A DNA stretch of 64,000 nt from an uncultured Dehalococcoidia bacterium (GTDB lineage Bacteria > Chloroflexota > Dehalococcoidia > Lucifugimonadales > UBA3495). The stretch spans positions 25,104-89,103 of the forward strand of contig CAYFGT010000003.1 of the NCBI GenBank assembly GCA_964343075.1, given 5' to 3'. The first letter of the stretch is position 1; each line of letters starts with the position of its first letter. Under the pieces are notes generated by a model. It ran no database searches and was not told where the DNA came from. It saw only the letters and a list, made by a program, of their open reading frames with translations. Below are positions 1 through 64,000 of this stretch, one piece after another. The position numbers were made by a program, and so were the translations under genes.

Positions 1-315
1 GAAATAGTTGATGCCATGACTGAAAATGGTGCATGGATAGTAGGCACACCAGATGATTGTATTGAGGGTATAAAACGTTTGGACCAAAGGAGTGGAGGGT
101 TTGGAGGATTGATGGTCCAAACTGTGGACTGGTGTCCAAGACAGAAATTACTCCAGAGCTATGAATTGTTAGCTCGCCATGTTATGCCATACTTTCAAGG
201 AAGTGCTTTGAGTACTACTGGATCCAATCAATGGGCTTTTGAGCGGAGAGAAAAATTAATGAGCACCCGTGTACAGGCCATCGATAAAGCTAAATCAGAT
301 TATGCTAACCGATAA
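1..315 (+). CDS. C-terminal fragment of a luciferase-like (LLM-class) flavin-dependent oxidoreductase; the 5' end lies outside the window
   Basis: The frame is open from nt 1 to TAA at 313-315. The tail GTPDDCIEGIKRL...GGFGGLM...LLARHVMPYF resembles the C-terminal part of LLM monooxygenases (compare the complete paralog at 51378-52547). Confidence 0.6.
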   Translation, partial: EIVDAMTENGAWIVGTPDDCIEGIKRLDQRSGGFGGLMVQTVDWCPRQKLLQSYELLARHVMPYFQGSALSTTGSNQWAFERREKLMSTRVQAIDKAKSDYANR

Positions 316-370
316 CCTGTGAAGGTTGGCCTGTAAGAAAGAAAATCTTTAACCCGAAAAGGAGCATGCT

Positions 371-1906
371 ATGCAATATGATTTTATAATCTTGGGAGCA
401 GGATCTGCAGGGTGCGTCTTAGCCTCGAGGCTATCCGAAGATAAGAGTAAGTCGGTATTATTACTTGAAGCGGGTCCTGATTATCCTGAATTTGAATATT
501 ACCCTGATGATCTAAAATATGGATATGATCAAACGGCATCTGCTGTTGATGCCCCCCATAACTGGTCATTGAAAGGTATTGCTACAAAAGAACAGCTAGA
601 TCCAATTCCGATTCCTAGAGGAAGAGTAGTAGGAGGGTCTAGCGCTATCAATGGGCAGGTATTATTGCGAGGGGTTCCTGAAGATTATGATGCATGGGCT
701 GCTATGGGCAATGATGAATGGGAATTTGTGAAGTTATTGCCGTATTTTAGAAAATTAGAAACAGACACCGATATCAAAGATGATTTTCATGGATTTGATG
801 GTCCGATTCCTGTGAGGCGACATAAACGTGGAGACTGGTTGCCAGCCCAACAAGCCTTTTATGACGCTTGCGTGGAAAGTGGTTACCCAGATGATCCGGA
901 TATGAACCATCCTGACTCGACCGGGGTTGGAGCTATACCAATGAATAATCCAGATGGGGTCAGGATGAGTACATCACTCACTTATTTGAATCCAGTCCGC
1001 CACCGGTTGAACTTGACGGTTAAAGCGAATATACAAATTTGCAGGATTATTGTTGAAGATCAAGTCGCAGTAGGAGTGGAAGTACAAAGTGCTGGTGAAA
1101 CATTTACTATATTCGGACGACAGATAATCTCATCTTGCGGAGCGATTGGTTCACCTCAATTAATGATGCTCTCAGGTATGGGACCAAAAGTTCATTTGGA
1201 AAAAATGGGAATTCGGATGATTAAAGATATTCCAGGCGTTGGAGAAAATCTCAGAGACCATCCGAATGTTAGGATTCCGGTCAAGGTAAAAGACGATTTC
1301 CCATTAGACCCCAAAGCGCCGCGGACTCAAGTGGCACTCCGATATACAGCAACTAATTCGGATTTAAGAAATGACATGCAAATTATACAGTCATCATTTT
1401 CTTCTCCGATGGGCGGAGACCCACTGGAAGGGGAAGGTATCAGGTTCACTTGTATACTTGAATTAGCTGAAGGTAAAGGACAATTGCGACTTCAATCGAC
1501 TGACCCGCAAGTACAACCAATTTTGGATTACAATTATCTAGATAATGAATCTGATTTGAGTCGATTAAGAGAATCTGTGAGAATGTGCTTCGATTTTTTG
1601 GAAACTGGTAAGTATAGTCATATAGTAGAAGAAGTCATTACCCCGTCAGCAAAAGAAATTCTGACAGATGATGCCTTAAATTTATGGCTTAAACAAAATG
1701 TTCAGACTACCCATCACATATCAGGTACTTGTAAAATGGGCCCTAATCATGATGACATGTCTGTAGTAGATCAATATTGCAACGTGTACGGGATTGCTAA
1801 TTTGAAAATTGTCGATGCCTCTGTGATGCCAGACTGTATTAGAGCTAATACTAACTGTACTACTATGATGATTGCGGAAAGAGTTGCCGATTGGCTTAAG
1901 TCGTAA
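371..1906 (+). CDS. GMC-family FAD oxidoreductase (choline/alcohol dehydrogenase-like)
   Basis: N-terminal FAD fold YDFIILGAGSAGCVLASRLSED. The length (511 aa) and the C-terminal HHISGTCKMG...VVD...GIANLKIVDASVMP motif are typical of the GMC family. An AAAAGGAG RBS lies upstream. Confidence 0.85.
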   Translation: MQYDFIILGAGSAGCVLASRLSEDKSKSVLLLEAGPDYPEFEYYPDDLKYGYDQTASAVDAPHNWSLKGIATKEQLDPIPIPRGRVVGGSSAINGQVLLRGVPEDYDAWAAMGNDEWEFVKLLPYFRKLETDTDIKDDFHGFDGPIPVRRHKRGDWLPAQQAFYDACVESGYPDDPDMNHPDSTGVGAIPMNNPDGVRMSTSLTYLNPVRHRLNLTVKANIQICRIIVEDQVAVGVEVQSAGETFTIFGRQIISSCGAIGSPQLMMLSGMGPKVHLEKMGIRMIKDIPGVGENLRDHPNVRIPVKVKDDFPLDPKAPRTQVALRYTATNSDLRNDMQIIQSSFSSPMGGDPLEGEGIRFTCILELAEGKGQLRLQSTDPQVQPILDYNYLDNESDLSRLRESVRMCFDFLETGKYSHIVEEVITPSAKEILTDDALNLWLKQNVQTTHHISGTCKMGPNHDDMSVVDQYCNVYGIANLKIVDASVMPDCIRANTNCTTMMIAERVADWLKS

Positions 1907-3533
1907 GACCGAGCTGTTGGGCAGCTTGTTCACGCAGGACGAACTTCTGGACCTTGCCACTGGAGGTCATTGGGAAGTCCTCCATTATAATTAGATGTCT
2001 GGGGATTTTAAAGCTCGCGAGTTGGCCCCTACAATAAGTTTCAATGTCGCTGATCTTAATAGATGCATTTTTTCTGATGACTACACATGCGCATGGAACT
2101 TCATTAAGACGGGGATCGGGGACTCCTATCACTTGTATTTTCTCAATGTCAGGGTGTGTTTGTAAAAATGCTTCAACTTCGATAGGGTCAACATTTTCTC
2201 CGCCTACTTTTAACTGGTCTTTGTATCTCCCCAGAAACCTAATACTTTGGTTGGCAGAAATTGTCGCGACATCCCCGGAATGGAACCATCCGTCGGAATC
2301 AATTACAAGACTGGTTTCTTCTGGTTTTTTATAGTAACCCTGCATGATCGCATACCCTCTAACACAGAGTTCTCCGGGAACATCTGCAAGGACATTATCG
2401 CCACTTTCGGGATCAATAACCTTGAATTCATATCCAGGTAAAGGGAATCCAGAGCGGGTGCATCGTTCATTGATGGGACTATCAAGAAAGGAACGAGTGG
2501 CCCCAACTCCTACTTCAGTCATACCCCAAGCGGTAACGGTAGGGCATAGTTTTGTTTGTGCTTCAAATGCAATGGGTTCAGAAGCCTCCATTCCTGCAGC
2601 AAACAAGATAGTTCTAAGTGAGGCAAGGTCTGAATTAGATAAATCTGGATGATTCAAAAGGTCAAAAAAGTGAGTATCAAAACCATTCATTACCGATATT
2701 TGGTATTTACCAATATTGGATAGCACAGCACCAGCTTCGAATCGATCCATTAGTACCATAGAACAACCTGAGGTAATGGACATTAAGGGGCCTTCGTAGA
2801 GGCCGAAGCAGTGGAACAAGGGAAGGTACATAAGTATGACGTCTTCGTTGGTAAAGCCCATCCGATTTGAGGCGTCTTCTATAGTTCTAAGTATATTATG
2901 ATTATGCATCACACCCTTGGGAAATCCTGTGGTTCCAGAGGTATACATTATTAGTACGGTGTCATCAGGGGAGGCGGTGCAGCTGTTCAGGTCAGTTGAA
3001 AAATTCTCGACCTCGCTATCATTAAGAATAAATTCTTCCCACGGCATGCTTGAAAGAAGGTGACGTTCGCCTAGGGTAATTATTTGATCTAGTTCTGGGA
3101 AGGTACTGGATCTGATTTTTTTATCTATGTTTAATTTGTTTAAGTCACTGCATGCATCGATCAGTATCTCTAAATAATTAATTGGACCGAAGTGATCTAC
3201 AGTGATCAGGAACCGAGTGTCTGATTGAGACAAAATATATTCTATATCAGCCCTACGAAAGCGGGTATTGACTGGTACTGTGATAGCTCCAATGGTGCTA
3301 AGCGCGAATAGACAGAAAACCCATTCTGCATTGTTAGGCATCCAAATTGCAACTTTGTCACCTTTTCTGACGCCAATTTTAAGAAATGATGCGGCAGTTC
3401 TGTTTACCTCGTTCAAGAGTTGTTTGAAAGACCATTGTTTTGAACCATCTATGAGTGCGGGATGGTTAGGAAATCGCAGGGCGGTCTTTTGGAGAAGTTC
3501 GTGGAATGTTATTTTATTAAACCATTCGCTCAT
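1896..3533 (-). CDS. AMP-dependent acyl-CoA synthetase/ligase
   Basis: AMP-binding motif YTSGTTGFPKGV and C-terminal SSGKVQK. I moved the start to ATG 3533 (MSEWFNK...) because a GAGAGG RBS sits 5 nt upstream. The track start GTG 3563 (GTGA overlap with the upstream stop) remains possible. Confidence 0.85.
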   Translation of the reverse strand: MSEWFNKITFHELLQKTALRFPNHPALIDGSKQWSFKQLLNEVNRTAASFLKIGVRKGDKVAIWMPNNAEWVFCLFALSTIGAITVPVNTRFRRADIEYILSQSDTRFLITVDHFGPINYLEILIDACSDLNKLNIDKKIRSSTFPELDQIITLGERHLLSSMPWEEFILNDSEVENFSTDLNSCTASPDDTVLIMYTSGTTGFPKGVMHNHNILRTIEDASNRMGFTNEDVILMYLPLFHCFGLYEGPLMSITSGCSMVLMDRFEAGAVLSNIGKYQISVMNGFDTHFFDLLNHPDLSNSDLASLRTILFAAGMEASEPIAFEAQTKLCPTVTAWGMTEVGVGATRSFLDSPINERCTRSGFPLPGYEFKVIDPESGDNVLADVPGELCVRGYAIMQGYYKKPEETSLVIDSDGWFHSGDVATISANQSIRFLGRYKDQLKVGGENVDPIEVEAFLQTHPDIEKIQVIGVPDPRLNEVPCACVVIRKNASIKISDIETYCRGQLASFKIPRHLIIMEDFPMTSSGKVQKFVLREQAAQQLGLTT

Positions 3534-3559
3534 TATTACCTCTCTCGGTACGGGTTTGT

Positions 3560-4921
3560 TCACTTTGGAGAATTATAAAAGTCTCTTATTTTCTCTTTAA
3601 AGTCAGAATCGTAACGCTGCATTCTTCCTTGTCGTAGTTGTTCATCGGGGTCGGGGGCTCTAACCGGAGTCCCTTGTGTAGGTTCAAATCCGATTATTTG
3701 AGTGTCCAAAAGTTGCTGGAATTCCTCATCAGTTTTTCCCAGAAGATCTTTAAGAATTAGTTCATTATCTTGTCCCATGATGGGGGCAGCTTTGGGGGAA
3801 ACTGCAGGAGTATCTGAAAACTTCCATGGTCTACTAGCATACGGTAGTGGAGGCATGCCTGTGCTGGGGTGGTGTTCTACTATTTCATAAAATGATCTTT
3901 CCTTCAGGTGTTTGTCGAACAATAAATCAGGGCTCTCCATGACGGATCCCGCGGCTATGCCGTTCTGCTGAAGAATATGGGTGAGCTCGTGATTGTTCCA
4001 AGATTGGGTAATTGCGTTGATAAGTGCATGTAATTCATCTTTGTTAGTTAATCTGTCTAGAACAGTGGAGTATTTGGTTAAATCGTCAACATGATTGCTT
4101 AGGTTCAAGATTTTGCTTAAAGTTATCCATTCCTCATCAGTTTTGACAGCAATAGTGATCCATTTATCTATACCTTCACAACTGAAACAGCCATGAGGTG
4201 CCATTATTGGATCATCATTACCATGACGAGGCTCGATTCGTTTATTTACTATGAAATCTAGTAAAGCTTCTGGTACTGTTGCGGATGCCGTTTCTGTCTG
4301 GGATATATCGATAAATTGGCCTTCTCCAGTTGACATGCGGTGAATCAGGGCAGACATAATTGCAAAGACTGTATGTTCTGCTGCAGTGTAATCAATGTAG
4401 GGAATTTCAGGCATAATTGGCATATCATCTCGGTAGCCTGTCATCAGGGCCATTCCTGATGCGGATTCAGTGGCCGGCCCTGTTGCTCCGAAATTAGCCC
4501 AAGGCCCGTCGAATCCATATCCCGTCGATGAAACCATGATTAGGTCAGGCCTAATTTTTATCAAGTCTTGGTACTCTATACCAAACGATTTCATAACACG
4601 GGGAGTAAAATTTTCTGCAAAAATGTCACTAACTTGTATAAGTTCTTTTAATAACCCTAATCCTTCGGGTCTACTCAGATCCAAAGTGAGCCCTAATTTG
4701 TTACGATTCTGCTCGTAAAAATTCGCTCCTCTATTCCAGAAGGGTCCTTCTGAATTATTTTCGTATAGTGATGCGTTTCTATAACTTTCTAACCGGTGAA
4801 TTGACTCCATTCGAATAACTTGAGCTCCCATATCAGCTAGCATTTTCATAGCGCTAGGGATAGCGATCAACTGACCCATTTCTAAAACTCTTAATCCATG
4901 TAGAGGTCCTAGAGAAGTCAT
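3560..4921 (-). CDS. Family III (CaiB/BaiF/Frc-type) CoA-transferase
   Basis: N-terminus GLRVLEMGQLIAIPSAMKMLADMGAQVIRMES is the signature family-III CoA-transferase start. There is a 4-nt overlap with the upstream paralog. Confidence 0.85.
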   Translation of the reverse strand: MTSLGPLHGLRVLEMGQLIAIPSAMKMLADMGAQVIRMESIHRLESYRNASLYENNSEGPFWNRGANFYEQNRNKLGLTLDLSRPEGLGLLKELIQVSDIFAENFTPRVMKSFGIEYQDLIKIRPDLIMVSSTGYGFDGPWANFGATGPATESASGMALMTGYRDDMPIMPEIPYIDYTAAEHTVFAIMSALIHRMSTGEGQFIDISQTETASATVPEALLDFIVNKRIEPRHGNDDPIMAPHGCFSCEGIDKWITIAVKTDEEWITLSKILNLSNHVDDLTKYSTVLDRLTNKDELHALINAITQSWNNHELTHILQQNGIAAGSVMESPDLLFDKHLKERSFYEIVEHHPSTGMPPLPYASRPWKFSDTPAVSPKAAPIMGQDNELILKDLLGKTDEEFQQLLDTQIIGFEPTQGTPVRAPDPDEQLRQGRMQRYDSDFKEKIRDFYNSPK

Positions 4922-6123
4922 AATATTTGAGCACTCCTCATACTGGTAATCTGCGCGTCTGTTAATTGCAACACGTCTCTGAATATTTCTCGATTGTGTT
5001 GTCCAAGAGTCGGTGCCGTGGAATTGAATTGCGCGGGTGTTTTGGATAATTTAAAAGGGGCACCCGGGAATTTTATAGGCCCAGCTATTGGGTGTTCCAC
5101 ATCTACAAAATATTCTCGATGTAAATATTGAGGGTTTTCCAACACTTCCTCTGCCGACAAAATGATTCCATAAATAAATCTTAATTCGTGAGCTTTATAG
5201 AAAGTTTCAAATTTCTTCTGATGTCCGTACGACCTATCTAAAATTTCTCCAAGTTCTTCAGCATTTTGAAGACGAGCAGTAGGAGTACTGAATCTATCAT
5301 CGATCAATTCGTCGGATCCTATAAATTTAGCAACTGTGTCCCAGTCCAGCCCTCTGCTAGTGTTGACGTTTGGATTTGGTAATATGAATCCGTCGGAAAC
5401 TTGTCTTATGCGCGTGAGGTCGCCGCTGTGGTTTGGTTGTCTTCTGCGGACAGCTCCAGTATACGTGTAATTAGAAGTGGTGTCTCTTAAACCGTATGCT
5501 ATGCACTCTTGAATTGAAACATCTATATGCTGGCCGGTTTCATGCAATATCTTCCAGTAGGTCGCCATCAATGCTGCATTAGCTGCGTTAGTTCCGGCTT
5601 TTATTTGGGCTTGGTTGAGAGCATGTTTGATGGGGGGTTGATCGTATGCTCCAAAAATAGCCATTAATCCACCAAGGGCGTATTCAGTAATTTCTGTGGC
5701 TTGATAATCTCTATAAGGACCTGTTTGTCCGAAATTCGAAATAGATACTAGAATCACCGAAGAATTGATTGTTTTTAGGGTTTCATATCCTAACCCTAGT
5801 TTGTCCATAGTCCCTGGAGAGAAATTTTCTATAATGATGTCTGTGTCTTTCACTAAATCTTTTAGTAACGATACTCCGTTGGGAGTTTTTAAATTAATCG
5901 TAATTCCTTTTTTGTTACTATTAAGATAAAAGAATGGGAGGCTAGATTCCATCGAAGGCTTGTCATGCACAAAGGGAGCTAAGTGGCGACCGGGTTCACC
6001 GTCGGGGGGTTCAACTTTAATCACCGTTGCACCCATATCTGCCATTAATTTACCGCAATAAGGACCTGCAATATAATGCCCAAGATCCAGCACCTTTATC
6101 CCCTGTAATGGTAATTTGCTCAA
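4918..6123 (-). CDS. Family III (CaiB/BaiF/Frc-type) CoA-transferase
   Basis: N-terminus GIKVLDLGHYIAGPYCGKLMADMGATVIKVEPP; 401 aa, typical length. Confidence 0.85.
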   Translation of the reverse strand: MSKLPLQGIKVLDLGHYIAGPYCGKLMADMGATVIKVEPPDGEPGRHLAPFVHDKPSMESSLPFFYLNSNKKGITINLKTPNGVSLLKDLVKDTDIIIENFSPGTMDKLGLGYETLKTINSSVILVSISNFGQTGPYRDYQATEITEYALGGLMAIFGAYDQPPIKHALNQAQIKAGTNAANAALMATYWKILHETGQHIDVSIQECIAYGLRDTTSNYTYTGAVRRRQPNHSGDLTRIRQVSDGFILPNPNVNTSRGLDWDTVAKFIGSDELIDDRFSTPTARLQNAEELGEILDRSYGHQKKFETFYKAHELRFIYGIILSAEEVLENPQYLHREYFVDVEHPIAGPIKFPGAPFKLSKTPAQFNSTAPTLGQHNREIFRDVLQLTDAQITSMRSAQIL

Positions 6124-6302
6124 CTTCCGTCTCTGTTTGCTATGCTAGCAGAATGTTCGCGTGTTTTTGCGACTCAAGGATTGTACCGGTAATTTAATGC
6201 TTAATCAAACGGGAAGAACACTTTAATATCAAGGCTGAATAAATGTTTTTGTGATGGTATACTCAGGGCTCAACTAACAAAATGGTAGAGTAGGAGTCAT
6301 GT

Positions 6303-7967
6303 ATGAACACTGTAGATATTGTCGCTGAAATTTTGAAACGGGAAGGGATTGAAGTACTCAGTTGTTTCCCGACAACTCCAATCATAGAATCAGCTGCTAA
6401 GGCTGGCATCAAACCAATCATTTGTCGGCAAGAGCGAGTCGGTGTTGGTATTGCTGATGGATATAGCAGGATCACAAATGGAAATCCCCTGGGTGTGTTT
6501 GCTATGCAATATGGGCCAGGAGCAGAAAATGCTTACTCCGGTATAGCCACGGCATACTCAGATTCAACCCCGTTATTGCTGCTGCCTATGGGGCATCCGA
6601 CCGATCGGCAGCGCGTTTTCCCTCTTTACAATGCTATTGATAGTTTCAACACCGTTAATAAGCAAATTGAACAGATTACGAGCTCCGACTCTACAGATGA
6701 CGTGTTCAGAAGAGCCTTTTCAGCGTTACGAACTGGTAGAGGAGGGCCGGTAACTGTAGAATTGCCTATCAATATAGCGTCCCAAGAGGTGTCTGAAGAG
6801 TCATTCCACTGGCCCTCTAATTTGAGCCCTACTCTTTCTCAGGGGAATCCTGCCGATATTCAAGCGGCTGCTAGGGCCTTATGTTCAGCTAAATATCCGG
6901 TGATCCATGCTGGTCAAGGTGTGCTATATGCAGAAGCTACTAATGAGCTCGTGGAACTGGCTGAATTGTTAGGGGTACCAGTTATGACCACACTCTTAGG
7001 CAAAAGTGCTTTCCCTGAAGTACATCCGTTATCACTAGGAACCGGTTCTGGGGTCATGCCTGGACCTGTTTATCATTTTGTTCGTCGATCAGATGTAATG
7101 TTTGGTATTGGATGTAGCTTCACAAAGCATGGTATGTCAATGAATATACCAGATGGAAAGACTATAATTCACGCCTCCAACGATCCTCGAGACATCAATA
7201 AGGATTATGAGATTGAGTATCCCATTGTAGGGGATGCTAAATTGGTATTACGGCAAATGATTGATGCATGCATTGATCTGGTTGGCGCTAAAGGAACTAA
7301 CTCTGCCAGAGAGGAATTCGGTAGTCAGAATGCTAGAGAAATTAAAAGTGAATATGATGGATGGGTTAGCCAATGGCAGGGCAAATTAAACGACCGCATG
7401 CGCCCTATAAATCCTTACGCAGTGGTTTCGGGGTTTATGCAGGCTGTTCCACCAGCCGAAGCGATTGTTACCCATGATTCTGGTAGCCCTAGAGATCAAA
7501 TAACACCGTTTTATAAATCGAATGGTCCAAGAACCTATATTGGATGGGGTAAATCCCACGGGTTAGGCACCGGCCTGGGATTGATTATTGGTGCTAAAAT
7601 AGCTGCTCCCGAAAAAGTATGCGTGAATTTTATGGGTGATGCGGCTTTCGGCATGGTTGGCTTGGATTTTGAAACGGCTGTACGTAGCTCCGTCCCTATT
7701 ATCACGGTGGTTCTTAATAATTCCACAATGGCTGTAGAGACTACGCAAATGGCCGATTCTCACCAGTTATACAGAACCCGGGATCTTGGTGGGAATTATG
7801 CTGATATGGCTATAGCAATGGGGGGATACGGAGAAAGAATAGAAGATCCTAATGATATTGTTGCAGCTTTTCAGAGAGCAAGGCGAAAAACCGAAGAAGG
7901 CACAGCAGTCCTGTTGGAATTTATTACGTCAGCTGAAACCGATTATTCTATAAAACGACCGTTTTAA
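6303..7967 (+). CDS. Thiamine-diphosphate-dependent enzyme (acetolactate synthase / oxalyl-CoA decarboxylase / 2-hydroxyacyl-CoA lyase superfamily); subfamily not resolved
   Basis: 554 aa. There is an N-terminal Pyr domain with a conserved Glu (CRQERVGVGIADGY) and a C-terminal ThDP motif GDAAFGM...NN. A TAGGAG RBS lies 6 nt upstream. Confidence 0.85.
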   Translation: MNTVDIVAEILKREGIEVLSCFPTTPIIESAAKAGIKPIICRQERVGVGIADGYSRITNGNPLGVFAMQYGPGAENAYSGIATAYSDSTPLLLLPMGHPTDRQRVFPLYNAIDSFNTVNKQIEQITSSDSTDDVFRRAFSALRTGRGGPVTVELPINIASQEVSEESFHWPSNLSPTLSQGNPADIQAAARALCSAKYPVIHAGQGVLYAEATNELVELAELLGVPVMTTLLGKSAFPEVHPLSLGTGSGVMPGPVYHFVRRSDVMFGIGCSFTKHGMSMNIPDGKTIIHASNDPRDINKDYEIEYPIVGDAKLVLRQMIDACIDLVGAKGTNSAREEFGSQNAREIKSEYDGWVSQWQGKLNDRMRPINPYAVVSGFMQAVPPAEAIVTHDSGSPRDQITPFYKSNGPRTYIGWGKSHGLGTGLGLIIGAKIAAPEKVCVNFMGDAAFGMVGLDFETAVRSSVPIITVVLNNSTMAVETTQMADSHQLYRTRDLGGNYADMAIAMGGYGERIEDPNDIVAAFQRARRKTEEGTAVLLEFITSAETDYSIKRPF

Positions 7968-8020
7968 TTGGGAACAACCAAAGTGATGCTAATGCGGCCT
8001 GGGATAGCGACTGTCGGTGG

Positions 8021-9547
8021 CTAACTGAATAACTGACGTAGTTCAGTTTTAAGTACTTTCCCTAGGGAATTTCTGGGTAATTCAGCGGTGAAAGTTACTA
8101 ATTCTGGTCGTTTAAAGCTTGCTAAAGTATTGCTGCAGAACTCGACCACTTCTTCCTGTTGAAGATCGGAATGTGGAGTTACTACTACGATGGCATGTAC
8201 TATTTCTCCCCATTCTTCATCGATCTTACCTATAACCGCAGCTTCTTCAATGTCAGGATGGGTTACTAGTAGTTGTTCAATCTCTTCAGGGGAGATCATT
8301 TCTCCTCCCCGTTTTATGAAATCTTTGGATCTGCCAGCTAAAAATATGTACCCATCTTCGTCTTTATAAGCTAAGTCTCCTGTATAAATCCAACCATCTA
8401 CTATAGCTGCGGCAGTTGCCGCTTCTTGTTGCCAGTATCCTTTCATCATTCGCTCCCCTCTGGCTACGATTTCTCCGGTAGTTCCTAAATCTACTTCTCT
8501 CCCGAATTCGTCAACAATCATGACTTCGACATCTTCTAAAGGTTTCCCGATACTGGTCAATCTTTTTAATTTGATTGATCTTTGTTCAGGAGTCCCTTCA
8601 ATTATGTGATCATCTGGACTTAACATAGTGATTGTAGATGCAGTCTCTGTTTGGCCAAATGCATTGATGAACTGGACGTTTGGAAATTGCTCTAAGGCCT
8701 TGCTTATTACGTTAATTGGCATAGGTGCAGCTCCATAAGTGACCACTTTCAATGAAGCGAGATTAAACTCCGAGAATGATGGTAATTCCATTAATTGCTT
8801 GATCATGGTTGGTACGAGCATTGCGCGATCTACGGAATGATTTTCTACTAATTTCAACCACTCTGAGGGTTCAAATTGGCGCATTAAAACTATGGTCCGG
8901 CCGCCATAAATCCCTGCTACTAATGCTTGTAATCCCGCGATATGGTACAAAGGAACAGTAAGTATGTTTTTCTCGGGCTCTTCGGGGTCTGCCGGCGTAA
9001 CATTAGATAACATGTACGATGAAAAACTATCGTGGCTCAGCAACACTCCTTTAGGGTTACCAGTGGTGCCTGCAGTAAACATTATTACAGACGTGTCTTC
9101 GGTGTCATGCTCGGGGAATAAGGACTGATCCCCGTCCCCTTTGAGCAGGCTGGAAAAGTAAGTAGAATCTGTAACTATCACCGTTAAGTTATGGGGTTTT
9201 TCTATGCTGTCTAGTAGTGGTAGGTATCTGGTGCCAATAAACAGTATGCAAGGTTCACATGCTTCTAGCATTTGATGCAATTCTTCTGATCTAGCCCTAA
9301 AATTGATTGGCACATACACAGCGTCTAATTGACTGACTGCGAAGAATATTTGAGCTATTTGAGGACAATTGACATCCATGACGGCGATTCGGTCGTTAGG
9401 AGATATCCCAAGTGACGATAAATTAGAAGCTAAGTTATTCACCGTCCTTTGTAAGGTATCGAAAGAGATCTCTTCATGTTCGAAAATAATTGCAGGACGA
9501 TCGGGTACAATCGCACTTGAAATCAACAAAAATTCTGATAAGTTCAT
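8021..9547 (-). CDS. AMP-dependent acyl-CoA synthetase/ligase
   Basis: Motifs FTAGTTGNPKGV, YGAAP and GEIVARG...GDLAYKDEDGYIFLAGRSKD; 508 aa. Confidence 0.85.
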   Translation of the reverse strand: MNLSEFLLISSAIVPDRPAIIFEHEEISFDTLQRTVNNLASNLSSLGISPNDRIAVMDVNCPQIAQIFFAVSQLDAVYVPINFRARSEELHQMLEACEPCILFIGTRYLPLLDSIEKPHNLTVIVTDSTYFSSLLKGDGDQSLFPEHDTEDTSVIMFTAGTTGNPKGVLLSHDSFSSYMLSNVTPADPEEPEKNILTVPLYHIAGLQALVAGIYGGRTIVLMRQFEPSEWLKLVENHSVDRAMLVPTMIKQLMELPSFSEFNLASLKVVTYGAAPMPINVISKALEQFPNVQFINAFGQTETASTITMLSPDDHIIEGTPEQRSIKLKRLTSIGKPLEDVEVMIVDEFGREVDLGTTGEIVARGERMMKGYWQQEAATAAAIVDGWIYTGDLAYKDEDGYIFLAGRSKDFIKRGGEMISPEEIEQLLVTHPDIEEAAVIGKIDEEWGEIVHAIVVVTPHSDLQQEEVVEFCSNTLASFKRPELVTFTAELPRNSLGKVLKTELRQLFS

Positions 9548-9552
9548 AGGTT

Positions 9553-10263
9553 TTAATCTCTCCCGGTTCCTGAAGAAAGTGTATCAGAACTGTCTATAAT
9601 ATGATTATGCAGGTAGGCTGAACTTATCGATTTAATGAGATTCATGTATTCTGGAGGCTTTGAGTTAATATCTTTGGCTATACTTTCCCCTTCCATTTGT
9701 ATTTGGTTAGTTTGGACTACTCTGCTAACAAGTCCAAAATTCAATGCATCTTCACTTGTTATTGGTGATCCTGTCAAAAGAACATTTTTGGCGAATCCAA
9801 GTTTCATGGTGCGAGTCAAAGTCTGAGTGCCTCCAGCTGCCGGAATTAACCCCAGTTTGGGTTCAGGCATCTGAAAGATAGAATCTATAGAACAGATTCT
9901 GATGTCTCCTAATAAAGCAAGTTCAAGGCCAGACCCAATACAATACCCTTGAATGGCGGTAATGATTGGGATTTGGGAATTAAGAATTAACGCCCATAAA
10001 TCTCGTTCTTGGCGGATCTCTCTGGCTTTAACTAATGAAGGGGCTGTCCCGAATTCAGTCAGATCTGCACCTGTGCAAAAATTATCACCCTCAGCTGTAA
10101 TTAATACGCTTCGAATTTCTTTATCCCATTGGAGATATTTAAATACAGTGAATAATTCATCTCTCATGACGGTGTTGAAAGAGTTGCCAATCGTGGGTCT
10201 ATTTAGCTGGATGTTCAACGTCAATCCGATCTTGCTGACGTTAATGGTTGTGTAATCGATCAT
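9553..10263 (-). CDS. Enoyl-CoA hydratase/isomerase (crotonase) family protein
   Basis: Crotonase pattern LNRP...NSFN...FCTGADL...GYCIGSGLELALLGDIRI. Confidence 0.8.
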   Translation of the reverse strand: MIDYTTINVSKIGLTLNIQLNRPTIGNSFNTVMRDELFTVFKYLQWDKEIRSVLITAEGDNFCTGADLTEFGTAPSLVKAREIRQERDLWALILNSQIPIITAIQGYCIGSGLELALLGDIRICSIDSIFQMPEPKLGLIPAAGGTQTLTRTMKLGFAKNVLLTGSPITSEDALNFGLVSRVVQTNQIQMEGESIAKDINSKPPEYMNLIKSISSAYLHNHIIDSSDTLSSGTGRD

Positions 10264-10793
10264 GTTTTCGCCCGGGTATACAGATCTTGTAAATCTATTT
10301 CTGTGTATCGTAGGCCAATATTTTCTAAATTGTGGGCGTCACTAACTGATACTGTCAAAAGAGAATGTTCTTCTGCGATGCGCTCGACCTGTGGCTTGCG
10401 GATATGCCAATTGTGAATGTAATTGTCTATTTCTATGGCATGTATATTATCTTCGATGAGTATATTAGGCGTATAGTACCCTGGGTGGCAGTATATTCTA
10501 AAAATTGTATCGTCCGACAGAAATAATTCCGTAACTTGATATTCATCAAAAGGACTGGAAACAGGCCTGACTTCGATTTCCCATCCTGGTATTATGATAA
10601 TCTCTCCAGGATATAACTCTTCGACCAGTTCCCTAAATTGGAATGCCCATTCGTAATTGTGATGATCAGTAATCGCGATACCATCGATCCCTTTCTTTTT
10701 GATCTCGTGGACAACTTTTTCTGCTATGGAAACGGAAGGTTCTTGAAAATTGAATGCTTCCCAAATATGAGTATGTAAGTCTAGTTTAAGCAA
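10260..10793 (-). CDS. Small PHP-domain-like metal-dependent phosphoesterase
   Basis: N-terminal DLHTHIWEAF and GIAITDHHN histidine motifs are typical of PHP/histidinol-phosphatase-like folds. There is a 4-nt overlap with the downstream crotonase. At 177 aa it is short for the family. Confidence 0.55.
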   Translation of the reverse strand: MLKLDLHTHIWEAFNFQEPSVSIAEKVVHEIKKKGIDGIAITDHHNYEWAFQFRELVEELYPGEIIIIPGWEIEVRPVSSPFDEYQVTELFLSDDTIFRIYCHPGYYTPNILIEDNIHAIEIDNYIHNWHIRKPQVERIAEEHSLLTVSVSDAHNLENIGLRYTEIDLQDLYTRAKT

Positions 10794-10796
10794 TTG

Positions 10797-11567
10797 CTAT
10801 TGTCCTGAGAAATTAGGTGTTTGTTTATTAAAGAAAGATCTCAAACCTTCCATTCGGTCTGCAGTTGATTGGAGTAATACGCTTAAATCTCCTTCTAATC
10901 CCAAACCGTGTGAAAGGGGCAAAGATATCCCGGCCGTGATGGATTCTTTTATAAATTTCATGGAATTTGGAGACATGGAGGTTAATTGACTCAACAAATG
11001 TTCCGAAGCGTTTGCCAGTTCTTGTTTAGTGGTGACTGTGGTTAGTAATCCGACCCTCAAGGCTTCAGACGCGGTTAAAGTTCTTCCTGTGTAGAGCATG
11101 TCCGCAGCGATTGTTCTTCCCACGTTGTTAATTAACTCTGGAATGCCGTTGTCCCAAGGGAAGTTAGTATTTGTTACTGATATACTGAATGAGGAAATGT
11201 CTGAACTGATTTTTACATCCGCTGCGAGCATGAATTCTAATCCATGATCCGAAACCTCTCCATCTATGATCACGACTACCGGCACCGGAATATGTTTGAT
11301 TATGCGTGAAACTTGTAATTTCTCCAGTTTTTCGTGGAGTTGATGAAGCGTGAGATCATGATTCCCGAGGATAGTCTGACGCTGAGTGGCAAAAATGCCA
11401 GCAGTAGCGCTTTTAATTACCCATACCCGAATATTCGGATCCCATTTATGATTATTCACAGATTCTTCTAAGAGACCGCAAAATTCTTCAGTTATAAGAT
11501 TGGTGCCTGAAGTGTCTTTGAGTGTGACTATACATCTGTGCTCGTTGATTTCCAGGTCGAAATTCAT
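10797..11567 (-). CDS. Enoyl-CoA hydratase/isomerase (crotonase) family protein, divergent
   Basis: 256 aa with a crotonase-like layout (VVVIIDGEVSDHGLEFMLAADVKI...EALRVGLL...EGLRSFFNKQ). First gene of the minus-strand operon 11567->8021. Confidence 0.7.
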   Translation of the reverse strand: MNFDLEINEHRCIVTLKDTSGTNLITEEFCGLLEESVNNHKWDPNIRVWVIKSATAGIFATQRQTILGNHDLTLHQLHEKLEKLQVSRIIKHIPVPVVVIIDGEVSDHGLEFMLAADVKISSDISSFSISVTNTNFPWDNGIPELINNVGRTIAADMLYTGRTLTASEALRVGLLTTVTTKQELANASEHLLSQLTSMSPNSMKFIKESITAGISLPLSHGLGLEGDLSVLLQSTADRMEGLRSFFNKQTPNFSGQ

Positions 11568-11650
11568 ACATGTATTGTAGCTCTTGAGTCAACATATAAA
11601 TTTTGTACTAGGAATGCATTTGATCATTGCGAGTCAACAGGACTAGTAGC

Positions 11651-11679
11651 TTGACAATAAATACCCCCTTTTTTATAAT
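11651..11679 (+). promoter_or_regulatory. Consensus sigma-70-type promoter of groESL (TTGACA-17 nt-TATAAT)
   Basis: TTGACA at 11651-11656 and TATAAT at 11674-11679 with an exact 17-nt spacer, about 75 nt upstream of groES. Confidence 0.6.
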
Positions 11680-11688
11680 TTTTGTTCG

Positions 11689-11714
11689 CGTAGAACGTCT
11701 AATATGTTTCTACG
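11689..11714 (+). promoter_or_regulatory. Inverted repeat CGTAGAA-N12-TTCTACG in the groESL leader (candidate operator or leader hairpin; not CIRCE)
   Basis: The arms at 11689-11695 and 11708-11714 are perfect reverse complements. The repeat lies immediately downstream of the predicted transcription start. Confidence 0.35.
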
Positions 11715-11754
11715 TGAAATCACGCTATAGAGCGCAAGTTTATAGGAGGCTGAA

Positions 11755-12048
11755 TTGGCAATTAAATTTTCTCCATTAGGTGAAAGAGTGGTAGTCAAGC
11801 CTAGGGACCAAGAAGAACAAACCACAGGTGGTATTTATCTACCTGATACCGCGAAAGAGAAACCTCAAGAAGGCGAGATTGTAGCAGTAGGACAAGGCAG
11901 AGTAGCAGATAATGGTACTCTGGTAGCTATGGAATTAGCCGTAGGTGACAAAGTAATATATTCTAAGTTTGCCGGAACGGAATACAAAGATGGTGATGAT
12001 GAATATCTGATCATGCGAGAGAGTGACATCCTCGCAAAAATATCATAA
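11755..12048 (+). CDS. groES: Co-chaperonin GroES
   Basis: The 97-aa sequence [10 protein letters not shown]...[22 protein letters not shown]... is unmistakably Cpn10. TTG start, with an AGGAGG RBS at 11745-11750. Confidence 0.95.
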
Positions 12049-12055
12049 GTAATAG

Positions 12056-13696
<1,641 letters not shown>

Positions 13697-13717
13697 ACCT
13701 ATTAGTAAATCTTAAGT

Positions 13718-13757
13718 ATGCCCCTCCAGAAAGTGAGGGGCATATTTTTTTATTTTG
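13718..13757 (+). terminator. Rho-independent terminator of groESL
   Basis: Stem ATGCCCCTC (13718-13726) / GAGGGGCAT (13735-13743) with an 8-nt loop, followed by ATTTTTTTTATTTT. Confidence 0.8.
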
Positions 13758-13794
13758 TTCGGTAAGAGAAATTAGAACATGATTAGGGGTATGA

Positions 13795-14418
13795 ATGCCT
13801 ATAGATAAGTTGTATCAGTCAGCCGAGGAGGCCCTTGCCTGTTTAAAAGATGGTGATGTGGTCGGTATTTCTGGTTTTGAAGGCCATGGTGAACCAACTA
13901 CTTTACTGCATGGATTAAACCAACTTAACCTAGAACATCTTACATTAGTGTTTGACCTGCCTATTATGCAATATTCATTGGGTGAAAACATCATCAGTGA
14001 AATGTGTAAGTCAGGAAAAGTGGATACCTTGATTACTACCAATGCACCCCAAAATCCCCAGTTTGAGAACTATGGTAGTTTAAAAAAAATTGTAGTTGAG
14101 GTTCTTGATCGCAACCTCATCGCAGAACGGTTGAGAGTAATTGGAGCAGGGTTGGGTAGCGTTGAATTTATGAGGCCCACAGCCTACAACAAGCAGCATG
14201 AAGGCATTAGACTTGATGTGGCTTTAATTAAAGGCTTACAGACGGATCATTTAGGTAATACCATCTATGAAGGGACAAAAAGGAATTGGTCTCCTGTGAT
14301 GGCTATGGCAGCTCGGATAACAATAGCCGAGTCCGACTCGTACGTAGAGGCCGGATCAATTGATCCCGAAGGCATAATCACCCCAGGAATCTATGTCAAT
14401 CGTGTGGTTTGTTCGTGA
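13795..14418 (+). CDS. Family I CoA-transferase, divergent subunit-A-like protein (A')
   Basis: The N-terminus ...AEEALACLKDGDVVGISGF and C-terminal ...NWSPVMAMAARITIAE...IDPEGIITPGIYVNRVV match the ScoA/AtoD layout. The central ELVPQGTLAERLRAGG block is degenerate (VEVLDRNLIAERLRVIGAGLG). Confidence 0.7.
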   Translation: MPIDKLYQSAEEALACLKDGDVVGISGFEGHGEPTTLLHGLNQLNLEHLTLVFDLPIMQYSLGENIISEMCKSGKVDTLITTNAPQNPQFENYGSLKKIVVEVLDRNLIAERLRVIGAGLGSVEFMRPTAYNKQHEGIRLDVALIKGLQTDHLGNTIYEGTKRNWSPVMAMAARITIAESDSYVEAGSIDPEGIITPGIYVNRVVCS

Positions 14419-14446
14419 TTACAACGTATGGTTTGTGAGGACAGAA

Positions 14447-15829
14447 ATGGAAATTGGCAAATCTAATCAAAATCTATTGAAAAAATGTTCGGAATATTTT
14501 AATCAAGGTAAAGTCATATCACTGGGTACAGGATTACCTTCTTTGTTGCCGTTTGTGCTGAATGGGTCCCATGACTCGATCTTTTTGAGTTCATCGGGTC
14601 TTGTAGGTGACTGGAGGGCCTCAACGGCGACTACTAAGTATATCGATAGTAATGGCCAATATGTAACGCTGATGCCTGGAAGTTCTATTGTAGGAATAGG
14701 AGAGAAAGCGTCTATCATATCAGGCGGATACGTGGACACTATATTGATACAGCCCACAGAGGTAGACTTGCAAGGCAATTGGGATATTGACGGTCCTGAT
14801 ACCAGTGAAATAGATTCATTGGTTACTAATTGCAGTCAGGTCATCGGGTTAGTTCCACTGAACGGTTTACAGAAATTCACATACCAACTTGACCCGTCTC
14901 GTGGATTTGAGCGACTCTCAAAAATTATTACTGAGAGATGCGTCTTCGGTGTCGATGGAGGTAAACTAGTTGTTGAAGAACTAGCCAATGGAACAACCTC
15001 TGATGACATAATGAACGCAATTGGAATCAATGTTCCTATAAGTCCTAATTGCCAATATTACGATGTAGACAAAGTAGGAACTTCCTCTGCAGATATGATT
15101 GGTTCTAAGGTTTGTAAAGACGGTGCTTCAGCTGTAGTTGATATACAGGACGGCGCTGTAGTTATGATTGACGGGTTTGCCGGACCGGGAGGTATGGCTC
15201 ATTATTTGCTTGTGTCTCTAAGAAATCAAGGTGCGAAAAACTTAACTATAATTAGTAATACTGCAGGCATAGCGCGAGTAGTTAATTTCGGGACCCCTCC
15301 TGGTAAGCTTGTAATTGACCATAGTATACTGATTGATAATGGACAGGTTGGGAAAGCTATTGCGTCTTACCCTGTTTCTCCTTCCGCTTCTAACCCAAGT
15401 TCTTTCGAACTGGCTTATAGGGCGGGAGAGGTTGATTTAGAACTTGTCCCCCAGGGCACTCTGGCAGAGCGTCTTCGTGCAGGAGGGTCTGGTGTCAAAT
15501 ATTTTTATACCCCCACTGGCGCTGGGACTCTTATTGCAGAGGGAAAAGATTCAAAATCATTTGAAGGGAAAAACCACATACGAGAATCTGGATTGGTGGC
15601 CGATTATTGTATCATTAGAGGGTATAAAGCCGACCGATTTGGCAATGTCGTTTACAAAGGCACTTCTAGGAATTTCAATGCTGTAATGGCACCGGCAGCA
15701 AGAATTAGTATTGTCGAAGTTGACGAGATTGTTGAAGATGATGCCTTGGATCCCGAACTTATTGTAACTCCGGGACTATTTGTGGATAGAATAGTTGTTC
15801 GGCCTGCAGAATTCTCGCCTTACGAGTAA
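14447..15829 (+). CDS. Fusion protein: divergent CoA-transferase subunit-B-like domain (B') fused to a canonical subunit-A domain
   Basis: The N-terminal half (GKVISLGTGLPSLLP...LSSSGLVG...IISGGYVDTILIQP...) follows the ScoB/AtoA pattern. The C-terminal half (DGAVVMIDGFAGPGG...LELVPQGTLAERLRAGGSG...NFNAVMAPAARISIVE...TPGLFVDRIV) is clearly ScoA/AtoD. The start was moved to ATG 14447 (GAGG RBS at 14437-14440), which removes the overlap produced by track start 14393. Confidence 0.7.
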   Translation: MEIGKSNQNLLKKCSEYFNQGKVISLGTGLPSLLPFVLNGSHDSIFLSSSGLVGDWRASTATTKYIDSNGQYVTLMPGSSIVGIGEKASIISGGYVDTILIQPTEVDLQGNWDIDGPDTSEIDSLVTNCSQVIGLVPLNGLQKFTYQLDPSRGFERLSKIITERCVFGVDGGKLVVEELANGTTSDDIMNAIGINVPISPNCQYYDVDKVGTSSADMIGSKVCKDGASAVVDIQDGAVVMIDGFAGPGGMAHYLLVSLRNQGAKNLTIISNTAGIARVVNFGTPPGKLVIDHSILIDNGQVGKAIASYPVSPSASNPSSFELAYRAGEVDLELVPQGTLAERLRAGGSGVKYFYTPTGAGTLIAEGKDSKSFEGKNHIRESGLVADYCIIRGYKADRFGNVVYKGTSRNFNAVMAPAARISIVEVDEIVEDDALDPELIVTPGLFVDRIVVRPAEFSPYE

Positions 15830-15855
15830 GATTTAAAATTCAAGAGGGTTTGTAT

Positions 15856-16524
15856 ATGGAAGGACTGAGACTCGACAGAGAAATTGTTGCCATGCGAGTA
15901 GCAAAAGAATTGCCTGACGGTGGATATGTTAATTTAGGAATAGGTATTCCCACTTTAGTGTCTAGTTTTGTCCCAGATGGGAGCGTAGTGTTTTATCACA
16001 GTGAGAGCGGAGTGTTGAATTGTGGTCCTCTCGCTGAAGTCGAAGAAGAATGTGACATTGATTTGATTAATGCTGGGGGCCAATTCTTAAAAAGGGTACC
16101 GGGTATGGCTTTTTTTAGCTCGGTGGAAGGTTTTGCCATGATACGAGGGGGGCACGTAGATGTGACCGTTCTTGGAGCGCATCAAGTATCTTCTAAAGGA
16201 GACTTGGCGAATTGGATGCTACCTGAGCGTGGTGTAGGGAATATTGGAGGCGCTATGGATTTGGCTGCTGGCGCTGGTACCGTGATTGTTGCAATGGAAC
16301 ATAATAGCCGAGATGGAGGACATAAAATTGTCGAAGAATGTACCAATCCTTTAACTGGAAAAGAATGTGTTACTTTGATTGTTACAGATGTAGCGGTTAT
16401 GCGACCTACAAAAGCGGGACTAGTTTTAGAGGAAATTGCGCCGGGTTGGTCTGTAGAAGGCGTGCAAGCTATCACAGGCGCTGGTTTGATTGTCCCAAGA
16501 GAAGTGAAAGAATACGAATTGTGA
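15856..16524 (+). CDS. Family I CoA-transferase subunit B (canonical)
   Basis: YVNLGIGIPTLV, the HSESG catalytic-Glu motif, FAMIRGGHVDVTVLGA...GDLANW and GGAMDL. ATG 15856 lies 7 nt after an AGAGGG RBS (the track gives TTG 15850). Confidence 0.85.
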   Translation: MEGLRLDREIVAMRVAKELPDGGYVNLGIGIPTLVSSFVPDGSVVFYHSESGVLNCGPLAEVEEECDIDLINAGGQFLKRVPGMAFFSSVEGFAMIRGGHVDVTVLGAHQVSSKGDLANWMLPERGVGNIGGAMDLAAGAGTVIVAMEHNSRDGGHKIVEECTNPLTGKECVTLIVTDVAVMRPTKAGLVLEEIAPGWSVEGVQAITGAGLIVPREVKEYEL

Positions 16525-16539
16525 CCGTTTTCAATTACG

Positions 16540-16568
16540 TTGACTTAAGGCTTGGGAGCGTGATAAAT
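16540..16568 (+). promoter_or_regulatory. Candidate promoter of thiGES (TTGACT-17 nt-ATAAAT with an upstream TG)
   Basis: TTGACT at 16540-16545 and TG-ATAAAT at 16561-16568, about 45 nt upstream of thiG. Confidence 0.4.
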
Positions 16569-16612
16569 TCCTTCATTATGAGGATGTTGTTTAGGCCTCG
16601 CTGGAGTTGGTA

Positions 16613-17392
16613 ATGTCAGATAAATTAGTGATAGCTGGTAAGGAATTTGATTCCAGACTGATAGTAGGTACAGGTAGATACAGGACTGATGCAGATATGG
16701 TGGACGCCCTGGAGGCGTCTGGTACCAATATGGTGACTGTAGCTATTCGAAGATTGGATTTAGATAACCCTGGTGAAAAAACCATCTTGGATCACATAAA
16801 TTGGAACAGATACAATATATTACCCAACACAGCAGGTTGCTCTAGTGTGGAAGAAGCGTTGTATGTCGCCAAACTAGGTAGAGAGATCACGAAAACTGAT
16901 TTCGTGAAACTTGAAGTTATAGCTGATGCTAGGTATCTGTTCCCAGATCCTGTCGGAACTTACGAGGCCGCTAAACAATTAATCGCTGAAGGATTCAATG
17001 TTCTCCCCTACATTCATGCGGATCCAGTTTTGGCTAAAAGATTAGAAGACATTGGATGTGTAACGGTCATGCCACTCGGATCAGCGATAGGCTCTGGGCA
17101 AGGTATTCACACCATAGAAGAAGTTAAAATTATTATTGAACAATCGAATGTACCTGTAGTTGTTGATGCAGGACTTGCTGTCCCTTCCGATGCAGCTAAA
17201 GCTTTAGAATTAGGGGCTGATGCTGTGTTGGTAAATACCGCGATTGCTCAGGCAGATAATCCTGCAATTATGGCCTCTGCATTTAAAAAAGGTGTTGAAG
17301 CGGGGAGAGAAGCGTATTTGGCAGGTAGGATCGACATCAGAACTACAGCTATTGCAAGCAGCCCAGCGGCAGACATACCAACTAATACGTGA
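16613..17392 (+). CDS. thiG: Thiazole synthase ThiG
   Basis: LVIAGKEFDSRLIVGTGRY...NTAGC...VMPLGSAIGSGQG...VVDAGLAVPSDAA are characteristic ThiG blocks. ATG 16613 lies 6 nt after GGAG (the track gives TTG 16607). Confidence 0.9.
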   Translation: MSDKLVIAGKEFDSRLIVGTGRYRTDADMVDALEASGTNMVTVAIRRLDLDNPGEKTILDHINWNRYNILPNTAGCSSVEEALYVAKLGREITKTDFVKLEVIADARYLFPDPVGTYEAAKQLIAEGFNVLPYIHADPVLAKRLEDIGCVTVMPLGSAIGSGQGIHTIEEVKIIIEQSNVPVVVDAGLAVPSDAAKALELGADAVLVNTAIAQADNPAIMASAFKKGVEAGREAYLAGRIDIRTTAIASSPAADIPTNT

Positions 17393-18042
17393 TTTTGTCG
17401 AAAACAAGCGAACCGTTATTGATGCTGGTTACCGACCGGCATGTTGTGGATAGTAGGTTTGATCTGCTTCAGAAAATCGACGCAGCTGTAAGAGGTGGAG
17501 TGAACCTAGTGCAAATCAGAGAGAACGATTTGCCAGATAAAGATCTGGAAGACTTATGCAAAGATGTAAAGAATCTGGTTGATGGTGATGCGTTAGCGAT
17601 AATTAATGGAAGGATTGATTTAGCATTGTCTGGATATTTGGACGGAGTCCATTTACCAGAAAAACATGCGTTGTCTGATAAGGAAAAGATGCTTTTTCAA
17701 TCGGAATTGTTTTGCAGTGGTTCATGTCACGATCTCAACAGAGCATTGGAGCTATATGCGATAGGTGTTGATGCGCTTATAGTAGGTACAATGTTTGAAA
17801 CGGCGTCACACCCAGGGAAGTCTCCCGAAGGGCCTGCTTTAATTCAAGAGATTAAAAATCGGGTGGATTGTTCAATTCTAGGGATTGGTGGTATAACAGA
17901 GAAGAATGTGTCTAAAGTGTTGGATGCTGGTGGCAATGGGGTAGCTGTGATACGTGGGATTTTGGGATCATCTGATCCTGAACATAGTGCTAGACAAATA
18001 AAAAATAAATTATATGAGGCAATGGGCAAGTCAAATGATTAA
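17389..18042 (+). CDS. thiE: Thiamine-phosphate synthase ThiE
   Basis: LMLVTDR...VNLVQIRE...GVHL...GGI...GVAVIRGI pattern. GTG 17389 overlaps the thiG stop (GTGA). An alternative start at ATG 17422 is possible. Confidence 0.85.
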   Translation: MILSKTSEPLLMLVTDRHVVDSRFDLLQKIDAAVRGGVNLVQIRENDLPDKDLEDLCKDVKNLVDGDALAIINGRIDLALSGYLDGVHLPEKHALSDKEKMLFQSELFCSGSCHDLNRALELYAIGVDALIVGTMFETASHPGKSPEGPALIQEIKNRVDCSILGIGGITEKNVSKVLDAGGNGVAVIRGILGSSDPEHSARQIKNKLYEAMGKSND

Positions 18043-18238
18043 TTTAACAGTAAACGGGAAATTGATGTCATTTGATAAAAACATCAATATTATGGACCTT
18101 ATAAAGTATTACAAACTTGATACTAAATTCGTTGCAGTTGGTCATAATGGAGATGTAGTGAAAAAAGAACACTATTCTTTAGTCACACTGAAAGACGGAG
18201 ACTCTGTCGAATTAGTCAAACCAGTCGGTGGCGGTTAG
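18035..18238 (+). CDS. thiS: Sulfur-carrier protein ThiS
   Basis: 67 aa beginning MINLTVNGK and ending ...VKPVGGG (C-terminal Gly-Gly). The start was moved to ATG 18035, which overlaps the thiE stop region. Confidence 0.85.
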   Translation: MINLTVNGKLMSFDKNINIMDLIKYYKLDTKFVAVGHNGDVVKKEHYSLVTLKDGDSVELVKPVGGG

Positions 18239-19203
18239 ATATTTAATATCACTTTCCCTTTACTTTGTCGTCCTGCTAAATGATTGTGTGCTTTACCTAC
18301 CTCTTCCAAATCTAAATTTTGATCTATAATGAGCTTAAAATTGCCGGAGTATACTTCTGTGAGGATCTCTGTCATAGCTGCTTGATGATCTAGGGTCCCA
18401 AAAGGCGATCTCCCCATACTGAATCCAATAATGGTCCTGTTGAGAGTAGTAAAATCAGATGCAGGCAGGTTTGCCTGTTGCCCCGAAGCATTTCCGTAGC
18501 TAAGAAGCTTACCATAACTTTTGACACATCTCAGGCTTTTCTCTAATGTTGGCCCTCCTACAGCATCTAAAACTATATCTAGTCCTTCATTTTCAGTCAT
18601 CTCCATGATGATTTGCTCGAAGTCATGTGTAGTGTAGTTAATCACATGATCTGCTCCTAGGGAACGGGCTAGCTCCATCTTTTCTTCTGTGGATGCAGTA
18701 CTTATAACGTTGGCACCCCAGTGTTTGGCCATCTGAACTGCAATGGTACCTACACCAGATGCGCCAGAATGGATCAGAATGGTATGCCCAGACTTCATTC
18801 GTCCTCTGGTTTGTAATAGATGGTAAGCGGTAAGAAATGTGAGGGGCATACCTCCTGCGATGCTAGGATCTAGTTTGTTCTCATCGTATGGAAATACAAA
18901 ATGCTTGTTTACTGACACCATCTCTGCGTGGCATTGAGGCCCCAATACTTGTACATGTTGGCCCACTTTAAACCCGTCCACACCTTCTCCCAATTCAACG
19001 ATAGTACCTGCTCCTTCTAATCCCAAAGTGCATGGAAGATCCGGTCCAGGATATCTGCCTTCTCTTCTAAGTACATCAGCAAAATTAACACCGCTGGACT
19101 GTAATTTGACTAGGACCTGATTCCGTTTCGCTGATATATCAGGAATCTCTTCGATTTTTAAAACGCTAGTGTCCCCAAATTCATTTATTCTTACGGCTTT
19201 CAC
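18235..19203 (-). CDS. NADPH:quinone oxidoreductase / zinc-type alcohol dehydrogenase superfamily (MDR)
   Basis: MKAVRINEFG...VLVKLQSSGVNFADVLRREGRYPGP and the Rossmann motif SGASGVGTIAVQ. GTG start with an AGGAG RBS 7 nt upstream. Confidence 0.8.
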   Translation of the reverse strand: MKAVRINEFGDTSVLKIEEIPDISAKRNQVLVKLQSSGVNFADVLRREGRYPGPDLPCTLGLEGAGTIVELGEGVDGFKVGQHVQVLGPQCHAEMVSVNKHFVFPYDENKLDPSIAGGMPLTFLTAYHLLQTRGRMKSGHTILIHSGASGVGTIAVQMAKHWGANVISTASTEEKMELARSLGADHVINYTTHDFEQIIMEMTENEGLDIVLDAVGGPTLEKSLRCVKSYGKLLSYGNASGQQANLPASDFTTLNRTIIGFSMGRSPFGTLDHQAAMTEILTEVYSGNFKLIIDQNLDLEEVGKAHNHLAGRQSKGKVILNI

Positions 19204-19235
19204 TCTTTTTCTCCTAGTATGGATTTCTGATGGGA

Positions 19236-19264
19236 ATATTATATAGGTAACTGGGTGCTGTCAA
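19236..19264 (-). promoter_or_regulatory. Candidate promoter for the quinone-oxidoreductase gene (TTGACA-17 nt-TAATAT)
   Basis: On the minus strand, TTGACA lies at 19264-19259 and TAATAT at 19241-19236. A TATAAT with a 15-nt spacer is an alternative reading. Confidence 0.4.
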
Positions 19265-19286
19265 AAGGAATATGCTAGACCTAGTA

Positions 19287-20276
19287 TCACTTGATTTTAC
19301 CTCTGAAGTTAGCGGTTTCATATACTTCAGGATTGATCATGTTTATTGGTGTTCCTTCAATAAAAGCTTCTATATCTTCCAGTGCACCACTATAGTACGC
19401 ACTATAGGCCTCTTGAGTCACATATCCAATATGAGGGGTGATGATGACGTTATCAAGGTTTAATAAAGGATGATTGTCGGGCAATGGTTCAACATCAAAC
19501 GTATCTAATCCTGCCCCTGCTATGCCTTTGTCTCGGAGAATTTGAACAAGATCATTTTCATTAATGATAGGGCCTCGGGAAATATTTATAATATACGATG
19601 TGGATTTCATTAGGCTTAATTCTTTATAAGTCACAAGGTCTCTAGTCCTGTCGCTCAGCCTAACATGGATAGAAACTATGTCTGAAAGGGCGAATAGTTC
19701 CTCTTTTGACACCAAGGTCGCACTATGTTCTGATGCGTGGCTCTCGGTCATGTTTTGGCTCCAAGCAATTACATTCATGTCAAAGGCTTTTGCAACCCTC
19801 GCTACCAAAGAACCTATATGTCCTAGCCCTAGTAGGCCGATGGTCTTTCCTTTAAGACCTACTCCCATGGTAGTCCCCCATTTGTGCTGCTTAGTATCAG
19901 ATATTTCTCTAGGGATATTGCGAAGTAAATTTATGATCAATCCCCAGGTTAGTTCCGTTGGTCCTTCCCCGCTTCCTCCAGTGCCACAGATCAATATCCC
20001 TAATGCTGTGGCGGATTGAGTGTCAAATGAAGCGTTGCGAGCACCAGATGTAATCAGTAATTTGAGATTTGGTAGCTTTGATAATACCGCCTTGGGGAAA
20101 GGTGTTCTTTCGCGCATTCCCATAATGATGTCAAACGGCTGGAGCCTAGTTATTAATTGTGAATGATCAGATATGTGGTCTGAAAAAAATGTTATGCCGT
20201 GCTGAGCTTCTAACTTACTCCATTCAGCGTAGTTTCTTGCTACGCTTTGATAGTCGTCCAAAATGGCTATGTTCAT
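19287..20276 (-). CDS. D-isomer-specific 2-hydroxyacid dehydrogenase family protein
   Basis: NAD-binding GKTIGLLGLGHIGSLVARVA and the catalytic region ...NISRGPII...GAGLDTFDVEP...TPHIGY. Confidence 0.85.
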   Translation of the reverse strand: MNIAILDDYQSVARNYAEWSKLEAQHGITFFSDHISDHSQLITRLQPFDIIMGMRERTPFPKAVLSKLPNLKLLITSGARNASFDTQSATALGILICGTGGSGEGPTELTWGLIINLLRNIPREISDTKQHKWGTTMGVGLKGKTIGLLGLGHIGSLVARVAKAFDMNVIAWSQNMTESHASEHSATLVSKEELFALSDIVSIHVRLSDRTRDLVTYKELSLMKSTSYIINISRGPIINENDLVQILRDKGIAGAGLDTFDVEPLPDNHPLLNLDNVIITPHIGYVTQEAYSAYYSGALEDIEAFIEGTPINMINPEVYETANFRGKIK

Positions 20277-20400
20277 AATATCGCTCCACTTGATTTTTGT
20301 TCAGTATAACTGTAAATTCTGTAGCCGTTAATAGGCAAATTAAACATTGCTTCAATGCAAAAAGCGTCCTCCGTGGTAACATAAAGGCTAGAGGTGGAAT

Positions 20401-21612
20401 ATGAATAATACGCAATATGACATAGTTATCGTTGGTGGAGGTATTATTGGTCTTTCTACGGCCATGCATATCGTGCAGAATAGGCCGTCAACAAATGTGC
20501 TGGTTGTAGAGAAAGAAAGTACTTTGGCAAAACATCAAACGGGTAATAATAGTGGTGTCATTCACTCTGGCATCTATTACAAACCAGGGTCTTGGAAGTC
20601 AGAATTTTGCGTAAGTGGAGTAACTAAAATCAAAGAATTCTGTGATGACAACGAGATTGAATATGTCGAGTGCGGGAAGACAATCGTAGCAACCTCCGAG
20701 GAAGAGCTAGGTAGATTGAATGACTTGTTTGATAGAGGCCAAGCAAATGGAGTGCCGGGATTAGAAATGATTGGACCGGAACGGCTAAACGAAATTGAAC
20801 CTCACGTTTCTGGGATTAAGGCCCTCTGGTCTCCTAAAACAGGAATCGTTGATTATGTGAAAATCACGAATAGGTATGCAGATATTTTCCAAGAGAAAGG
20901 AGGGACGGTTTTATTGGGGACATCGGTAGAGCAAATTGATGCGAGAGACGAAGAAATTGTTTTGGAAACCAATAACGGGACCATACACACTAAGAACATT
21001 ATCAATTGCGCCGGATTGTATTCAGACAAAGTGGCTGAAATGATGGGAGAAGACATCGGTGTTCGTATAATTCCGTTTAGAGGAGAATATTACAAGTTAG
21101 CTTCTGATGCAGAACATTTAGTAAAAGGGCTTATTTATCCGGTTCCTGATCCAAGATTTCCTTTCCTGGGAGTACATTACACTCGTAATATACATGGGTA
21201 CGTGGAAGCAGGACCGAATGCTGTATTAGCATTCCAGCAAGAAGGATACAAAAAAAGTGACGTGAACATAAAGGAAATGTCACGGACCCTAATGTTTCCC
21301 GGATTCTGGAAGATGCTTAAAAACAATTGGAAAACGGGTATGTCCGAATTGTATCGTTCTTACAACAAAAACAAATTCGTGTCAGATCTACAACGATTAA
21401 TACCAACTATAGAGTCAAATTCACTAGTGGCAGGAGGAGCCGGTGTGCGTGCTCAGGCTGTAGACCGGACAGGGTTTTTACTTGATGACTTCAAAATAGT
21501 CGAAACACCGAACTCCCTGCATGTGATTAACGCCCCTTCGCCTGGCGCCACATCTTCATTAGCTATAGGACAACATTTAAGTGAACTTGCAGAGGCTAAC
21601 TTTTTTGGATAA
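20401..21612 (+). CDS. lhgO: FAD-dependent L-2-hydroxyglutarate oxidase-like dehydrogenase
   Basis: YDIVIVGGGIIGLSTA...HQTGNNSGVIHSGIYYKPGS is the LhgO/YgaF-type signature as I recall it; 403 aa. GGTGGA RBS. Confidence 0.75.
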   Translation: MNNTQYDIVIVGGGIIGLSTAMHIVQNRPSTNVLVVEKESTLAKHQTGNNSGVIHSGIYYKPGSWKSEFCVSGVTKIKEFCDDNEIEYVECGKTIVATSEEELGRLNDLFDRGQANGVPGLEMIGPERLNEIEPHVSGIKALWSPKTGIVDYVKITNRYADIFQEKGGTVLLGTSVEQIDARDEEIVLETNNGTIHTKNIINCAGLYSDKVAEMMGEDIGVRIIPFRGEYYKLASDAEHLVKGLIYPVPDPRFPFLGVHYTRNIHGYVEAGPNAVLAFQQEGYKKSDVNIKEMSRTLMFPGFWKMLKNNWKTGMSELYRSYNKNKFVSDLQRLIPTIESNSLVAGGAGVRAQAVDRTGFLLDDFKIVETPNSLHVINAPSPGATSSLAIGQHLSELAEANFFG

Positions 21613-21986
21613 TGATGGATAAAAGTTTTTCGAAAATAGGGGAAATCTGTATAACACAGCCTCTTTGTGAGAAGTATGCTACAGGTGTTGGTACAGATAT
21701 AAACACTTTTACAGGTGACGTCCCTAATATGCTGATTGTTGGACGATCTATTGCTATGATGCTAGACACTTTCGAGATACCTGATGGTGCTATTCATAGT
21801 ACTCAGGAAATGACAAACGTCGGGTTAGCAAACGTTGGAGATACAGTTGTTTGTTATGCTCGAATAGAAAATAGACGGATAATGAAGGACATGGAAGTGG
21901 TGTCGGTATCCTGCCAATTTGAAATAAAAGATGGATCTGTTATTTGTGAGTCGAAGAGTGTAGTAATGGTGCCTCAGCATGCCTAA
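21612..21986 (+). CDS. Small hotdog-fold protein lacking the hydratase motif (HadA/HadC-like partner subunit?)
   Basis: 124 aa, with size and pattern compatible with a hotdog fold and no D-x-N-x-x-H motif. It overlaps lhgO by 1 nt and the downstream MaoC gene by 8 nt. The fold assignment is tentative. Confidence 0.45.
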   Translation: MMDKSFSKIGEICITQPLCEKYATGVGTDINTFTGDVPNMLIVGRSIAMMLDTFEIPDGAIHSTQEMTNVGLANVGDTVVCYARIENRRIMKDMEVVSVSCQFEIKDGSVICESKSVVMVPQHA

Positions 21987-22410
21987 AAGAATATCTTATG
22001 AAGAACTTACTGGTTCCCCTATAGTAGTTACACAAGAATTAATAAAAGCCTACGCAGATGCCTCGGGCGACACAAACAGAATACATTTAGACCCTGAATT
22101 TGCACAGGGAACATCCTTTGGGAGAATCATTGCGCACGGCATGATGACGCTAAGTTTAATTGATCAAATGATGATTAAACAATTCGGAACAGCTTGGTCA
22201 AATAAAGGAATTTTGAAATCGAAATTCCGTGGGGCAGCCGGGGTAGGTGACCGCATTGCTAGTTCGGCAACTCTGAAGAGTGAAAAACAACTGGAGGGAT
22301 TTCTGCGACTTACATTTGATGTGGCTGTACGAAATCTGGATACACATAACCTTTTGGTAGGTGGTACTTGTAGTTTAGATGTTCCAAACCTTGAAAAAGT
22401 ATTGCTTTAA
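21979..22410 (+). CDS. MaoC-family (R)-specific enoyl-CoA/ACP hydratase (hotdog fold)
   Basis: Hydratase-2 motif YADASGDTNRIHLDPEFA followed by IAHGM. Confidence 0.8.
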   Translation: MPKRISYEELTGSPIVVTQELIKAYADASGDTNRIHLDPEFAQGTSFGRIIAHGMMTLSLIDQMMIKQFGTAWSNKGILKSKFRGAAGVGDRIASSATLKSEKQLEGFLRLTFDVAVRNLDTHNLLVGGTCSLDVPNLEKVLL

Positions 22411-22455
22411 ATTGTAGTTTAACCTTTTATTTTGGCTTAGTATTTAGAGGTTACA

Positions 22456-23532
22456 TTGGGATTCATTTCGGAGATACAAAATATGTCAATAGCAAACGAT
22501 ACACGCCACGCTGGAATCACCATAGCTCTGGATTGTATGGGTGGCGATTATGGGCCCGTTGAAACTGTAGCTGGAGCGAAACTCGCTCTAGAACAATATA
22601 AAGGAAGTAAAGAACTAAAAATATTACTGGTGGGTGACATCAATGATATTAATACTTATGTTGGAGACAGTGAACAGTCTGGCCTAGCGATAGTACAATC
22701 GGAAGGTAAGATTATTGATGATGAACACCCGGTCGAAGGATTGAGACGGAAACCAAATTCTTCCATTGTTGTTACAACTAAATTGGTTAAGAGTGGAGCA
22801 GCAGACGCAGCGGTGTCAATGGGGTCTACAGGGGCATCCATGGCAGCTTCAGTAATGATTTTAGGATTGCTGCCTGGTCTGGATAGGCCGTGTATAGGCG
22901 GACCCTTTTTGGGACTAGCACCCAACACAGTATTGATGGATATGGGAAGTAATATAGATTGCAGACCTAATTTATTACTGAGCTTCGCTATGATAGGGTC
23001 TGTGTTCTCTGAAAAATTTCTCGGGATTGATCACCCAAGAGTTGGTTTACTTAGTGTTGGGTCTGAGCCTGCTAAAGGCAATAAACAAGTACAGGATAGT
23101 TATAAATTGTTTCAGTCTAGTCCAGTCAATTTTGTAGGAAACGTTGAAGGCATGGACTTTTTTACCGGCAAGGCGGATGTGATCGTGTGCGATGGTTTTG
23201 TAGGTAATATTTTGTTGAAATTCGCAGAAGGCATGGGTAGTGTGCTAAGGCGGTATACTCAGTCCCAATTATCCAAGATGCTACCAGGTGATGAGGCAGG
23301 AGAATTAGGTGAAAAATTATGGACGGAAACAAATTTAGCCAGATCCATAGGAGGACCTTTATTTGGAGTCAAGGCTCCTGTAGTGGTTGGACATGGGTCT
23401 GCGATGGCGGAAGAGGTAGCAGGAGCGATAGCCACGGCGCTAAAACTGGTTGAATTAGATGTTCAAAGTGACTTAGAAAGATCCTTGGTGGAATTGGCAT
23501 CTCATCAAGAAACTGGAGCTGGGCTTGAGTGA
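22456..23532 (+). CDS. plsX: Phosphate acyltransferase PlsX
   Basis: IALDCMGGDYGP, VSMGSTGA and CDGFVGNILLK are PlsX signatures. The start is TTG 22456 (AGAGG RBS 5 nt upstream) or ATG 22483. Confidence 0.9.
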   Translation: MGFISEIQNMSIANDTRHAGITIALDCMGGDYGPVETVAGAKLALEQYKGSKELKILLVGDINDINTYVGDSEQSGLAIVQSEGKIIDDEHPVEGLRRKPNSSIVVTTKLVKSGAADAAVSMGSTGASMAASVMILGLLPGLDRPCIGGPFLGLAPNTVLMDMGSNIDCRPNLLLSFAMIGSVFSEKFLGIDHPRVGLLSVGSEPAKGNKQVQDSYKLFQSSPVNFVGNVEGMDFFTGKADVIVCDGFVGNILLKFAEGMGSVLRRYTQSQLSKMLPGDEAGELGEKLWTETNLARSIGGPLFGVKAPVVVGHGSAMAEEVAGAIATALKLVELDVQSDLERSLVELASHQETGAGLE

Positions 23533-24274
23533 TATTTTGAAAGATAAAGTCGCCATTATAACAGGGGCTTCAAGAGGAATCGGGGCTGCTATAGCTAAAC
23601 GATTGTCCGAAGAAGGGGCAAAAATCGCGATCAATTTTAACGCTAGTGAAGAAGAAGCAAAAAAAGTATTAGCGATTGTGAGTAAACACTCTGAAGGCCT
23701 ACTGGTGCAAGGTGATGTGGCGATTCAAGAGGATGCTGGACGAATATTACAAAAAGTAATAGACACCTGGGGCAAAATAGATATATTGGTAAATAACGCT
23801 GGTATTAACAGAGATAAATTACTAATGCGAATGGATACTTCTGATTGGGATGACGTCATGGATGTAAATTTGCGTGGTACTTTTCTATGTACGAAATTGG
23901 TTATACCTTATCTGGTAAAACAAAGAGCCGGAAGGATAGTTAATGTGTCATCAGTTGTTGGGTTGTCGGGTAACCCAGGGCAAACTAATTATGCCGCATC
24001 AAAAGCCGGCCTAGTAGGGTTCACTAAAGCGTTGGCTCGAGAAGTTGCATCTAGAAATATTACTGTTAATGCTTTGGCTCCAGGTTTTATATCTAGTGGT
24101 GGGATGGTTGATGAATTGTCCGAAGAATCTAAATCCGCTATTTTGAAGAGAATTCCTATGGGAAGATTCGGTACAGTGGACGAAGTTGCAGAATCCTGTC
24201 TGTTTTTGTGTAGTGAGCAAGCAAGCTACATTACCGGCCAAGTGATTACAATGGATGGCGGAATGATTGCTTGA
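23525..24274 (+). CDS. fabG: 3-oxoacyl-ACP reductase FabG (SDR)
   Basis: KVAIITGASRGIG...NNAGI...S...YAASKAG...PGFI..., 249 aa. The TTG start overlaps the plsX stop. Confidence 0.9.
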   Translation: MSDILKDKVAIITGASRGIGAAIAKRLSEEGAKIAINFNASEEEAKKVLAIVSKHSEGLLVQGDVAIQEDAGRILQKVIDTWGKIDILVNNAGINRDKLLMRMDTSDWDDVMDVNLRGTFLCTKLVIPYLVKQRAGRIVNVSSVVGLSGNPGQTNYAASKAGLVGFTKALAREVASRNITVNALAPGFISSGGMVDELSEESKSAILKRIPMGRFGTVDEVAESCLFLCSEQASYITGQVITMDGGMIA

Positions 24275-24326
24275 TATTGCAAGATCTAATTGTGATAATA
24301 TCCCTAGAGTACAGATAGGGGATTAA

Positions 24327-25697
24327 ATGAAAATAAATAGTACAAGAATTAAAGGTCTTCCTTTTGGCATTCATTACAGTTGGCTCATTGTATTTGCTTT
24401 GTCTGTTGTACAAATATTTGGTACCTCGATTAGCTTTTCAGCAGGAATTATGGTTGCCCCTCTCACGAATCCCGAAATAGGATTTGGTTGGAATGTTGCG
24501 CTGGTGGGGGCTGGTATAGGATTTTATTATTTGACAGGCGCAATTATGGCACCAATAACCGGGTATTTAGGAGACCGATATGGAGCCAGGAAAATGCTGT
24601 TGTGTTCTGGCTTGTTGTACTTCATCAGCATGAACTTATTGGGTCAAATAAATGCAGTGTGGCAATTTTTCCTTGTTTTTGGGGTGATGCTTGCAATGAC
24701 ACAATCATTAGCAATGGTTCCTCTCATGGCCACTATTAGTGGGTGGTTTAAACAAAAACTTGGCATAGGAATAGGGATATTATATGCGGCAGGCGGTATA
24801 GGAGCGGCAGCGTTTGCACCCATTGTAGGGACCTCGATAGAATCGTTTGGATGGAATGTTACTTTTATGGTTCTGGGCTGCTTAGGTGGAGGGGTATTAT
24901 TGTCATTGTTGGTAATAGTCCGTAATCACCCTTCAGATCTTGGTCTTAGTCCATACGGTAGTGAGCCTGGCACAATTACCAGAAAACCTACAGCCGAAGA
25001 AAAAGCACTAAATAAGATAAAAGCTAAGGTGTTCAATAAAGAAGTCCGAAAAACCACTCCATTTTGGTACTTACCAATGATCCACGGGTTTGGATGTGCG
25101 GGCCACGGAGTGATTCTTATATATATATTACCTTTTGCGATCCATCGTGGCGTATTTGAATCGTTGGGAGCCGCTGGCACTATATTGACAGTATTGTCTC
25201 TTGTAAGCATAGTGAGCCGTCTCACTGCCCCAATACTTGCAGAATCGTTTGGGACTCGGAAAATGATGTTTATAAGCCTTTTGATACAGGGTTCGACAGT
25301 TTTCTGGTTAATGTTTGCTGGTGATGCTTGGGCGTTTTATGTGTTTGCCGCCGTATTCGGTTTAGGATTTGGAGCGGAATGGACAGCATATATAGTTATC
25401 AACAAGCAATATTATGGCGATGGTCCTATGGGACATGTGTATGGTGTTGAACAAGCCGGAGCATTATTAGGACATGCGGTTGCTACAATTTTGTGTGGTA
25501 TGTTACTAGGTCTATTTAACTTGTATTTCGATGCCGGTATTTCTTTTATGATGATATTCGTTGTCTCTATATTATTTAATGTCTGTGGTTTGGTGTTTAT
25601 ATTGTTATTGCAAGATACAAGCGAAGTAATCATTCCTGATTGGGAGAATAAGGTACATGTTCAGGATATGAATCCTTTAATCGACGGAACAGACTAG
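24327..25697 (+). CDS. MFS transporter
   Basis: 456 aa and about 12 hydrophobic segments. The MFS loop motif GYLGDRYGARKM lies between TM2 and TM3. Confidence 0.8.
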   Translation: MKINSTRIKGLPFGIHYSWLIVFALSVVQIFGTSISFSAGIMVAPLTNPEIGFGWNVALVGAGIGFYYLTGAIMAPITGYLGDRYGARKMLLCSGLLYFISMNLLGQINAVWQFFLVFGVMLAMTQSLAMVPLMATISGWFKQKLGIGIGILYAAGGIGAAAFAPIVGTSIESFGWNVTFMVLGCLGGGVLLSLLVIVRNHPSDLGLSPYGSEPGTITRKPTAEEKALNKIKAKVFNKEVRKTTPFWYLPMIHGFGCAGHGVILIYILPFAIHRGVFESLGAAGTILTVLSLVSIVSRLTAPILAESFGTRKMMFISLLIQGSTVFWLMFAGDAWAFYVFAAVFGLGFGAEWTAYIVINKQYYGDGPMGHVYGVEQAGALLGHAVATILCGMLLGLFNLYFDAGISFMMIFVVSILFNVCGLVFILLLQDTSEVIIPDWENKVHVQDMNPLIDGTD

Positions 25698-25698
25698 C

Positions 25699-26334
25699 AT
25701 GAAAGATCGATTGGAACACTTTGTATCTGATAGTCTAGCTGCAGGTCTAACTAAGGAAGAAGTAGCAAGAGCTTTGACGGAGGCTGGCTGGAATCAAGAG
25801 GCGGTCTCTCACGCTTTGGCTTTATTTTCGGATGTTCAATTCGCAGTACCCGTACCGGCACCCAAAAGTGAATTTCATGCAAAAGAAGCGTTTCAATATT
25901 TAGTTTCTTTTATTACCTTATATATATCTGCTTTTAGTTTCGCTGCGTTGTTATATGCGTTCATAGACTTAGCGTTTTATGATCCTGGGGATTATGGAAT
26001 GCCGGGCTCCGGCATTCCAATGGCTATTGCAGCGTTGATGGTGGCGTACCCAGTGTATCTTTACTTTACGTGGAGGTTATTCAAAGAAGAGAAGCAAGAT
26101 TTTTCTAGAAACACTTCAAACGTGGGTAGATGGCTAACCTACATAACGTTAGCTGTTACAGCCTCCGTGATTATTGGTGACTTAATTGCTTTGATATTTA
26201 CCTTCCTTACCGGAGGATTAGCTCTTCGCTTCGTATTGAAAGTCTTAGTTGTATTGATCATTACTGGCACCATATTTTTATTTTATAGGTGGCGACTAAA
26301 GCAAGGAGAAGATCGTGAAACTGTCAGTATTTGA
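25699..26334 (+). CDS. Membrane protein, DUF5671-like (soluble N-terminal helical domain plus four TM helices)
   Basis: Architecture and C-terminal pattern (RWLTYITLAV...IGDLIALIFTFLTGGLALRFVLKVLVVLII) match my recollection of DUF5671. The start lies 1 nt after the MFS stop. Confidence 0.5.
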   Translation: MKDRLEHFVSDSLAAGLTKEEVARALTEAGWNQEAVSHALALFSDVQFAVPVPAPKSEFHAKEAFQYLVSFITLYISAFSFAALLYAFIDLAFYDPGDYGMPGSGIPMAIAALMVAYPVYLYFTWRLFKEEKQDFSRNTSNVGRWLTYITLAVTASVIIGDLIALIFTFLTGGLALRFVLKVLVVLIITGTIFLFYRWRLKQGEDRETVSI

Positions 26335-26770
26335 GGTTAGCCCAAAAACCCTTGCTATAGTTGTTACAGCTGTTGTTATCGCTAGCATTGGTTATGGTGT
26401 GTTTCTGGCAGAGCCATGGCAGAGTCGTGCTATCAATACAGATATCCAGAGGATTGATGATTTGGATGAGATTGACCGAAGTATCAAGGAGTACTGGAGA
26501 GTTAAAGGTGAATTACCTGTGACATTAGATGATCTGGATAAAGGAGACTATTTTGTTTCTGAAGAGCAGAGGACTGATCCAGATGGCCTGCGGTACGGAT
26601 ACACCCGGCTCGAAAGTAAATCTTACGAATTATGCTCAGAATTTTATTTGGATTCTGATGAGAGTATTATGGAGGACTGGCGTGGAGACGAATGGGACCA
26701 TCCACGTGGATATCATTGTTTTCAGTTTGATGATTTAGACCCATTTATCGGTAGTTCGACCATCAGATGA
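26315..26770 (+). CDS. N-terminally membrane-anchored hypothetical protein
   Basis: GTG start overlapping the previous gene. It has a single TM helix (LAIVVTAVVIASIGYGVFL) and then an acidic domain with ...KGELPVTLDDL...DPDGLRYGY...YELCSEF. Confidence 0.45.
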   Translation: MKLSVFEVSPKTLAIVVTAVVIASIGYGVFLAEPWQSRAINTDIQRIDDLDEIDRSIKEYWRVKGELPVTLDDLDKGDYFVSEEQRTDPDGLRYGYTRLESKSYELCSEFYLDSDESIMEDWRGDEWDHPRGYHCFQFDDLDPFIGSSTIR

Positions 26771-28250
26771 AGTTGGTTCTTAGAATCTCAGCACAGAATA
26801 ATAAAGCCATACTGCCACTCCGGTCGTCATATCCAGACACCGCTGGTCTTAAATAGTAAGATTCTAAGTCTGGCTGGAGACCTGTATTGAAACAGGCATC
26901 AGTGACGTTACCTTCATGATCGACTCTACTTCGTAGGAAGTGCCACGCTCCTTCTATTATCGGGTCTACTGAATCGTCTAGTATGCCAAGAGCTTTACCT
27001 CTTAGTGCGGCATAACCAATTATGCATGTAGTGGTGAATTCAAGGTAAGTGTTTGGGAGATCCATGACTTGATGAAATCCTCCCGAGATATCTTGGAACT
27101 TTTTGATCTGATTGAAGAATGTAAGGAATTGATTAAGGATAACTGAGTACATGGGTCTGGTTTGCGGAACATAAGTCAAGTATTGACTCAATCCTAATAT
27201 AGCAAAACCATTTCCACGACTCCAGAAATATGGAGAAGATTGAGAATGCCAGAATAATCCATTTTCTTGCTGCAAGTGGATCAATTCATAAAAAGAGTCC
27301 AATATATCTAAGTATGATACAGTGTCATGTTTTTCAAATGCTCTACCTAATATCGCTGATGAGTAAAACATGTCCTCTGTTCGCACTGTAGGGTCACAAG
27401 GTATGGGTGGACCATCGTTGATATTAAATTGATAAGTATTGGCTGCTTCGTCGAGTAGCTGATTCCATTTGTCATTGCCTAGCATGCTGCTTAAATCATA
27501 AGCCCATATAGCCGATGCTAGATTAGCGCCTGTGGGGTCAACACCGAATGGTTTTTGCTCTCCTAGAGGGCTGTTGGAAAGCATTTGGTCCAATTCTTTG
27601 GCTATATTGTTTGGTCCCTCCATCTGTTGGGCTATGTGCAAGCAAGCATAAACCCCTACTCCTTGGGTGTAATTAACCAGGGTTAAGTCGTTTCCGTAAA
27701 CTTTCATTAGATCCTTTGCCAGTTCTTGCGGTGTTCTTTTTAATTTGTGTATGATATCTAACCTTGATGAAGACCGAGGGAGGTTGAGGGCTTGTTCAAT
27801 ATGTGAGCAGATTTCTTGGATTTGGTTTGTACAGGTAACTACTGGTACGTTTACGATAGACTTTAATGAGAAGGATTCAGTGCTACTGATCAAGATAGCG
27901 TCAGGTACGTGATTACTTATTCGTTTGTATAAATACTTTTCAATTACATTATCTTCAAAATAAAAATTGGATAAATCGGAGTTGAAATCGAAACGTAAGG
28001 TATTGTCGGGAACTATTAAAATCGTCGTAACGGACGATCCATATTTGGTTATGATTGATTCAGCAGCGGTTTGAATTTCTAGAGTGCGGCTTGACTGTGT
28101 TTCGGTTACTATGATGAGGATTGACGGTTCATTACCAGTTTCGTAAAGATCGGTACGGAACTCCCAGCCAGTTAGTGGCTCTAACGATGAAGTGCTTCCC
28201 CAATAGATAGCTTCCCATGAGTTTAAATGGATCGAGTGTAAATTGCTCAT
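26763..28250 (-). CDS. Hypothetical protein with a C-terminal GH88/GH105-like (alpha/alpha)6 unsaturated-glycuronyl-hydrolase-type domain
   Basis: 495 aa. The block FWSRGNGFAILGL resembles the WxRGNGW motif of the GH88/GH105 (YteR/UGL) families. I do not recognise the N-terminal ~200 aa. GGAG RBS. Confidence 0.45.
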   Translation of the reverse strand: MSNLHSIHLNSWEAIYWGSTSSLEPLTGWEFRTDLYETGNEPSILIIVTETQSSRTLEIQTAAESIITKYGSSVTTILIVPDNTLRFDFNSDLSNFYFEDNVIEKYLYKRISNHVPDAILISSTESFSLKSIVNVPVVTCTNQIQEICSHIEQALNLPRSSSRLDIIHKLKRTPQELAKDLMKVYGNDLTLVNYTQGVGVYACLHIAQQMEGPNNIAKELDQMLSNSPLGEQKPFGVDPTGANLASAIWAYDLSSMLGNDKWNQLLDEAANTYQFNINDGPPIPCDPTVRTEDMFYSSAILGRAFEKHDTVSYLDILDSFYELIHLQQENGLFWHSQSSPYFWSRGNGFAILGLSQYLTYVPQTRPMYSVILNQFLTFFNQIKKFQDISGGFHQVMDLPNTYLEFTTTCIIGYAALRGKALGILDDSVDPIIEGAWHFLRSRVDHEGNVTDACFNTGLQPDLESYYLRPAVSGYDDRSGSMALLFCAEILRTNFI

Positions 28251-28268
28251 TTGGTCTCCAGTGATATG

Positions 28269-29030
28269 CTATTTTTGAACTATATTAATATTGACGGGTC
28301 TTTGGGCATGGACAGTGAACGTCAATGAAACTGATCCGCCACCATCCGTACTGTTGATGACCTCTATATTCTCCGGACCCTCTAAGTATTTAATGTCCCC
28401 GTCTGAAAAGGAGAAAGGTCTGTCATGCCCCGGATAAAAAGTGTTGGATGTATCGATCATTTTTTCAACACTGTTTTGGGCGTCGTTAACATCCCAAAAA
28501 ACGTTGTAAGGTAACTTACGAAGGACTGTTCCGCTGTCAGGTAGTGCATCTCCTGCTATAAGGATTGATTCACCACCTAGATCGGCTAGGACACTGATAT
28601 GCCCTTTGGTGTGACCTGGTGTTTCAATTACCCTAACACCTTCAACTATCTTATCCCCGTCACTTACTAATTCCAAATTCATCTTTTCTAACATGTCCGC
28701 TATGTATTTGACGGTGGCATGATCCTGTGGCTTGGGATCCCTAGCGTAGTCATATTCGATGGGATTAACAAGGATCCTAGAATTTGGGAACATATCTGTA
28801 TTTTGGCAATGGTCCCAATGCAAATGTGTGAGTAGCACTATATCTATATCGTTAGGCTCAAGATCCAAATCCGCTAGTTGTTTGTGTAATAATCCTCGCC
28901 TGGACCCTGGACCTGTGTCTACCAAAATCCGAGTGCCGTCAACCGTTATAAGAGAGTTGGTTGAATATCCAAATGAACCTTGATCTGAGTTTAGAGCGAA
29001 TCCATAGGTTAATACGTCTAGATTGATCAT
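28269..29030 (-). CDS. MBL-fold metallo-hydrolase
   Basis: LLTHLHWDHCQN (HxHxDH motif) and later PGHTKGH; 253 aa. Confidence 0.85.
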   Translation of the reverse strand: MINLDVLTYGFALNSDQGSFGYSTNSLITVDGTRILVDTGPGSRRGLLHKQLADLDLEPNDIDIVLLTHLHWDHCQNTDMFPNSRILVNPIEYDYARDPKPQDHATVKYIADMLEKMNLELVSDGDKIVEGVRVIETPGHTKGHISVLADLGGESILIAGDALPDSGTVLRKLPYNVFWDVNDAQNSVEKMIDTSNTFYPGHDRPFSFSDGDIKYLEGPENIEVINSTDGGGSVSLTFTVHAQRPVNINIVQK

Positions 29031-29256
29031 CTACTGTTACCTCCAGATTGACTATGATTGATGATTATAACATTTGCGAGGATCAGTAAATTGATAAATG
29101 ATTGATAAACCAGGTAATAAAGTTAAGACATTTTGTTTTTGTTTTTTAAAACACATATGATAGAATACTTGGTTAGATGGTGAGTAAGTGGCTATATTAG
29201 GAAAGACATCACATATTGTAAACCGGATACAAAAAACCGACGGTGAGACGTTGCTG

Positions 29257-29284
29257 AATCCCCTTTTTAAAGGGGATTTTTTTT
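29257..29284 (+). terminator. Intrinsic-terminator-like hairpin in the pyr leader (candidate attenuator / RBS-sequestering element)
   Basis: Stem AATCCCCTT (29257-29265) / AAGGGGATT (29269-29277) with a 3-nt loop, then seven T (29278-29284) ending 4 nt before the pyrB ATG. There is no plus-strand gene upstream for it to terminate. Confidence 0.6.
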
Positions 29285-29288
29285 AGCC

Positions 29289-30245
29289 ATGGATAATAAT
29301 CGCAATAGGCACATGCTTGATCTAGACCAACTATCTAAGGTCCAAATTGAAGAACTGCTCGGTTCTGCTTTGAAATATAAAGACATCTTGCAACGCGACA
29401 TGAAAAAGCAAGACGAACTCAGAGGGAAAATAGTTGTCACATTGTTTTATGAGGCCAGCACGAGGACAAGGATGTCTTTTGAAGAAGCAGGTAAGATACT
29501 AGGATCTGATGTTATCAATGTGTCGGCGAGTGGGAGCAGTGTAGAAAAAGGTGAATCTTTGGTCAATACTGCTAAAACGATAGAAGCAATGAATGTGGAT
29601 GTGGTGATCATTAGGCACCCCCATTCAGGAGCACCATACATCCTTGCCGAACAGTTTGAATCTGCTTCAGTTATCAATGCGGGAGATGGAACGCACGCCC
29701 ATCCAACGCAAGCATTGCTAGATTTATTCACTATCTTAGATCATGTTGATTCTATTCAAGGGCTGAAGGTCGCGATAGTAGGCGACGTGATTCATAGCCG
29801 CGTAGCTAGATCCAATATCCATGGTCTCCTCAAGTTAGGAGCAAACGTGGTTTTGTGTGGGCCGTCAACGCTTTTGCCCAAATCAACACCATGGTCAGAA
29901 TATTATGAATCACAAGGCAGTCTGGATCTTGTGACCGATTTGGATGAAGCATTAAATAAGGCTGATGTAGTAATGACATTGAGATTGCAGAATGAACGCC
30001 AGTTATCGGGCTATATCCCTAGTGAACGAGAATACATTGCTAAATGGCAAATAAATTCTGAGAGTATAGGAAGGAACTGTCCAGATGCATGGATAATGCA
30101 TCCTGGGCCTATGAACGAAGGCATAGAAATAAGTGAATCCGTTGCAAAAGGTCCGAAATCTCTAATCCAAGAACAGGTTGAAAATGGAGTTGCTATTAGG
30201 ATGGCCGTTCTCAAATCGGTCTGTGATATAAGGAGTGGGATATGA
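29289..30245 (+). CDS. pyrB: Aspartate carbamoyltransferase catalytic subunit PyrB
   Basis: FYEASTRTR, HPTQALLD and the PGPMNEG-type blocks. An alternative start at ATG 29313 is possible. Confidence 0.95.
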   Translation: MDNNRNRHMLDLDQLSKVQIEELLGSALKYKDILQRDMKKQDELRGKIVVTLFYEASTRTRMSFEEAGKILGSDVINVSASGSSVEKGESLVNTAKTIEAMNVDVVIIRHPHSGAPYILAEQFESASVINAGDGTHAHPTQALLDLFTILDHVDSIQGLKVAIVGDVIHSRVARSNIHGLLKLGANVVLCGPSTLLPKSTPWSEYYESQGSLDLVTDLDEALNKADVVMTLRLQNERQLSGYIPSEREYIAKWQINSESIGRNCPDAWIMHPGPMNEGIEISESVAKGPKSLIQEQVENGVAIRMAVLKSVCDIRSGI

Positions 30246-31603
30246 GTACACGGAGTATTCTGCTGAAAAATGGAAGGATAATTGACCCGGTTCACAATAT
30301 GGATCAAGTAGGTGATGTTTTAATCCAAGATAATTTGATTCAGTCAGTCGGTGGTACGGTTGAAATGGAAGCTACTGCTGACTTAGTCCAAATCTCTGCG
30401 GAAGGATTAATTGTTTGTCCGGGGTTTGTAGATTTACACGCCCATCTCAGAGAACCAGGACAAGAATATAAGGAAACGATCAAGACGGGTACGAAAGCAG
30501 CTGTAAAGGGAGGATTCACTTCGGTGTGTGCGATGCCAAATACCGAACCGGCTATTGATAGCCCGTCAATGATCGAATTCGTGAAAATGAAAAGTGCTTT
30601 GGACGGGGCGTGCAGAGTCTTCCCGATTGGTGCAGTCACAAAGGAACGTAAGGGCAAATCTATAGTAGATTTTCTTGAAATGCATTCTGTAGGAGCTGTG
30701 GCGTTTAGTGACGATGGAGATCCTGTTTATGATTCTGAAATAATGCGTCTTGCCCTTGAATACGTGGGGCCCATTGATGTTCCTATCATGAATCATTGCC
30801 AAGATCTGTGTGTCGCTCCCAAAGGAGTTATGGCTGAAGGAAAAGTTTCAGAATTGTTGGGACTGAAAGGGATACCAAATTCAGTAGAAGACATAATGGT
30901 GGCGCGTGATATCGCATTGTGCAAAGCTACCGGAAGTAAAGTTCATATTTCTCATGTTAGTTCAGCTGGCTCGGTTGACTTGATTAGATTAGCAAAAGAA
31001 CAGGGAATCAATATCACGAGTGAAGTGTGTCCGCATCATTTGACACTCACAGACCAATCTGTCCTTACTGACGCAGGCCACTATACCGCTAGTCCCGGAA
31101 ACGCGTACGATACAAATTCGAAGATGTATCCTCCTCTTAGGCCAAGATCAGATGTAGAGGCCTTGATTGAAGGTCTAAAAGAAGGTGTAATTGATTGTAT
31201 AGCTACAGATCATGCTCCGCATGATGTGGTGAGTAAGAAAACCACGTTTGACAATGCCGCCTTTGGGATTAGCGTATTTGAAACTGCTATTGGTTCGTTG
31301 TTGGGCTTGGTTCACGACAATAGATTGTCTCTGCCTAAGATGGTAGAGGCTTTGACGAAGGGTCCATGTAGTGTGTTGGGGCGCTCTTTTGACCAATATA
31401 AAAGTCTACGGCAAGGAACTGTAGCTGATATTGTACTGATCAATCCAAACACCTCATGGGTGGTTGACACTGAAAAGTTTGAGTCCAAGGGCAAAAACAC
31501 ACCCCTCCATGGTAAGACGTTACAAGGACGGGTAGTCTTGACCATGGTTGACGGTGAAATTGTATTTAATGAGTTGGGCGCTGATGAAAGGAGAAACGGG
31601 TAA
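30242..31603 (+). CDS. pyrC: Dihydroorotase PyrC (class I, long form)
   Basis: GFVDLHAHLREPG...GGFTSVCAMPNT...ATDHAPH; 4-nt overlap with pyrB. Confidence 0.9.
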   Translation: MSTRSILLKNGRIIDPVHNMDQVGDVLIQDNLIQSVGGTVEMEATADLVQISAEGLIVCPGFVDLHAHLREPGQEYKETIKTGTKAAVKGGFTSVCAMPNTEPAIDSPSMIEFVKMKSALDGACRVFPIGAVTKERKGKSIVDFLEMHSVGAVAFSDDGDPVYDSEIMRLALEYVGPIDVPIMNHCQDLCVAPKGVMAEGKVSELLGLKGIPNSVEDIMVARDIALCKATGSKVHISHVSSAGSVDLIRLAKEQGINITSEVCPHHLTLTDQSVLTDAGHYTASPGNAYDTNSKMYPPLRPRSDVEALIEGLKEGVIDCIATDHAPHDVVSKKTTFDNAAFGISVFETAIGSLLGLVHDNRLSLPKMVEALTKGPCSVLGRSFDQYKSLRQGTVADIVLINPNTSWVVDTEKFESKGKNTPLHGKTLQGRVVLTMVDGEIVFNELGADERRNG

Positions 31604-31606
31604 TTT

Positions 31607-32701
31607 ATGAATCGTTACTTGGTACTAGAAGATGGGTCAATGTTTTCAGGAATTGGTTTTGGAGGGCATTCAGAAACTAGTGGAGAAATGGTCTTCAATA
31701 CGACTATGACGGGGTATCAAGAAGTGCTGACGGACCCATCCTATGCAGGTCAAATCGTCAATATGACTTATCCTCTCATTGGAAACTACGGAATAAATGC
31801 TTCTGATTCAGAATCATCTCGAATACAAGTATCAGGCATGGTCGTGAGGGAATTATGCGACATGCCTAGCCATTCACTCAGTGTTGAAACACTGGATAAT
31901 TTTATGAGGATGCAAGACATACCTGGAATAAGGAACCTTGACACGAGATCTATAGCTAAACGCATTCGTACGAGTGGTGTAATGAGAGGGTTATTAACAG
32001 ATAACTCAGACGTTGCGGCAGGGTTGCATCGTCTAAAATCAATGGAAGCTTACGGAGATACAAACTTCGTAAATGGTGTGAGTACTGACAAGGTCACTCC
32101 AATTGAAGGAGGTCACATTAATGCCGATAGCCCTAGGATTGTTATAAGTGACTGTGGTGTTAAGAACAATATTATTAGGATGTTAAATTCCCGTGGATGC
32201 GAAGTTATATCAGTCCCTGACGACACTGATTATCAAGACATTTTAAGACTCGAGCCTGATGGATTATTGGTGTCTCCTGGTCCGGGAGATCCTAAACTAT
32301 TGGAATATATAGGTGATAACATCCGCCAATTACTGGATAAAATGCCGATTATGGGGATATGTTTGGGCCATCAAATCATCGCAGAAAGTTTGGGTGCAAA
32401 GACGTTTAAACTTAAATTTGGCCACCGTGGTGGAAACCATCCAGTCCAAGACCTTCGGACGAATAAAGTATATATAACTGCTCAAAATCACGGATACGCA
32501 GTAGATCCTCAATCTCTACCTGATCAATTGAAGGTTTCGCACATCAATTTGAACGATGGTACAGTCGAAGGATTAGTACATGCCCACTTACCTTTGTTTA
32601 CGATTCAATACCACTCCGAAGCATCTCCGGGTCCAATGGACAACATGTATCTGTTCGATCAATTTGTGAATTCTGTTCGCTACGCAAAGGAGAATGCGTA
32701 A
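31607..32701 (+). CDS. carA: Carbamoyl-phosphate synthase small (glutaminase) subunit CarA
   Basis: LVLEDGSMFSG..., TDPSYAGQIV..TYPLIGNYG, the catalytic GICLGHQ, and HGYAV...HSEASPGP. Confidence 0.95.
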   Translation: MNRYLVLEDGSMFSGIGFGGHSETSGEMVFNTTMTGYQEVLTDPSYAGQIVNMTYPLIGNYGINASDSESSRIQVSGMVVRELCDMPSHSLSVETLDNFMRMQDIPGIRNLDTRSIAKRIRTSGVMRGLLTDNSDVAAGLHRLKSMEAYGDTNFVNGVSTDKVTPIEGGHINADSPRIVISDCGVKNNIIRMLNSRGCEVISVPDDTDYQDILRLEPDGLLVSPGPGDPKLLEYIGDNIRQLLDKMPIMGICLGHQIIAESLGAKTFKLKFGHRGGNHPVQDLRTNKVYITAQNHGYAVDPQSLPDQLKVSHINLNDGTVEGLVHAHLPLFTIQYHSEASPGPMDNMYLFDQFVNSVRYAKENA

Positions 32702-33100
32702 ATGCTGTTTTCTGAGGTGTTGTTGGAACAGGGAATTGATGTCGAATTACCTTTAGAGATTGAACAAATTCTTGATATCCTTGATGAAGAGATACCAGGG
32801 ATTAAAATTGAAGGTAAACAATATGCCATAGATACTGTAAATAGAGCTTCGTTCGGTAAAGAATGGGAAATAGTGGTCAAAGTCTCTGAAAGAAATCTGG
32901 CTGATATTCAGGTAGCGATGATTAATCTAACTATTCAAGAAGATGGAAATGTGCTGTTTACTGTTCCTCCGAGGATAAATGAATTGGATTTCGAACGGGA
33001 TCCTAAGGGTGCTTTATATGGAAGAATGATATTTTCTTTACTGAATGTGTTTCAAACTAGAGGGTTCTTGGATCTTCCAGGGAGGTTGCCAATCGAATGA
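32702..33100 (+). CDS. Hypothetical acidic protein inserted between carA and carB
   Basis: 132-aa ORF. Its ATG directly abuts the carA TAA (TAAATG). I recognise no motif. Coding status is inferred from its position inside a tight operon. Confidence 0.5.
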   Translation: MLFSEVLLEQGIDVELPLEIEQILDILDEEIPGIKIEGKQYAIDTVNRASFGKEWEIVVKVSERNLADIQVAMINLTIQEDGNVLFTVPPRINELDFERDPKGALYGRMIFSLLNVFQTRGFLDLPGRLPIE

Positions 33101-33128
33101 AAAAAGATATAGATGGAGTGATACATTA

Positions 33129-36426
<3,298 letters not shown>

Positions 36427-36437
<11 letters not shown>

Positions 36438-37383
36438 GCTTTGTGCCTACATTCTGTTTGATTGCCTGATCATAAGCTAGTTTCGCGGCTGCTACGTCTG
36501 CGACCCCAGTGCCCATCATTTTGGCTAGGATAATGTCGGATGTAGATTCTCTGCCTGGTACCGTCCCTGCGACGATGTGCCGTAGTTCCACAAGTTGACT
36601 CATTTGTAGGTCTCCCCGGTCTTGGGCTTCGCTTAGGTCTCCCGATTCGATGTTCACTTGTTCTAAAGAATCCACAACATACTTGTCGGCTCTCTTGATG
36701 ACTTCGTCGTCAAGCTCTCGTGCTCTCCAACTGGTAGGTCCAGCTGCTATTACAGTAGCGCCTGCATTAAGATATTTGCCTTCCACTACGGGTTCCATTG
36801 TGGCAGCTACGCAGACTATTACATCAGAGGATGAAACAAGTTCTTCTGCAGATGAAACGGATTTAGATGGTATATTCAGTTCGGACGTAATGGTCTTTGA
36901 AAACGCCTCTCGATTACTAGGGGTTTTACTGTAAACTATTACCTCCTTTGGAGTTTGGATTAAAGATATGGCTTCTATTTGAGTAAAAGCTTGATTTCCT
37001 GATCCGATTATCCCTACGGTCGGCATCGAATTTTCACGGGATAAGTATTTGGTGGCCAGAGCAGTAGTAGCTCCAGTACGCAGCTGCCCTAATCTGTTTG
37101 CTTGAGTGTAGCACAGGAGTTCGCCTGTCGTTGTATCGTATAAGCTGACTTGGAATGAGTACTTGCCCTGGAAAACGGTGTATGTTTTAACTCCCATGAC
37201 ATTGTCATAGAATAGGGCTCCACCCATCACGGCAAGCATACCTTTGCTCCCGATTATTTTACGGCGACCGAGATTTGTAGAATTCCCAAGACCGAATTGT
37301 TTTTGCATTTCTTCGATGGTTGTGAGCATTCCTTGCATATCGACTAAAGTTCTTACTTCATTGTCATTTAAAATTATTGCCAC
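36427..37383 (-). CDS. Ornithine cyclodeaminase / mu-crystallin family protein
   Basis: 318 aa with the family-typical N-terminus (...LNDNEVRTLVDM...), an internal Rossmann motif GIIGSGNQA, and ...RLGQLRTGATTALA.... Confidence 0.85.
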
Positions 37384-37385
37384 TA

Positions 37386-38906
37386 TCAGGTCTCCTGTTT
37401 CTTTTGTTGATTACCTTTGTATTGGAACATAGCCACAAAACTGCCTGCTAGCATGATCCATACTACTGTTAGTGCAGAGTTCCTGAATCCTTGTATATAT
37501 GAAGCTTGCAAGTCAAGGATCGACACTGACTCTGTGACTAAAGGCACAGATAAACCGACTATGGCTGCTGCGGTTATGGTTCCGACTGTATGCCCCATTT
37601 GACGCGTTGTCTCTAACATGCCTGATGCGAAGCTGCGGTCTTGGGGCAGTGTGTTCATGACCAGTGCATTGTTAGGGGAGTTGAATAATGCAGAACCGAT
37701 AGAAGCAGGGAATAACAAAACGGGCAGAATGTATATTGGAATTTGATGTGCGAACAAACCTAATAAGCCAATTCCAATAGCGATGAACAATAATGATGCG
37801 GGGCGTAGCCATTTAGGCTGATATCGGTCGTAAAGCCATCCGGCTATGATTGGCAAGAATAGACCCATTGATTGGTGTGGTAATAGAACAAGCATTGTGA
37901 TGCTTGGGGTATACCCGAGGCCAACCTCAACGATGATAGGCATGAGAGTTAACACAGATAGCATAGACAAATGGAAGGTAGTATTGCTAAACAGGGCCAT
38001 TGAAAAGTATGTCTCTTTAAAGTACCCAAAATTAAGGAAAGGGTTTTTTGACCCCAGTTGAGTTGCAAAGAAAATCAAAAAGAGAATTAAGAATATACCA
38101 AGCATTGCAGGATGGTATATTAATGCTGTTTCAGTTAAGAATGAGTCTGGGCCGGAATCCCAAAGGGTATGTAGGTGTATCCCCATAAGTATGAAAGCTA
38201 ATAATGACAGAATCATCAAGGATGGGCCCAATATGCCCAAAGGCTGGGATGCTTGACTGTCTGCTACTTTTACAAGTTCAAATTTGAATAGTGGCCATGT
38301 CAGCCATAGTGCGAATATCCCTATGGGTACTGATGTAAGAAACACCATTCTCCAGCCATAGCCAGACGGCATGTATTCTAGTAACAAACCAAATACTACT
38401 AGGCCGATCATGGTTCCTATCCTGGCTGAAGTGACAGGTATTGCAAATGCTCTGCCACGTTCGTTGTCTATAAATCCGATTACTAGCAATGAGTTGAGAT
38501 TAGCGCTAATTAGAGCTCCTCCAAAGCCCACTCCAGCGCTCCATAAGAGTAATTGCAAGTAATATTGCGAACTAGCAGCTAGGGCGCTAGAAACTGTGAG
38601 CAGTATTAGCCCTATGAAAAATACTTTTAATGTGCCGTAGCGTTGGCCTAATCTTGCCGCTAGGAACACAGTGCTTCCTAATATAAGTAACCTTATTACC
38701 ACCATCCACGCCCCTTGAGTATAAGAAATATCAAAATATCGGGCAACTGAAGGCACTGCTATTGTGATCGGTAATTGGGATAACTGCATCAAAAGTTGCG
38801 CTATGGAGAGGCAAAGCAAAATTCTTCTTCGTTCAGGTGTTGACCCTAATTCTTTGAAGGCACCCACTATGTTAAGCCTATGGGCGATGGTTCTTAAAAT
38901 ATCCAC
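37386..38906 (-). CDS. MFS transporter (14-TM DHA2/EmrB-like size class)
   Basis: 506 aa, strongly hydrophobic throughout, with a GQRYG loop after TM2. It is separated from the downstream cyclodeaminase gene by 2 nt. Confidence 0.8.
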   Translation of the reverse strand: MDILRTIAHRLNIVGAFKELGSTPERRRILLCLSIAQLLMQLSQLPITIAVPSVARYFDISYTQGAWMVVIRLLILGSTVFLAARLGQRYGTLKVFFIGLILLTVSSALAASSQYYLQLLLWSAGVGFGGALISANLNSLLVIGFIDNERGRAFAIPVTSARIGTMIGLVVFGLLLEYMPSGYGWRMVFLTSVPIGIFALWLTWPLFKFELVKVADSQASQPLGILGPSLMILSLLAFILMGIHLHTLWDSGPDSFLTETALIYHPAMLGIFLILFLIFFATQLGSKNPFLNFGYFKETYFSMALFSNTTFHLSMLSVLTLMPIIVEVGLGYTPSITMLVLLPHQSMGLFLPIIAGWLYDRYQPKWLRPASLLFIAIGIGLLGLFAHQIPIYILPVLLFPASIGSALFNSPNNALVMNTLPQDRSFASGMLETTRQMGHTVGTITAAAIVGLSVPLVTESVSILDLQASYIQGFRNSALTVVWIMLAGSFVAMFQYKGNQQKKQET

Positions 38907-38939
38907 ATGTCGTTCCTATAGCGTAAATTGGCGTGGGTG

Positions 38940-39182
38940 TTACTTCTTGAAAAATGCGTTGTTGATTTCTCGAAAGTGATCATATTTAGGAGGCAGATTG
39001 AATCCATCAAATATAGCTTGGACAGGACATACTGTTTCGCAGTATGCGCAGTCGATGCAATTAGGACCGTCTATATAGTATTGTTCAGCTTCGTCGGTGG
39101 TGTGAATGCAGTCGACGGGGCAGACGTCTACACAACTTGCATCCTTTACTCCTATACAAGGCTCAGTTATTACAAATACCAT
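38940..39182 (-). CDS. Ferredoxin (FdxA-like, 7Fe/2x[4Fe-4S] type)
   Basis: VITEPCIGVKDASCVDVCPVDCIH...CIDCAYCETVCPVQAI contains the classic cysteine clusters. Confidence 0.85.
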   Translation of the reverse strand: MVFVITEPCIGVKDASCVDVCPVDCIHTTDEAEQYYIDGPNCIDCAYCETVCPVQAIFDGFNLPPKYDHFREINNAFFKK

Positions 39183-39196
39183 TACAACAAATCCCG

Positions 39197-39225
39197 TTGA
39201 CAGTGTTGATTAATTACTGTAGTAT
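39197..39225 (+). promoter_or_regulatory. Candidate promoter of the LysR-family gene (TTGACA-17 nt-TAGTAT)
   Basis: TTGACA at 39197-39202 and TAGTAT at 39220-39225. Confidence 0.45.
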
Positions 39226-39260
39226 CATGTTTCTTGATAATTTCTATAATGAATTTGCAT

Positions 39261-39300
39261 AAAACATGATAATGTTTGAATATTCTCGCTAATATGAGAA
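39261..39300. promoter_or_regulatory. Two palindromes in the ferredoxin/LysR divergent region (candidate operator sites)
   Basis: AAACAT-gata-ATGTTT at 39261-39276 and ATTCTC-gctaatat-GAGAAT at 39281-39300. The second fits the loose LTTR T-N11-A style dyad. Confidence 0.35.
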
Positions 39301-39349
39301 TCTTTGTCAATAGAATTGGTAGTTAAATTGGTGCAAGAGAAGGGAAATA

Positions 39350-40267
39350 ATGGAACTTAGAGAAATAATCAGTTTTTATCACGTTGCGCGACTTAAAAGT
39401 GTTTCGAAGGCAGCTAAAAGGTTAGAATTAGGCCAACCTACTGTGACGACCCATTTAAAAAAACTAGAAGAAGAATTTGAATTAGTGTTATTCGATCGAA
39501 TTAAAAGGCCAATCCAATTAACTTCGGAAGGAGGGTCATTCTTGGAATTAGTGACCCCGGTTGTAGAGTCAATCGACAAATTGAAGAATTCTATGAATTA
39601 TTCCGAAGGCAGAGGCTCCTTCATAGTTGGCGGATATTCTGATTTGGTATTGAATCATTTGCCGGATTCCGTTCAAGAATTTAGCAGTTTGTACCCTCAT
39701 GTCCGGATTCAATTAATTCCAGGCCCTTATTTTGATTTAATGAGTCAATTAAAATCCGGAGAAATCGATATAGCACTGTGTACGTCTCCTGTTGTAGAAG
39801 ATGGAGCGTTAGATTTTCAACGCTTGTTCGACTACGATATCCTGCTGTTGACCCCTCCTGGGCACCCGCTTACTTCCACTTCATCACCTGATTTAGCTGA
39901 AGTGGCCAAATATCCTTTGATTCTTAATAGCCCGCATAGTTATAATCGCCAAATATTGGATCAAGCCTTTAGGGATGAGGGACTTAGTTATGAATCGGTC
40001 CTTGAAATGGATAACACAGAATTGATCAAGAGATATGTTGAAACCGGGATTGGGGTCGCCTTATGTCCGGGGTATGCTTTACACCCAGAGGATTATGCCC
40101 ATTTAGGAGTGGTTACCATGCCCCATGTAGTCCCCACAGGATCTATTGGGCTATGCACTTTGAAAGGTAAATTCTTGGGCCCTGCTGTTAGTAACTTTAT
40201 GAGTATAGTGGTCAAGCACTTAGAGAATCACAAACTGCCTGCTTCTAAATTGTTATCAACCAAGTGA
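39350..40267 (+). CDS. LysR-family transcriptional regulator
   Basis: N-terminal wHTH LREIISFYHVARLKSVSKAAKRLELGQPTVTTHLKKLEEEF followed by a periplasmic-binding-like effector domain. Confidence 0.9.
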   Translation: MELREIISFYHVARLKSVSKAAKRLELGQPTVTTHLKKLEEEFELVLFDRIKRPIQLTSEGGSFLELVTPVVESIDKLKNSMNYSEGRGSFIVGGYSDLVLNHLPDSVQEFSSLYPHVRIQLIPGPYFDLMSQLKSGEIDIALCTSPVVEDGALDFQRLFDYDILLLTPPGHPLTSTSSPDLAEVAKYPLILNSPHSYNRQILDQAFRDEGLSYESVLEMDNTELIKRYVETGIGVALCPGYALHPEDYAHLGVVTMPHVVPTGSIGLCTLKGKFLGPAVSNFMSIVVKHLENHKLPASKLLSTK

Positions 40268-40287
40268 TGCGTAATCTAATCAGAGGA

Positions 40288-41106
40288 CTATGAATGGCTA
40301 CGGGTAACATCATTGATTTGGGATTTCAACGTGCTCGTAGCTAATCGAGCTGCTTCTCGGAAATTGTCGGCGTTGTCACCGGCGTAAAGGATCCCTCTGG
40401 ACGAATTTATTATGAACGGACTGGTTGATTCCACGTGAGGCAACACTGCTGCTTCTAAGTCGCCACCTTGGGCTCCCACCCCTGGGATCAAGAAAGGTAC
40501 GTTTAAAGCCTTTTGTCGGATACTATTCATTTCTTCTGGGAATGTAGCACCTACTACGAAGCCAACATTACTGTGAACGTTCAGTTCAAGTCCCATTCCA
40601 ACAACTTTTTCGTATAAAGTCCGATCTCCGTCTTCTATTTGGAGATCTTGCAAGTCTTTAGAACCGGGATTCGAGCCCTTTGCCCAAATGAACACCCCCT
40701 TCGAAGGGTCTTTCGTGTATGGCTCTATAGTTTCTGACCCTCCCCATGGGTTTACTGTTATTGCGTCGAAACGCCACACATCTAGCAGGGCTGTAGCATA
40801 GGCCGCAGCGGAGGGTCCTATATCTCCTCTTTTGGCGTCTCCAATGATTAAAGTGTCAGGGGCATTCTGCTTCACATGATCTATAGTGTCACGGAGGATC
40901 TTTAATCCAGGTAATCCAAGGGCTTCATAGAATGCCAAATTTGGTTTATATGCTGCTACTAGATCGTGAGTTGAATCTATGATGCTACGATTAAATTCAA
41001 GTAGATTTGGAATAGGCACTCGGCGAGGGTCTAGATCTAAACCGACACACACGTTGCTATTTTTGATTTTGATAATCTGACTAAGGATAGTGTTAAAATT
41101 TGTCAT
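40288..41106 (-). CDS. pyrF: Orotidine-5'-phosphate decarboxylase PyrF (type 2, long form)
   Basis: VCVGLDLDP...YKPNLAFYEA...IGDAKRGDIG...NPW.G are conserved blocks; 272 aa. Confidence 0.9.
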   Translation of the reverse strand: MTNFNTILSQIIKIKNSNVCVGLDLDPRRVPIPNLLEFNRSIIDSTHDLVAAYKPNLAFYEALGLPGLKILRDTIDHVKQNAPDTLIIGDAKRGDIGPSAAAYATALLDVWRFDAITVNPWGGSETIEPYTKDPSKGVFIWAKGSNPGSKDLQDLQIEDGDRTLYEKVVGMGLELNVHSNVGFVVGATFPEEMNSIRQKALNVPFLIPGVGAQGGDLEAAVLPHVESTSPFIINSSRGILYAGDNADNFREAARLATSTLKSQINDVTRSHS

Positions 41107-41158
41107 GAGAATACGGTATGAGTGTATATAAAAGTTTTGTAGAGTAAGTATACATCAC

Positions 41159-41836
41159 ATGAGCATCAATTCGACAAGAAGTAGTTTACATAAAATATTT
41201 AGAACAATGCGTGATAGGTACGATGTTAGCGCGTGGTGGAAATTGGAATCTAAGTTAGAAATTGTTTGGGGAGCTATTCTTGTGCAAAATACTTCATGGA
41301 GGAATGCAAGTTTAGCATTAGAGGGTTTAGCTGAAGCAGGAATCAAGACAATAGGGCAGATAAATGAATTACCGGCAGAAAATCTAGAGCGAGTGATAAA
41401 ATCTTCAGGATTTTACAGAACTAAAGCGATCACTATAAAAGGATTCTCTAAGTTGGTAACGGATTTATATAGCGGAGATCTAGACAAATTTTTGGAAAGG
41501 CCGGTGGCACATCTTCGTGAAGAACTGTTGTCAATTAAAGGAATAGGTGAAGAAACTGCAGATGACATAATTTTGTACGCCTCTCATAAACCTGTATTTG
41601 TAATAGATAAATTTACCAGGAGAATATTGGGTCGGTATGGGATAGGATTAAATACCTCAAAATATTCTAAATGGCAGGAAATGTTCCATTCTAATTTAGA
41701 CCATAATGCTTCATATTTTCAGGATTTTCACGCGTTGCTAGTCAAATTGGGACAGGATCATTGCCGCACAATACCTAAATGCGTGAGGTGTTGCCTAAAA
41801 TTGGACTGCAAAACTGGGTTGAAAAACTGTATGTAA
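41159..41836 (+). CDS. Endonuclease III-related HhH-GPD family protein with a C-terminal Fe-S cysteine cluster
   Basis: WW...EIVWGAILVQNTSWRNA, the HhH LLSIKGIGEETADDIILY, and C-terminal CRTIPKCVRCCLKLDC. Confidence 0.8.
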   Translation: MSINSTRSSLHKIFRTMRDRYDVSAWWKLESKLEIVWGAILVQNTSWRNASLALEGLAEAGIKTIGQINELPAENLERVIKSSGFYRTKAITIKGFSKLVTDLYSGDLDKFLERPVAHLREELLSIKGIGEETADDIILYASHKPVFVIDKFTRRILGRYGIGLNTSKYSKWQEMFHSNLDHNASYFQDFHALLVKLGQDHCRTIPKCVRCCLKLDCKTGLKNCM

Positions 41837-41902
41837 GGTGTATACTGCGCTGAATCGTAAAACTAACTTTCGATTTACATAGGAAATAGGAGTGAATAAA
41901 GA

Positions 41903-43051
41903 ATGAGTATATCTAAACGATTCTTAGGCTTACTTGCATTGGTGATTATGGCGATTTCAATGCTTGGTTGTTTGGGAGGCAGTGAGACAGTGAAAATAGG
42001 TATGTTGAGCCCGCAAACCGGCCCAATAGCTCAATATGCACCTGGATTCGAAGATGCTGCAAAGATAGCCATTGCTGATCTAAACGCAGCTCACGAAGGT
42101 GATTTTGAGTTCGAATTAATCATGATGGATACCGGCTGCGATGGCACGCAAGCTGCTACTTCTGCTCAAACCTTGGTTGACAGTGGCGTATCAGCAATAG
42201 TTGGAGCAGCATGCTCTGGTGCTACTTTGGGAGCTATAGCTGTTGCGGCTCCTGCGGGTGTCCCCATGGTGTCCTACGCCAGCACGTCTCCGGCGGTGAC
42301 TACGGCAGAAGATAATGGACATTTGTTCAGAGTTGTTCCTAGCGATGCCCAGCAAGCAGTTGCACTAACTACAGTGGCATCGGCTGCAGGGGTATCCAAG
42401 CCTGCAGTTTTGTACATGACTAACGATTACGGAGCAGGTTTAGGAGACAATTTTGCATCTAATTGGTCTGGAGAAGTTTGCACATCGGTTGGATATGATC
42501 CTGCTGAAGGACGTTACGATGCCACTACTTTAGCTCAGTCTGTTATTGATGGTGGTTGTGATTCCGTTTTGTTGATGTCCTATGCTACAGATGGTGCTGC
42601 GATTATGGAAGCATTATCGGCTCAAGGATTTGATGGATCCGTGTTTGGAGCTGATGGAGTCGCAGATGCAACGTTTACTGATTCTTTCACTGATGCTTCT
42701 GCAGTAGACGGATTGATCGCTACCCGACCACGACCGGGTGAGGATTCTAGTGCGAAAGGAGATTTTGAGGCTGCATATGCTGCTGCAGGCGGCGCAGACG
42801 GAGCTATTTACACCGGTGAGACGTATGATGCTGTGTCCATAATTGGAGCTGCTATTGCAGGGAAAGGAGATGGTAGTATTATCGACTCTTTGAAATCTGT
42901 TGGTGTGAATTATGTTGGTGCTAGCGGTACTCACACTTTTGACGCTTCTGGAGACGTGCTAGGTACAGGGTATGAAGTATGTCAATTCGCAGGAAATGAT
43001 TTCTCATGTCCTAGGACTTGGACCGCTGATGAAGGTTTGTCGGGGAACTAG
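41903..43051 (+). CDS. ABC transporter substrate-binding lipoprotein (LivJ/type-I PBP, branched-chain amino acid/amide-like)
   Basis: Signal peptide with lipobox LGC. The mature part (VKIGMLSPQTGPIAQYAP...GAACSGATL...) has the typical Leu/Ile/Val-binding fold pattern. AGGAG RBS. Confidence 0.85.
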   Translation: MSISKRFLGLLALVIMAISMLGCLGGSETVKIGMLSPQTGPIAQYAPGFEDAAKIAIADLNAAHEGDFEFELIMMDTGCDGTQAATSAQTLVDSGVSAIVGAACSGATLGAIAVAAPAGVPMVSYASTSPAVTTAEDNGHLFRVVPSDAQQAVALTTVASAAGVSKPAVLYMTNDYGAGLGDNFASNWSGEVCTSVGYDPAEGRYDATTLAQSVIDGGCDSVLLMSYATDGAAIMEALSAQGFDGSVFGADGVADATFTDSFTDASAVDGLIATRPRPGEDSSAKGDFEAAYAAAGGADGAIYTGETYDAVSIIGAAIAGKGDGSIIDSLKSVGVNYVGASGTHTFDASGDVLGTGYEVCQFAGNDFSCPRTWTADEGLSGN

Positions 43052-43096
43052 ATTTAATCCATAAAGGTTAAATGGACTGAATCATTTTTATATGGA

Positions 43097-43131
43097 CGGC
43101 CTGCACACTTATATAAGTTGCAGGTCGTTTT
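43097..43131 (+). terminator. Intercistronic hairpin with a short T-run between the binding-protein and permease genes (partial terminator / mRNA stabiliser)
   Basis: CGGCCTGCA...TGCAGGTCG stem with one mismatch, enclosing the palindrome ACTTATATAAGT, followed by TTTT (43128-43131). Confidence 0.4.
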
Positions 43132-43136
43132 AATAT

Positions 43137-46052
43137 GTGCCTTTGGTCCTAGAGAGGATATCTGTTGAAAAGAAAGGAAATGTAGTGCAGGACTTGCCAA
43201 AACGATTGACCCTGAATAATCCTATACTACATAAACTATTGATCTGTTTGTTGGTGATCGTTGACGCCTATCTCGGCTTGATTTACGGCGTGGGTATTAT
43301 ACGCTGGAGCAACTTGTTTAGGAACGATATAGCGTTGTTGCTATTGGCAGGTGAAATGTTTATAGGAGGAATGCTATTCCTCCGCTTGATTTTGTCTCAG
43401 GCACAGGGCATTATTCGGACTGTAGCCCTGGTAATGATTCCATTATTGGTAATTGTGATAGGCCTGATTATTGTAGAAGTGTTATTAACAGGTCTAGGCA
43501 GGGTCGCTACAATAAATCTTAATTTGTCAGCCATTGGTCTCAGTGGTCTCTATTGGGCAGCAGTCTATTTGACCATAGGAATAGGCCTTACATTGACATA
43601 TAAAGTTCAAGGATTCGCAAATTTCGCACAGGCTGAAATGATGTTAATCGGGTCATATGTGGCACTTATAATGATGTGGTCAGATAAATTTTCGTTTTTG
43701 TCAGAGGCTCCTACAGATGGGGTTTTGAACTGGGAATTGTTGCTGTGGTCAAGCATATTTGCATTTGTAATTGCAGGTCTCGCCGGATACCTGATTGATC
43801 GACTAGTCTACAGAAAGTTACGGAATAGGAACGCTACTTTCCAAGTTATGATGATCGCTTCTTTAGGTGTTTCTATGGTTGTTAGAGCGCTGTTATTTGT
43901 TAGGTTTAGTGCGAATAACTTTCGTTTTGTACCCGATAAAGATTGGAGACTTACGACTTCGGTGATTGAAACTCCAACCCAGACACTCCAAATACATTTA
44001 GGAGATAGATTAAGTGGTGGGTTCATAGAGACTGTGCAGAATGTTGCTCCGTTTGGATTTTCTTTTTCCAAGGTTACTCTGGTTGTTGGCGTTATCGCAT
44101 GCTTGGTGTTTGTTTTAGGAATACTATATAAAACTCGACTGGGAAGGCAAATGAGAGCTGTAGGAGACAATCCTGGGTTAGCTGCTTCTAGCGGGATAAA
44201 TTTAGAGGGAATATACGGAAAAACATCTTTTTTGTCGGCGGGTACTGCGGGTCTGGGAGGTGCCTTTTTGGCAGCGATTCTTCCAATAAATCCGATGTTG
44301 GGCTTGGCATTACTTCTGCCGGCTTTCGCTGTCATAGTACTAGGAACGATTGGTTCCATTGCCGGCGTGATTTTCGGAGCGTTGATTGTTGGGCTTTTAC
44401 GGGCGTTGTCAGAACCATTATTGATAGGAGTAGGGAATTCTTTGGATCGTCCAACAGCTAGTGGATTTGCTGAAGTTGTTCCATTTGTATTTTTAGTGGG
44501 GCTATTGTTATTAGCTCCTAGAGGAATTGGCGCTGCGTTGCAGGAATGGAACATCAAACGCATTCGTAAGAGAGTTACAGCAGGGAGAACTAAATACCTG
44601 TTCCGGCCGTCCATTCCATCGCTACGAAATAATTTAGATCGATTAGGACTGGTCCAGATTCAATATGTATTTACGTATGTATCCAAGGTGCGGACTGTGA
44701 TCTGGTTCCTTCTAGATAGAATCACATATAGCCTATCCTGGATTCCAACAGGGGTTGGATTTAGTTTGCAATTTGCTCGGACTGGTATCCAGGCTGGAAT
44801 TAGATTTGTTTTCAGGATCAGCCGCTTTAAATGGAATATAGATCCCGAAACTCAGAAAGGTTCATGGATACTTTTTATTGTTTTAATGGTCATTTTGATA
44901 TGTATCGTATGGTTGCTTCCTAGTGTTACTGCTTTGACCAAAACTATGCAGATCGCTCGCATAGCTACTTTGCTGGGTATTTTTGGTTTGGCTTCATTTG
45001 CCTTGAATCTGCATACTGGGATTACGGGCATGACCAATTTTGGCGTGATATTTTTTATTGGGATTGGTGCTGTTACGGTTGGAATCCTATGTGCTCCTAT
45101 AGCTACAAATGGATACGGATGGTCTCCTTTGGCTGCGACATTGGTTGCTGTTACCGTTTCTGCTATAGCAGGATGGTTGCTTGCTTACCCTACCGCACGT
45201 TTAAGGATGGATTATTTTGCGATCGTTACTATTTCGCTCGGTGAAATGCTTCGAATATCATTGCAGGCAGAGCCGTTACTTAGGGCAGGCACTGTGACTT
45301 CTGCAATTGGCATTTCACAATATAGTATGCCGCTGGAAAAATGGTGGTCTTCAGGCCCTTCGAGTTATGTTGGTAACCTATTAGGTTTACCTGTTCCCGC
45401 TCCTTACGTAGTGTTACTGGCAGGGATAGCGATAACGTCCCTTGTAGGGGTGTGGCTCCTATTAGACACAGTGCTATCTTCTCCGTGGGGACGAATTTTG
45501 AGATCCATCAGAGAAGACGAAGTTGTTAGTCAACATCATGGCCATAATATCCTAATTCAGAAAGCTGCTAGTTTGGCTTTGGGGGCAGCAATAGCCGCGC
45601 TAGCAGGTGCCTTGTGGGCTTGGCTTAACACTAACATATGGCCTGATTTCATGAACCCTGTACGGACTACATTTTTGATCTGGGCTGCATACATTGTGGG
45701 TGGTAGGGGGAACAATAAAGGGATGATTGTTGGTGCGTTTGTGATAGTGATAGTCGAATTTTTGTTTAATATTCTGGTGGCTTCAAGAGGAGCTACTAGC
45801 ATGCCATTGCACGGTGTTACAAATTATGCTGATTCTATTTTTTCATGGCTTATGGTTAATGTTGGGGGATTGATATGGTCCAGTAAATCTTTAACCGAAA
45901 TATTCCCTAGAGGAGAGATTTTATTATCTCTGCCGCATGTGAAATTGGCTTTGGTAGGATTAGTGATAATCATAGCTTTGATTGCTGCATCGAAGGGGCT
46001 ATTGCCTGAAGTACCAAGTCGCCCAAATCGTATCAAAAAGACTGAGAAATGA
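43137..46052 (+). CDS. Fused branched-chain-amino-acid-type ABC permease (N-terminal TM extension + LivH-like domain + linker + LivM-like domain)
   Basis: One 971-aa ORF. The LivH-type block is GLTLTYKVQGFANFAQAEMMLIGSYVA. The LivM-type block is ALNLHTGITGMTNFGVIFFIGIGAV...GGRGNNKGMIVGA. No stop or frameshift separates them. Confidence 0.8.
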   Translation: MPLVLERISVEKKGNVVQDLPKRLTLNNPILHKLLICLLVIVDAYLGLIYGVGIIRWSNLFRNDIALLLLAGEMFIGGMLFLRLILSQAQGIIRTVALVMIPLLVIVIGLIIVEVLLTGLGRVATINLNLSAIGLSGLYWAAVYLTIGIGLTLTYKVQGFANFAQAEMMLIGSYVALIMMWSDKFSFLSEAPTDGVLNWELLLWSSIFAFVIAGLAGYLIDRLVYRKLRNRNATFQVMMIASLGVSMVVRALLFVRFSANNFRFVPDKDWRLTTSVIETPTQTLQIHLGDRLSGGFIETVQNVAPFGFSFSKVTLVVGVIACLVFVLGILYKTRLGRQMRAVGDNPGLAASSGINLEGIYGKTSFLSAGTAGLGGAFLAAILPINPMLGLALLLPAFAVIVLGTIGSIAGVIFGALIVGLLRALSEPLLIGVGNSLDRPTASGFAEVVPFVFLVGLLLLAPRGIGAALQEWNIKRIRKRVTAGRTKYLFRPSIPSLRNNLDRLGLVQIQYVFTYVSKVRTVIWFLLDRITYSLSWIPTGVGFSLQFARTGIQAGIRFVFRISRFKWNIDPETQKGSWILFIVLMVILICIVWLLPSVTALTKTMQIARIATLLGIFGLASFALNLHTGITGMTNFGVIFFIGIGAVTVGILCAPIATNGYGWSPLAATLVAVTVSAIAGWLLAYPTARLRMDYFAIVTISLGEMLRISLQAEPLLRAGTVTSAIGISQYSMPLEKWWSSGPSSYVGNLLGLPVPAPYVVLLAGIAITSLVGVWLLLDTVLSSPWGRILRSIREDEVVSQHHGHNILIQKAASLALGAAIAALAGALWAWLNTNIWPDFMNPVRTTFLIWAAYIVGGRGNNKGMIVGAFVIVIVEFLFNILVASRGATSMPLHGVTNYADSIFSWLMVNVGGLIWSSKSLTEIFPRGEILLSLPHVKLALVGLVIIIALIAASKGLLPEVPSRPNRIKKTEK

Positions 46053-46834
46053 AACCTATGAGAGTGAACGCATTAAAAGTTACTAATTTAGTAAAAGACT
46101 TTGGAGGATTGACCGCAGTCGATAACATATCTTTTGAAGTGCCTTTAGGGTCTATGGTAGGACTAATAGGTCCTAACGGGTGCGGGAAATCTACCACCTT
46201 CAACTGCATTTCTGGGATGTTGAACGTTACTTCAGGTGAAATAGAGGTTTTAGGGCACACGACCACAGGTAAACGACCTGACGAAATTCAGAAACTAGGG
46301 CTCACTAGAACTTTCCAACACACCAGGCTTTGGAGAGATATGACAGTGATTGAGAATTTGTTGGTGCCTGCGAGAAATCAATTTCACCCTAATGTTTTGT
46401 GGTCTTTACTCAAACCTAAATCCAGACCGGCCGAAAGTCGAAGAGTGAAACAAGCATACGATATATTAGACTTACTTGAAGTTGGGCATATCGCGCATAA
46501 TTTAGCTAGCGAATTGTCTGGAGGCCAAAGTAAATTAGTTGATATAGGTAGAGCTTTGATGAGTGAACCAAAATTTTTGCTGCTGGACGAGCCTGTTGCT
46601 GGAGTAGCTGGACCTTTGGCGGAAAAAATTTTCAATAACTTGAAGAGTTTGAGTAGGGATAAAGGCATCGGGATGTTAATCATAGAGCATAATATGGAAT
46701 TTATATTGCGGAGAGGCGTGGATCATATAATAGTTATGGACAATGGTGCCGTATTAGCTGAAGGGACCCCTGATCAAATCCGAGAAAGAGACGATGTTGT
46801 GGAAGCTTATTTGGGTACGGGAGCGAGAACTTAG
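46049..46834 (+). CDS. ABC transporter ATP-binding protein (LivG-like)
   Basis: Walker A GPNGCGKST, signature LSGGQSKLVDIGRAL, Walker B LLLDEP; 4-nt overlap with the permease. Confidence 0.9.
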   Translation: MKPMRVNALKVTNLVKDFGGLTAVDNISFEVPLGSMVGLIGPNGCGKSTTFNCISGMLNVTSGEIEVLGHTTTGKRPDEIQKLGLTRTFQHTRLWRDMTVIENLLVPARNQFHPNVLWSLLKPKSRPAESRRVKQAYDILDLLEVGHIAHNLASELSGGQSKLVDIGRALMSEPKFLLLDEPVAGVAGPLAEKIFNNLKSLSRDKGIGMLIIEHNMEFILRRGVDHIIVMDNGAVLAEGTPDQIRERDDVVEAYLGTGART

Positions 46835-46835
46835 T

Positions 46836-47552
46836 ATGGATTACGTTTTACAAACGTCGGAGGTAGAGGGCGGATACGATAGAGTGAAAGTATTGAATGG
46901 AATCGATCTCTATGTAAGTAAAGGTGAATTTGTAACGATTATAGGTCCTAATGGATGCGGGAAATCTACGTTTCTCAAAGTTTTATTTGGACTGGCGACA
47001 CATTACTCTGGAGAAATTACATACGAAGGACAAAACGTTTCAGGATGGCGCACCGATGAATTGGTGAACTTAGGAATATCATATGTACCTCAAGTAGAGA
47101 ATGTATTTCCATCGTTATCAGTAGCAGAAAACTTGCAGATGGGTGGAATCAATCTGAATGCTGCTAAAACAAGAAATGGGATAGATAGAGCCATTGCAAT
47201 GTTTCCAGAATTGGGTTCAAGGATGAACGATGTTGCTGCCTCTCTGTCCGGAGGGGAGAGGCAAATGCTTGCTATCTCTAGGGCGTTAATGTCGGAACCG
47301 TCATTTATCATGCTGGACGAACCTACTGCAGCTTTATCTCCAAGGTACCAACAGCAAATTATCAAAAATATCAATGAGCTCCGTTCTCAAGGGATTTCTA
47401 TTTTGTTAGTAGAACAGAATGCTCGTTTATCTTTGGAACAATCCGATAGAGGTTACGTATTTGCAGGCGGCAGAGTTGTATATACCGGTGGTGCTCGTTC
47501 GATTCTTGAGAACCCAGACCTAGGGAATTACTTTCTAGGGGTTCAAGACTAG
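46836..47552 (+). CDS. ABC transporter ATP-binding protein (LivF-like)
   Basis: GPNGCGKST, LSGGERQMLAISRAL, IMLDEP. The start was moved to ATG 46836, 1 nt after the LivG-like stop (the track gives 46794). Confidence 0.9.
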   Translation: MDYVLQTSEVEGGYDRVKVLNGIDLYVSKGEFVTIIGPNGCGKSTFLKVLFGLATHYSGEITYEGQNVSGWRTDELVNLGISYVPQVENVFPSLSVAENLQMGGINLNAAKTRNGIDRAIAMFPELGSRMNDVAASLSGGERQMLAISRALMSEPSFIMLDEPTAALSPRYQQQIIKNINELRSQGISILLVEQNARLSLEQSDRGYVFAGGRVVYTGGARSILENPDLGNYFLGVQD

Positions 47553-47598
47553 AGAGTAAAATGCTATTATCACAGAGAGAAAATGTAGGAGCAATGAT

Positions 47599-47949
47599 AT
47601 GCAAGTGGTAAGAATTTATTCCGGCGAAGACGGAGAGTCTCATTTTGAGGAAATCGATTTGCCGTATGAGGCAATTTCAGGTGCAGAAAGGACGGCACTC
47701 CAATCTGCTTCTAGTATCCATTTTAGAAGATATCAGCCAGGGAATTTCCTGGATTTCCATGTAGCGCCTAGAAGGCAATATGTGATTACTTTAGCAGGGC
47801 AGGCCGAGATTGGTTTAGGTGATGGTACTAAGAGAATTTTTAATGCTGGAGACGTTTTGCTTGCTGACGATTTGACAGGACGAGGTCATACTACTGCCGC
47901 AGTTGGAGATACTCCACGGGTGTCTATAGCAATTCCTTTAGAGGACTAG
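47599..47949 (+). CDS. Small cupin-like protein
   Basis: 116 aa. The beta-rich pattern ...FHVAPRRQYVITLAGQAEIGLGDG...AGDVLLADD..GRGH resembles single-domain cupins. AGGAG RBS. Confidence 0.55.
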   Translation: MQVVRIYSGEDGESHFEEIDLPYEAISGAERTALQSASSIHFRRYQPGNFLDFHVAPRRQYVITLAGQAEIGLGDGTKRIFNAGDVLLADDLTGRGHTTAAVGDTPRVSIAIPLED

Positions 47950-47950
47950 A

Positions 47951-48751
47951 ATGCCTTCCATAAAAATCGACGAACATCTTGAAATGTTCTATGAAGATCA
48001 GGACTTTAGTAGCCCTTGGGAAGAGTCTGAAATTATATTAATGCATCACGGAAATGCAAAAAACAGCCAATTTTGGTTCGGATGGTTGCCAACTCTAACT
48101 AATAGGTACCGAGTGATTAGGGTGGACGGTCGAGGGTTCGGACAAAGCTCAATACCTCCTAAAGGATACAAATGGTCTCTGGAACAGTTTGCTACCGATT
48201 CTAAGAAACTTCTCGATCAATTGGGAATTGCTCAAGTGCACTTCATAGGCGAAACAATTGGCGGGAGTATAGGAATGGTGTTCGCTGAGCAATTCCCACA
48301 CATGGTCAAATCTTTGACGGTGTGTACTTCCCCTTATAATTTTGCCGCTGTTGACACTTATAAAACCTATAAAGACCTGGTGGAGACAGAAGGAGTGAGA
48401 GCTTGGGTGGAACAGACTTCTTCACAACGACTGCCTGGCAAGAGCGAAGACCATAATCGATGGTATATTGATCAAATGGCTAATACTTCTAAACAGGTAG
48501 TAGTGGAAACGCTAGAATATCTCTCTACTGTTGACTTAACAGACCGTTTGCATAAAATCGAATGCCCGACCTTAGTGTTGGTAGGAGCTGAAAGTGCAAT
48601 GAATACAGGTGGCCGAGTTGATAGTTTATCTCAACTGATTCCAAATTGTCAGATATCGAAAGTGCAGGGAGCGAATGGTTATGTTCAACATTCCGAACCT
48701 GAACAATGTGCCAAGGAATGGATGAGGTTTGTACAAAGTCTAAAAGGATAA
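47951..48751 (+). CDS. Alpha/beta-hydrolase fold protein (nucleophile elbow reads G-E-T-I-G)
   Basis: ILMHHGNA...RVIRVDGRGFGQS...VHFIGETIGGSIGM... has the typical alpha/beta-hydrolase order, but Thr occupies the usual Ser position. Confidence 0.75.
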   Translation: MPSIKIDEHLEMFYEDQDFSSPWEESEIILMHHGNAKNSQFWFGWLPTLTNRYRVIRVDGRGFGQSSIPPKGYKWSLEQFATDSKKLLDQLGIAQVHFIGETIGGSIGMVFAEQFPHMVKSLTVCTSPYNFAAVDTYKTYKDLVETEGVRAWVEQTSSQRLPGKSEDHNRWYIDQMANTSKQVVVETLEYLSTVDLTDRLHKIECPTLVLVGAESAMNTGGRVDSLSQLIPNCQISKVQGANGYVQHSEPEQCAKEWMRFVQSLKG

Positions 48752-48769
48752 AAACTCATCGAATAATAA

Positions 48770-51343
48770 ATGACTAGATACAAGGATTTACTTGGTTCGA
48801 TTCTTGTCGACCGATGGAATACTCGAGTTATACTAACGGTAATTGCCCTTTTAACATTTGTCTTTGGAGTATGCTGGTGGCTTATGGAAGATGGAGATTT
48901 ATCTTCATGGGATCCACCTGGGCCTGACGTTGAACTTCAGTACCAAATAGACAATACTTTCCCCCAAAGAAATCACGTTGTAGCGTTTATATTAGAAAGT
49001 CGGACAGGTGATATTTTCGAACCATCTGTTCTTAGAAGTTTGTATGATAATGAACTTGCCTTAAGAAAAGCATATGGTGGATATTTAATTGATCAGTATG
49101 ATGTTGTGAATGATCGACAAATATTAGGTATTTTTACTATTGCAGACGCGGTGCAAAAAACACTCCGGGCTTCTGGTAGAGCGATAGATATATATAACGC
49201 AACCGAAAAAGATATAAACGATGCCATATCCGAAATTTTGTCGAATGATATCGGAGGTGAGTTAATAACCTCAATGGCTTCGGACCTGAGAGTTGTTGAA
49301 GAATTGTCTGGAGAATCCCGTTGGGTAGCGTCGGCTATGACGATATTTGTCAGCTTAGACAATGAGAAATTGGGGGGAGGCCGTTCTACATTCAGCCTTA
49401 CTTCAGATCCTAGAATCTTGCAGAAAGAATCTATTAATCGCGATATTCAGACTATCTTGAGAGGAAACCAAGATCACTACGACTTATGGGGCCTTGCTAT
49501 TGACACTAATCTGGAGGCAATGGACGAAGGACAAAAATCTATTCCGTACGTTTTTATTGCAATCATATTGGTGACTGCTGTAGCCGCTCTGTCATTGCGT
49601 TCATGGATTGCATTTTTTGTGATAGGGTTGGGATTGTTTACGCTACTTGTTTGGCTGGAAGGTATTTCACACATACTTGCTCTGAAGCAATCAGTCACAA
49701 CAGACTTGATTGTTCCCATTGCAATGGTGTCTTTAGGAGTAGATTTTTTCATTCACTCGGTGAGTAGATATCAAGAAAGTCGTGCGGAGGGCCTAGGTTC
49801 ACGAATAGCATTGGCTTCCGCGATTGTTGGTATATCTGGTGCATTAACACTCGCCATGCTGTCTGACGGAATAGCTTTTTTGGCTAATCTGACCTCTAAT
49901 ATCGATGCTATAGTCGGATTTGGTTTGTCCGCAGGGATAGCAGTGATTGCATCTTATTTGATTATGGGATGGGTAATGCCTGTAGTATTACTGGAAATAG
50001 AAGAAATTATGCCGGGACGAGAACTTAACAAACGTCCCATTAAACATATATACCGTGAATCTTTTTTATCTATTATCACCCGAATAGAAGACTTCAGTCT
50101 AAACTTTGCTATGCTTCTGTCTAAGAAACCATTCACCGTTGTTGTGGTATGCGGAGGTTTAACTAGCGCATGTTTCTTGGTTTCATTAAATATTCAACCT
50201 GAATTTGATATTAAGGATTTTTTTTCTTACGAGAGTGATTTGGTCCAAGGCCTCGATAAATTGGATTACCACATGGATGGTGAACTTTTAGGAGAGCCGA
50301 TATTCTTGCTGGTAAAAATTGACGCTAGATCTTCTGAATGGCTGGGTGAGTTAAAAGCATTAAATCAAAATCTGTCAAAATCGGAGTTTCTAACTAAAGA
50401 TCCCGACGGAGATTTATTCCTATACCTGCCTTCGCTGGATTCGATAATGGATAGGTTTGCAGAAACGAGGTACGCTATTCGTGATTTTGGTTACCGGACT
50501 GATGAACAACTCTCCGGTGCGAATATTTTGGAACAAGGAATCTTCTCATTAGGAAAGTCAAAAGAATTATTAATGTATTTATATGAAAACGGAGTTCAGA
50601 CACGAACCGAGGTATATTATTTTGAGCCGAGTCAAATCCAAGAGATGTTGCAGCAATCTGAAGTTAATAAAAATGAGTTTCTTGTTTTGATTAGTGTTGG
50701 TGCGTTAGGCACTAGGGAGCAAAGTCAAGTGCCAGAAATAAGAACTGACATTGAAGAAATTATTCAGCAATCCGACAATGAGTTAGGCTTGCAGGTGATA
50801 GGAGTAACTGGCTCACCGTTCATTCGTAACGCTACGTTGGCACATACGACTGGCTTAATGAAAATATCTGTTCCTGTTGCAATAATGGCTTGTTTTTTGA
50901 TGTTAGTGTTATGGATGCGTTCTATTCTGTTCGCTGTTGCTACAGTGATACCAGTAGGGTGTGCTGTGTTCTGGATATTGGCATTTATGGTTGTGGCCGG
51001 CCTTAATGTTAATTTTGTTACCGCGACTATTGCTTCGGTCACCATAGGGGTAGGGATTGATTTCTCTATTCATATCACGCAGAGATTTAGGCAAGAATTG
51101 AGAAAAGAGAAGCCATTAGATATGGCGTTGGAACATACTATCAGAGGAACAGGAAAAGCATTGTTTGGGTCCGCTTTGTCAAGCATGATCGGATTCAGTG
51201 TGTTATTGCTGGCCCCTATGCCAATTATTGCTACTTATGGACTTTTGACGTCCATTATGATCCTGATAGCGATGGCTGGGGCGTTATTGATGCTCCCTAG
51301 TATTCTGTTAATCATCAGTCTGAAAACGAATAGGTCGGAGTGA
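48770..51343 (+). CDS. RND-superfamily / MMPL-type exporter
   Basis: 857 aa with two hydrophobic 5-6-TM bundles, each preceded by a large soluble loop. The layout is typical of MMPL/HpnN-like RND proteins. Confidence 0.7.
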   Translation: MTRYKDLLGSILVDRWNTRVILTVIALLTFVFGVCWWLMEDGDLSSWDPPGPDVELQYQIDNTFPQRNHVVAFILESRTGDIFEPSVLRSLYDNELALRKAYGGYLIDQYDVVNDRQILGIFTIADAVQKTLRASGRAIDIYNATEKDINDAISEILSNDIGGELITSMASDLRVVEELSGESRWVASAMTIFVSLDNEKLGGGRSTFSLTSDPRILQKESINRDIQTILRGNQDHYDLWGLAIDTNLEAMDEGQKSIPYVFIAIILVTAVAALSLRSWIAFFVIGLGLFTLLVWLEGISHILALKQSVTTDLIVPIAMVSLGVDFFIHSVSRYQESRAEGLGSRIALASAIVGISGALTLAMLSDGIAFLANLTSNIDAIVGFGLSAGIAVIASYLIMGWVMPVVLLEIEEIMPGRELNKRPIKHIYRESFLSIITRIEDFSLNFAMLLSKKPFTVVVVCGGLTSACFLVSLNIQPEFDIKDFFSYESDLVQGLDKLDYHMDGELLGEPIFLLVKIDARSSEWLGELKALNQNLSKSEFLTKDPDGDLFLYLPSLDSIMDRFAETRYAIRDFGYRTDEQLSGANILEQGIFSLGKSKELLMYLYENGVQTRTEVYYFEPSQIQEMLQQSEVNKNEFLVLISVGALGTREQSQVPEIRTDIEEIIQQSDNELGLQVIGVTGSPFIRNATLAHTTGLMKISVPVAIMACFLMLVLWMRSILFAVATVIPVGCAVFWILAFMVVAGLNVNFVTATIASVTIGVGIDFSIHITQRFRQELRKEKPLDMALEHTIRGTGKALFGSALSSMIGFSVLLLAPMPIIATYGLLTSIMILIAMAGALLMLPSILLIISLKTNRSE

Positions 51344-51377
51344 TATAATGCAATGAACCTTCAGGAGGATGGTCATA

Positions 51378-52547
51378 ATGATTAAAAGATTTTCTGTATT
51401 TTACGTAGGGCAAATAGATTTGGATAATGTTGGTCATGGGGGTACCGCTCCTGATGACCGGAGATATTCTAACGAAGAACTAGTCACAGCTTATTCGAAT
51501 GCAGAGGAATTGGCCAAACATCTGGACAAGCTAGGGTACTACGCAATGTGGGGAGCTGAGCATCATTTCCAGAGAGAAGGGTACGAATGCTTTCCTAATT
51601 TGATTTTGTTAGGAGTCCACCTCGCGGGAATAACCAAAACGCTGAAGTTCGGTAATTCGTTTAACATCGTTCCTATGTGGCATCCATTGAGGCTGGCAGA
51701 GGACTTTGCTATGGCAGACGTGATGACCAAGGGAAGAATGATATTTGGAGTTGGTAGAGGGTATCAAAGCAGAGAAGTAGAAACGTTTGGCGCACCTTTG
51801 TTGGATCGAGATAAAAATAGAGAGTTATTTGAAGAACAAATAGAAGTCATCCTTAAGGCGTTTAATGAAGATTCGTTTAGTCACAAAGGTAAACACTATA
51901 CTATACCCGCTGATGTTGAATTCAGGGGATATGACTTGGAAGATATTACAATGGTTCCCAGACCTATTAATCTTCCTGTTGAAATGTGGCAACCTGTCTC
52001 TAGTGGCAATTCGATCAAATTTGCTGCTCAAAAGGGGATCAAGATTGTTGTCGCGTTGACAGGAGAAGCGATAGTAGATCAATTTATGAGTGAATACAAA
52101 GCCGCGGCTACAGAACAAGGTAAAAACTTAGAATTAGGGCAAGACACCTGTTTGGGTTTTGGGTTTTGTATCGGAGATAGCCGAGAAGACGCGATTGAAA
52201 AAGTGCGGCCGTACCATGATGAAAGGTACAAATGGTTCGCGCCTTTTGGTTTTGTTAGGTACACCGATGAAAAAGGAAGAATGTGGGGAACTCCAGGAGC
52301 GCCTACCAGGATGCCTCGTGTTGAAGATGGTGTAGACCAGAAAGCTTGGTTGTGTGGGACATCTGATCAAATTGTGGAGACTCTGAAATATTTCGAAAGT
52401 AAGTACCCAGGACTGGAAGATATTGTTCTCCAATGGCCAGAAGGTATGCCTTGGCCAGAGTTTCAGGAACAGTTGACCATATTTGCCAAAGAGGTTATGC
52501 CTAATTTCCAGGCTGCCACTGCGGATGTTGTAGTGGCTGACGATTAA
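51378..52547 (+). CDS. Luciferase-like (LLM-class) flavin-dependent oxidoreductase
   Basis: ...GYYAMWGAEHHF...RLAEDFAMADVMTKGRMIFGVGRGY... ATG 51378 lies 9 nt after an AGGAGG RBS (the track start 51369 abuts the RBS). Confidence 0.85.
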   Translation: MIKRFSVFYVGQIDLDNVGHGGTAPDDRRYSNEELVTAYSNAEELAKHLDKLGYYAMWGAEHHFQREGYECFPNLILLGVHLAGITKTLKFGNSFNIVPMWHPLRLAEDFAMADVMTKGRMIFGVGRGYQSREVETFGAPLLDRDKNRELFEEQIEVILKAFNEDSFSHKGKHYTIPADVEFRGYDLEDITMVPRPINLPVEMWQPVSSGNSIKFAAQKGIKIVVALTGEAIVDQFMSEYKAAATEQGKNLELGQDTCLGFGFCIGDSREDAIEKVRPYHDERYKWFAPFGFVRYTDEKGRMWGTPGAPTRMPRVEDGVDQKAWLCGTSDQIVETLKYFESKYPGLEDIVLQWPEGMPWPEFQEQLTIFAKEVMPNFQAATADVVVADD

Positions 52548-52906
52548 GTTGATGGAAAAATGGATGTTGATGCAGGGTCTAGCATGAGGCAGGGTTCACC
52601 CCATTGTGTGCTGTCGTTTAGGTCCCAAGTTGATGGAGTGTCGGAGGTCTGGATTCTTATCCCTGCTGACCCTCCGTAGATTAGGAGGATAACCCCATCA
52701 CCCGAGTCTTCTGCCTTTGCTGCGTATGCTGAGCAGGCACCATCATCTTCAGACCAACCAGATACTAGATAATCAACTTTGTCATCAGTAAGGTAATCTG
52801 AAGAAAAACCAGAAATTTCTACCGGTGGTTGTAGCAAATTATACATCCGATGTAGATCCATGGGGCTATTCTGCCCTTCATTAACTTCTAATTCAATCAA
52901 TGTCAT
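52544..52906 (-). CDS. Hypothetical acidic protein
   Basis: This is the only long ORF covering a ~400-nt gap in a very dense genome. No motif recognised and no SD. A TATAAT lies 6 nt upstream of the ATG. Confidence 0.4.
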   Translation of the reverse strand: MTLIELEVNEGQNSPMDLHRMYNLLQPPVEISGFSSDYLTDDKVDYLVSGWSEDDGACSAYAAKAEDSGDGVILLIYGGSAGIRIQTSDTPSTWDLNDSTQWGEPCLMLDPASTSIFPST

Positions 52907-52950
52907 GAATACATTATAATGGACATACGAGTTGCTATACTAGGACATAA

Positions 52951-53397
52951 TTGAACATAAGTGATTACATTTTAATATTGATTCAATGGACTCACCATCT
53001 CGGAGCAGTGTGTTGGGTAGGGGGATGCGTTTTTTACTACCTCGTGCTGAAACCTGTATATCAAGAAACACAGACTGTTTCCTTGGACAGGCAGCGAATT
53101 GCCTATCAATTTAGGTATGTAGTTAAAGGGGCCATATGGGTATTAATTTCTACAGGAATTGTTCTAGGTATTTCTGAACTAGTAACTCAAAGTGTGAGTA
53201 ACACTTACATAGTGGTATTGGGAGTTAAAGTCGGTTTTGCCGCCTCTATGTTCTTATTGTATGTTTTTAATAAAGAATCTCAGGCAGCTGTTGTTAGGGT
53301 GCTTAACATTCCGGTTTATCGGACAGACTTGATTCTGATATTAGGTATATTGGTGATTGGGCTTTCAGATATATTGAGCGCTCTGGGAGCTCTCTAA
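52951..53397 (+). CDS. Small integral membrane protein (about four TM helices)
   Basis: 148 aa, TTG start with AGGA 5 nt upstream. The hydrophobic helices include WTHHLGAVCWVGG (loosely CopD-like). Function unknown. Confidence 0.5.
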   Translation: MNISDYILILIQWTHHLGAVCWVGGCVFYYLVLKPVYQETQTVSLDRQRIAYQFRYVVKGAIWVLISTGIVLGISELVTQSVSNTYIVVLGVKVGFAASMFLLYVFNKESQAAVVRVLNIPVYRTDLILILGILVIGLSDILSALGAL

Positions 53398-53413
53398 AGA
53401 AAGGAGGGAATTA

Positions 53414-53593
53414 GTGAATAAAGGAATAATGGACCTGCTTGCATGCCCTATTTGTAACGGGGCATTGGTGATAGAAGAGGAAGTTTTGGTTGACGATAAG
53501 GTAACGTCTGGGAGTCTTGTATGTATAGAGTGTAAAGAAAGGTATCCCATCGAAGACGGGATACCTAACCTTCTGCCTCCTAATTTGCGGTAG
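53414..53593 (+). CDS. Trm112/UPF0434-family small zinc-ribbon protein (absent from the ORF track because it is 59 aa)
   Basis: GTG 53414 lies 6 nt after an AAGGAGGG RBS. Translation VNKGIMDLLACPICNGALVIEEE...GSLVCIECKERYPIEDGIPNLLPPNLR has the CPxC...CxxC...YPIxDGIPxLL signature. Confidence 0.75.
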   Translation: MNKGIMDLLACPICNGALVIEEEVLVDDKVTSGSLVCIECKERYPIEDGIPNLLPPNLR

Positions 53594-53594
53594 C

Positions 53595-54137
53595 CTATCC
53601 TACCGTTAACGTTCGGATGATTATCGGTGCGAGTTCTTCAGCTCGCTCCCTTAGGGTAACACGGTCCAGATTACCTATGGGATGCTTAGTAAATATTGTT
53701 GGATAGTTTTCTGCTCCCCATAATTTGGCCATAGCCCCTGCAGTTTCAATAAATCTATCTGTGCAAATTGTAGCTGAGGGGATGCCTTGCTTCTCAGAAT
53801 GTATTCCGTCGTGCACACTGCACGCGCTGCATGAGCCTCAATCGCCGATGGCTATGATGATCGCGTCGGAATTATTTGCTAAGGATTCTAGCTCTTTTGG
53901 ATCTGCTGGTTTTGAGGCGCTTGGTTTTTTGAGCCATGAAATACTCTTAACTTCATATTTTTCAGTTAGCACATTTGCAATTTCTTCTAGCAACACATCT
54001 GCATTGCGTTTACTATCGTCTATGAGTCCGATTGCTGCACCTGCTACAGTTTCTATTCTCGGAGCTCCTTGGAACTCAGGTACGATGGCCTCGGTGCTAG
54101 GATCTACTAAAGTGTAGGTTTGTTTAATGTTTACCAT
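53595..54137 (-). CDS. Mini-GrdB-like selenoprotein (UGSC / UxxCxxC motif); in-frame UGA at 53838-53840 read as selenocysteine
   Basis: Track ORFs 53838-54137 and 53595-53816 share one frame and are separated only by TGA. Read-through gives ...NSDAIIIAIGD-U-GSCSACSVHDGIHSEKQGIPSATICT...FTKHPIGNL... (180 aa). An AGGAG RBS precedes ATG 54137, and a SECIS-like hairpin lies downstream of the UGA. Confidence 0.75.
53807..53826 (-). promoter_or_regulatory. Candidate bacterial SECIS stem-loop
   Basis: mRNA CGCGUGCA-GUG-UGCACGACG forms 8 bp with one bulged A and a G/U-containing apical loop. The stem starts 11 nt after the UGA. Confidence 0.45.
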
Positions 54138-54147
54138 AGTTCTCCTC

Positions 54148-55218
54148 TTAAATATTAAATGATTTGGTAGTGGACGTTGAAGATACCTTGGGTCCCCAGC
54201 TGGGGATAACTGACGACATGTCTGCCTCTTCTCCGCCAGCGAATACGACCATTATATCTTCAGGGTGTTCGATTAAATTTATATAATCTGTGTGATCTGG
54301 AGGATTTACTTCACCCGGGAGTACTAATGCCGTTTTAAGTTCTGCTCTAGACTTTTTGATATTTTGGTGTAAATAAGCTTGAATGTCTGCCTTTGTCCAA
54401 TCTTTCCACAAGGAGCTATGGCCAGCGATTGTGACCACGATTTCTCCTTGCCTGATGCCAGTTTCAGATTTCCCTACAGATCCTGAGGTAGACAAAGAAG
54501 TACCTAACGAAGACGCAACATCCGCTATACAGTACAAGATCGCTTCTGGTTTGCCGACAGACCTAATTTGCCTTGGGGCTTCACCAGCAAAAGCGGTAAC
54601 GGTATTGGAATCTGATGAGAACCCTTTTTGCACACTGAGAGGTTCCCAATGGGTTTCAGTTTGGGCTTCTGCTATACAATAAGAATATTTGCCAGGGTGG
54701 CCAATCACTGATCGATCGAATAGTCCAGGAATCGCAGCACAAGCGTTCATCAAGATTAGGCGTACACTTCTGCCTATAGTTGCATTAGCACGATTCCCCG
54801 GGCCGAAAAGATTATTCCTGGCGTTTATTCCTAATTGAGAAACGACAGGACCATTGAATATCAATAGAATACCTGCTCCTCCTAGGCTAGATGACGGTCC
54901 TATGAGGTTGAATTTAGGGTCCAATATCGCTTCGGTCGCAGCCAGAACGGCTGGGAAATATTCTGGTAGACATCCAGCCATAACAGCGTTCGATGCTACC
55001 TTATCTAGGGTGATAGAGCGCCGACGTTCCGGGATCTCTCCTACAATATGTGACGCAGGGAGATTAACTACTCGTAGAAACTCATCAACCCTTGCATCTG
55101 TTGGCGGGACGACGGGAAGCCCGTCCGTCCAGCCTAGCTCATAGATGCGCTCTATTGCACTCAGAGGGTCATCGAACTCCACTTGTACCGTCTTGGTTTC
55201 TGCTTGATTCGAATCCAT
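54148..55218 (-). CDS. Conserved-looking protein of unknown function (356 aa), translationally coupled to the genes on both sides
   Basis: A long ORF whose ATG overlaps the upstream TAA (TAATG). Its stop lies inside the RBS of the selenoprotein gene. I cannot assign the motifs GWTDGLPVVPPT and NLFGPGNRANATIGR to a family. Confidence 0.6.
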   Translation of the reverse strand: MDSNQAETKTVQVEFDDPLSAIERIYELGWTDGLPVVPPTDARVDEFLRVVNLPASHIVGEIPERRRSITLDKVASNAVMAGCLPEYFPAVLAATEAILDPKFNLIGPSSSLGGAGILLIFNGPVVSQLGINARNNLFGPGNRANATIGRSVRLILMNACAAIPGLFDRSVIGHPGKYSYCIAEAQTETHWEPLSVQKGFSSDSNTVTAFAGEAPRQIRSVGKPEAILYCIADVASSLGTSLSTSGSVGKSETGIRQGEIVVTIAGHSSLWKDWTKADIQAYLHQNIKKSRAELKTALVLPGEVNPPDHTDYINLIEHPEDIMVVFAGGEEADMSSVIPSWGPKVSSTSTTKSFNI

Positions 55219-56165
55219 TATTTGACCCTAGCGTATTTGGACAGGCTTCTCATTTCACGAGGTTCATCGAGGTGTGAGCCTCTTATAGTGTACGAGACTT
55301 CTGCAACATAGATCGCTCCAGTTGAATCTACGGCTATACCGTGAGGTGCAATGAATTGTCCAGGGCCTTCTCCTTCTTCTTTGTCACCAAATACACATAC
55401 TCTATTCCCGTCTAGGTCATATATGGAAACACGGTGACCCAATCCTGGTGCGTCATCGACACCCCCCATTCCGTTTAGTTCACCTATATAAATATGGTCT
55501 CCCCATAACACCATACAGTCTGGTCTATGAATATTATTCCACATTGTTATGAAGTTGCCATCCACATCGAAAATTTGGATTCGGTGGCATTCTCTGTCTA
55601 CTACATAGACACGTTCGTTGTCATCAATTGCAATGTTGTGAGGTCGGATGAATTGACCTGCGTCTATTCCGGGTTCTCCCCATGAAAATTTGTATTGTCC
55701 GTCAGCGGTGTATACATGGATTCGGGAATTACCATAACCGTCCGATATGTAGATATCCCCGTTGCTTGGCCGTATCGCTGCAGATGTCGGCCGGTTAAAT
55801 GGCTGACCACTCCAGCGAGGCGCTGGATGATTCCGTTCTCCTATTTCCATTAATTTTTCACCAGATGTGGAGAATTTTTGGATAGTATGGATCCCGTCGT
55901 CTGCTGCTAATAGAGAGTCGTCGTGGGCGATGTATAAACCGTGAGTCCTGTTTTCACTGAATTGGCCGTCCCCGATGGATCTTAGGTAATTCCCATCTTG
56001 GTCAAACACCATGATAGGCTCTGGGCCTCTGGTTAGCACAAAAACCTGATCGTTTGAATCGCAGACTACCCCAGGGCATTCCAATAATCTTTTGCCTTCT
56101 GGTAGTTTCACCCAGTCTTCAACGAATGTGTACTTAAAGTCTCCTTGTCCATATATTTCACTCAT
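55218..56165 (-). CDS. NHL-repeat six-bladed beta-propeller protein (peptidyl-alpha-hydroxyglycine alpha-amidating lyase-like)
   Basis: Repeated ...D..G.IYV.D..N.RI..F...G blades (for example IYISDGYGNSRIHVY, VYVVDRECHRIQIFD, IYVAEVS); 315 aa. Confidence 0.8.
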   Translation of the reverse strand: MSEIYGQGDFKYTFVEDWVKLPEGKRLLECPGVVCDSNDQVFVLTRGPEPIMVFDQDGNYLRSIGDGQFSENRTHGLYIAHDDSLLAADDGIHTIQKFSTSGEKLMEIGERNHPAPRWSGQPFNRPTSAAIRPSNGDIYISDGYGNSRIHVYTADGQYKFSWGEPGIDAGQFIRPHNIAIDDNERVYVVDRECHRIQIFDVDGNFITMWNNIHRPDCMVLWGDHIYIGELNGMGGVDDAPGLGHRVSIYDLDGNRVCVFGDKEEGEGPGQFIAPHGIAVDSTGAIYVAEVSYTIRGSHLDEPREMRSLSKYARVK

Positions 56166-56193
56166 AATTCTCCTCCATTTTTGGTTTTTTGGG

Positions 56194-57792
56194 TTAATAG
56201 TTTAATAAAGAGCTTCCTTCTCCTTTAATGTACTCTGCAGTCCGTAAAGCGATTGCATGGATAGTAGGAGTTGGGTTTATACAAGCGCTTGTTGTAAAAA
56301 CACTCCCATCGACGATGAATAAATTTGGTACGTCATGAGTCCTACACCATCTGTCGACTACTGAAGTATCAGGGTCATTGCCCATTTTAGCAGTTCCTAA
56401 GAGATGCCATCCAGTATTTCTCCTTTGAGGTGAGGCCAAGATATCATGAGCACCTGCGGATTTCATTATGTCCTTTGCCCTGTCTACCCCGTGGGCTAAC
56501 ATGTTTTTTGTATTTTCACTAATTGTGTAGTCTATTTTGGGGGCTGGAATTCCATCTGAGTCGGTTAATACAGGGTCTAATGTAACTTGATTGTGTTCCT
56601 CAGGTAGATCTTCTGTCATGATCGTGATAGTAGCACTGTGTTGGAATCTCTCGGCAAATTGAGCGTGGTGTCGATGCCCCCATGCTACAGGCAATCCCAC
56701 TAGGCCTCCTAGTGCTACTCCTAATGGTGTCGTTGACTGGCTAGTAATTTGTAAATCATATCCCCTCACAAAGCCCCTAGAGATATCAGTTTCGTAGAAC
56801 TCTTGACATAACATGGCACTCCCTCTGGGGCCTACCGGATTACCGAAGTCTTCCTCAAAGATGCCAATAACTCCTCCACAAGGGTGATGCATCAGATTTT
56901 TCCCTACGAGACCAGTGGAATTTGCCAATCCTGTTGGGAATTTTCCACTTTTAGAATTCAAGAGGAGCCTTGCTGTGCCTACTCCGTTGCAAGCCATGAT
57001 TACGATTTTGGCTGTGATTTGTTGGAGGTCTCCTCTGCGGTTATAAAACAAAGCCCCAGTGGCTACTCCGTCTCTGTTTGTTAAAATCTCTCTAACACGG
57101 GCATTAGTTTTTAAGATAGCACCTGCAGATATAGCCTTGGGCCAGTAAATTATATCGCTACTTGAAAAAGATCTTAGGAAGGCACCTCGATCTGGTTCTC
57201 TGCCGTCATAATAGACCGATGAGTTAGCGTTGTCGGAATGCCACCAGTGCCATCCAAGTTTATTGAGTCCTTTAGCTATAGCTTCCCCTGCTGGATTTAT
57301 AGGTAAAGGAGGTGTCGGGCGAGAGAGCTTAGGAGGGTACGCAGGGTCTCCGTTTAACCCTGACACACCATGCATTTGATCGTTAATGTCATAGTAGGGC
57401 TCTATCTCTTGATAGCTGATTGGCCAATCTTCGGCTACCCCATCTACTGATTGGACACGGAAGTCTGACGGGTGGAACCTTGGTATATGCGATCCGTAAT
57501 GAAGAGTACTTCCACCTACACCGTTGTACATTAGAGGAGCAATAGGTGAGTTTTTATCATTGACTGGATAATCTTCAGGCAATTGACGAATATTCGGGTC
57601 TGGATGGAAAGCAGTTTGCCAATATATAGCTGATTCAGCGTCTGTAGACGGGAAGGCGTCAAAAGGAAGCCAGTCTCCTTGTTCGAGGCAAGTAACTTGG
57701 ATTCCAGATTTTGCCAAAGACCACGTTACGGCAGCTCCAGAGGCTCCTCCACCGATCACTAATACTTCTGTGTCAAACTTCATATCAGGCAT
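56194..57792 (-). CDS. GMC-family FAD oxidoreductase
   Basis: TEVLVIGGGASGAAVTWSLAKSG FAD fold and C-terminal HLLGTAKMG...VVD...NLFIVDGSVF. Confidence 0.85.
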   Translation of the reverse strand: MPDMKFDTEVLVIGGGASGAAVTWSLAKSGIQVTCLEQGDWLPFDAFPSTDAESAIYWQTAFHPDPNIRQLPEDYPVNDKNSPIAPLMYNGVGGSTLHYGSHIPRFHPSDFRVQSVDGVAEDWPISYQEIEPYYDINDQMHGVSGLNGDPAYPPKLSRPTPPLPINPAGEAIAKGLNKLGWHWWHSDNANSSVYYDGREPDRGAFLRSFSSSDIIYWPKAISAGAILKTNARVREILTNRDGVATGALFYNRRGDLQQITAKIVIMACNGVGTARLLLNSKSGKFPTGLANSTGLVGKNLMHHPCGGVIGIFEEDFGNPVGPRGSAMLCQEFYETDISRGFVRGYDLQITSQSTTPLGVALGGLVGLPVAWGHRHHAQFAERFQHSATITIMTEDLPEEHNQVTLDPVLTDSDGIPAPKIDYTISENTKNMLAHGVDRAKDIMKSAGAHDILASPQRRNTGWHLLGTAKMGNDPDTSVVDRWCRTHDVPNLFIVDGSVFTTSACINPTPTIHAIALRTAEYIKGEGSSLLNY

Positions 57793-57807
57793 GGATGCAT
57801 CTCCGCA

Positions 57808-59010
57808 CTACAAGTTTGCGTTCTCGAATACTGCTGATACTCCTTGTCCTCCGCCAACACACATGGTTTCTAATCCGTATCGGTGCCCTTCTCTTTTCAT
57901 TTCATGGAGCAAGGTTGTTAAGATGCGGGCTCCTGTGGCCGCGATTGGATGTCCCAGAGAGATTCCTGATCCGTTCACGTTAAGGATGTCTTCAGTTGGT
58001 AATTTCCATTCCCTCAGTACGGCGAGAACCTGGGCTGCAAATGCTTCATTTAATTCGATAATATCCATATCTTTTAGTGTCAAACCTAATTTTGCCATTA
58101 CTTTATTTGTTGCTGGCACAGGGCCTATTCCCATAGTTGCTGGGTGGCACCCAGTTACTGCCCATCCTCTAAGGTAAGCCATGGGCTCAAGCCCTAGTTC
58201 TTCTAATTTATCCTCAGCTACCACGAGGCACATCGATGCAGCGTCGTTTTGGCTGCTCGCATTTCCTGCTGTTACTGTCCCGTCTTTGATGACAGGTCTT
58301 AATTTTCCGAGTACTTCCATGCTAGTTGATGATCTAGGACCTTCGTCTTTGTCAAAAATGATGGGGTCTCCTCTGCGTTGAGGAATTTCTACAGGAACAA
58401 TTTCTTCTTGAAATTTTCCAGACTCTGATGCGTGAACTGCTCTCTGGTGGCTTCTCAGTGCGTATTCATCCTGTTCTTCCCTAGCGATTTCGTATTGTTC
58501 CGCTAAGTTTTCCGCAGTCCCCACCATTCCAGCTATGTACCCAAATCGTTCTTCTGGGGCTATAGTTACTCTTGCTCTTTCTAACCTGTCATGGAATTCC
58601 ACTGTCCCGAAGCGCGCACCCCATCTGGATTCGTTGGTGTAAAATTCAGCATTGCTCATGCTTTCTACCCCTCCAGCGACTACAACGTCCGCGTTTTCCG
58701 TTTGTATAAGCATCGATGCATTCAGAATTGCTTGGAGTCCCGATGAACACCGTCTGTCTAATTGATAGCCAGGAACTTCTATAGGCAGATCTGCCTTGAG
58801 TCCGGTTAAACGGCCTATAGCGGGATTTTCACCACTCGGGTAACCATGGCCAAGGATGACGTCATCTATTCTTTCTACATCCAGATTAGTATTTGAAATA
58901 ATTTGTTTCAGCACTATGGCGCCTAAGTCGGCAGCTGAAACTGGTTTTAACGTCCCTCCGAAGCCCCCTACAGCGGTTCTCAAAGGTGAAACTATTGCTA
59001 CTCCTCGCAT
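57808..59010 (-). CDS. Acetyl-CoA C-acetyl/acyltransferase (thiolase)
   Basis: VAIVSPLRTAVGGFGG, active-site region RRCSSGLQA, NGSGISLGHPIAATG and CVGGGQG; 400 aa. GAGGAG RBS. Confidence 0.9.
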   Translation of the reverse strand: MRGVAIVSPLRTAVGGFGGTLKPVSAADLGAIVLKQIISNTNLDVERIDDVILGHGYPSGENPAIGRLTGLKADLPIEVPGYQLDRRCSSGLQAILNASMLIQTENADVVVAGGVESMSNAEFYTNESRWGARFGTVEFHDRLERARVTIAPEERFGYIAGMVGTAENLAEQYEIAREEQDEYALRSHQRAVHASESGKFQEEIVPVEIPQRRGDPIIFDKDEGPRSSTSMEVLGKLRPVIKDGTVTAGNASSQNDAASMCLVVAEDKLEELGLEPMAYLRGWAVTGCHPATMGIGPVPATNKVMAKLGLTLKDMDIIELNEAFAAQVLAVLREWKLPTEDILNVNGSGISLGHPIAATGARILTTLLHEMKREGHRYGLETMCVGGGQGVSAVFENANL

Positions 59011-59040
59011 TCTGAACTCCTCATCAATTGAATATGAGCA

Positions 59041-59069
59041 ATTTTACAAGTATTTTAAATGGTTGTCGA
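59041..59069 (-). promoter_or_regulatory. Candidate promoter of the thiolase-to-selenoprotein operon (TCGACA-17 nt-TAAAAT)
   Basis: On the minus strand, TCGACA lies at 59069-59064 and TAAAAT at 59046-59041, about 30 nt upstream of the thiolase ATG. Confidence 0.4.
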
Positions 59070-59135
59070 ATACAAACATGCTTGCCGATGCTTTTAAAAA
59101 AATAAAAAAAATGTATAATAAATAACATCGGTTAA

Positions 59136-59208
59136 GGGGGTGTAGCTCAGCTGGGAGAGCGCCTGCTTTGCAAGCAGGAAGTCAGGGGTTCGAGTCCCCT
59201 CTCCTCCA
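59136..59208 (+). tRNA. tRNA-Ala (anticodon UGC)
   Basis: Cloverleaf read by eye: acceptor GGGGGTG/CTCCTCC with the G3:U70 alanine identity pair, D-arm GCTC-AGCTGGGA-GAGC, anticodon arm CCTGC-TTTGCAA-GCAGG, T-arm AGGGG-TTCGAGT-CCCCT. An encoded CC follows, and TATAAT lies at 59114-59119 upstream. Confidence 0.95.
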
Positions 59209-59250
59209 CCGACTTTCTTCTTGATAAGTTTGAATAAGTCTGGCGGTGTC

Positions 59251-59844
59251 ATGCCCGATATAACGATTAGCGACAAAGTTCACACTAAACTGCAAGACAT
59301 GGCTTTTTTGAAAGAACTTACTGTAGACGAGGTTCTATCAGAAATATTAGGGCTATCAGCACTGTCTAGGTCTAGAATCAGTCCAAATATCATCGGACCT
59401 GCAGATTTGTATCAAACCTTAGTTATGCTTATAGGAGTCGCTTACGGTTTAGGAAACGCGGAATTGAACGGGCTTACTAACGCGGATACTAAACAAATTA
59501 CGATATCAAGAAGATTTATTCAGGACCAAATGTTCGAAATACTTGGCTCGTCTTATTTTGTGCATCATAAGGATGAACTTCATAGTGTCTCGCAAGGGCA
59601 ACCACGTTGGAAGAACAGGGTAGGAAATGCCTTAGCTATGCTTACAAAAAAAGGGTTTCTTGAGCATTCAAAAAGCGGAACAGGAAAGTTAATCCCTGGG
59701 AGTTTCGTAGTCACGAAAAAAGGATATGTCTATCTTATGACCAACCTGCTGGATAAAAGCCATGAATCCTACAGAGATATCAGTGTAAAATACCCACGGG
59801 TTTACAGTGGCATCATTTCATTGATCGATAAAGTTAGACCATAG
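59251..59844 (+). CDS. Hypothetical DNA-binding protein (N-terminal RHH-like segment, C-terminal Mrr_N-like winged helix)
   Basis: MPDITISDKVHTKLQDMA...TVDEVLSEIL resembles ribbon-helix-helix antitoxin/regulator N-termini. The C-terminal ...PRWKNRVGNALAMLTKKGFLEH...VVTKKGYVYL resembles the wHTH found at the N-terminus of Mrr-type proteins. The start was moved to ATG 59251. Confidence 0.45.
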   Translation: MPDITISDKVHTKLQDMAFLKELTVDEVLSEILGLSALSRSRISPNIIGPADLYQTLVMLIGVAYGLGNAELNGLTNADTKQITISRRFIQDQMFEILGSSYFVHHKDELHSVSQGQPRWKNRVGNALAMLTKKGFLEHSKSGTGKLIPGSFVVTKKGYVYLMTNLLDKSHESYRDISVKYPRVYSGIISLIDKVRP

Positions 59845-59847
59845 GGG

Positions 59848-60678
59848 TTACTGAAGGTGCTTTAGCACAGTTGGGTCCAAATTGCGATAGTTGCTCGCTG
59901 CTGGGAACGTGCCTTGTTCCACTTCAGTCTTGTAGTCAGTAAAAGCTTTTAACTCTAAGGCACCACAATTTGTATATTTTTTTGCGTGCCTTGGGGTGTA
60001 GTCTACGGATAATCCCAGAATGTCATGAGAAACTTGAACTTGGCCGTCGCAATTTGGGCCTGCTCCAATTCCAATCGTGGGGATGGTTAGTAGGTCGGTG
60101 ATTATTTGGGACAGTTGCGCAGGGACCAGTTCTAAAACCACTGCGAATGCTCCTGCTGCTTCGACTGCTTTGGCATCTTCTATTAGAACCTTGGCGCTTT
60201 TCTCGGTGTTACCTTGAAGTTTAAATCCTCCAAGTGCATGAACCGATTGGGGAGTTAATCCTATATGACTCATGACTGGTATGCCTGCATCTACCAGAGA
60301 AGTGATTGTGTTGCATATTGCTCGACCGCCTTCTAGTTTCACGGCTCCGGCGCCTCCTTGCTGGATTAACAGTGCAGCATTTCGCATGGTGTTTTGGGGA
60401 GATTCATGATAGGACATGAAAGGCATGTCTGATACGACCATGGCGGATGAACTGCCTCGCACAACCGGTTTAGTGTGATGAACCATATCTTGGATTGTGA
60501 CTTCAACTGTGGATTCATACCCTAATACAACCATGCCAAGGCTGTCACCCACTAGAAGAATTGGTATTTCTGCCTGATCGGCTAATTTGGCTGTGGGGTA
60601 GTCATAGGCCGTAACCATGGAGAATGGTGTTGGTAAGGACTTGAAAGTCATCACGTCTGTTGTTGATATCCTGCTCAT
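59848..60678 (-). CDS. panB: 3-methyl-2-oxobutanoate hydroxymethyltransferase PanB
   Basis: MVTAYDYPTAKLADQAEIPILLVGDSLGMVVLGY...VSDMPF...GAGAVKLEGG...GIPVMSHIGLTPQ. Confidence 0.95.
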   Translation of the reverse strand: MSRISTTDVMTFKSLPTPFSMVTAYDYPTAKLADQAEIPILLVGDSLGMVVLGYESTVEVTIQDMVHHTKPVVRGSSSAMVVSDMPFMSYHESPQNTMRNAALLIQQGGAGAVKLEGGRAICNTITSLVDAGIPVMSHIGLTPQSVHALGGFKLQGNTEKSAKVLIEDAKAVEAAGAFAVVLELVPAQLSQIITDLLTIPTIGIGAGPNCDGQVQVSHDILGLSVDYTPRHAKKYTNCGALELKAFTDYKTEVEQGTFPAASNYRNLDPTVLKHLQ

Positions 60679-60679
60679 A

Positions 60680-61543
60680 TTACATAATCTCCTTATCGGG
60701 CAGAGGTGTTGGGTCTGTCATTTTGTTCATTATTGAAGAGGCTTGTTGTGTTACGGTTGTATAAAGTTCTAAGGCCTGCGGGAAATGTTCTCTGAGCCAA
60801 TCTATATGACTGAGTACAGTGTCTTTATCATGACGGACTACCGGTCCTGTTAAAGAGCTAGAACCATAGGTGAAATAGTTATCTATAGTGGTCTCCACAA
60901 TAGTTTTGAGAGCACTAGATGATTGGATATGGTCAAGTCCGGCTGTGGTCATTAATTGTTTGGACAGTTCTAGTAAGGTAGTTACATGTCCGCAGGCCAT
61001 TATCGCACCTATGTGATACGGAATTTTAGAGTGTTTGTCCAAGTTAACCCAAAACCCGTCCAATGTACTAGCAACTTGGGATAATACGGCCTGCACCACC
61101 GACGACTCTGTAGTAATGGAAAACGTTACATCAGTGAAAAGGCCCAGATGGTCGTTTGGATGTTTAACTAGGTTTATAGTTTGAAGGGGATGGAACACTC
61201 CCGTTAAAGCTCCGTTATCCATCGCATGGTTTAGTACTTCTGTATCTTGGGTACCGGAGCAATGGATAACAATGTGTCGAGAATCCCAGTACAAGGATTC
61301 ACATACATTCTGGATTTCTTGGTCAGGTACGGTGAGGAATACTAGATCACAAAACTCAACTAGTTGTTGTGATGTCTGCTTATATGTGCAGTTGCGTGGT
61401 ATGAGGTCATTATGTATCTTGCTATGCTCAGCATTAGTGACTGCCGTTACAGAGATACCTGAGTCGATGAAGTTCCAAGCCAAAGCCTGGCCTACTTTCC
61501 CATATCCGATAATCCCAATCCTCCGAGATTCGAGTGTGCTCAT
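60680..61543 (-). CDS. Rossmann-fold NAD(P)-binding protein with a DUF2520-like C-terminal domain (possible ketopantoate reductase substitute)
   Basis: RIGIIGYGKVGQALAWNF dinucleotide fold, 287 aa. It sits between a peptidase gene (4-nt overlap) and panB (1-nt gap). The function is inferred from context only. Confidence 0.6.
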   Translation of the reverse strand: MSTLESRRIGIIGYGKVGQALAWNFIDSGISVTAVTNAEHSKIHNDLIPRNCTYKQTSQQLVEFCDLVFLTVPDQEIQNVCESLYWDSRHIVIHCSGTQDTEVLNHAMDNGALTGVFHPLQTINLVKHPNDHLGLFTDVTFSITTESSVVQAVLSQVASTLDGFWVNLDKHSKIPYHIGAIMACGHVTTLLELSKQLMTTAGLDHIQSSSALKTIVETTIDNYFTYGSSSLTGPVVRHDKDTVLSHIDWLREHFPQALELYTTVTQQASSIMNKMTDPTPLPDKEIM

Positions 61544-62457
61544 AAGGAGTCCACTGCGGCCAATACCGCTTTGGAAACGACCTTAACCACCGTGATCGCT
61601 AGTTCGTCTATATTGAACGCCACGTCCTTGGTGCCTGTTCCTATAGCAAATAAAGTGTCTCCATCCCTCATGGTATGACAGGGCTTTATGGTAAGGGCTA
61701 ATCCATCGTGACCAATTGATGCCAAATATTGGGCCTCAGACTTAGTGATGGAAGCGTCCGTACCAATCACGCCAATTGTTGTATTCAGGGTTGCAGTTTG
61801 TTGGTCTGGATTATCGTATTGTGTAGGATTTAAGGGGTCATAATCGGATGGAGCATTCTTAGGTATAGCAACTGGTAGTCCAGTAGAGTGGTCGTATATA
61901 CATCCGAAAGCATTCACAGCTATGGTCGCGGCAACAGTGATTCCAGAAGGTAGGACAAATGATGAAGATCCTATTCCTCCCTTTTGTGCCGAACTTCTCC
62001 CGTTCGTTTTAGCTACTGTGGCACCTGTTCCTGCACCCACAGAGCCGCTGCTCAAGGGTTCCGTCGAAGCATTTTGGCAAGCGCTATAGCCATCCTGATA
62101 ACTTAACGTTTGGTTAGTCTTGAAGTTTAAATCATATAATATTGCCGCGGGTATTATAGGTACTAGATTTTCTCCAACTCGATGCCCTATGCCTCTCTCC
62201 TGCATATATAACATCGCCCCATCCGCTGTAGTTAATCCATATGCACTACTCCCTGATAGCATAATCCCATGAATTTTTTGGATGTGTCTACTGGGTGAAA
62301 GCAAATCGGTTTCTCTAGTACCTGGGGAACCTCCACGGACATCTACTCCGCCTGTTGCCCCGTTTTCCGCTAGGATGACAGTACATCCGGTGCCTTTATC
62401 CCGATCTGTGAAGTGCCCTGCTTTCAACCCGTCAACTGCAGTAATAGTCGTGTTCAC
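61540..62457 (-). CDS. Peptidase family S58/P1 (DmpA/BapA-like Ntn aminopeptidase)
   Basis: ITAVDGLKAGHFTD...GTGCTVIL...GGVDVRGGSPGTRETDLL...SGSSAYGL are DmpA-family blocks. GTG start. Confidence 0.85.
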   Translation of the reverse strand: MNTTITAVDGLKAGHFTDRDKGTGCTVILAENGATGGVDVRGGSPGTRETDLLSPSRHIQKIHGIMLSGSSAYGLTTADGAMLYMQERGIGHRVGENLVPIIPAAILYDLNFKTNQTLSYQDGYSACQNASTEPLSSGSVGAGTGATVAKTNGRSSAQKGGIGSSSFVLPSGITVAATIAVNAFGCIYDHSTGLPVAIPKNAPSDYDPLNPTQYDNPDQQTATLNTTIGVIGTDASITKSEAQYLASIGHDGLALTIKPCHTMRDGDTLFAIGTGTKDVAFNIDELAITVVKVVSKAVLAAVDSL

Positions 62458-62461
62458 AGGT

Positions 62462-62530
62462 TTACCTAAAACCAGGACCCGAGTAGCCTAGTGAATATAG
62501 TGTGGTCTTGGTCAACGCGATCCAAGCCAT
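62462..62530 (-). CDS. Possible 22-codon leader ORF (MAWIALTKTTLYSLGYSGPGFR) upstream of the peptidase-panB operon
   Basis: ATG at 62530-62528 lies 4-6 nt after AAGGAAGGGG. The stop TAA lies 4 nt before the DmpA-like GTG. There is no homology evidence and it is very short. Confidence 0.25.
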   Translation of the reverse strand: MAWIALTKTTLYSLGYSGPGFR

Positions 62531-62589
62531 ATGGCCCCTTCCTTAAATCAAAACAACTCACCTCCGTACAAACGGTAGATGGTATTTAA

Positions 62590-62618
62590 ATTGTAAAATT
62601 GGCTACTGACGATGTCAA
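62590..62618 (-). promoter_or_regulatory. Near-consensus promoter of the peptidase-DUF2520-panB operon (TTGACA-17 nt-TACAAT)
   Basis: On the minus strand, TTGACA lies at 62618-62613 and TACAAT at 62595-62590. This leaves a leader of about 125 nt before GTG 62457. Confidence 0.5.
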
Positions 62619-62630
62619 ACTTTTAAAGAA

Positions 62631-63872
62631 TTATTCCTTACCGTTTACTATATTTATGATGTTTTCGCCGATTTTTAAGAATTCTTCAGAGATTTCTTCT
62701 AGGTCTCCTTTGTTGGAAGCATACAGTTCCAGCGCTTTCAGCGGGTTCAGATCCTGAGCTTTTTCGACAGATACGCTAGGTCTTCTCTGTGACAGGCTTT
62801 CGTATGTAATGTTGGCAATGAATTTTGCGGATGCCAACGAATCTCGGATTTGGCGTTCGTTGATCAATTGATACAAATTGGAAGGTAATTTGATTCTGAG
62901 TCGGACTATAGCTTCATCCACGCTGTGAGTGGAAATCTGGAAAGCAATATACCCGTTGGGGTCTCCAGTATCAGGTGGCACCTGGACATCAATGGTTAAA
63001 AATTTGCGCGCTGAGACTTTTACAAATTCAAATGAGGATAATCTAGTAGTTGCAGGACGAGTTTCGTCTAGTATGATTACACAGAAACCTTTATCTTCGT
63101 GCTCTTCTGAAAAATCAACCCGTTCCAAACTTCCTGAATATACGATCTGTGGGTGATTTGAACTAACGACTTGATGCTTGTGAATGTGACCTAGGGCTAC
63201 GTAGTCGATTTGAGGATACTGGAGTGAACTTACCAAAAGTGTGTGATCATTCCCCATCATCATAGACCTTTCGGAACCCACAGTGGCTCCGTTTACGGTT
63301 ACATGCCCGACTATGATGGCAGGAATATTAGGGTTTAGGTTTGCAGCGTTGGCTCTGATTCCTTCGGTGAGTCTTCGTTCCAGTTCCATTCGTACTTGGT
63401 CTATGTTAAGCCCTTTCGTCTCTTCTCGTGATAGTAGCGAGCCTTTTTTGGGCCAGGGAAGGGAAATTATTTGAATGGGGCCAGCTTCCGTAGTAATGAT
63501 ATGTGTTGTTAAGGTATCACCGACATGAATGCCTGCAACATCCAGGGTAGGGAAGATTTCTACAGCAGTTGCCCGATTAGTTGAATTAGGTAAATCGTGA
63601 TTGCCTACAACTACAAAAGTGGGAATATTAGCTTTGGTTAGTCTGGATATCCTTTTGGCGAACTCTCGCTGGTGAGTTTGGGAAGGGTCTCGGGATTTAT
63701 AAACGTCTCCTGCAAGTACCACAAGATCAACGGTATGGGTGATCGCATAGTCGACTAGTTCATCAAATACATTTAAGAAATCATTTAATCTTGACGACAG
63801 CCCAGTGTCTGGGTCAATTGTTCCATAATTTTCAACTCCTATGTGGAGATCTGCGAAATGGATGATTTTCAT
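62631..63872 (-). CDS. sbcD: SbcD/Mre11-family nuclease (calcineurin-like metallophosphoesterase)
   Basis: MKIIHFADLHIG..., LVVLAGDVY, VVGNHD and GHIH motifs; 413 aa. Confidence 0.85.
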   Translation of the reverse strand: MKIIHFADLHIGVENYGTIDPDTGLSSRLNDFLNVFDELVDYAITHTVDLVVLAGDVYKSRDPSQTHQREFAKRISRLTKANIPTFVVVGNHDLPNSTNRATAVEIFPTLDVAGIHVGDTLTTHIITTEAGPIQIISLPWPKKGSLLSREETKGLNIDQVRMELERRLTEGIRANAANLNPNIPAIIVGHVTVNGATVGSERSMMMGNDHTLLVSSLQYPQIDYVALGHIHKHQVVSSNHPQIVYSGSLERVDFSEEHEDKGFCVIILDETRPATTRLSSFEFVKVSARKFLTIDVQVPPDTGDPNGYIAFQISTHSVDEAIVRLRIKLPSNLYQLINERQIRDSLASAKFIANITYESLSQRRPSVSVEKAQDLNPLKALELYASNKGDLEEISEEFLKIGENIINIVNGKE

Positions 63873-64000
63873 AAGGTTACTATACTAGTTTATGGATGTA
63901 GATGACATAACTAACTAACTGGGTTTCAGGCAAAATGAGAGTTGCGAGACTATTGCAATGGTAGTTGGATTGACTACAAATTAAAGCTCTGTTAGTCTTG

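Follow-up and report, generated by a model that had tools for sequence, protein, structure and literature searches.

UGSC-containing proteins, with the motif UxxC, are a major predicted selenoprotein family of ocean metagenomes, and 255 selenocysteine (Sec) forms vs 21 Cys forms were counted in the GOS data (PMC2398784). The family was counted as a selenoprotein in genomes having the Sec trait (PMC5029168), and a 2026 review, which cites the NCBIfam model NF041046, treats such proteins as predicted and functionally uncharacterised (PMC13188914). Further points of comparison are the selenoproteins B of glycine and proline reductase, i.e. GrdB and PrdB, to which an earlier note on the DNA analysed here had linked one locus because of a shared Sec motif.

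Here, we describe this locus within a 64-kb window, i.e. the whole stretch of DNA that was analysed. The window has a G+C content of 42.5%, and the genomes closest to it are marine SAR202/Dehalococcoidia MAGs, with 88% identity to MAG SP188 (PBNM01000005.1).

Reading frame, family assignment and conservation of the UGA

Read on the reverse strand, positions 53595-54137 form a single frame, in which 180 sense codons are followed by a terminal TAG and the TGA at 53838-53840 is the sole internal stop. The mechanical ORF list splits this gene into two ORFs of the same frame, i.e. 53838-54137 (99 aa, starting with ATG) and 53595-53816 (73 aa, starting with GTG). That both are parts of one 180-codon gene with a single interruption had been proposed in the earlier note, and direct translation agrees. 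Based on the single frame and on the profile matches given below, the UGSC-family selenoprotein gene is complete and extends from the ATG at 54137-54135 to the TAG at 53597-53595. The ATG is preceded, 4 nt upstream, by the Shine-Dalgarno sequence GAGGAG (54142-54147, reverse strand; identified by direct reading), which abuts the TAA stop of the upstream partner gene (54148-54150). The GTG 'start' of the 73-aa ORF, on the other hand, is the codon for Val108, i.e. the Val of C-S-V, as already noted, and the 25 nt preceding it (TTGAGGCTCATGCAGCGCGTGCAGT) contain no Shine-Dalgarno sequence. The predicted Sec-encoding UGA is codon 100 and lies within the motif G-D-U-G-S-C-S-A-C, an assignment based on the conservation of the TGA and on Cys in full-length relatives; the peptide spanning the Sec would read AIGD-U-GSCSACSVHDGIHSEK.

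Among the 48 long ORFs of the window, 21 end in TAA, 16 in TGA and 11 in TAG, the TGA-terminated ones including both ORFs cited earlier as examples of genuine TGA stops (22456-23532 and 3560-4921). Since TGA terminates one third of the long ORFs, the genome uses the standard genetic code and the recoding of UGA at the UGSC gene is local, as the earlier note had argued. A suspected assembly error can be excluded as well, because the split locus carries the identical TGA in four independent assemblies (L001-L004; NCBI, ENA and Tara).

For the profile searches, the read-through translation was used with C in place of U. The protein matched NF041046, an equivalog model named 'UGSC family (seleno)protein', with 150.2 bits at a cut-off of 125 (residues 33-178 to profile positions 2-147 of 147), as well as Pfam PF24696 'UGSC' with 182.1 bits at a cut-off of 25 (residues 10-178 to positions 2-171 of 172), the latter alignment spanning the UGA position; the family name suggested in the earlier note was therefore the right one. 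NF041046 was also matched by all 39 aligned UGSC relatives. The window gene is thus an ordinary member of the curated UGSC selenoprotein family and is already known rather than novel, given that predicted selenoproteins have included this family from 2008 or earlier (PMC2398784).

For the comparative analysis, one genome was scanned per species, yielding 279 relatives, of which the best 80 loci, all from Dehalococcoidia or Chloroflexota, were used and 78 could be parsed; the related loci were located with the N-terminal UGSC alignment and are thereby confined to Dehalococcoidia. In all 78 parsable Dehalococcoidia/SAR202 species genomes, the Sec column is TGA, with neither TAA nor TAG in any of them, and after the TGA the frame continues with GSCSACSVHDGIH and 80-82 more codons, while the true terminator of the gene varies between TAG, TAA and TGA. 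Downstream of the UGA, invariant amino acids are encoded by two to six different codons in the related genomes, and such constancy of residues despite varying synonymous codons indicates that the frame is translated.

Similar evidence comes from the proteins in public databases, in which all copies found are split into 99-aa and 73-aa 'hypothetical proteins'. Of 121 homologs from a word-indexed search, nearly all are 99-100 aa long, annotated as 'hypothetical protein' and derived from SAR202, Chloroflexi or Dehalococcoidia MAGs; 24 homologs (41-83% identity) stop at exactly the Sec column, ending in ...(I/V)G(D/S). When the 80 residues following the UGA were used as the query of an exhaustive search, around 67 of the best 150 cluster representatives were fragments of 65-90 aa, most of which begin at a false GTG or ATG, and around 57, mostly 175-200 aa long, carried G-D-C-G-S-C, i.e. 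Cys in the Sec column. Gene callers thus split the UGSC gene, and most listed homologs are fragments ending at the same point.

Alignment of 39 full-length sequences showed no variation in Pro13, Gly98, Cys103, His152 and the Sec/Cys column 100 and hardly any in D99, and all 38 full-length relatives have Cys in the Sec column. The alternation of Sec and Cys that the earlier note had suggested looking for is therefore present. Its UxxCxxC motif stands in part: U/C-G-S-C is conserved family-wide, but conservation of the third Cys is confined to this Dehalococcoidia clade, and many relatives have A, S, G or T instead. In summary, the sequence comparison shows that the two short ORFs represent one gene with a conserved UGA that is equivalent to Cys.

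The likelihood that the locus consists of two separate small genes, or of a pseudogene that arose through a nonsense mutation or through misassembly, is accordingly minute. Public gene callers do annotate the 99-aa and 73-aa ORFs, but the GTG lacks a ribosome-binding site, one and the same Pfam domain covers both halves and relatives exist as single proteins of 175-200 aa. Moreover, the four independent assemblies share the TGA, all 78 species retain it, and the residues downstream of it are under strong purifying selection. The comparative data refute this reading.

The codon immediately 5' of the Sec-UGA (53841-53843, reverse strand), which encodes Asp, is GAT in 79 of 79 genomes, whereas most other Asp positions of the UGSC gene favour GAC over GAT. 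The invariant GAT suggests a constraint on the nucleotide context immediately 5' of the UGA.

SECIS-like hairpin and Sec decoding

SelB, together with Sec-tRNA(Sec), decodes a UGA that is followed by a SECIS element, the hairpin being responsible for the recruitment of SelB. Folding, synonymous freezing and pair counts all identified a candidate bacterial SECIS hairpin, CGCGUGCA-GUG-UGCACG(A)CG, at 53807-53826 on the reverse strand. It starts 11 nt 3' of the UGA, inside the sequence coding for S-A-C-S-V-H-D, and consists of a stem of 8 bp (6+2) with a bulged A and an apical G-U-G loop (53816-53818) closed by an A-U pair. The published criteria for bacterial SECIS elements comprise a loop of 3-9 nt, an upper stem of 4-16 bp, a distance of 16-37 nt between UGA and loop, a minimum free energy (MFE) of at most -7.5 kcal/mol and the pattern N1-G-[G|U]-N-N2 with a G within the first two loop positions (PMC13188914). 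The hairpin falls within all of them, having a loop of 3 nt, a stem of 6+2 bp, a distance of 19 nt, an MFE of -8.3 kcal/mol and the sequence A-G-U-G-U.

In 79 genomes, the hairpin codons GCG TGC AGT GTG CAC GAC (+5 to +10) show a synonymous entropy of 0.10, 0, 0, 0, 0.10 and 0.23 bit, respectively, in comparison with around 0.4-2.2 bit, mostly >0.6, at other codons for invariant residues of the UGSC gene. In the same 79 genomes, AGT is fixed within the hairpin although AGC is preferred elsewhere. Counting of base pairs over 50 distinct sequences showed 98.5% of the cells to be paired, with only two compensatory pairs, i.e. a change from G-C to A-U via two synonymous changes in one locus (L008) and from U-A to G-U in another (L090). 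Four distant Sec forms (L087-L090) harbour, at the same offset, a hairpin of equal or greater strength whose loop reads G-U-N. The hairpin energy did not differ significantly from that of shuffled sequence (z = +1.1 and -0.97 for stretches of 67 and 20 nt, respectively), and no Rfam family matched the hairpin region in E-value mode. Since the energy z-scores are not significant, the SECIS call is based on the comparative evidence, which shows, as far as aligned sequences can, a SECIS-like hairpin under RNA-level selection.

Within the 64-kb window, we found no tRNA-Sec, selA, selB or selD and no SelB or SelD motif, the sole tRNA being a tRNA-Ala; therefore, the Sec decoding machinery is assumed. 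A motif scan of the window found no credible gene with an in-frame TGA besides the UGSC gene. Taken by itself, the absence of sel genes and tRNA-Sec from the window would fit an organism that lacks the Sec machinery and in which read-through, or recoding to Cys or Trp, takes place at the UGA without Sec. We regard this as highly improbable, considering that the conserved hairpin with its near-frozen synonymous sites fits the SelB-type SECIS model, that the column is always TGA in 78 genomes though Cys codons are a single step away, and that the family counts among the listed selenoproteins of genomes having the Sec trait (PMC5029168).

Operon context and the partner gene

The UGSC gene closes an operon of a SAR202-type Dehalococcoidia genome, which consists of the genes for a thiolase (57808-59010), a GMC oxidoreductase (56194-57792), an NHL-repeat propeller (55218-56165), the partner (54148-55218) and UGSC, all on the reverse strand. 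Thiolase, GMC oxidoreductase and NHL propeller form a tight same-strand cluster upstream (55218-59010), which is preceded by a promoter-like site (59069-59041, reverse strand), and the stop of the NHL gene overlaps the ATG of the partner gene. The NHL gene is conserved beside the UGSC-partner pair in 59 of 80 genomes. A consensus scan found a terminator-like hairpin with 12 pairs followed by TTCTTT at 53540-53566 (reverse strand), 29 nt 3' of the UGSC stop, which is likely the end of the operon. As context only, the thiolase, GMC oxidoreductase and NHL operon together with nearby luciferase-like monooxygenases fit SAR202 catabolic neighbourhoods.

On the forward strand, a convergent gene for a Trm112-like zinc-ribbon protein of 59 aa (53414-53593; NF038101, 80.9 bits at a cut-off of 77) terminates at a distance of 1 nt from the UGSC stop and is conserved at the locus in 75 of 80 genomes. 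The terminator-like hairpin (53566-53540) sits within this gene, and a 61-aa ORF at 53365-53550 on the reverse strand is probably spurious antisense. A 148-aa protein encoded at 52951-53397 (forward strand) shows weak CopD-like similarity (E 6e-6), which falls far short of the cut-off, and is conserved alongside in 74 of 80 genomes.

The partner gene encodes 356 aa, lies directly upstream of UGSC, its stop 10 nt before the UGSC ATG, and was linked to UGSC by synteny and fusions. Among the best 80 of 279 loci, it is immediately upstream of UGSC in 78 genomes. In a distant lineage, a partner homolog with 38% identity adjoins a Cys-form UGSC gene in reversed gene order, and in two further distant loci the partner adjoins a Sec form. 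One of these two loci (L088:193-2220) has the arrangement UGSC(Sec)-partner-UGSC(Sec), with two selenoprotein copies around one partner. Furthermore, partner and UGSC occur as natural fusions, i.e. P0259 (556 aa), in which the second Cys is Ser, and P0250. The sequence comparisons thus show a near-obligate pairing and a functional link of partner and UGSC, and the partner gene is co-transcribed with the UGSC gene and probably translationally coupled to it. A fusion of UGSC to a domain named 'Unknown_1' was reported in 2008 (PMC2398784), comparable to the partner fusions found here; the partner is probably this domain.

The partner family itself is very large and wholly unannotated, which makes its pairing with UGSC a by-product of some value. 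When grouped at 90% identity, at least 7,988 clusters emerged from one search and at least 7,833 from another; all of them bear the name 'hypothetical' and lack a Pfam domain, and one comes from an isolate (Conexibacter). The partner had no Pfam or NCBIfam match, a scan of 44 family members revealed no consistent weak family, and PDB sequence searches with the partner protein and with a partner profile found no relative. An AlphaFold2 model of the partner is confident (pLDDT 83.8, pTM 0.86), and Foldseek against PDB gave no credible neighbour for it, the best match having an E-value of 1.2e-3 at a TM of 0.24-0.28 (range 0.2-0.28). Invariant features of the partner are WTDGLP and Cys83 within N-A-V-M-A-G-C, while the motif G-P-G-N-R-A-N-A-T-I-G-R and Cys181 are nearly invariant.

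Fold, redox role and relation to selenoprotein B

In the AlphaFold2 model of P0259, the UGSC domain (pLDDT around 95) consists of five alternating beta-alpha units, with the Cys of the Sec column placed between strand 3 and helix 3. Foldseek against PDB gave weak matches of this domain to flavodoxin-like, CheY, PTS-IIB and lumazine-synthase structures (E 2e-3 to 2e-2, target TM around 0.5), and no thioredoxin fold was among the 50 best matches listed. A PDB sequence search with the UGSC profile found no match. The Trx-like fold that was called 'likely' for UGSC in 2008 (PMC2398784) is therefore unsupported, as the homolog model appears flavodoxin-like instead and no Trx fold is present in the Foldseek list.

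With respect to selenoprotein B, the most common non-UGSC NCBIfam matches of the 39 UGSC proteins are five selenoprotein-B models, i.e. GrdB (TIGR01917; 16 of 39 members at E <= 0.1, best E 2.6e-5), TIGR01918 (10 of 39), GrdF (9 of 39), GrdH (5 of 39) and PrdB (4 of 39). In the window protein, the GrdB-type alignment covers the Sec region, i.e. residues 84-157, which align to profile positions 331-398 of 431, but the scores reach only 21.4 bits vs a cut-off of 602.2 and 14.6 vs 65.45. Pfam GRDB (PF07355), the profile with which the earlier note had proposed to check its GrdB link, matched neither the read-through protein nor any of the 39 UGSC members at E <= 1, and no grd/prd genes (grdA, grdE, grdC, grdD and prdA) were among the UGSC neighbours. 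Of the proposed link, a consistent remote resemblance is thus retained, while membership of the window protein in the GrdB/PrdB family is rejected on account of the sub-threshold scores, the silent PF07355 profile and the missing grd/prd neighbours. Judged from these profile alignments, a remote resemblance of the Sec-bearing region, and not membership, is credible.

Evidence for the function of UGSC comes from other fusions. P0198 (502 aa, one representative cluster) combines an N-terminal Cys-form UGSC domain with a C-terminal thioredoxin-reductase-like module, which matches TIGR01292 over positions 1-299 of 300 (E 4.9e-70) and harbours the redox motif CGTCDG, while in P0133 and P0163 UGSC is joined to a NifU-like C-terminal domain. 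The fusion with thioredoxin reductase points to a redox-carrier role for UGSC, and both types of fusion support the idea of a redox-active selenol/thiol protein that may be reduced by a flavoprotein.

Considering all of the above, we give a joint probability of about 0.85 to the reading that the locus encodes one 180-residue UGSC selenoprotein with a Sec-decoded UGA and a Sec/Cys redox pair, which functions with its partner and is re-reduced by a thioredoxin-reductase-type system. UGA codon 100 would be read as Sec, with the hairpin recruiting SelB and Sec-tRNA(Sec). Sec100 and Cys103, located where strand 3 of the presumably flavodoxin-like domain ends and helix 3 begins, would form a redox-active selenol/thiol pair, probably close to the invariant His152-Pro153, and could cycle between the selenol/thiol and the selenylsulfide state. 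UGSC might then act on or with the invariant Cys83 site of the partner, followed by re-reduction through a thioredoxin-reductase-type flavoprotein system. These functional steps derive from gene fusion, synteny and the model of a homolog, rather than from a model of the window protein.

Alternatively, UGSC could be more than a mere carrier, i.e. the catalytic subunit of a two-subunit reductase like protein B of glycine or proline reductase, in which case Sec would attack a substrate on the partner, the latter taking the role of GrdE or PrdA, and Cys103 would resolve the adduct to the selenylsulfide. The ranking of the NCBIfam matches, with selenoprotein-B models in all of the top five non-UGSC places, argues for this, as does the seemingly obligate pairing or fusion with a second protein that has an invariant Cys. 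We nevertheless consider it rather unlikely, since the GrdB/PrdB scores are far below cut-off without a match to Pfam GRDB, the partner is dissimilar to all Pfam and NCBIfam families, including GrdE/PrdA, and grdA, grdC and grdD are absent nearby; the thioredoxin-reductase and NifU fusions suit a carrier at least as well.

A related and tentative idea, which we deem possible at less than even odds, is that UGSC and the 356-aa partner constitute an undescribed two-component selenoenzyme, i.e. a functional analogue of GrdB with GrdE or PrdB with PrdA, in which Sec100 and Cys103 would act at the invariant-Cys site of the partner with electrons from a thioredoxin-reductase-type system. If true, such a selenoenzyme would be widespread in SAR202/Dehalococcoidia and Actinobacteria, and the fold of its partner would be one without a solved relative. 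UGSC was one of the more abundant families of predicted selenoproteins in ocean metagenomes (PMC2398784), and its near-obligate pairing with a very large unannotated family, together with the thioredoxin-reductase and NifU fusions, provides starting points for its function in SAR202-type bacteria.

When compared with known systems, P0198 has the same order as the AhpF-type architecture, i.e. an N-terminal redox domain followed by a thioredoxin-reductase module, the order in which AhpF reduces its own N-terminal dithiol domain. However, the N-terminal domain of AhpF has a Trx fold, whereas that of P0198 is UGSC and predicted to be flavodoxin-like; in addition, AhpF is a fused architecture and the UGSC gene of the window is stand-alone. 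GrdB, GrdF, GrdH and PrdB (TIGR01917, TIGR01918 and TIGR04483) share with UGSC a Sec followed by xxC and an HP motif downstream, and GrdB/PrdB and UGSC are alike in that each is paired with a second, separately encoded protein. In contrast to GrdB, UGSC has no large N-terminal region, and on the GrdB/PrdB models it scores tens of bits vs cut-offs of 65 to 800; unlike in GrdB/PrdB, the partner of UGSC is unrelated to any annotated family and the third Cys of UxxCxxC is not family-wide. By far the closest system remains the UGSC-containing protein of Zhang & Gladyshev (2008; PMC2398784), which, like the window protein, has U-G-S-C and around 180 aa. The family and the window gene share the alternation of Sec and Cys at the same column, and nothing essential differs between them.

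Follow-up and report, generated by a model that had tools for sequence, protein, structure and literature searches.

The question raised by the 64,000-nucleotide stretch of Dehalococcoidia DNA analysed here (the window) is whether five consecutive genes ending in a selenoprotein gene constitute an undescribed selenocysteine-dependent system, as the original prediction held, and what their products may do. The coordinates of the five minus-strand ORFs were all re-confirmed, and these encode a thiolase (acetyl-CoA C-acyltransferase; 57808..59010; 400 aa, Thiolase_N and Thiolase_C domains), a GMC-family FAD dehydrogenase (56194..57792; 532 aa, GMC_oxred_N and GMC_oxred_C domains), a six-bladed beta-propeller with NHL repeats (55218..56165; 315 aa), a 356-aa protein (P356; 54148..55218) which serves as UGSC partner protein or fusion domain, and a 180-aa UGSC-family selenoprotein (53595..54137). 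The junctions are likewise as predicted, with 15 nt between the thiolase and GMC genes, 28 nt between the GMC and NHL genes, a 1-nt TAATG overlap between the NHL and P356 genes and a 10-nt gap between the P356 and selenoprotein genes, in which the P356 stop codon TAA sits within AAGAGGAG. The proposed promoter 5' of the thiolase gene (59041..59069, minus strand; TCGACA-17-TAAAAT) is the top sigma-70 match of the region (10/12), but is retained as a candidate only, because sigma-70-like matches in the region (8 observed, 10.7 expected from shuffles) do not exceed the shuffled expectation. A terminator-like hairpin (53540..53566, minus strand), with a 12-bp stem and a T-rich tail, is located 29 nt 3' of the selenoprotein stop, within a convergent Trm112-like ORF.

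The reading of the in-frame TGA (53838..53840, minus strand) as selenocysteine is upheld. This codon, which places Sec100 in the motif GD-U-GSC-SAC (UxxCxxC), is the sole interruption of a frame that runs for 80 codons beyond it, and tblastn alignments of residues 1-180 extend across it in 80/80 related SAR202/Dehalococcoidia genomes, all with TGA at this position. Among diverse metagenome loci, 68 of the 69 full-length UGSC copies carry TGA and one carries Cys, while fusions and the haloarchaeal or actinobacterial UGSC forms have Cys here too. A candidate bacterial SECIS hairpin (53808..53825, minus strand; GCGUGCA-GUG-UGCACGAC) begins 12 nt past the UGA. The synonymous sites of codons +5 to +10 after the UGA are identical in 70-71 of the 71 distinct sequences, unlike those of the nearby invariant Gly/Ser codons, which vary freely, and the stem shows one compensatory double change from G-C to A-U (locus L001). 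The single-sequence fold of the candidate is not more stable than those of shuffles. Signals for selenocysteine decoding are present at this UGA, and it is highly improbable that the TGA is a genuine stop separating two small unrelated ORFs. Public gene calls do report a 99-aa protein here, and nearly all database entries stop at the TGA, with lengths of 99-100 aa; against this stand the in-frame protein conservation past the TGA in all 80 loci, the Cys found there in homologs and fusions, the span of the full-length sequence over nearly the whole UGSC model and the SECIS-like element maintained at synonymous sites.

Judged by its sequence, the predicted "mini-GrdB" is a clear member of the catalogued UGSC family, matching both the Pfam model UGSC (PF24696; 182 bits, 1.3e-53, model positions 2-171 of 172) and the NCBIfam model UGSC_fam (NF041046; 150 bits, cut-off 125). 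The family is part of the selenoproteome literature (PMC1976440, PMC2398784, PMC13188914), has been recognised since 2007-2008 as among the most abundant selenoproteins of aquatic settings, and was noted already in 2008 in a 'UGSC/Unknown_1' fusion, of which P356 is very probably the 'Unknown_1' domain. The pair in the window is an additional member of an already known system, and the claim of an undescribed one falls away. The remote likeness to GrdB and PrdB around the Sec residue does hold: when 20 diverse UGSC members were compared with NCBIfam, the only non-UGSC matches were to GrdB/GrdF/PrdB models, various selenoprotein B models among them, with a best E-value of 2e-5, and these matches are weak, local and centred on the Sec site.

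P356 had been proposed as the partner of the selenocysteine module, and its pairing with UGSC bears this out. In 80/80 SAR202/Dehalococcoidia genome loci UGSC immediately follows P356, the two are same-strand neighbours in 71/80 diverse metagenome loci (P356 identity 35-64%), in either gene order and with a median gap of a few tens of nt, and they are adjacent or fused in 23/23 further loci. Full-length UGSC::P356 fusions number about 45 in many bacteria, and the AlphaFold2 model of one of these forms a confident single body (pLDDT 89.9, pTM 0.91). P356 is an obligate partner of UGSC, and of the five genes only these two make up the unit conserved across many microbes. The P356 family comprises at least 7988 homologs (4605 clusters at 50% identity), and belongs to no well-characterised family in our searches, as profile searches with P356 matched no Pfam or NCBIfam model and the PDB held no relative by sequence or by fold. 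Family-wide conservation extends to D32-G-L-P35, P38-P39, G82-C83, P85, P89, G123-P124, R143-A-N145, G149-R150, C181, E184, W191 and G328-G329. Of the cysteines, C83 is invariant and lies in a loop between two helices, while C181 is nearly invariant, being replaced in several members. P356 is fused instead to an AhpC/TSA-type CxxC domain in P0207, while P0129 and P0230 have an additional N-terminal extension that contains CxxC and matches no Pfam model.

Linkage of the P356-UGSC pair to trxB is recurrent, though far from universal. The gene order is trxB-trxA-P356-UGSC in Arthrobacter sp. ERGS1:01, trxB-TctC-SDR-P356-UGSC in Variovorax sp. SRS16 and P356-UGSC-trxB in Roseovarius sp. THAF8, a TrxB-like gene accompanies TctC and a UGSC/P356 fusion in V. 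boronicumulans, and TrxB is encoded directly 3' of UGSC in the metagenome locus L168. Neither the window nor any of the 80 SAR202 loci contains a trxB or trx gene. A thioredoxin reductase, with or without thioredoxin, in a shared operon points to a thioredoxin-fed selenol/thiol reductase.

The three upstream genes are more narrowly distributed. In SAR202 the colinear order thiolase-GMC-NHL-P356-UGSC is kept in most of the 80 species-level genomes, with the thiolase gene present upstream, in the same orientation, in 56 of the 69 loci with enough upstream sequence, the GMC gene present in 70/72 such loci and the NHL gene present in 79/80 loci, while SDR, glyoxalase-like, DUF1326 and toxin-antitoxin genes are variably inserted. 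The five-gene system of the original prediction stands as regards the P356-UGSC unit, whose synteny is widespread, but not as regards the thiolase, GMC and NHL genes, which are replaced by other neighbours outside the SAR202/Dehalococcoidia clade. The thiolase is an ordinary acetyl-CoA C-acyltransferase (NCBIfam PRK06205; 637 bits, cut-off 551), and nothing ties it to GrdC/GrdD, to which a relationship had been suggested. The closest solved relatives of the GMC protein, FAD-glucose dehydrogenase alpha subunit (6a2u; 9e-59) and fructose dehydrogenase large subunit (7w2j; about 1e-51), resemble it over its full length and in both GMC domains, but neither a small-subunit gene nor one for a cytochrome c subunit adjoins it in the window. 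The NHL protein has no evident signal peptide, scores below the cut-off of the NCBIfam ScyF model, and has as its closest enzymatic structure peptidyl-alpha-hydroxyglycine amidating lyase (3fvz; 8.5e-17, partial).

On balance, it appears somewhat probable that P356-UGSC is a selenol- or thiol-dependent reductase recycled by thioredoxin, which in SAR202 takes part in the pathway of its neighbours. The last two genes would specify the two components of one enzyme, which many other bacteria make as a single fused chain. UGSC would be a small alpha/beta domain of the flavodoxin-like type, with a remote relationship to the C-terminal region that carries Sec in selenoprotein B of the glycine, sarcosine, betaine and D-proline reductases, and would bear the reactive selenol in its U-G-S-C motif. 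P356 would be the substrate-binding catalytic domain, with the cysteines C83 and C181 and with conserved arginines suited to binding a carboxylate as the presumed substrate. Reduction of the substrate at the P356-UGSC interface may leave a selenenyl-sulfide or disulfide, which the thioredoxin system (NADPH to TrxB to Trx) would then resolve. In SAR202/Dehalococcoidia the pair would end a lineage-specific catabolic cluster of thiolase, FAD sugar/polyol-type GMC dehydrogenase and NHL propeller, presumably handling one intermediate of this pathway.

The pathway role is open to a competing explanation, which we regard as possible though doubtful, namely that P356-UGSC is self-contained, for instance in detoxification or repair, and merely co-inherited beside the SAR202 thiolase-GMC-NHL block. 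Outside the SAR202 clade no neighbour family occurs in more than about 5/80 loci, and no other gene family accompanies the pair repeatedly across the diverse loci compared, so that gene context gives no substrate. The spacers between GMC, NHL and P356 in SAR202, which contain unrelated insertions, reach 2-3 kb, and GMC/NHL gaps of up to 3 kb in other genomes weaken the single-operon claim; the promoter evidence is weak as well. Nevertheless, gene order and strand persist despite the insertions, although such colinearity could partly reflect vertical inheritance, the window junctions measure 15, 28, -1 and 10 nt, and an NHL homolog again adjoins the pair in the distant locus L154 (P356 at 35% identity).

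As to the chemistry, a strict Grd/Prd-type bond cleavage is unlikely. P356 would then be a substrate-activating subunit like GrdE/PrdA, possibly with a self-generated carbonyl or pyruvoyl group, and the selenol of UGSC would break a C-N (or C-X) bond in an amino or imino acid by attack on its alpha-carbon, after which the UxxC cysteine would resolve the selenoether. The weak but exclusive similarity to GrdB/GrdF/PrdB, the UxxCxxC of the window protein and the invariant C83 in its loop are consistent with this, as are several gene contexts pointing to imino or amino acid metabolism, with ornithine cyclodeaminase family proteins, aconitase X, D-amino-acid/sarcosine-oxidase-like subunits and amidases. 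The thioredoxin system is encoded alongside in grd operons, as it is beside the pair in some bacteria. However, 58 diverse P356 proteins gave no Gly_reductase (GrdE/PrdA) or other Pfam match even at E<=1, and P356 has no PDB relative; the third Cys of UxxCxxC varies across UGSC members and the second is also absent in Cys-type fusions (GDCGTSTS); the hosts are mostly aerobes, haloarchaea included; and GrdA, GrdC/D and PrdC-like genes are absent from every gene context examined. Rather less likely again is a non-redox hydratase, isomerase or lyase with carboxylic acid substrates, in which the Sec/Cys is a nucleophile or acid-base residue, or UGSC is structural or regulatory. Frequent neighbours include carboxylate enzymes (MmgE/PrpD, aconitase, aconitase X with DUF126, enolase, isocitrate lyase/PEP mutase family) and transporters (TctC, CitMHS, TRAP), and the top Foldseek matches of P356 alone are class I fumarate hydratases, but with non-significant TM-scores of ~0.2. 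Met stands in place of Sec/Cys in some fusions beside aconitase X (Vibrio europaeus, Sporomusa termitida) and P0189 lacks Cys there, so that the domain pair can exist without this redox residue. Conversely, all 43 aligned fusions and all 20 stand-alone proteins keep Sec or Cys at this position, Sec itself is kept in nearly all environmental copies, and without redox turnover it is difficult to account for the dedicated trxB/trxA genes and the alternative CxxC-domain fusions.

Compared with known systems, the window UGSC protein shares with selenoprotein B (GrdB/GrdF and PrdB; TIGR01917, TIGR01918, NF040794, TIGR04483) the UxxC(xxC) motif, an alignment of its residues 84-157 with GrdB positions 331-398, a larger partner subunit as a separate protein and, in some relatives, thioredoxin-system genes within the operon. 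It differs in scoring ~21 bits against cut-offs of ~600, in its length (180 aa versus ~240-430 aa), in lacking the GrdE/PrdA pyruvoyl proprotein, GrdA, GrdC/D and PrdC (the predicted absence of adjacent Grd/Prd partner genes being confirmed), in a P356 unrelated in sequence to every Grd/Prd component, and in hosts that are not Stickland fermenters but for the most part aerobes and haloarchaea. A further parallel is with thioredoxin-dependent reductases whose redoxin modules are fused or dedicated, such as Msr-Trx fusions and peroxiredoxin/AhpF-type relays. By analogy, P356-UGSC resembles these in a putative catalytic domain with an essential Cys, in the repeated joining of P356 to seemingly interchangeable U/CxxC redox domains (UGSC, AhpC/TSA-like) and in the trxB/trxA genes encoded beside it, although no sequence or fold relationship was detected. 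The closest likeness is to the UGSC family itself (Zhang & Gladyshev; PMC1976440, PMC2398784), given the full-length match above both curated cut-offs, the D-U-G-S-C motif with Sec at the identical position and the aquatic, largely aerobic hosts. Nothing essential differs, the window protein being the SAR202 ortholog, encoded by a separate gene 3' of its partner, and the P356-UGSC pair represents a well-defined experimental target.

The five minus-strand ORFs that the original prediction had read as a single selenocysteine (Sec)-dependent system were all found at its exact coordinates: a thiolase (59010-57808), a GMC flavoprotein (57792-56194), an NHL propeller (56165-55218), a 356-aa protein (P356; 55218-54148) and the selenoprotein (54137-53595). 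The junctions are likewise as claimed: spacers of 15 nt and 28 nt are followed by a 1-nt TAATG overlap and then by a 10-nt gap, where the upstream stop falls inside AAGAGGAG. The promoter proposed at 59069-59041 (minus strand) resembles a sigma-70 site better than any other in the region but remains a candidate, because such matches are no commoner than in shuffled sequence. On the same strand, a terminator-like hairpin (53566-53540) lies 3' of the last stop. A tRNA-Ala gene (anticodon TGC; 59136-59210, plus strand), directly upstream of the candidate promoter and divergent from the cluster, is the sole match in a tRNA/Rfam scan of the 64-kb window, which returned no SECIS model match. At the opposite end, a plus-strand ORF for a 59-aa Trm112p-like zinc-ribbon protein (53414-53593) converges on the selenoprotein gene, its 3' end being 1 nt from the selenoprotein stop, and the terminator-like hairpin falls inside this ORF. 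Further plus-strand genes code for a 148-aa membrane protein without a Pfam match (52951-53397) and, flanking the five-gene cluster at 48770-52547, an 857-aa transporter of MMPL/RND type and a 392-aa luciferase-like monooxygenase, the latter family being seen again downstream in 19 related loci. The window has a G+C content of 42.5%, and its closest relatives are SAR202/Dehalococcoidia MAGs.

Its profile matches place the selenoprotein in the known UGSC family, as a new member from SAR202. When Sec is treated as Cys, it matches PF24696 at 1.3e-53 and 182 bits (cut-off 25) over profile positions 2-171 of 172, and NF041046 (UGSC_fam) at 150.2 bits (cut-off 125). The description of the selenoprotein system as undescribed therefore has to be withdrawn, as the protein exceeds both cut-offs of a family catalogued since 2007, when a UGSC-containing protein of unknown function was reported (PMC1976440). 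In 2008 UGSC was noted fused to a conserved domain, 'Unknown_1' (PMC2398784), and UGSC still figures among the uncharacterised selenoproteins in a 2026 review (PMC13188914). The 'Unknown_1' domain (Figure S1A of PMC2398784) is likely the P356 domain.

The 180-codon frame of the selenoprotein gene has a TGA at 53840-53838 as its sole interruption, which places Sec100 in the motif GD-U-GSCSAC, with U100, C103 and C106 forming UxxCxxC. Public gene calls end at this TGA in essentially all entries, giving products of 99-100 aa. Its reading as a true stop is rejected, since the frame is conserved beyond it, homologs carry Cys in its place and a conserved SECIS-like hairpin follows. Residues 1-180 align across the TGA in homologs from 80/80 species-level genomes, all of which have the TGA in GD-U-GSCSAC. 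Among 80 far more diverse metagenome loci, TGA is present in 68 of the 69 full-length UGSC copies and Cys in the remaining one, while fusion proteins, haloarchaeal forms and actinobacterial forms likewise have Cys at the Sec position. Downstream of the UGA, codons +5 to +10 (GCG UGC AGU GUG CAC GAC) are synonymously frozen in 70-71 of 71 distinct sequences, whereas the flanking Gly and Ser codons, just as invariant in residue, are free to vary synonymously. The frozen stretch folds as a hairpin, and the sole variant sequence carries a compensatory G-C to A-U double change. The hairpin at 53825-53808 (minus strand) is accordingly put forward as a candidate bacterial SECIS element on comparative evidence, because the single-sequence fold of the post-UGA region is no more stable than shuffles. 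As current calls truncate or miss the UGSC gene almost everywhere, selenium use in SAR202 and many other lineages is under-annotated. In the plasmid records of two cultured bacteria, L181 4426-6008 (Paracoccus versutus) and L179 4971-6464 (Acidovorax sp. T1), the Sec-type gene is either absent from the gene table or annotated for its first 97 aa only.

The original prediction also proposed the 356-aa protein as the partner of the Sec module, and this is borne out by gene adjacency and fusion. UGSC lies just downstream of P356 in 80/80 Dehalococcoidia/SAR202 genomes. In metagenome loci retrieved by a profile built from distant P356 relatives (35-64% identity), a UGSC domain adjoins P356 on the same strand in 71/80 cases, and five of the nine remaining loci are cut at a contig end. 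Both orders are seen, P356 then UGSC 60 times and UGSC then P356 13 times, with gaps mostly of -15 to +100 nt. A further 23 loci, taken from plasmids of cultured organisms and from targeted look-ups, all have the two domains side by side or fused. Some 45 UGSC::P356 fusions of full length (524-581 aa) were found, one of which NCBI names 'UGSC family (seleno)protein', and an AlphaFold2 model of the fusion is confident as a single body (pLDDT 89.9, pTM 0.91). Variations on the arrangement include a second, divergent P356 and UGSC pair less than 8 kb from the main pair in two SAR202 genomes (minus strand; L033 7-1017 and L057 278-1468), tandem UGSC-P356-P356-UGSC arrangements (L105, L111, L116 and L132) and a protein of 637 aa that contains the P356 domain twice (L090 7001-8914). 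Across 80 diverse loci the pair has no recurrent third partner, no family occurring in more than about 5/80.

Neither P356 nor 58 diverse relatives searched at E<=1 match any Pfam or NCBIfam model, even though the family has at least 7988 homologs in a 90%-clustered database and forms 4605 clusters at 50% identity. Sequence and profile searches of the PDB yielded no relative, and Foldseek against the PDB gave no significant match, either with the stand-alone P356 model (pLDDT 76, pTM 0.81) or with P356 as part of the modelled fusion (pLDDT 90). Its only hits, to class I fumarate hydratase and cyclic amide hydrolases, were insignificant, with TM values of about 0.2. Residues conserved family-wide comprise D32-G-L-P35, P38-P39, P85, P89, G123-P124, R143-A-N145, G149-R150, E184, W191 and G328-G329. 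In the G82-C83 motif, C83 is invariant in 43 aligned fusions and reaches at least 90% conservation among 58 diverse stand-alone proteins; C181 likewise reaches at least 90%.

The wider five-gene system stood only in part. The SAR202/Dehalococcoidia clade retains the five genes colinear and on one strand, as thiolase-GMC-NHL-P356-UGSC, NHL being present in 79/80 SAR202 loci and, among those with enough upstream sequence to judge, GMC in 70/72 and thiolase in 56/69. Outside the clade, thiolase, GMC and NHL do not travel with the pair; P356 is widely adjacent to selenoprotein homologs, but NHL and GMC are syntenic with them only in SAR202, apart from an NHL homolog next to the pair in the distant locus L154. 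It is plausible, but unproven, that the five genes form a shared SAR202-specific catabolic pathway. The window holds one of the most compact versions of the cluster; the GMC-to-NHL gap in SAR202 loci is 752 nt at the median and up to 3.3 kb long, and lineage-variable spacer insertions include an SDR, a glyoxalase-like gene, DUF1326 and toxin-antitoxin or Uma2-type genes. The DUF1326 gene, with a Cys-rich N-terminus (GACNCDWGCPCNF), lies between P356 and UGSC in 11/80 SAR202 genomes (e.g. L030 9058-9663). Genes judged by eye from sequence to be toxin-antitoxin or mobile-element-like occur between GMC, NHL and P356 in subsets of SAR202 (e.g. L029 7013-8005, L028 5667-6023 and L072 33-815) and leave the core order undisturbed. 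Just beyond UGSC, on the opposite strand, 55/80 SAR202 loci encode a membrane protein of 148-160 aa without a Pfam match, followed by a secreted TlpA/AhpC-TSA-type CxxC redoxin in 51 loci and a gamma-glutamyltranspeptidase-like gene in 39 (examples of this region are L005 9977-10459 and L076 11444-11992). The window was found to contain no such redoxin.

The upstream products resemble known enzymes to differing degrees. The thiolase matches PF00108 (7.6e-73), PF02803 (7.8e-44) and PRK06205 (637 bits, cut-off 551) and, by these scores, is a standard PRK06205-type acetyl-CoA C-acyltransferase. An analogy with GrdC/GrdD had been drawn for it; this is without support, as the protein is a canonical thiolase and does not accompany the pair outside SAR202. 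The GMC protein exceeds the cut-offs of both PF00732 and PF05199 and most closely resembles the catalytic subunits of FAD-glucose and fructose dehydrogenases, with 6a2u (9e-59) as the closest solved structure. NHL repeats are present in the propeller protein, which scores 117.7 bits with the ScyF model (cut-off 350) and has the peptidyl-alpha-hydroxyglycine amidating lyase PAL (3fvz) as its nearest enzymatic structure, over residues 50-204 only.

Several features of the P356 and UGSC pair point to thiol/selenol redox turnover fed by a thioredoxin system. The Sec/Cys position is the invariant residue of the UGSC domain, and the motif of the Cys-type fusions, GDCG[TS]xTS, indicates that the second Cys can be lost. 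Other redox modules are fused to P356, namely an AhpC/TSA-type CxxC domain in the protein P0207 and N-terminal CxxC-containing extensions without a Pfam match in P0129 and P0230. Dedicated thioredoxin genes share operons with the pair in cultured bacteria that are not related to each other: Arthrobacter sp. ERGS1:01 has trxB-trxA-P356-UGSC, Variovorax sp. SRS16 has trxB-TctC-SDR-P356-UGSC and Roseovarius sp. THAF8 has P356-UGSC-trxB. A TrxB-like gene accompanies TctC and the fusion in V. boronicumulans, and TrxB lies directly 3' of UGSC in the metagenome locus L168. The conserved P356 arginines and the frequent carboxylate-type neighbours (TctC, TRAP, CitMHS, MmgE/PrpD, aconitase, aconitase X, CoA-transferases, amidases and Amidohydro_2) suggest that the substrates carry a carboxylate. 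On the basis of the invariant Sec/Cys, the alternative redox-module fusions, the thioredoxin genes and the carboxylate hints, a two-component reductase is favoured, in which P356 would bind and transform the substrate, aided by the UGSC selenol and C83, and the oxidised pair would be re-reduced by thioredoxin. This reading is kept conditional because trxB and trxA were found neither in the window nor in the 80 SAR202 loci, and in a few fusions the Sec position is taken by Met or is without Cys. Met occurs in L180 4980-6665 (Vibrio europaeus, GDMGTS) and L176 5938-7662 (Sporomusa termitida, ADMGTS), both of which adjoin aconitase X and DUF126 genes, and these Met-type fusions are possibly a non-redox offshoot of the family.

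What is defined here is a functional unit in which UGSC always occurs with one specific partner domain, with thousands of members, and which is sometimes co-encoded with thioredoxin reductase and thioredoxin. In the literature searched, the universality of the UGSC-P356 linkage, the partner's lack of a model or fold relative and the recurrent thioredoxin-reductase linkage are not described, nor was a paper linking SAR202 with selenoproteins found. A long-standing unknown is thereby sharpened to a testable two-protein enzyme with cultured representatives of the Cys type in Arthrobacter, Roseovarius, Variovorax and haloarchaea, and of the Sec type in Paracoccus versutus, hosts which make the question of function directly testable.

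The system is not categorically new, since the UGSC family was known and the partner fusion was hinted at in 2008. The label 'mini-GrdB' is fair for a remote resemblance, but membership fails: the window selenoprotein reaches 21.4 bits with TIGR01917 (GrdB; cut-off 602) over residues 84-157 only, has no match to Pfam GRDB at E<=0.01 and gives no full-length, above-cut-off match to TIGR01917, TIGR01918 or TIGR04483. When 20 diverse UGSC proteins were compared with NCBIfam, the only matches besides UGSC_fam were to GrdB (7/20), 'various selenoprotein B' (4), GrdF (3) and PrdB (2), with a best E of 2e-5. In the AlphaFold2 model the UGSC domain adopts a flavodoxin/Rossmann-like alpha/beta fold with generic Foldseek matches, and a PDB search with the UGSC profile returned nothing meaningful. 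As predicted, canonical Grd/Prd partners are missing: the GrdE/PrdA pyruvoyl proprotein, GrdA, GrdC/D and PrdC were found neither among the five window genes nor among the called neighbours in loci with Pfam or product listings, and no Gly_reductase match was obtained in the 58 P356 members scanned. In the Grd/Prd systems the thioredoxin system is the electron donor and is often operon-encoded. It is conceivable, though rather unlikely, that UGSC and P356 constitute a widespread, oxygen-compatible, thioredoxin-driven class of selenoenzymes with an unseen catalytic fold, performing Grd/Prd-like reductive cleavage of carboxylates or imino acids in aerobic marine and soil microbes and, in SAR202, a step in degrading refractory organic matter. 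The UxxCxxC motif of selenoprotein B recurs in the window protein, while its third Cys varies within the UGSC family, and the window selenoprotein would, at most, work like a pared-down selenoprotein B.
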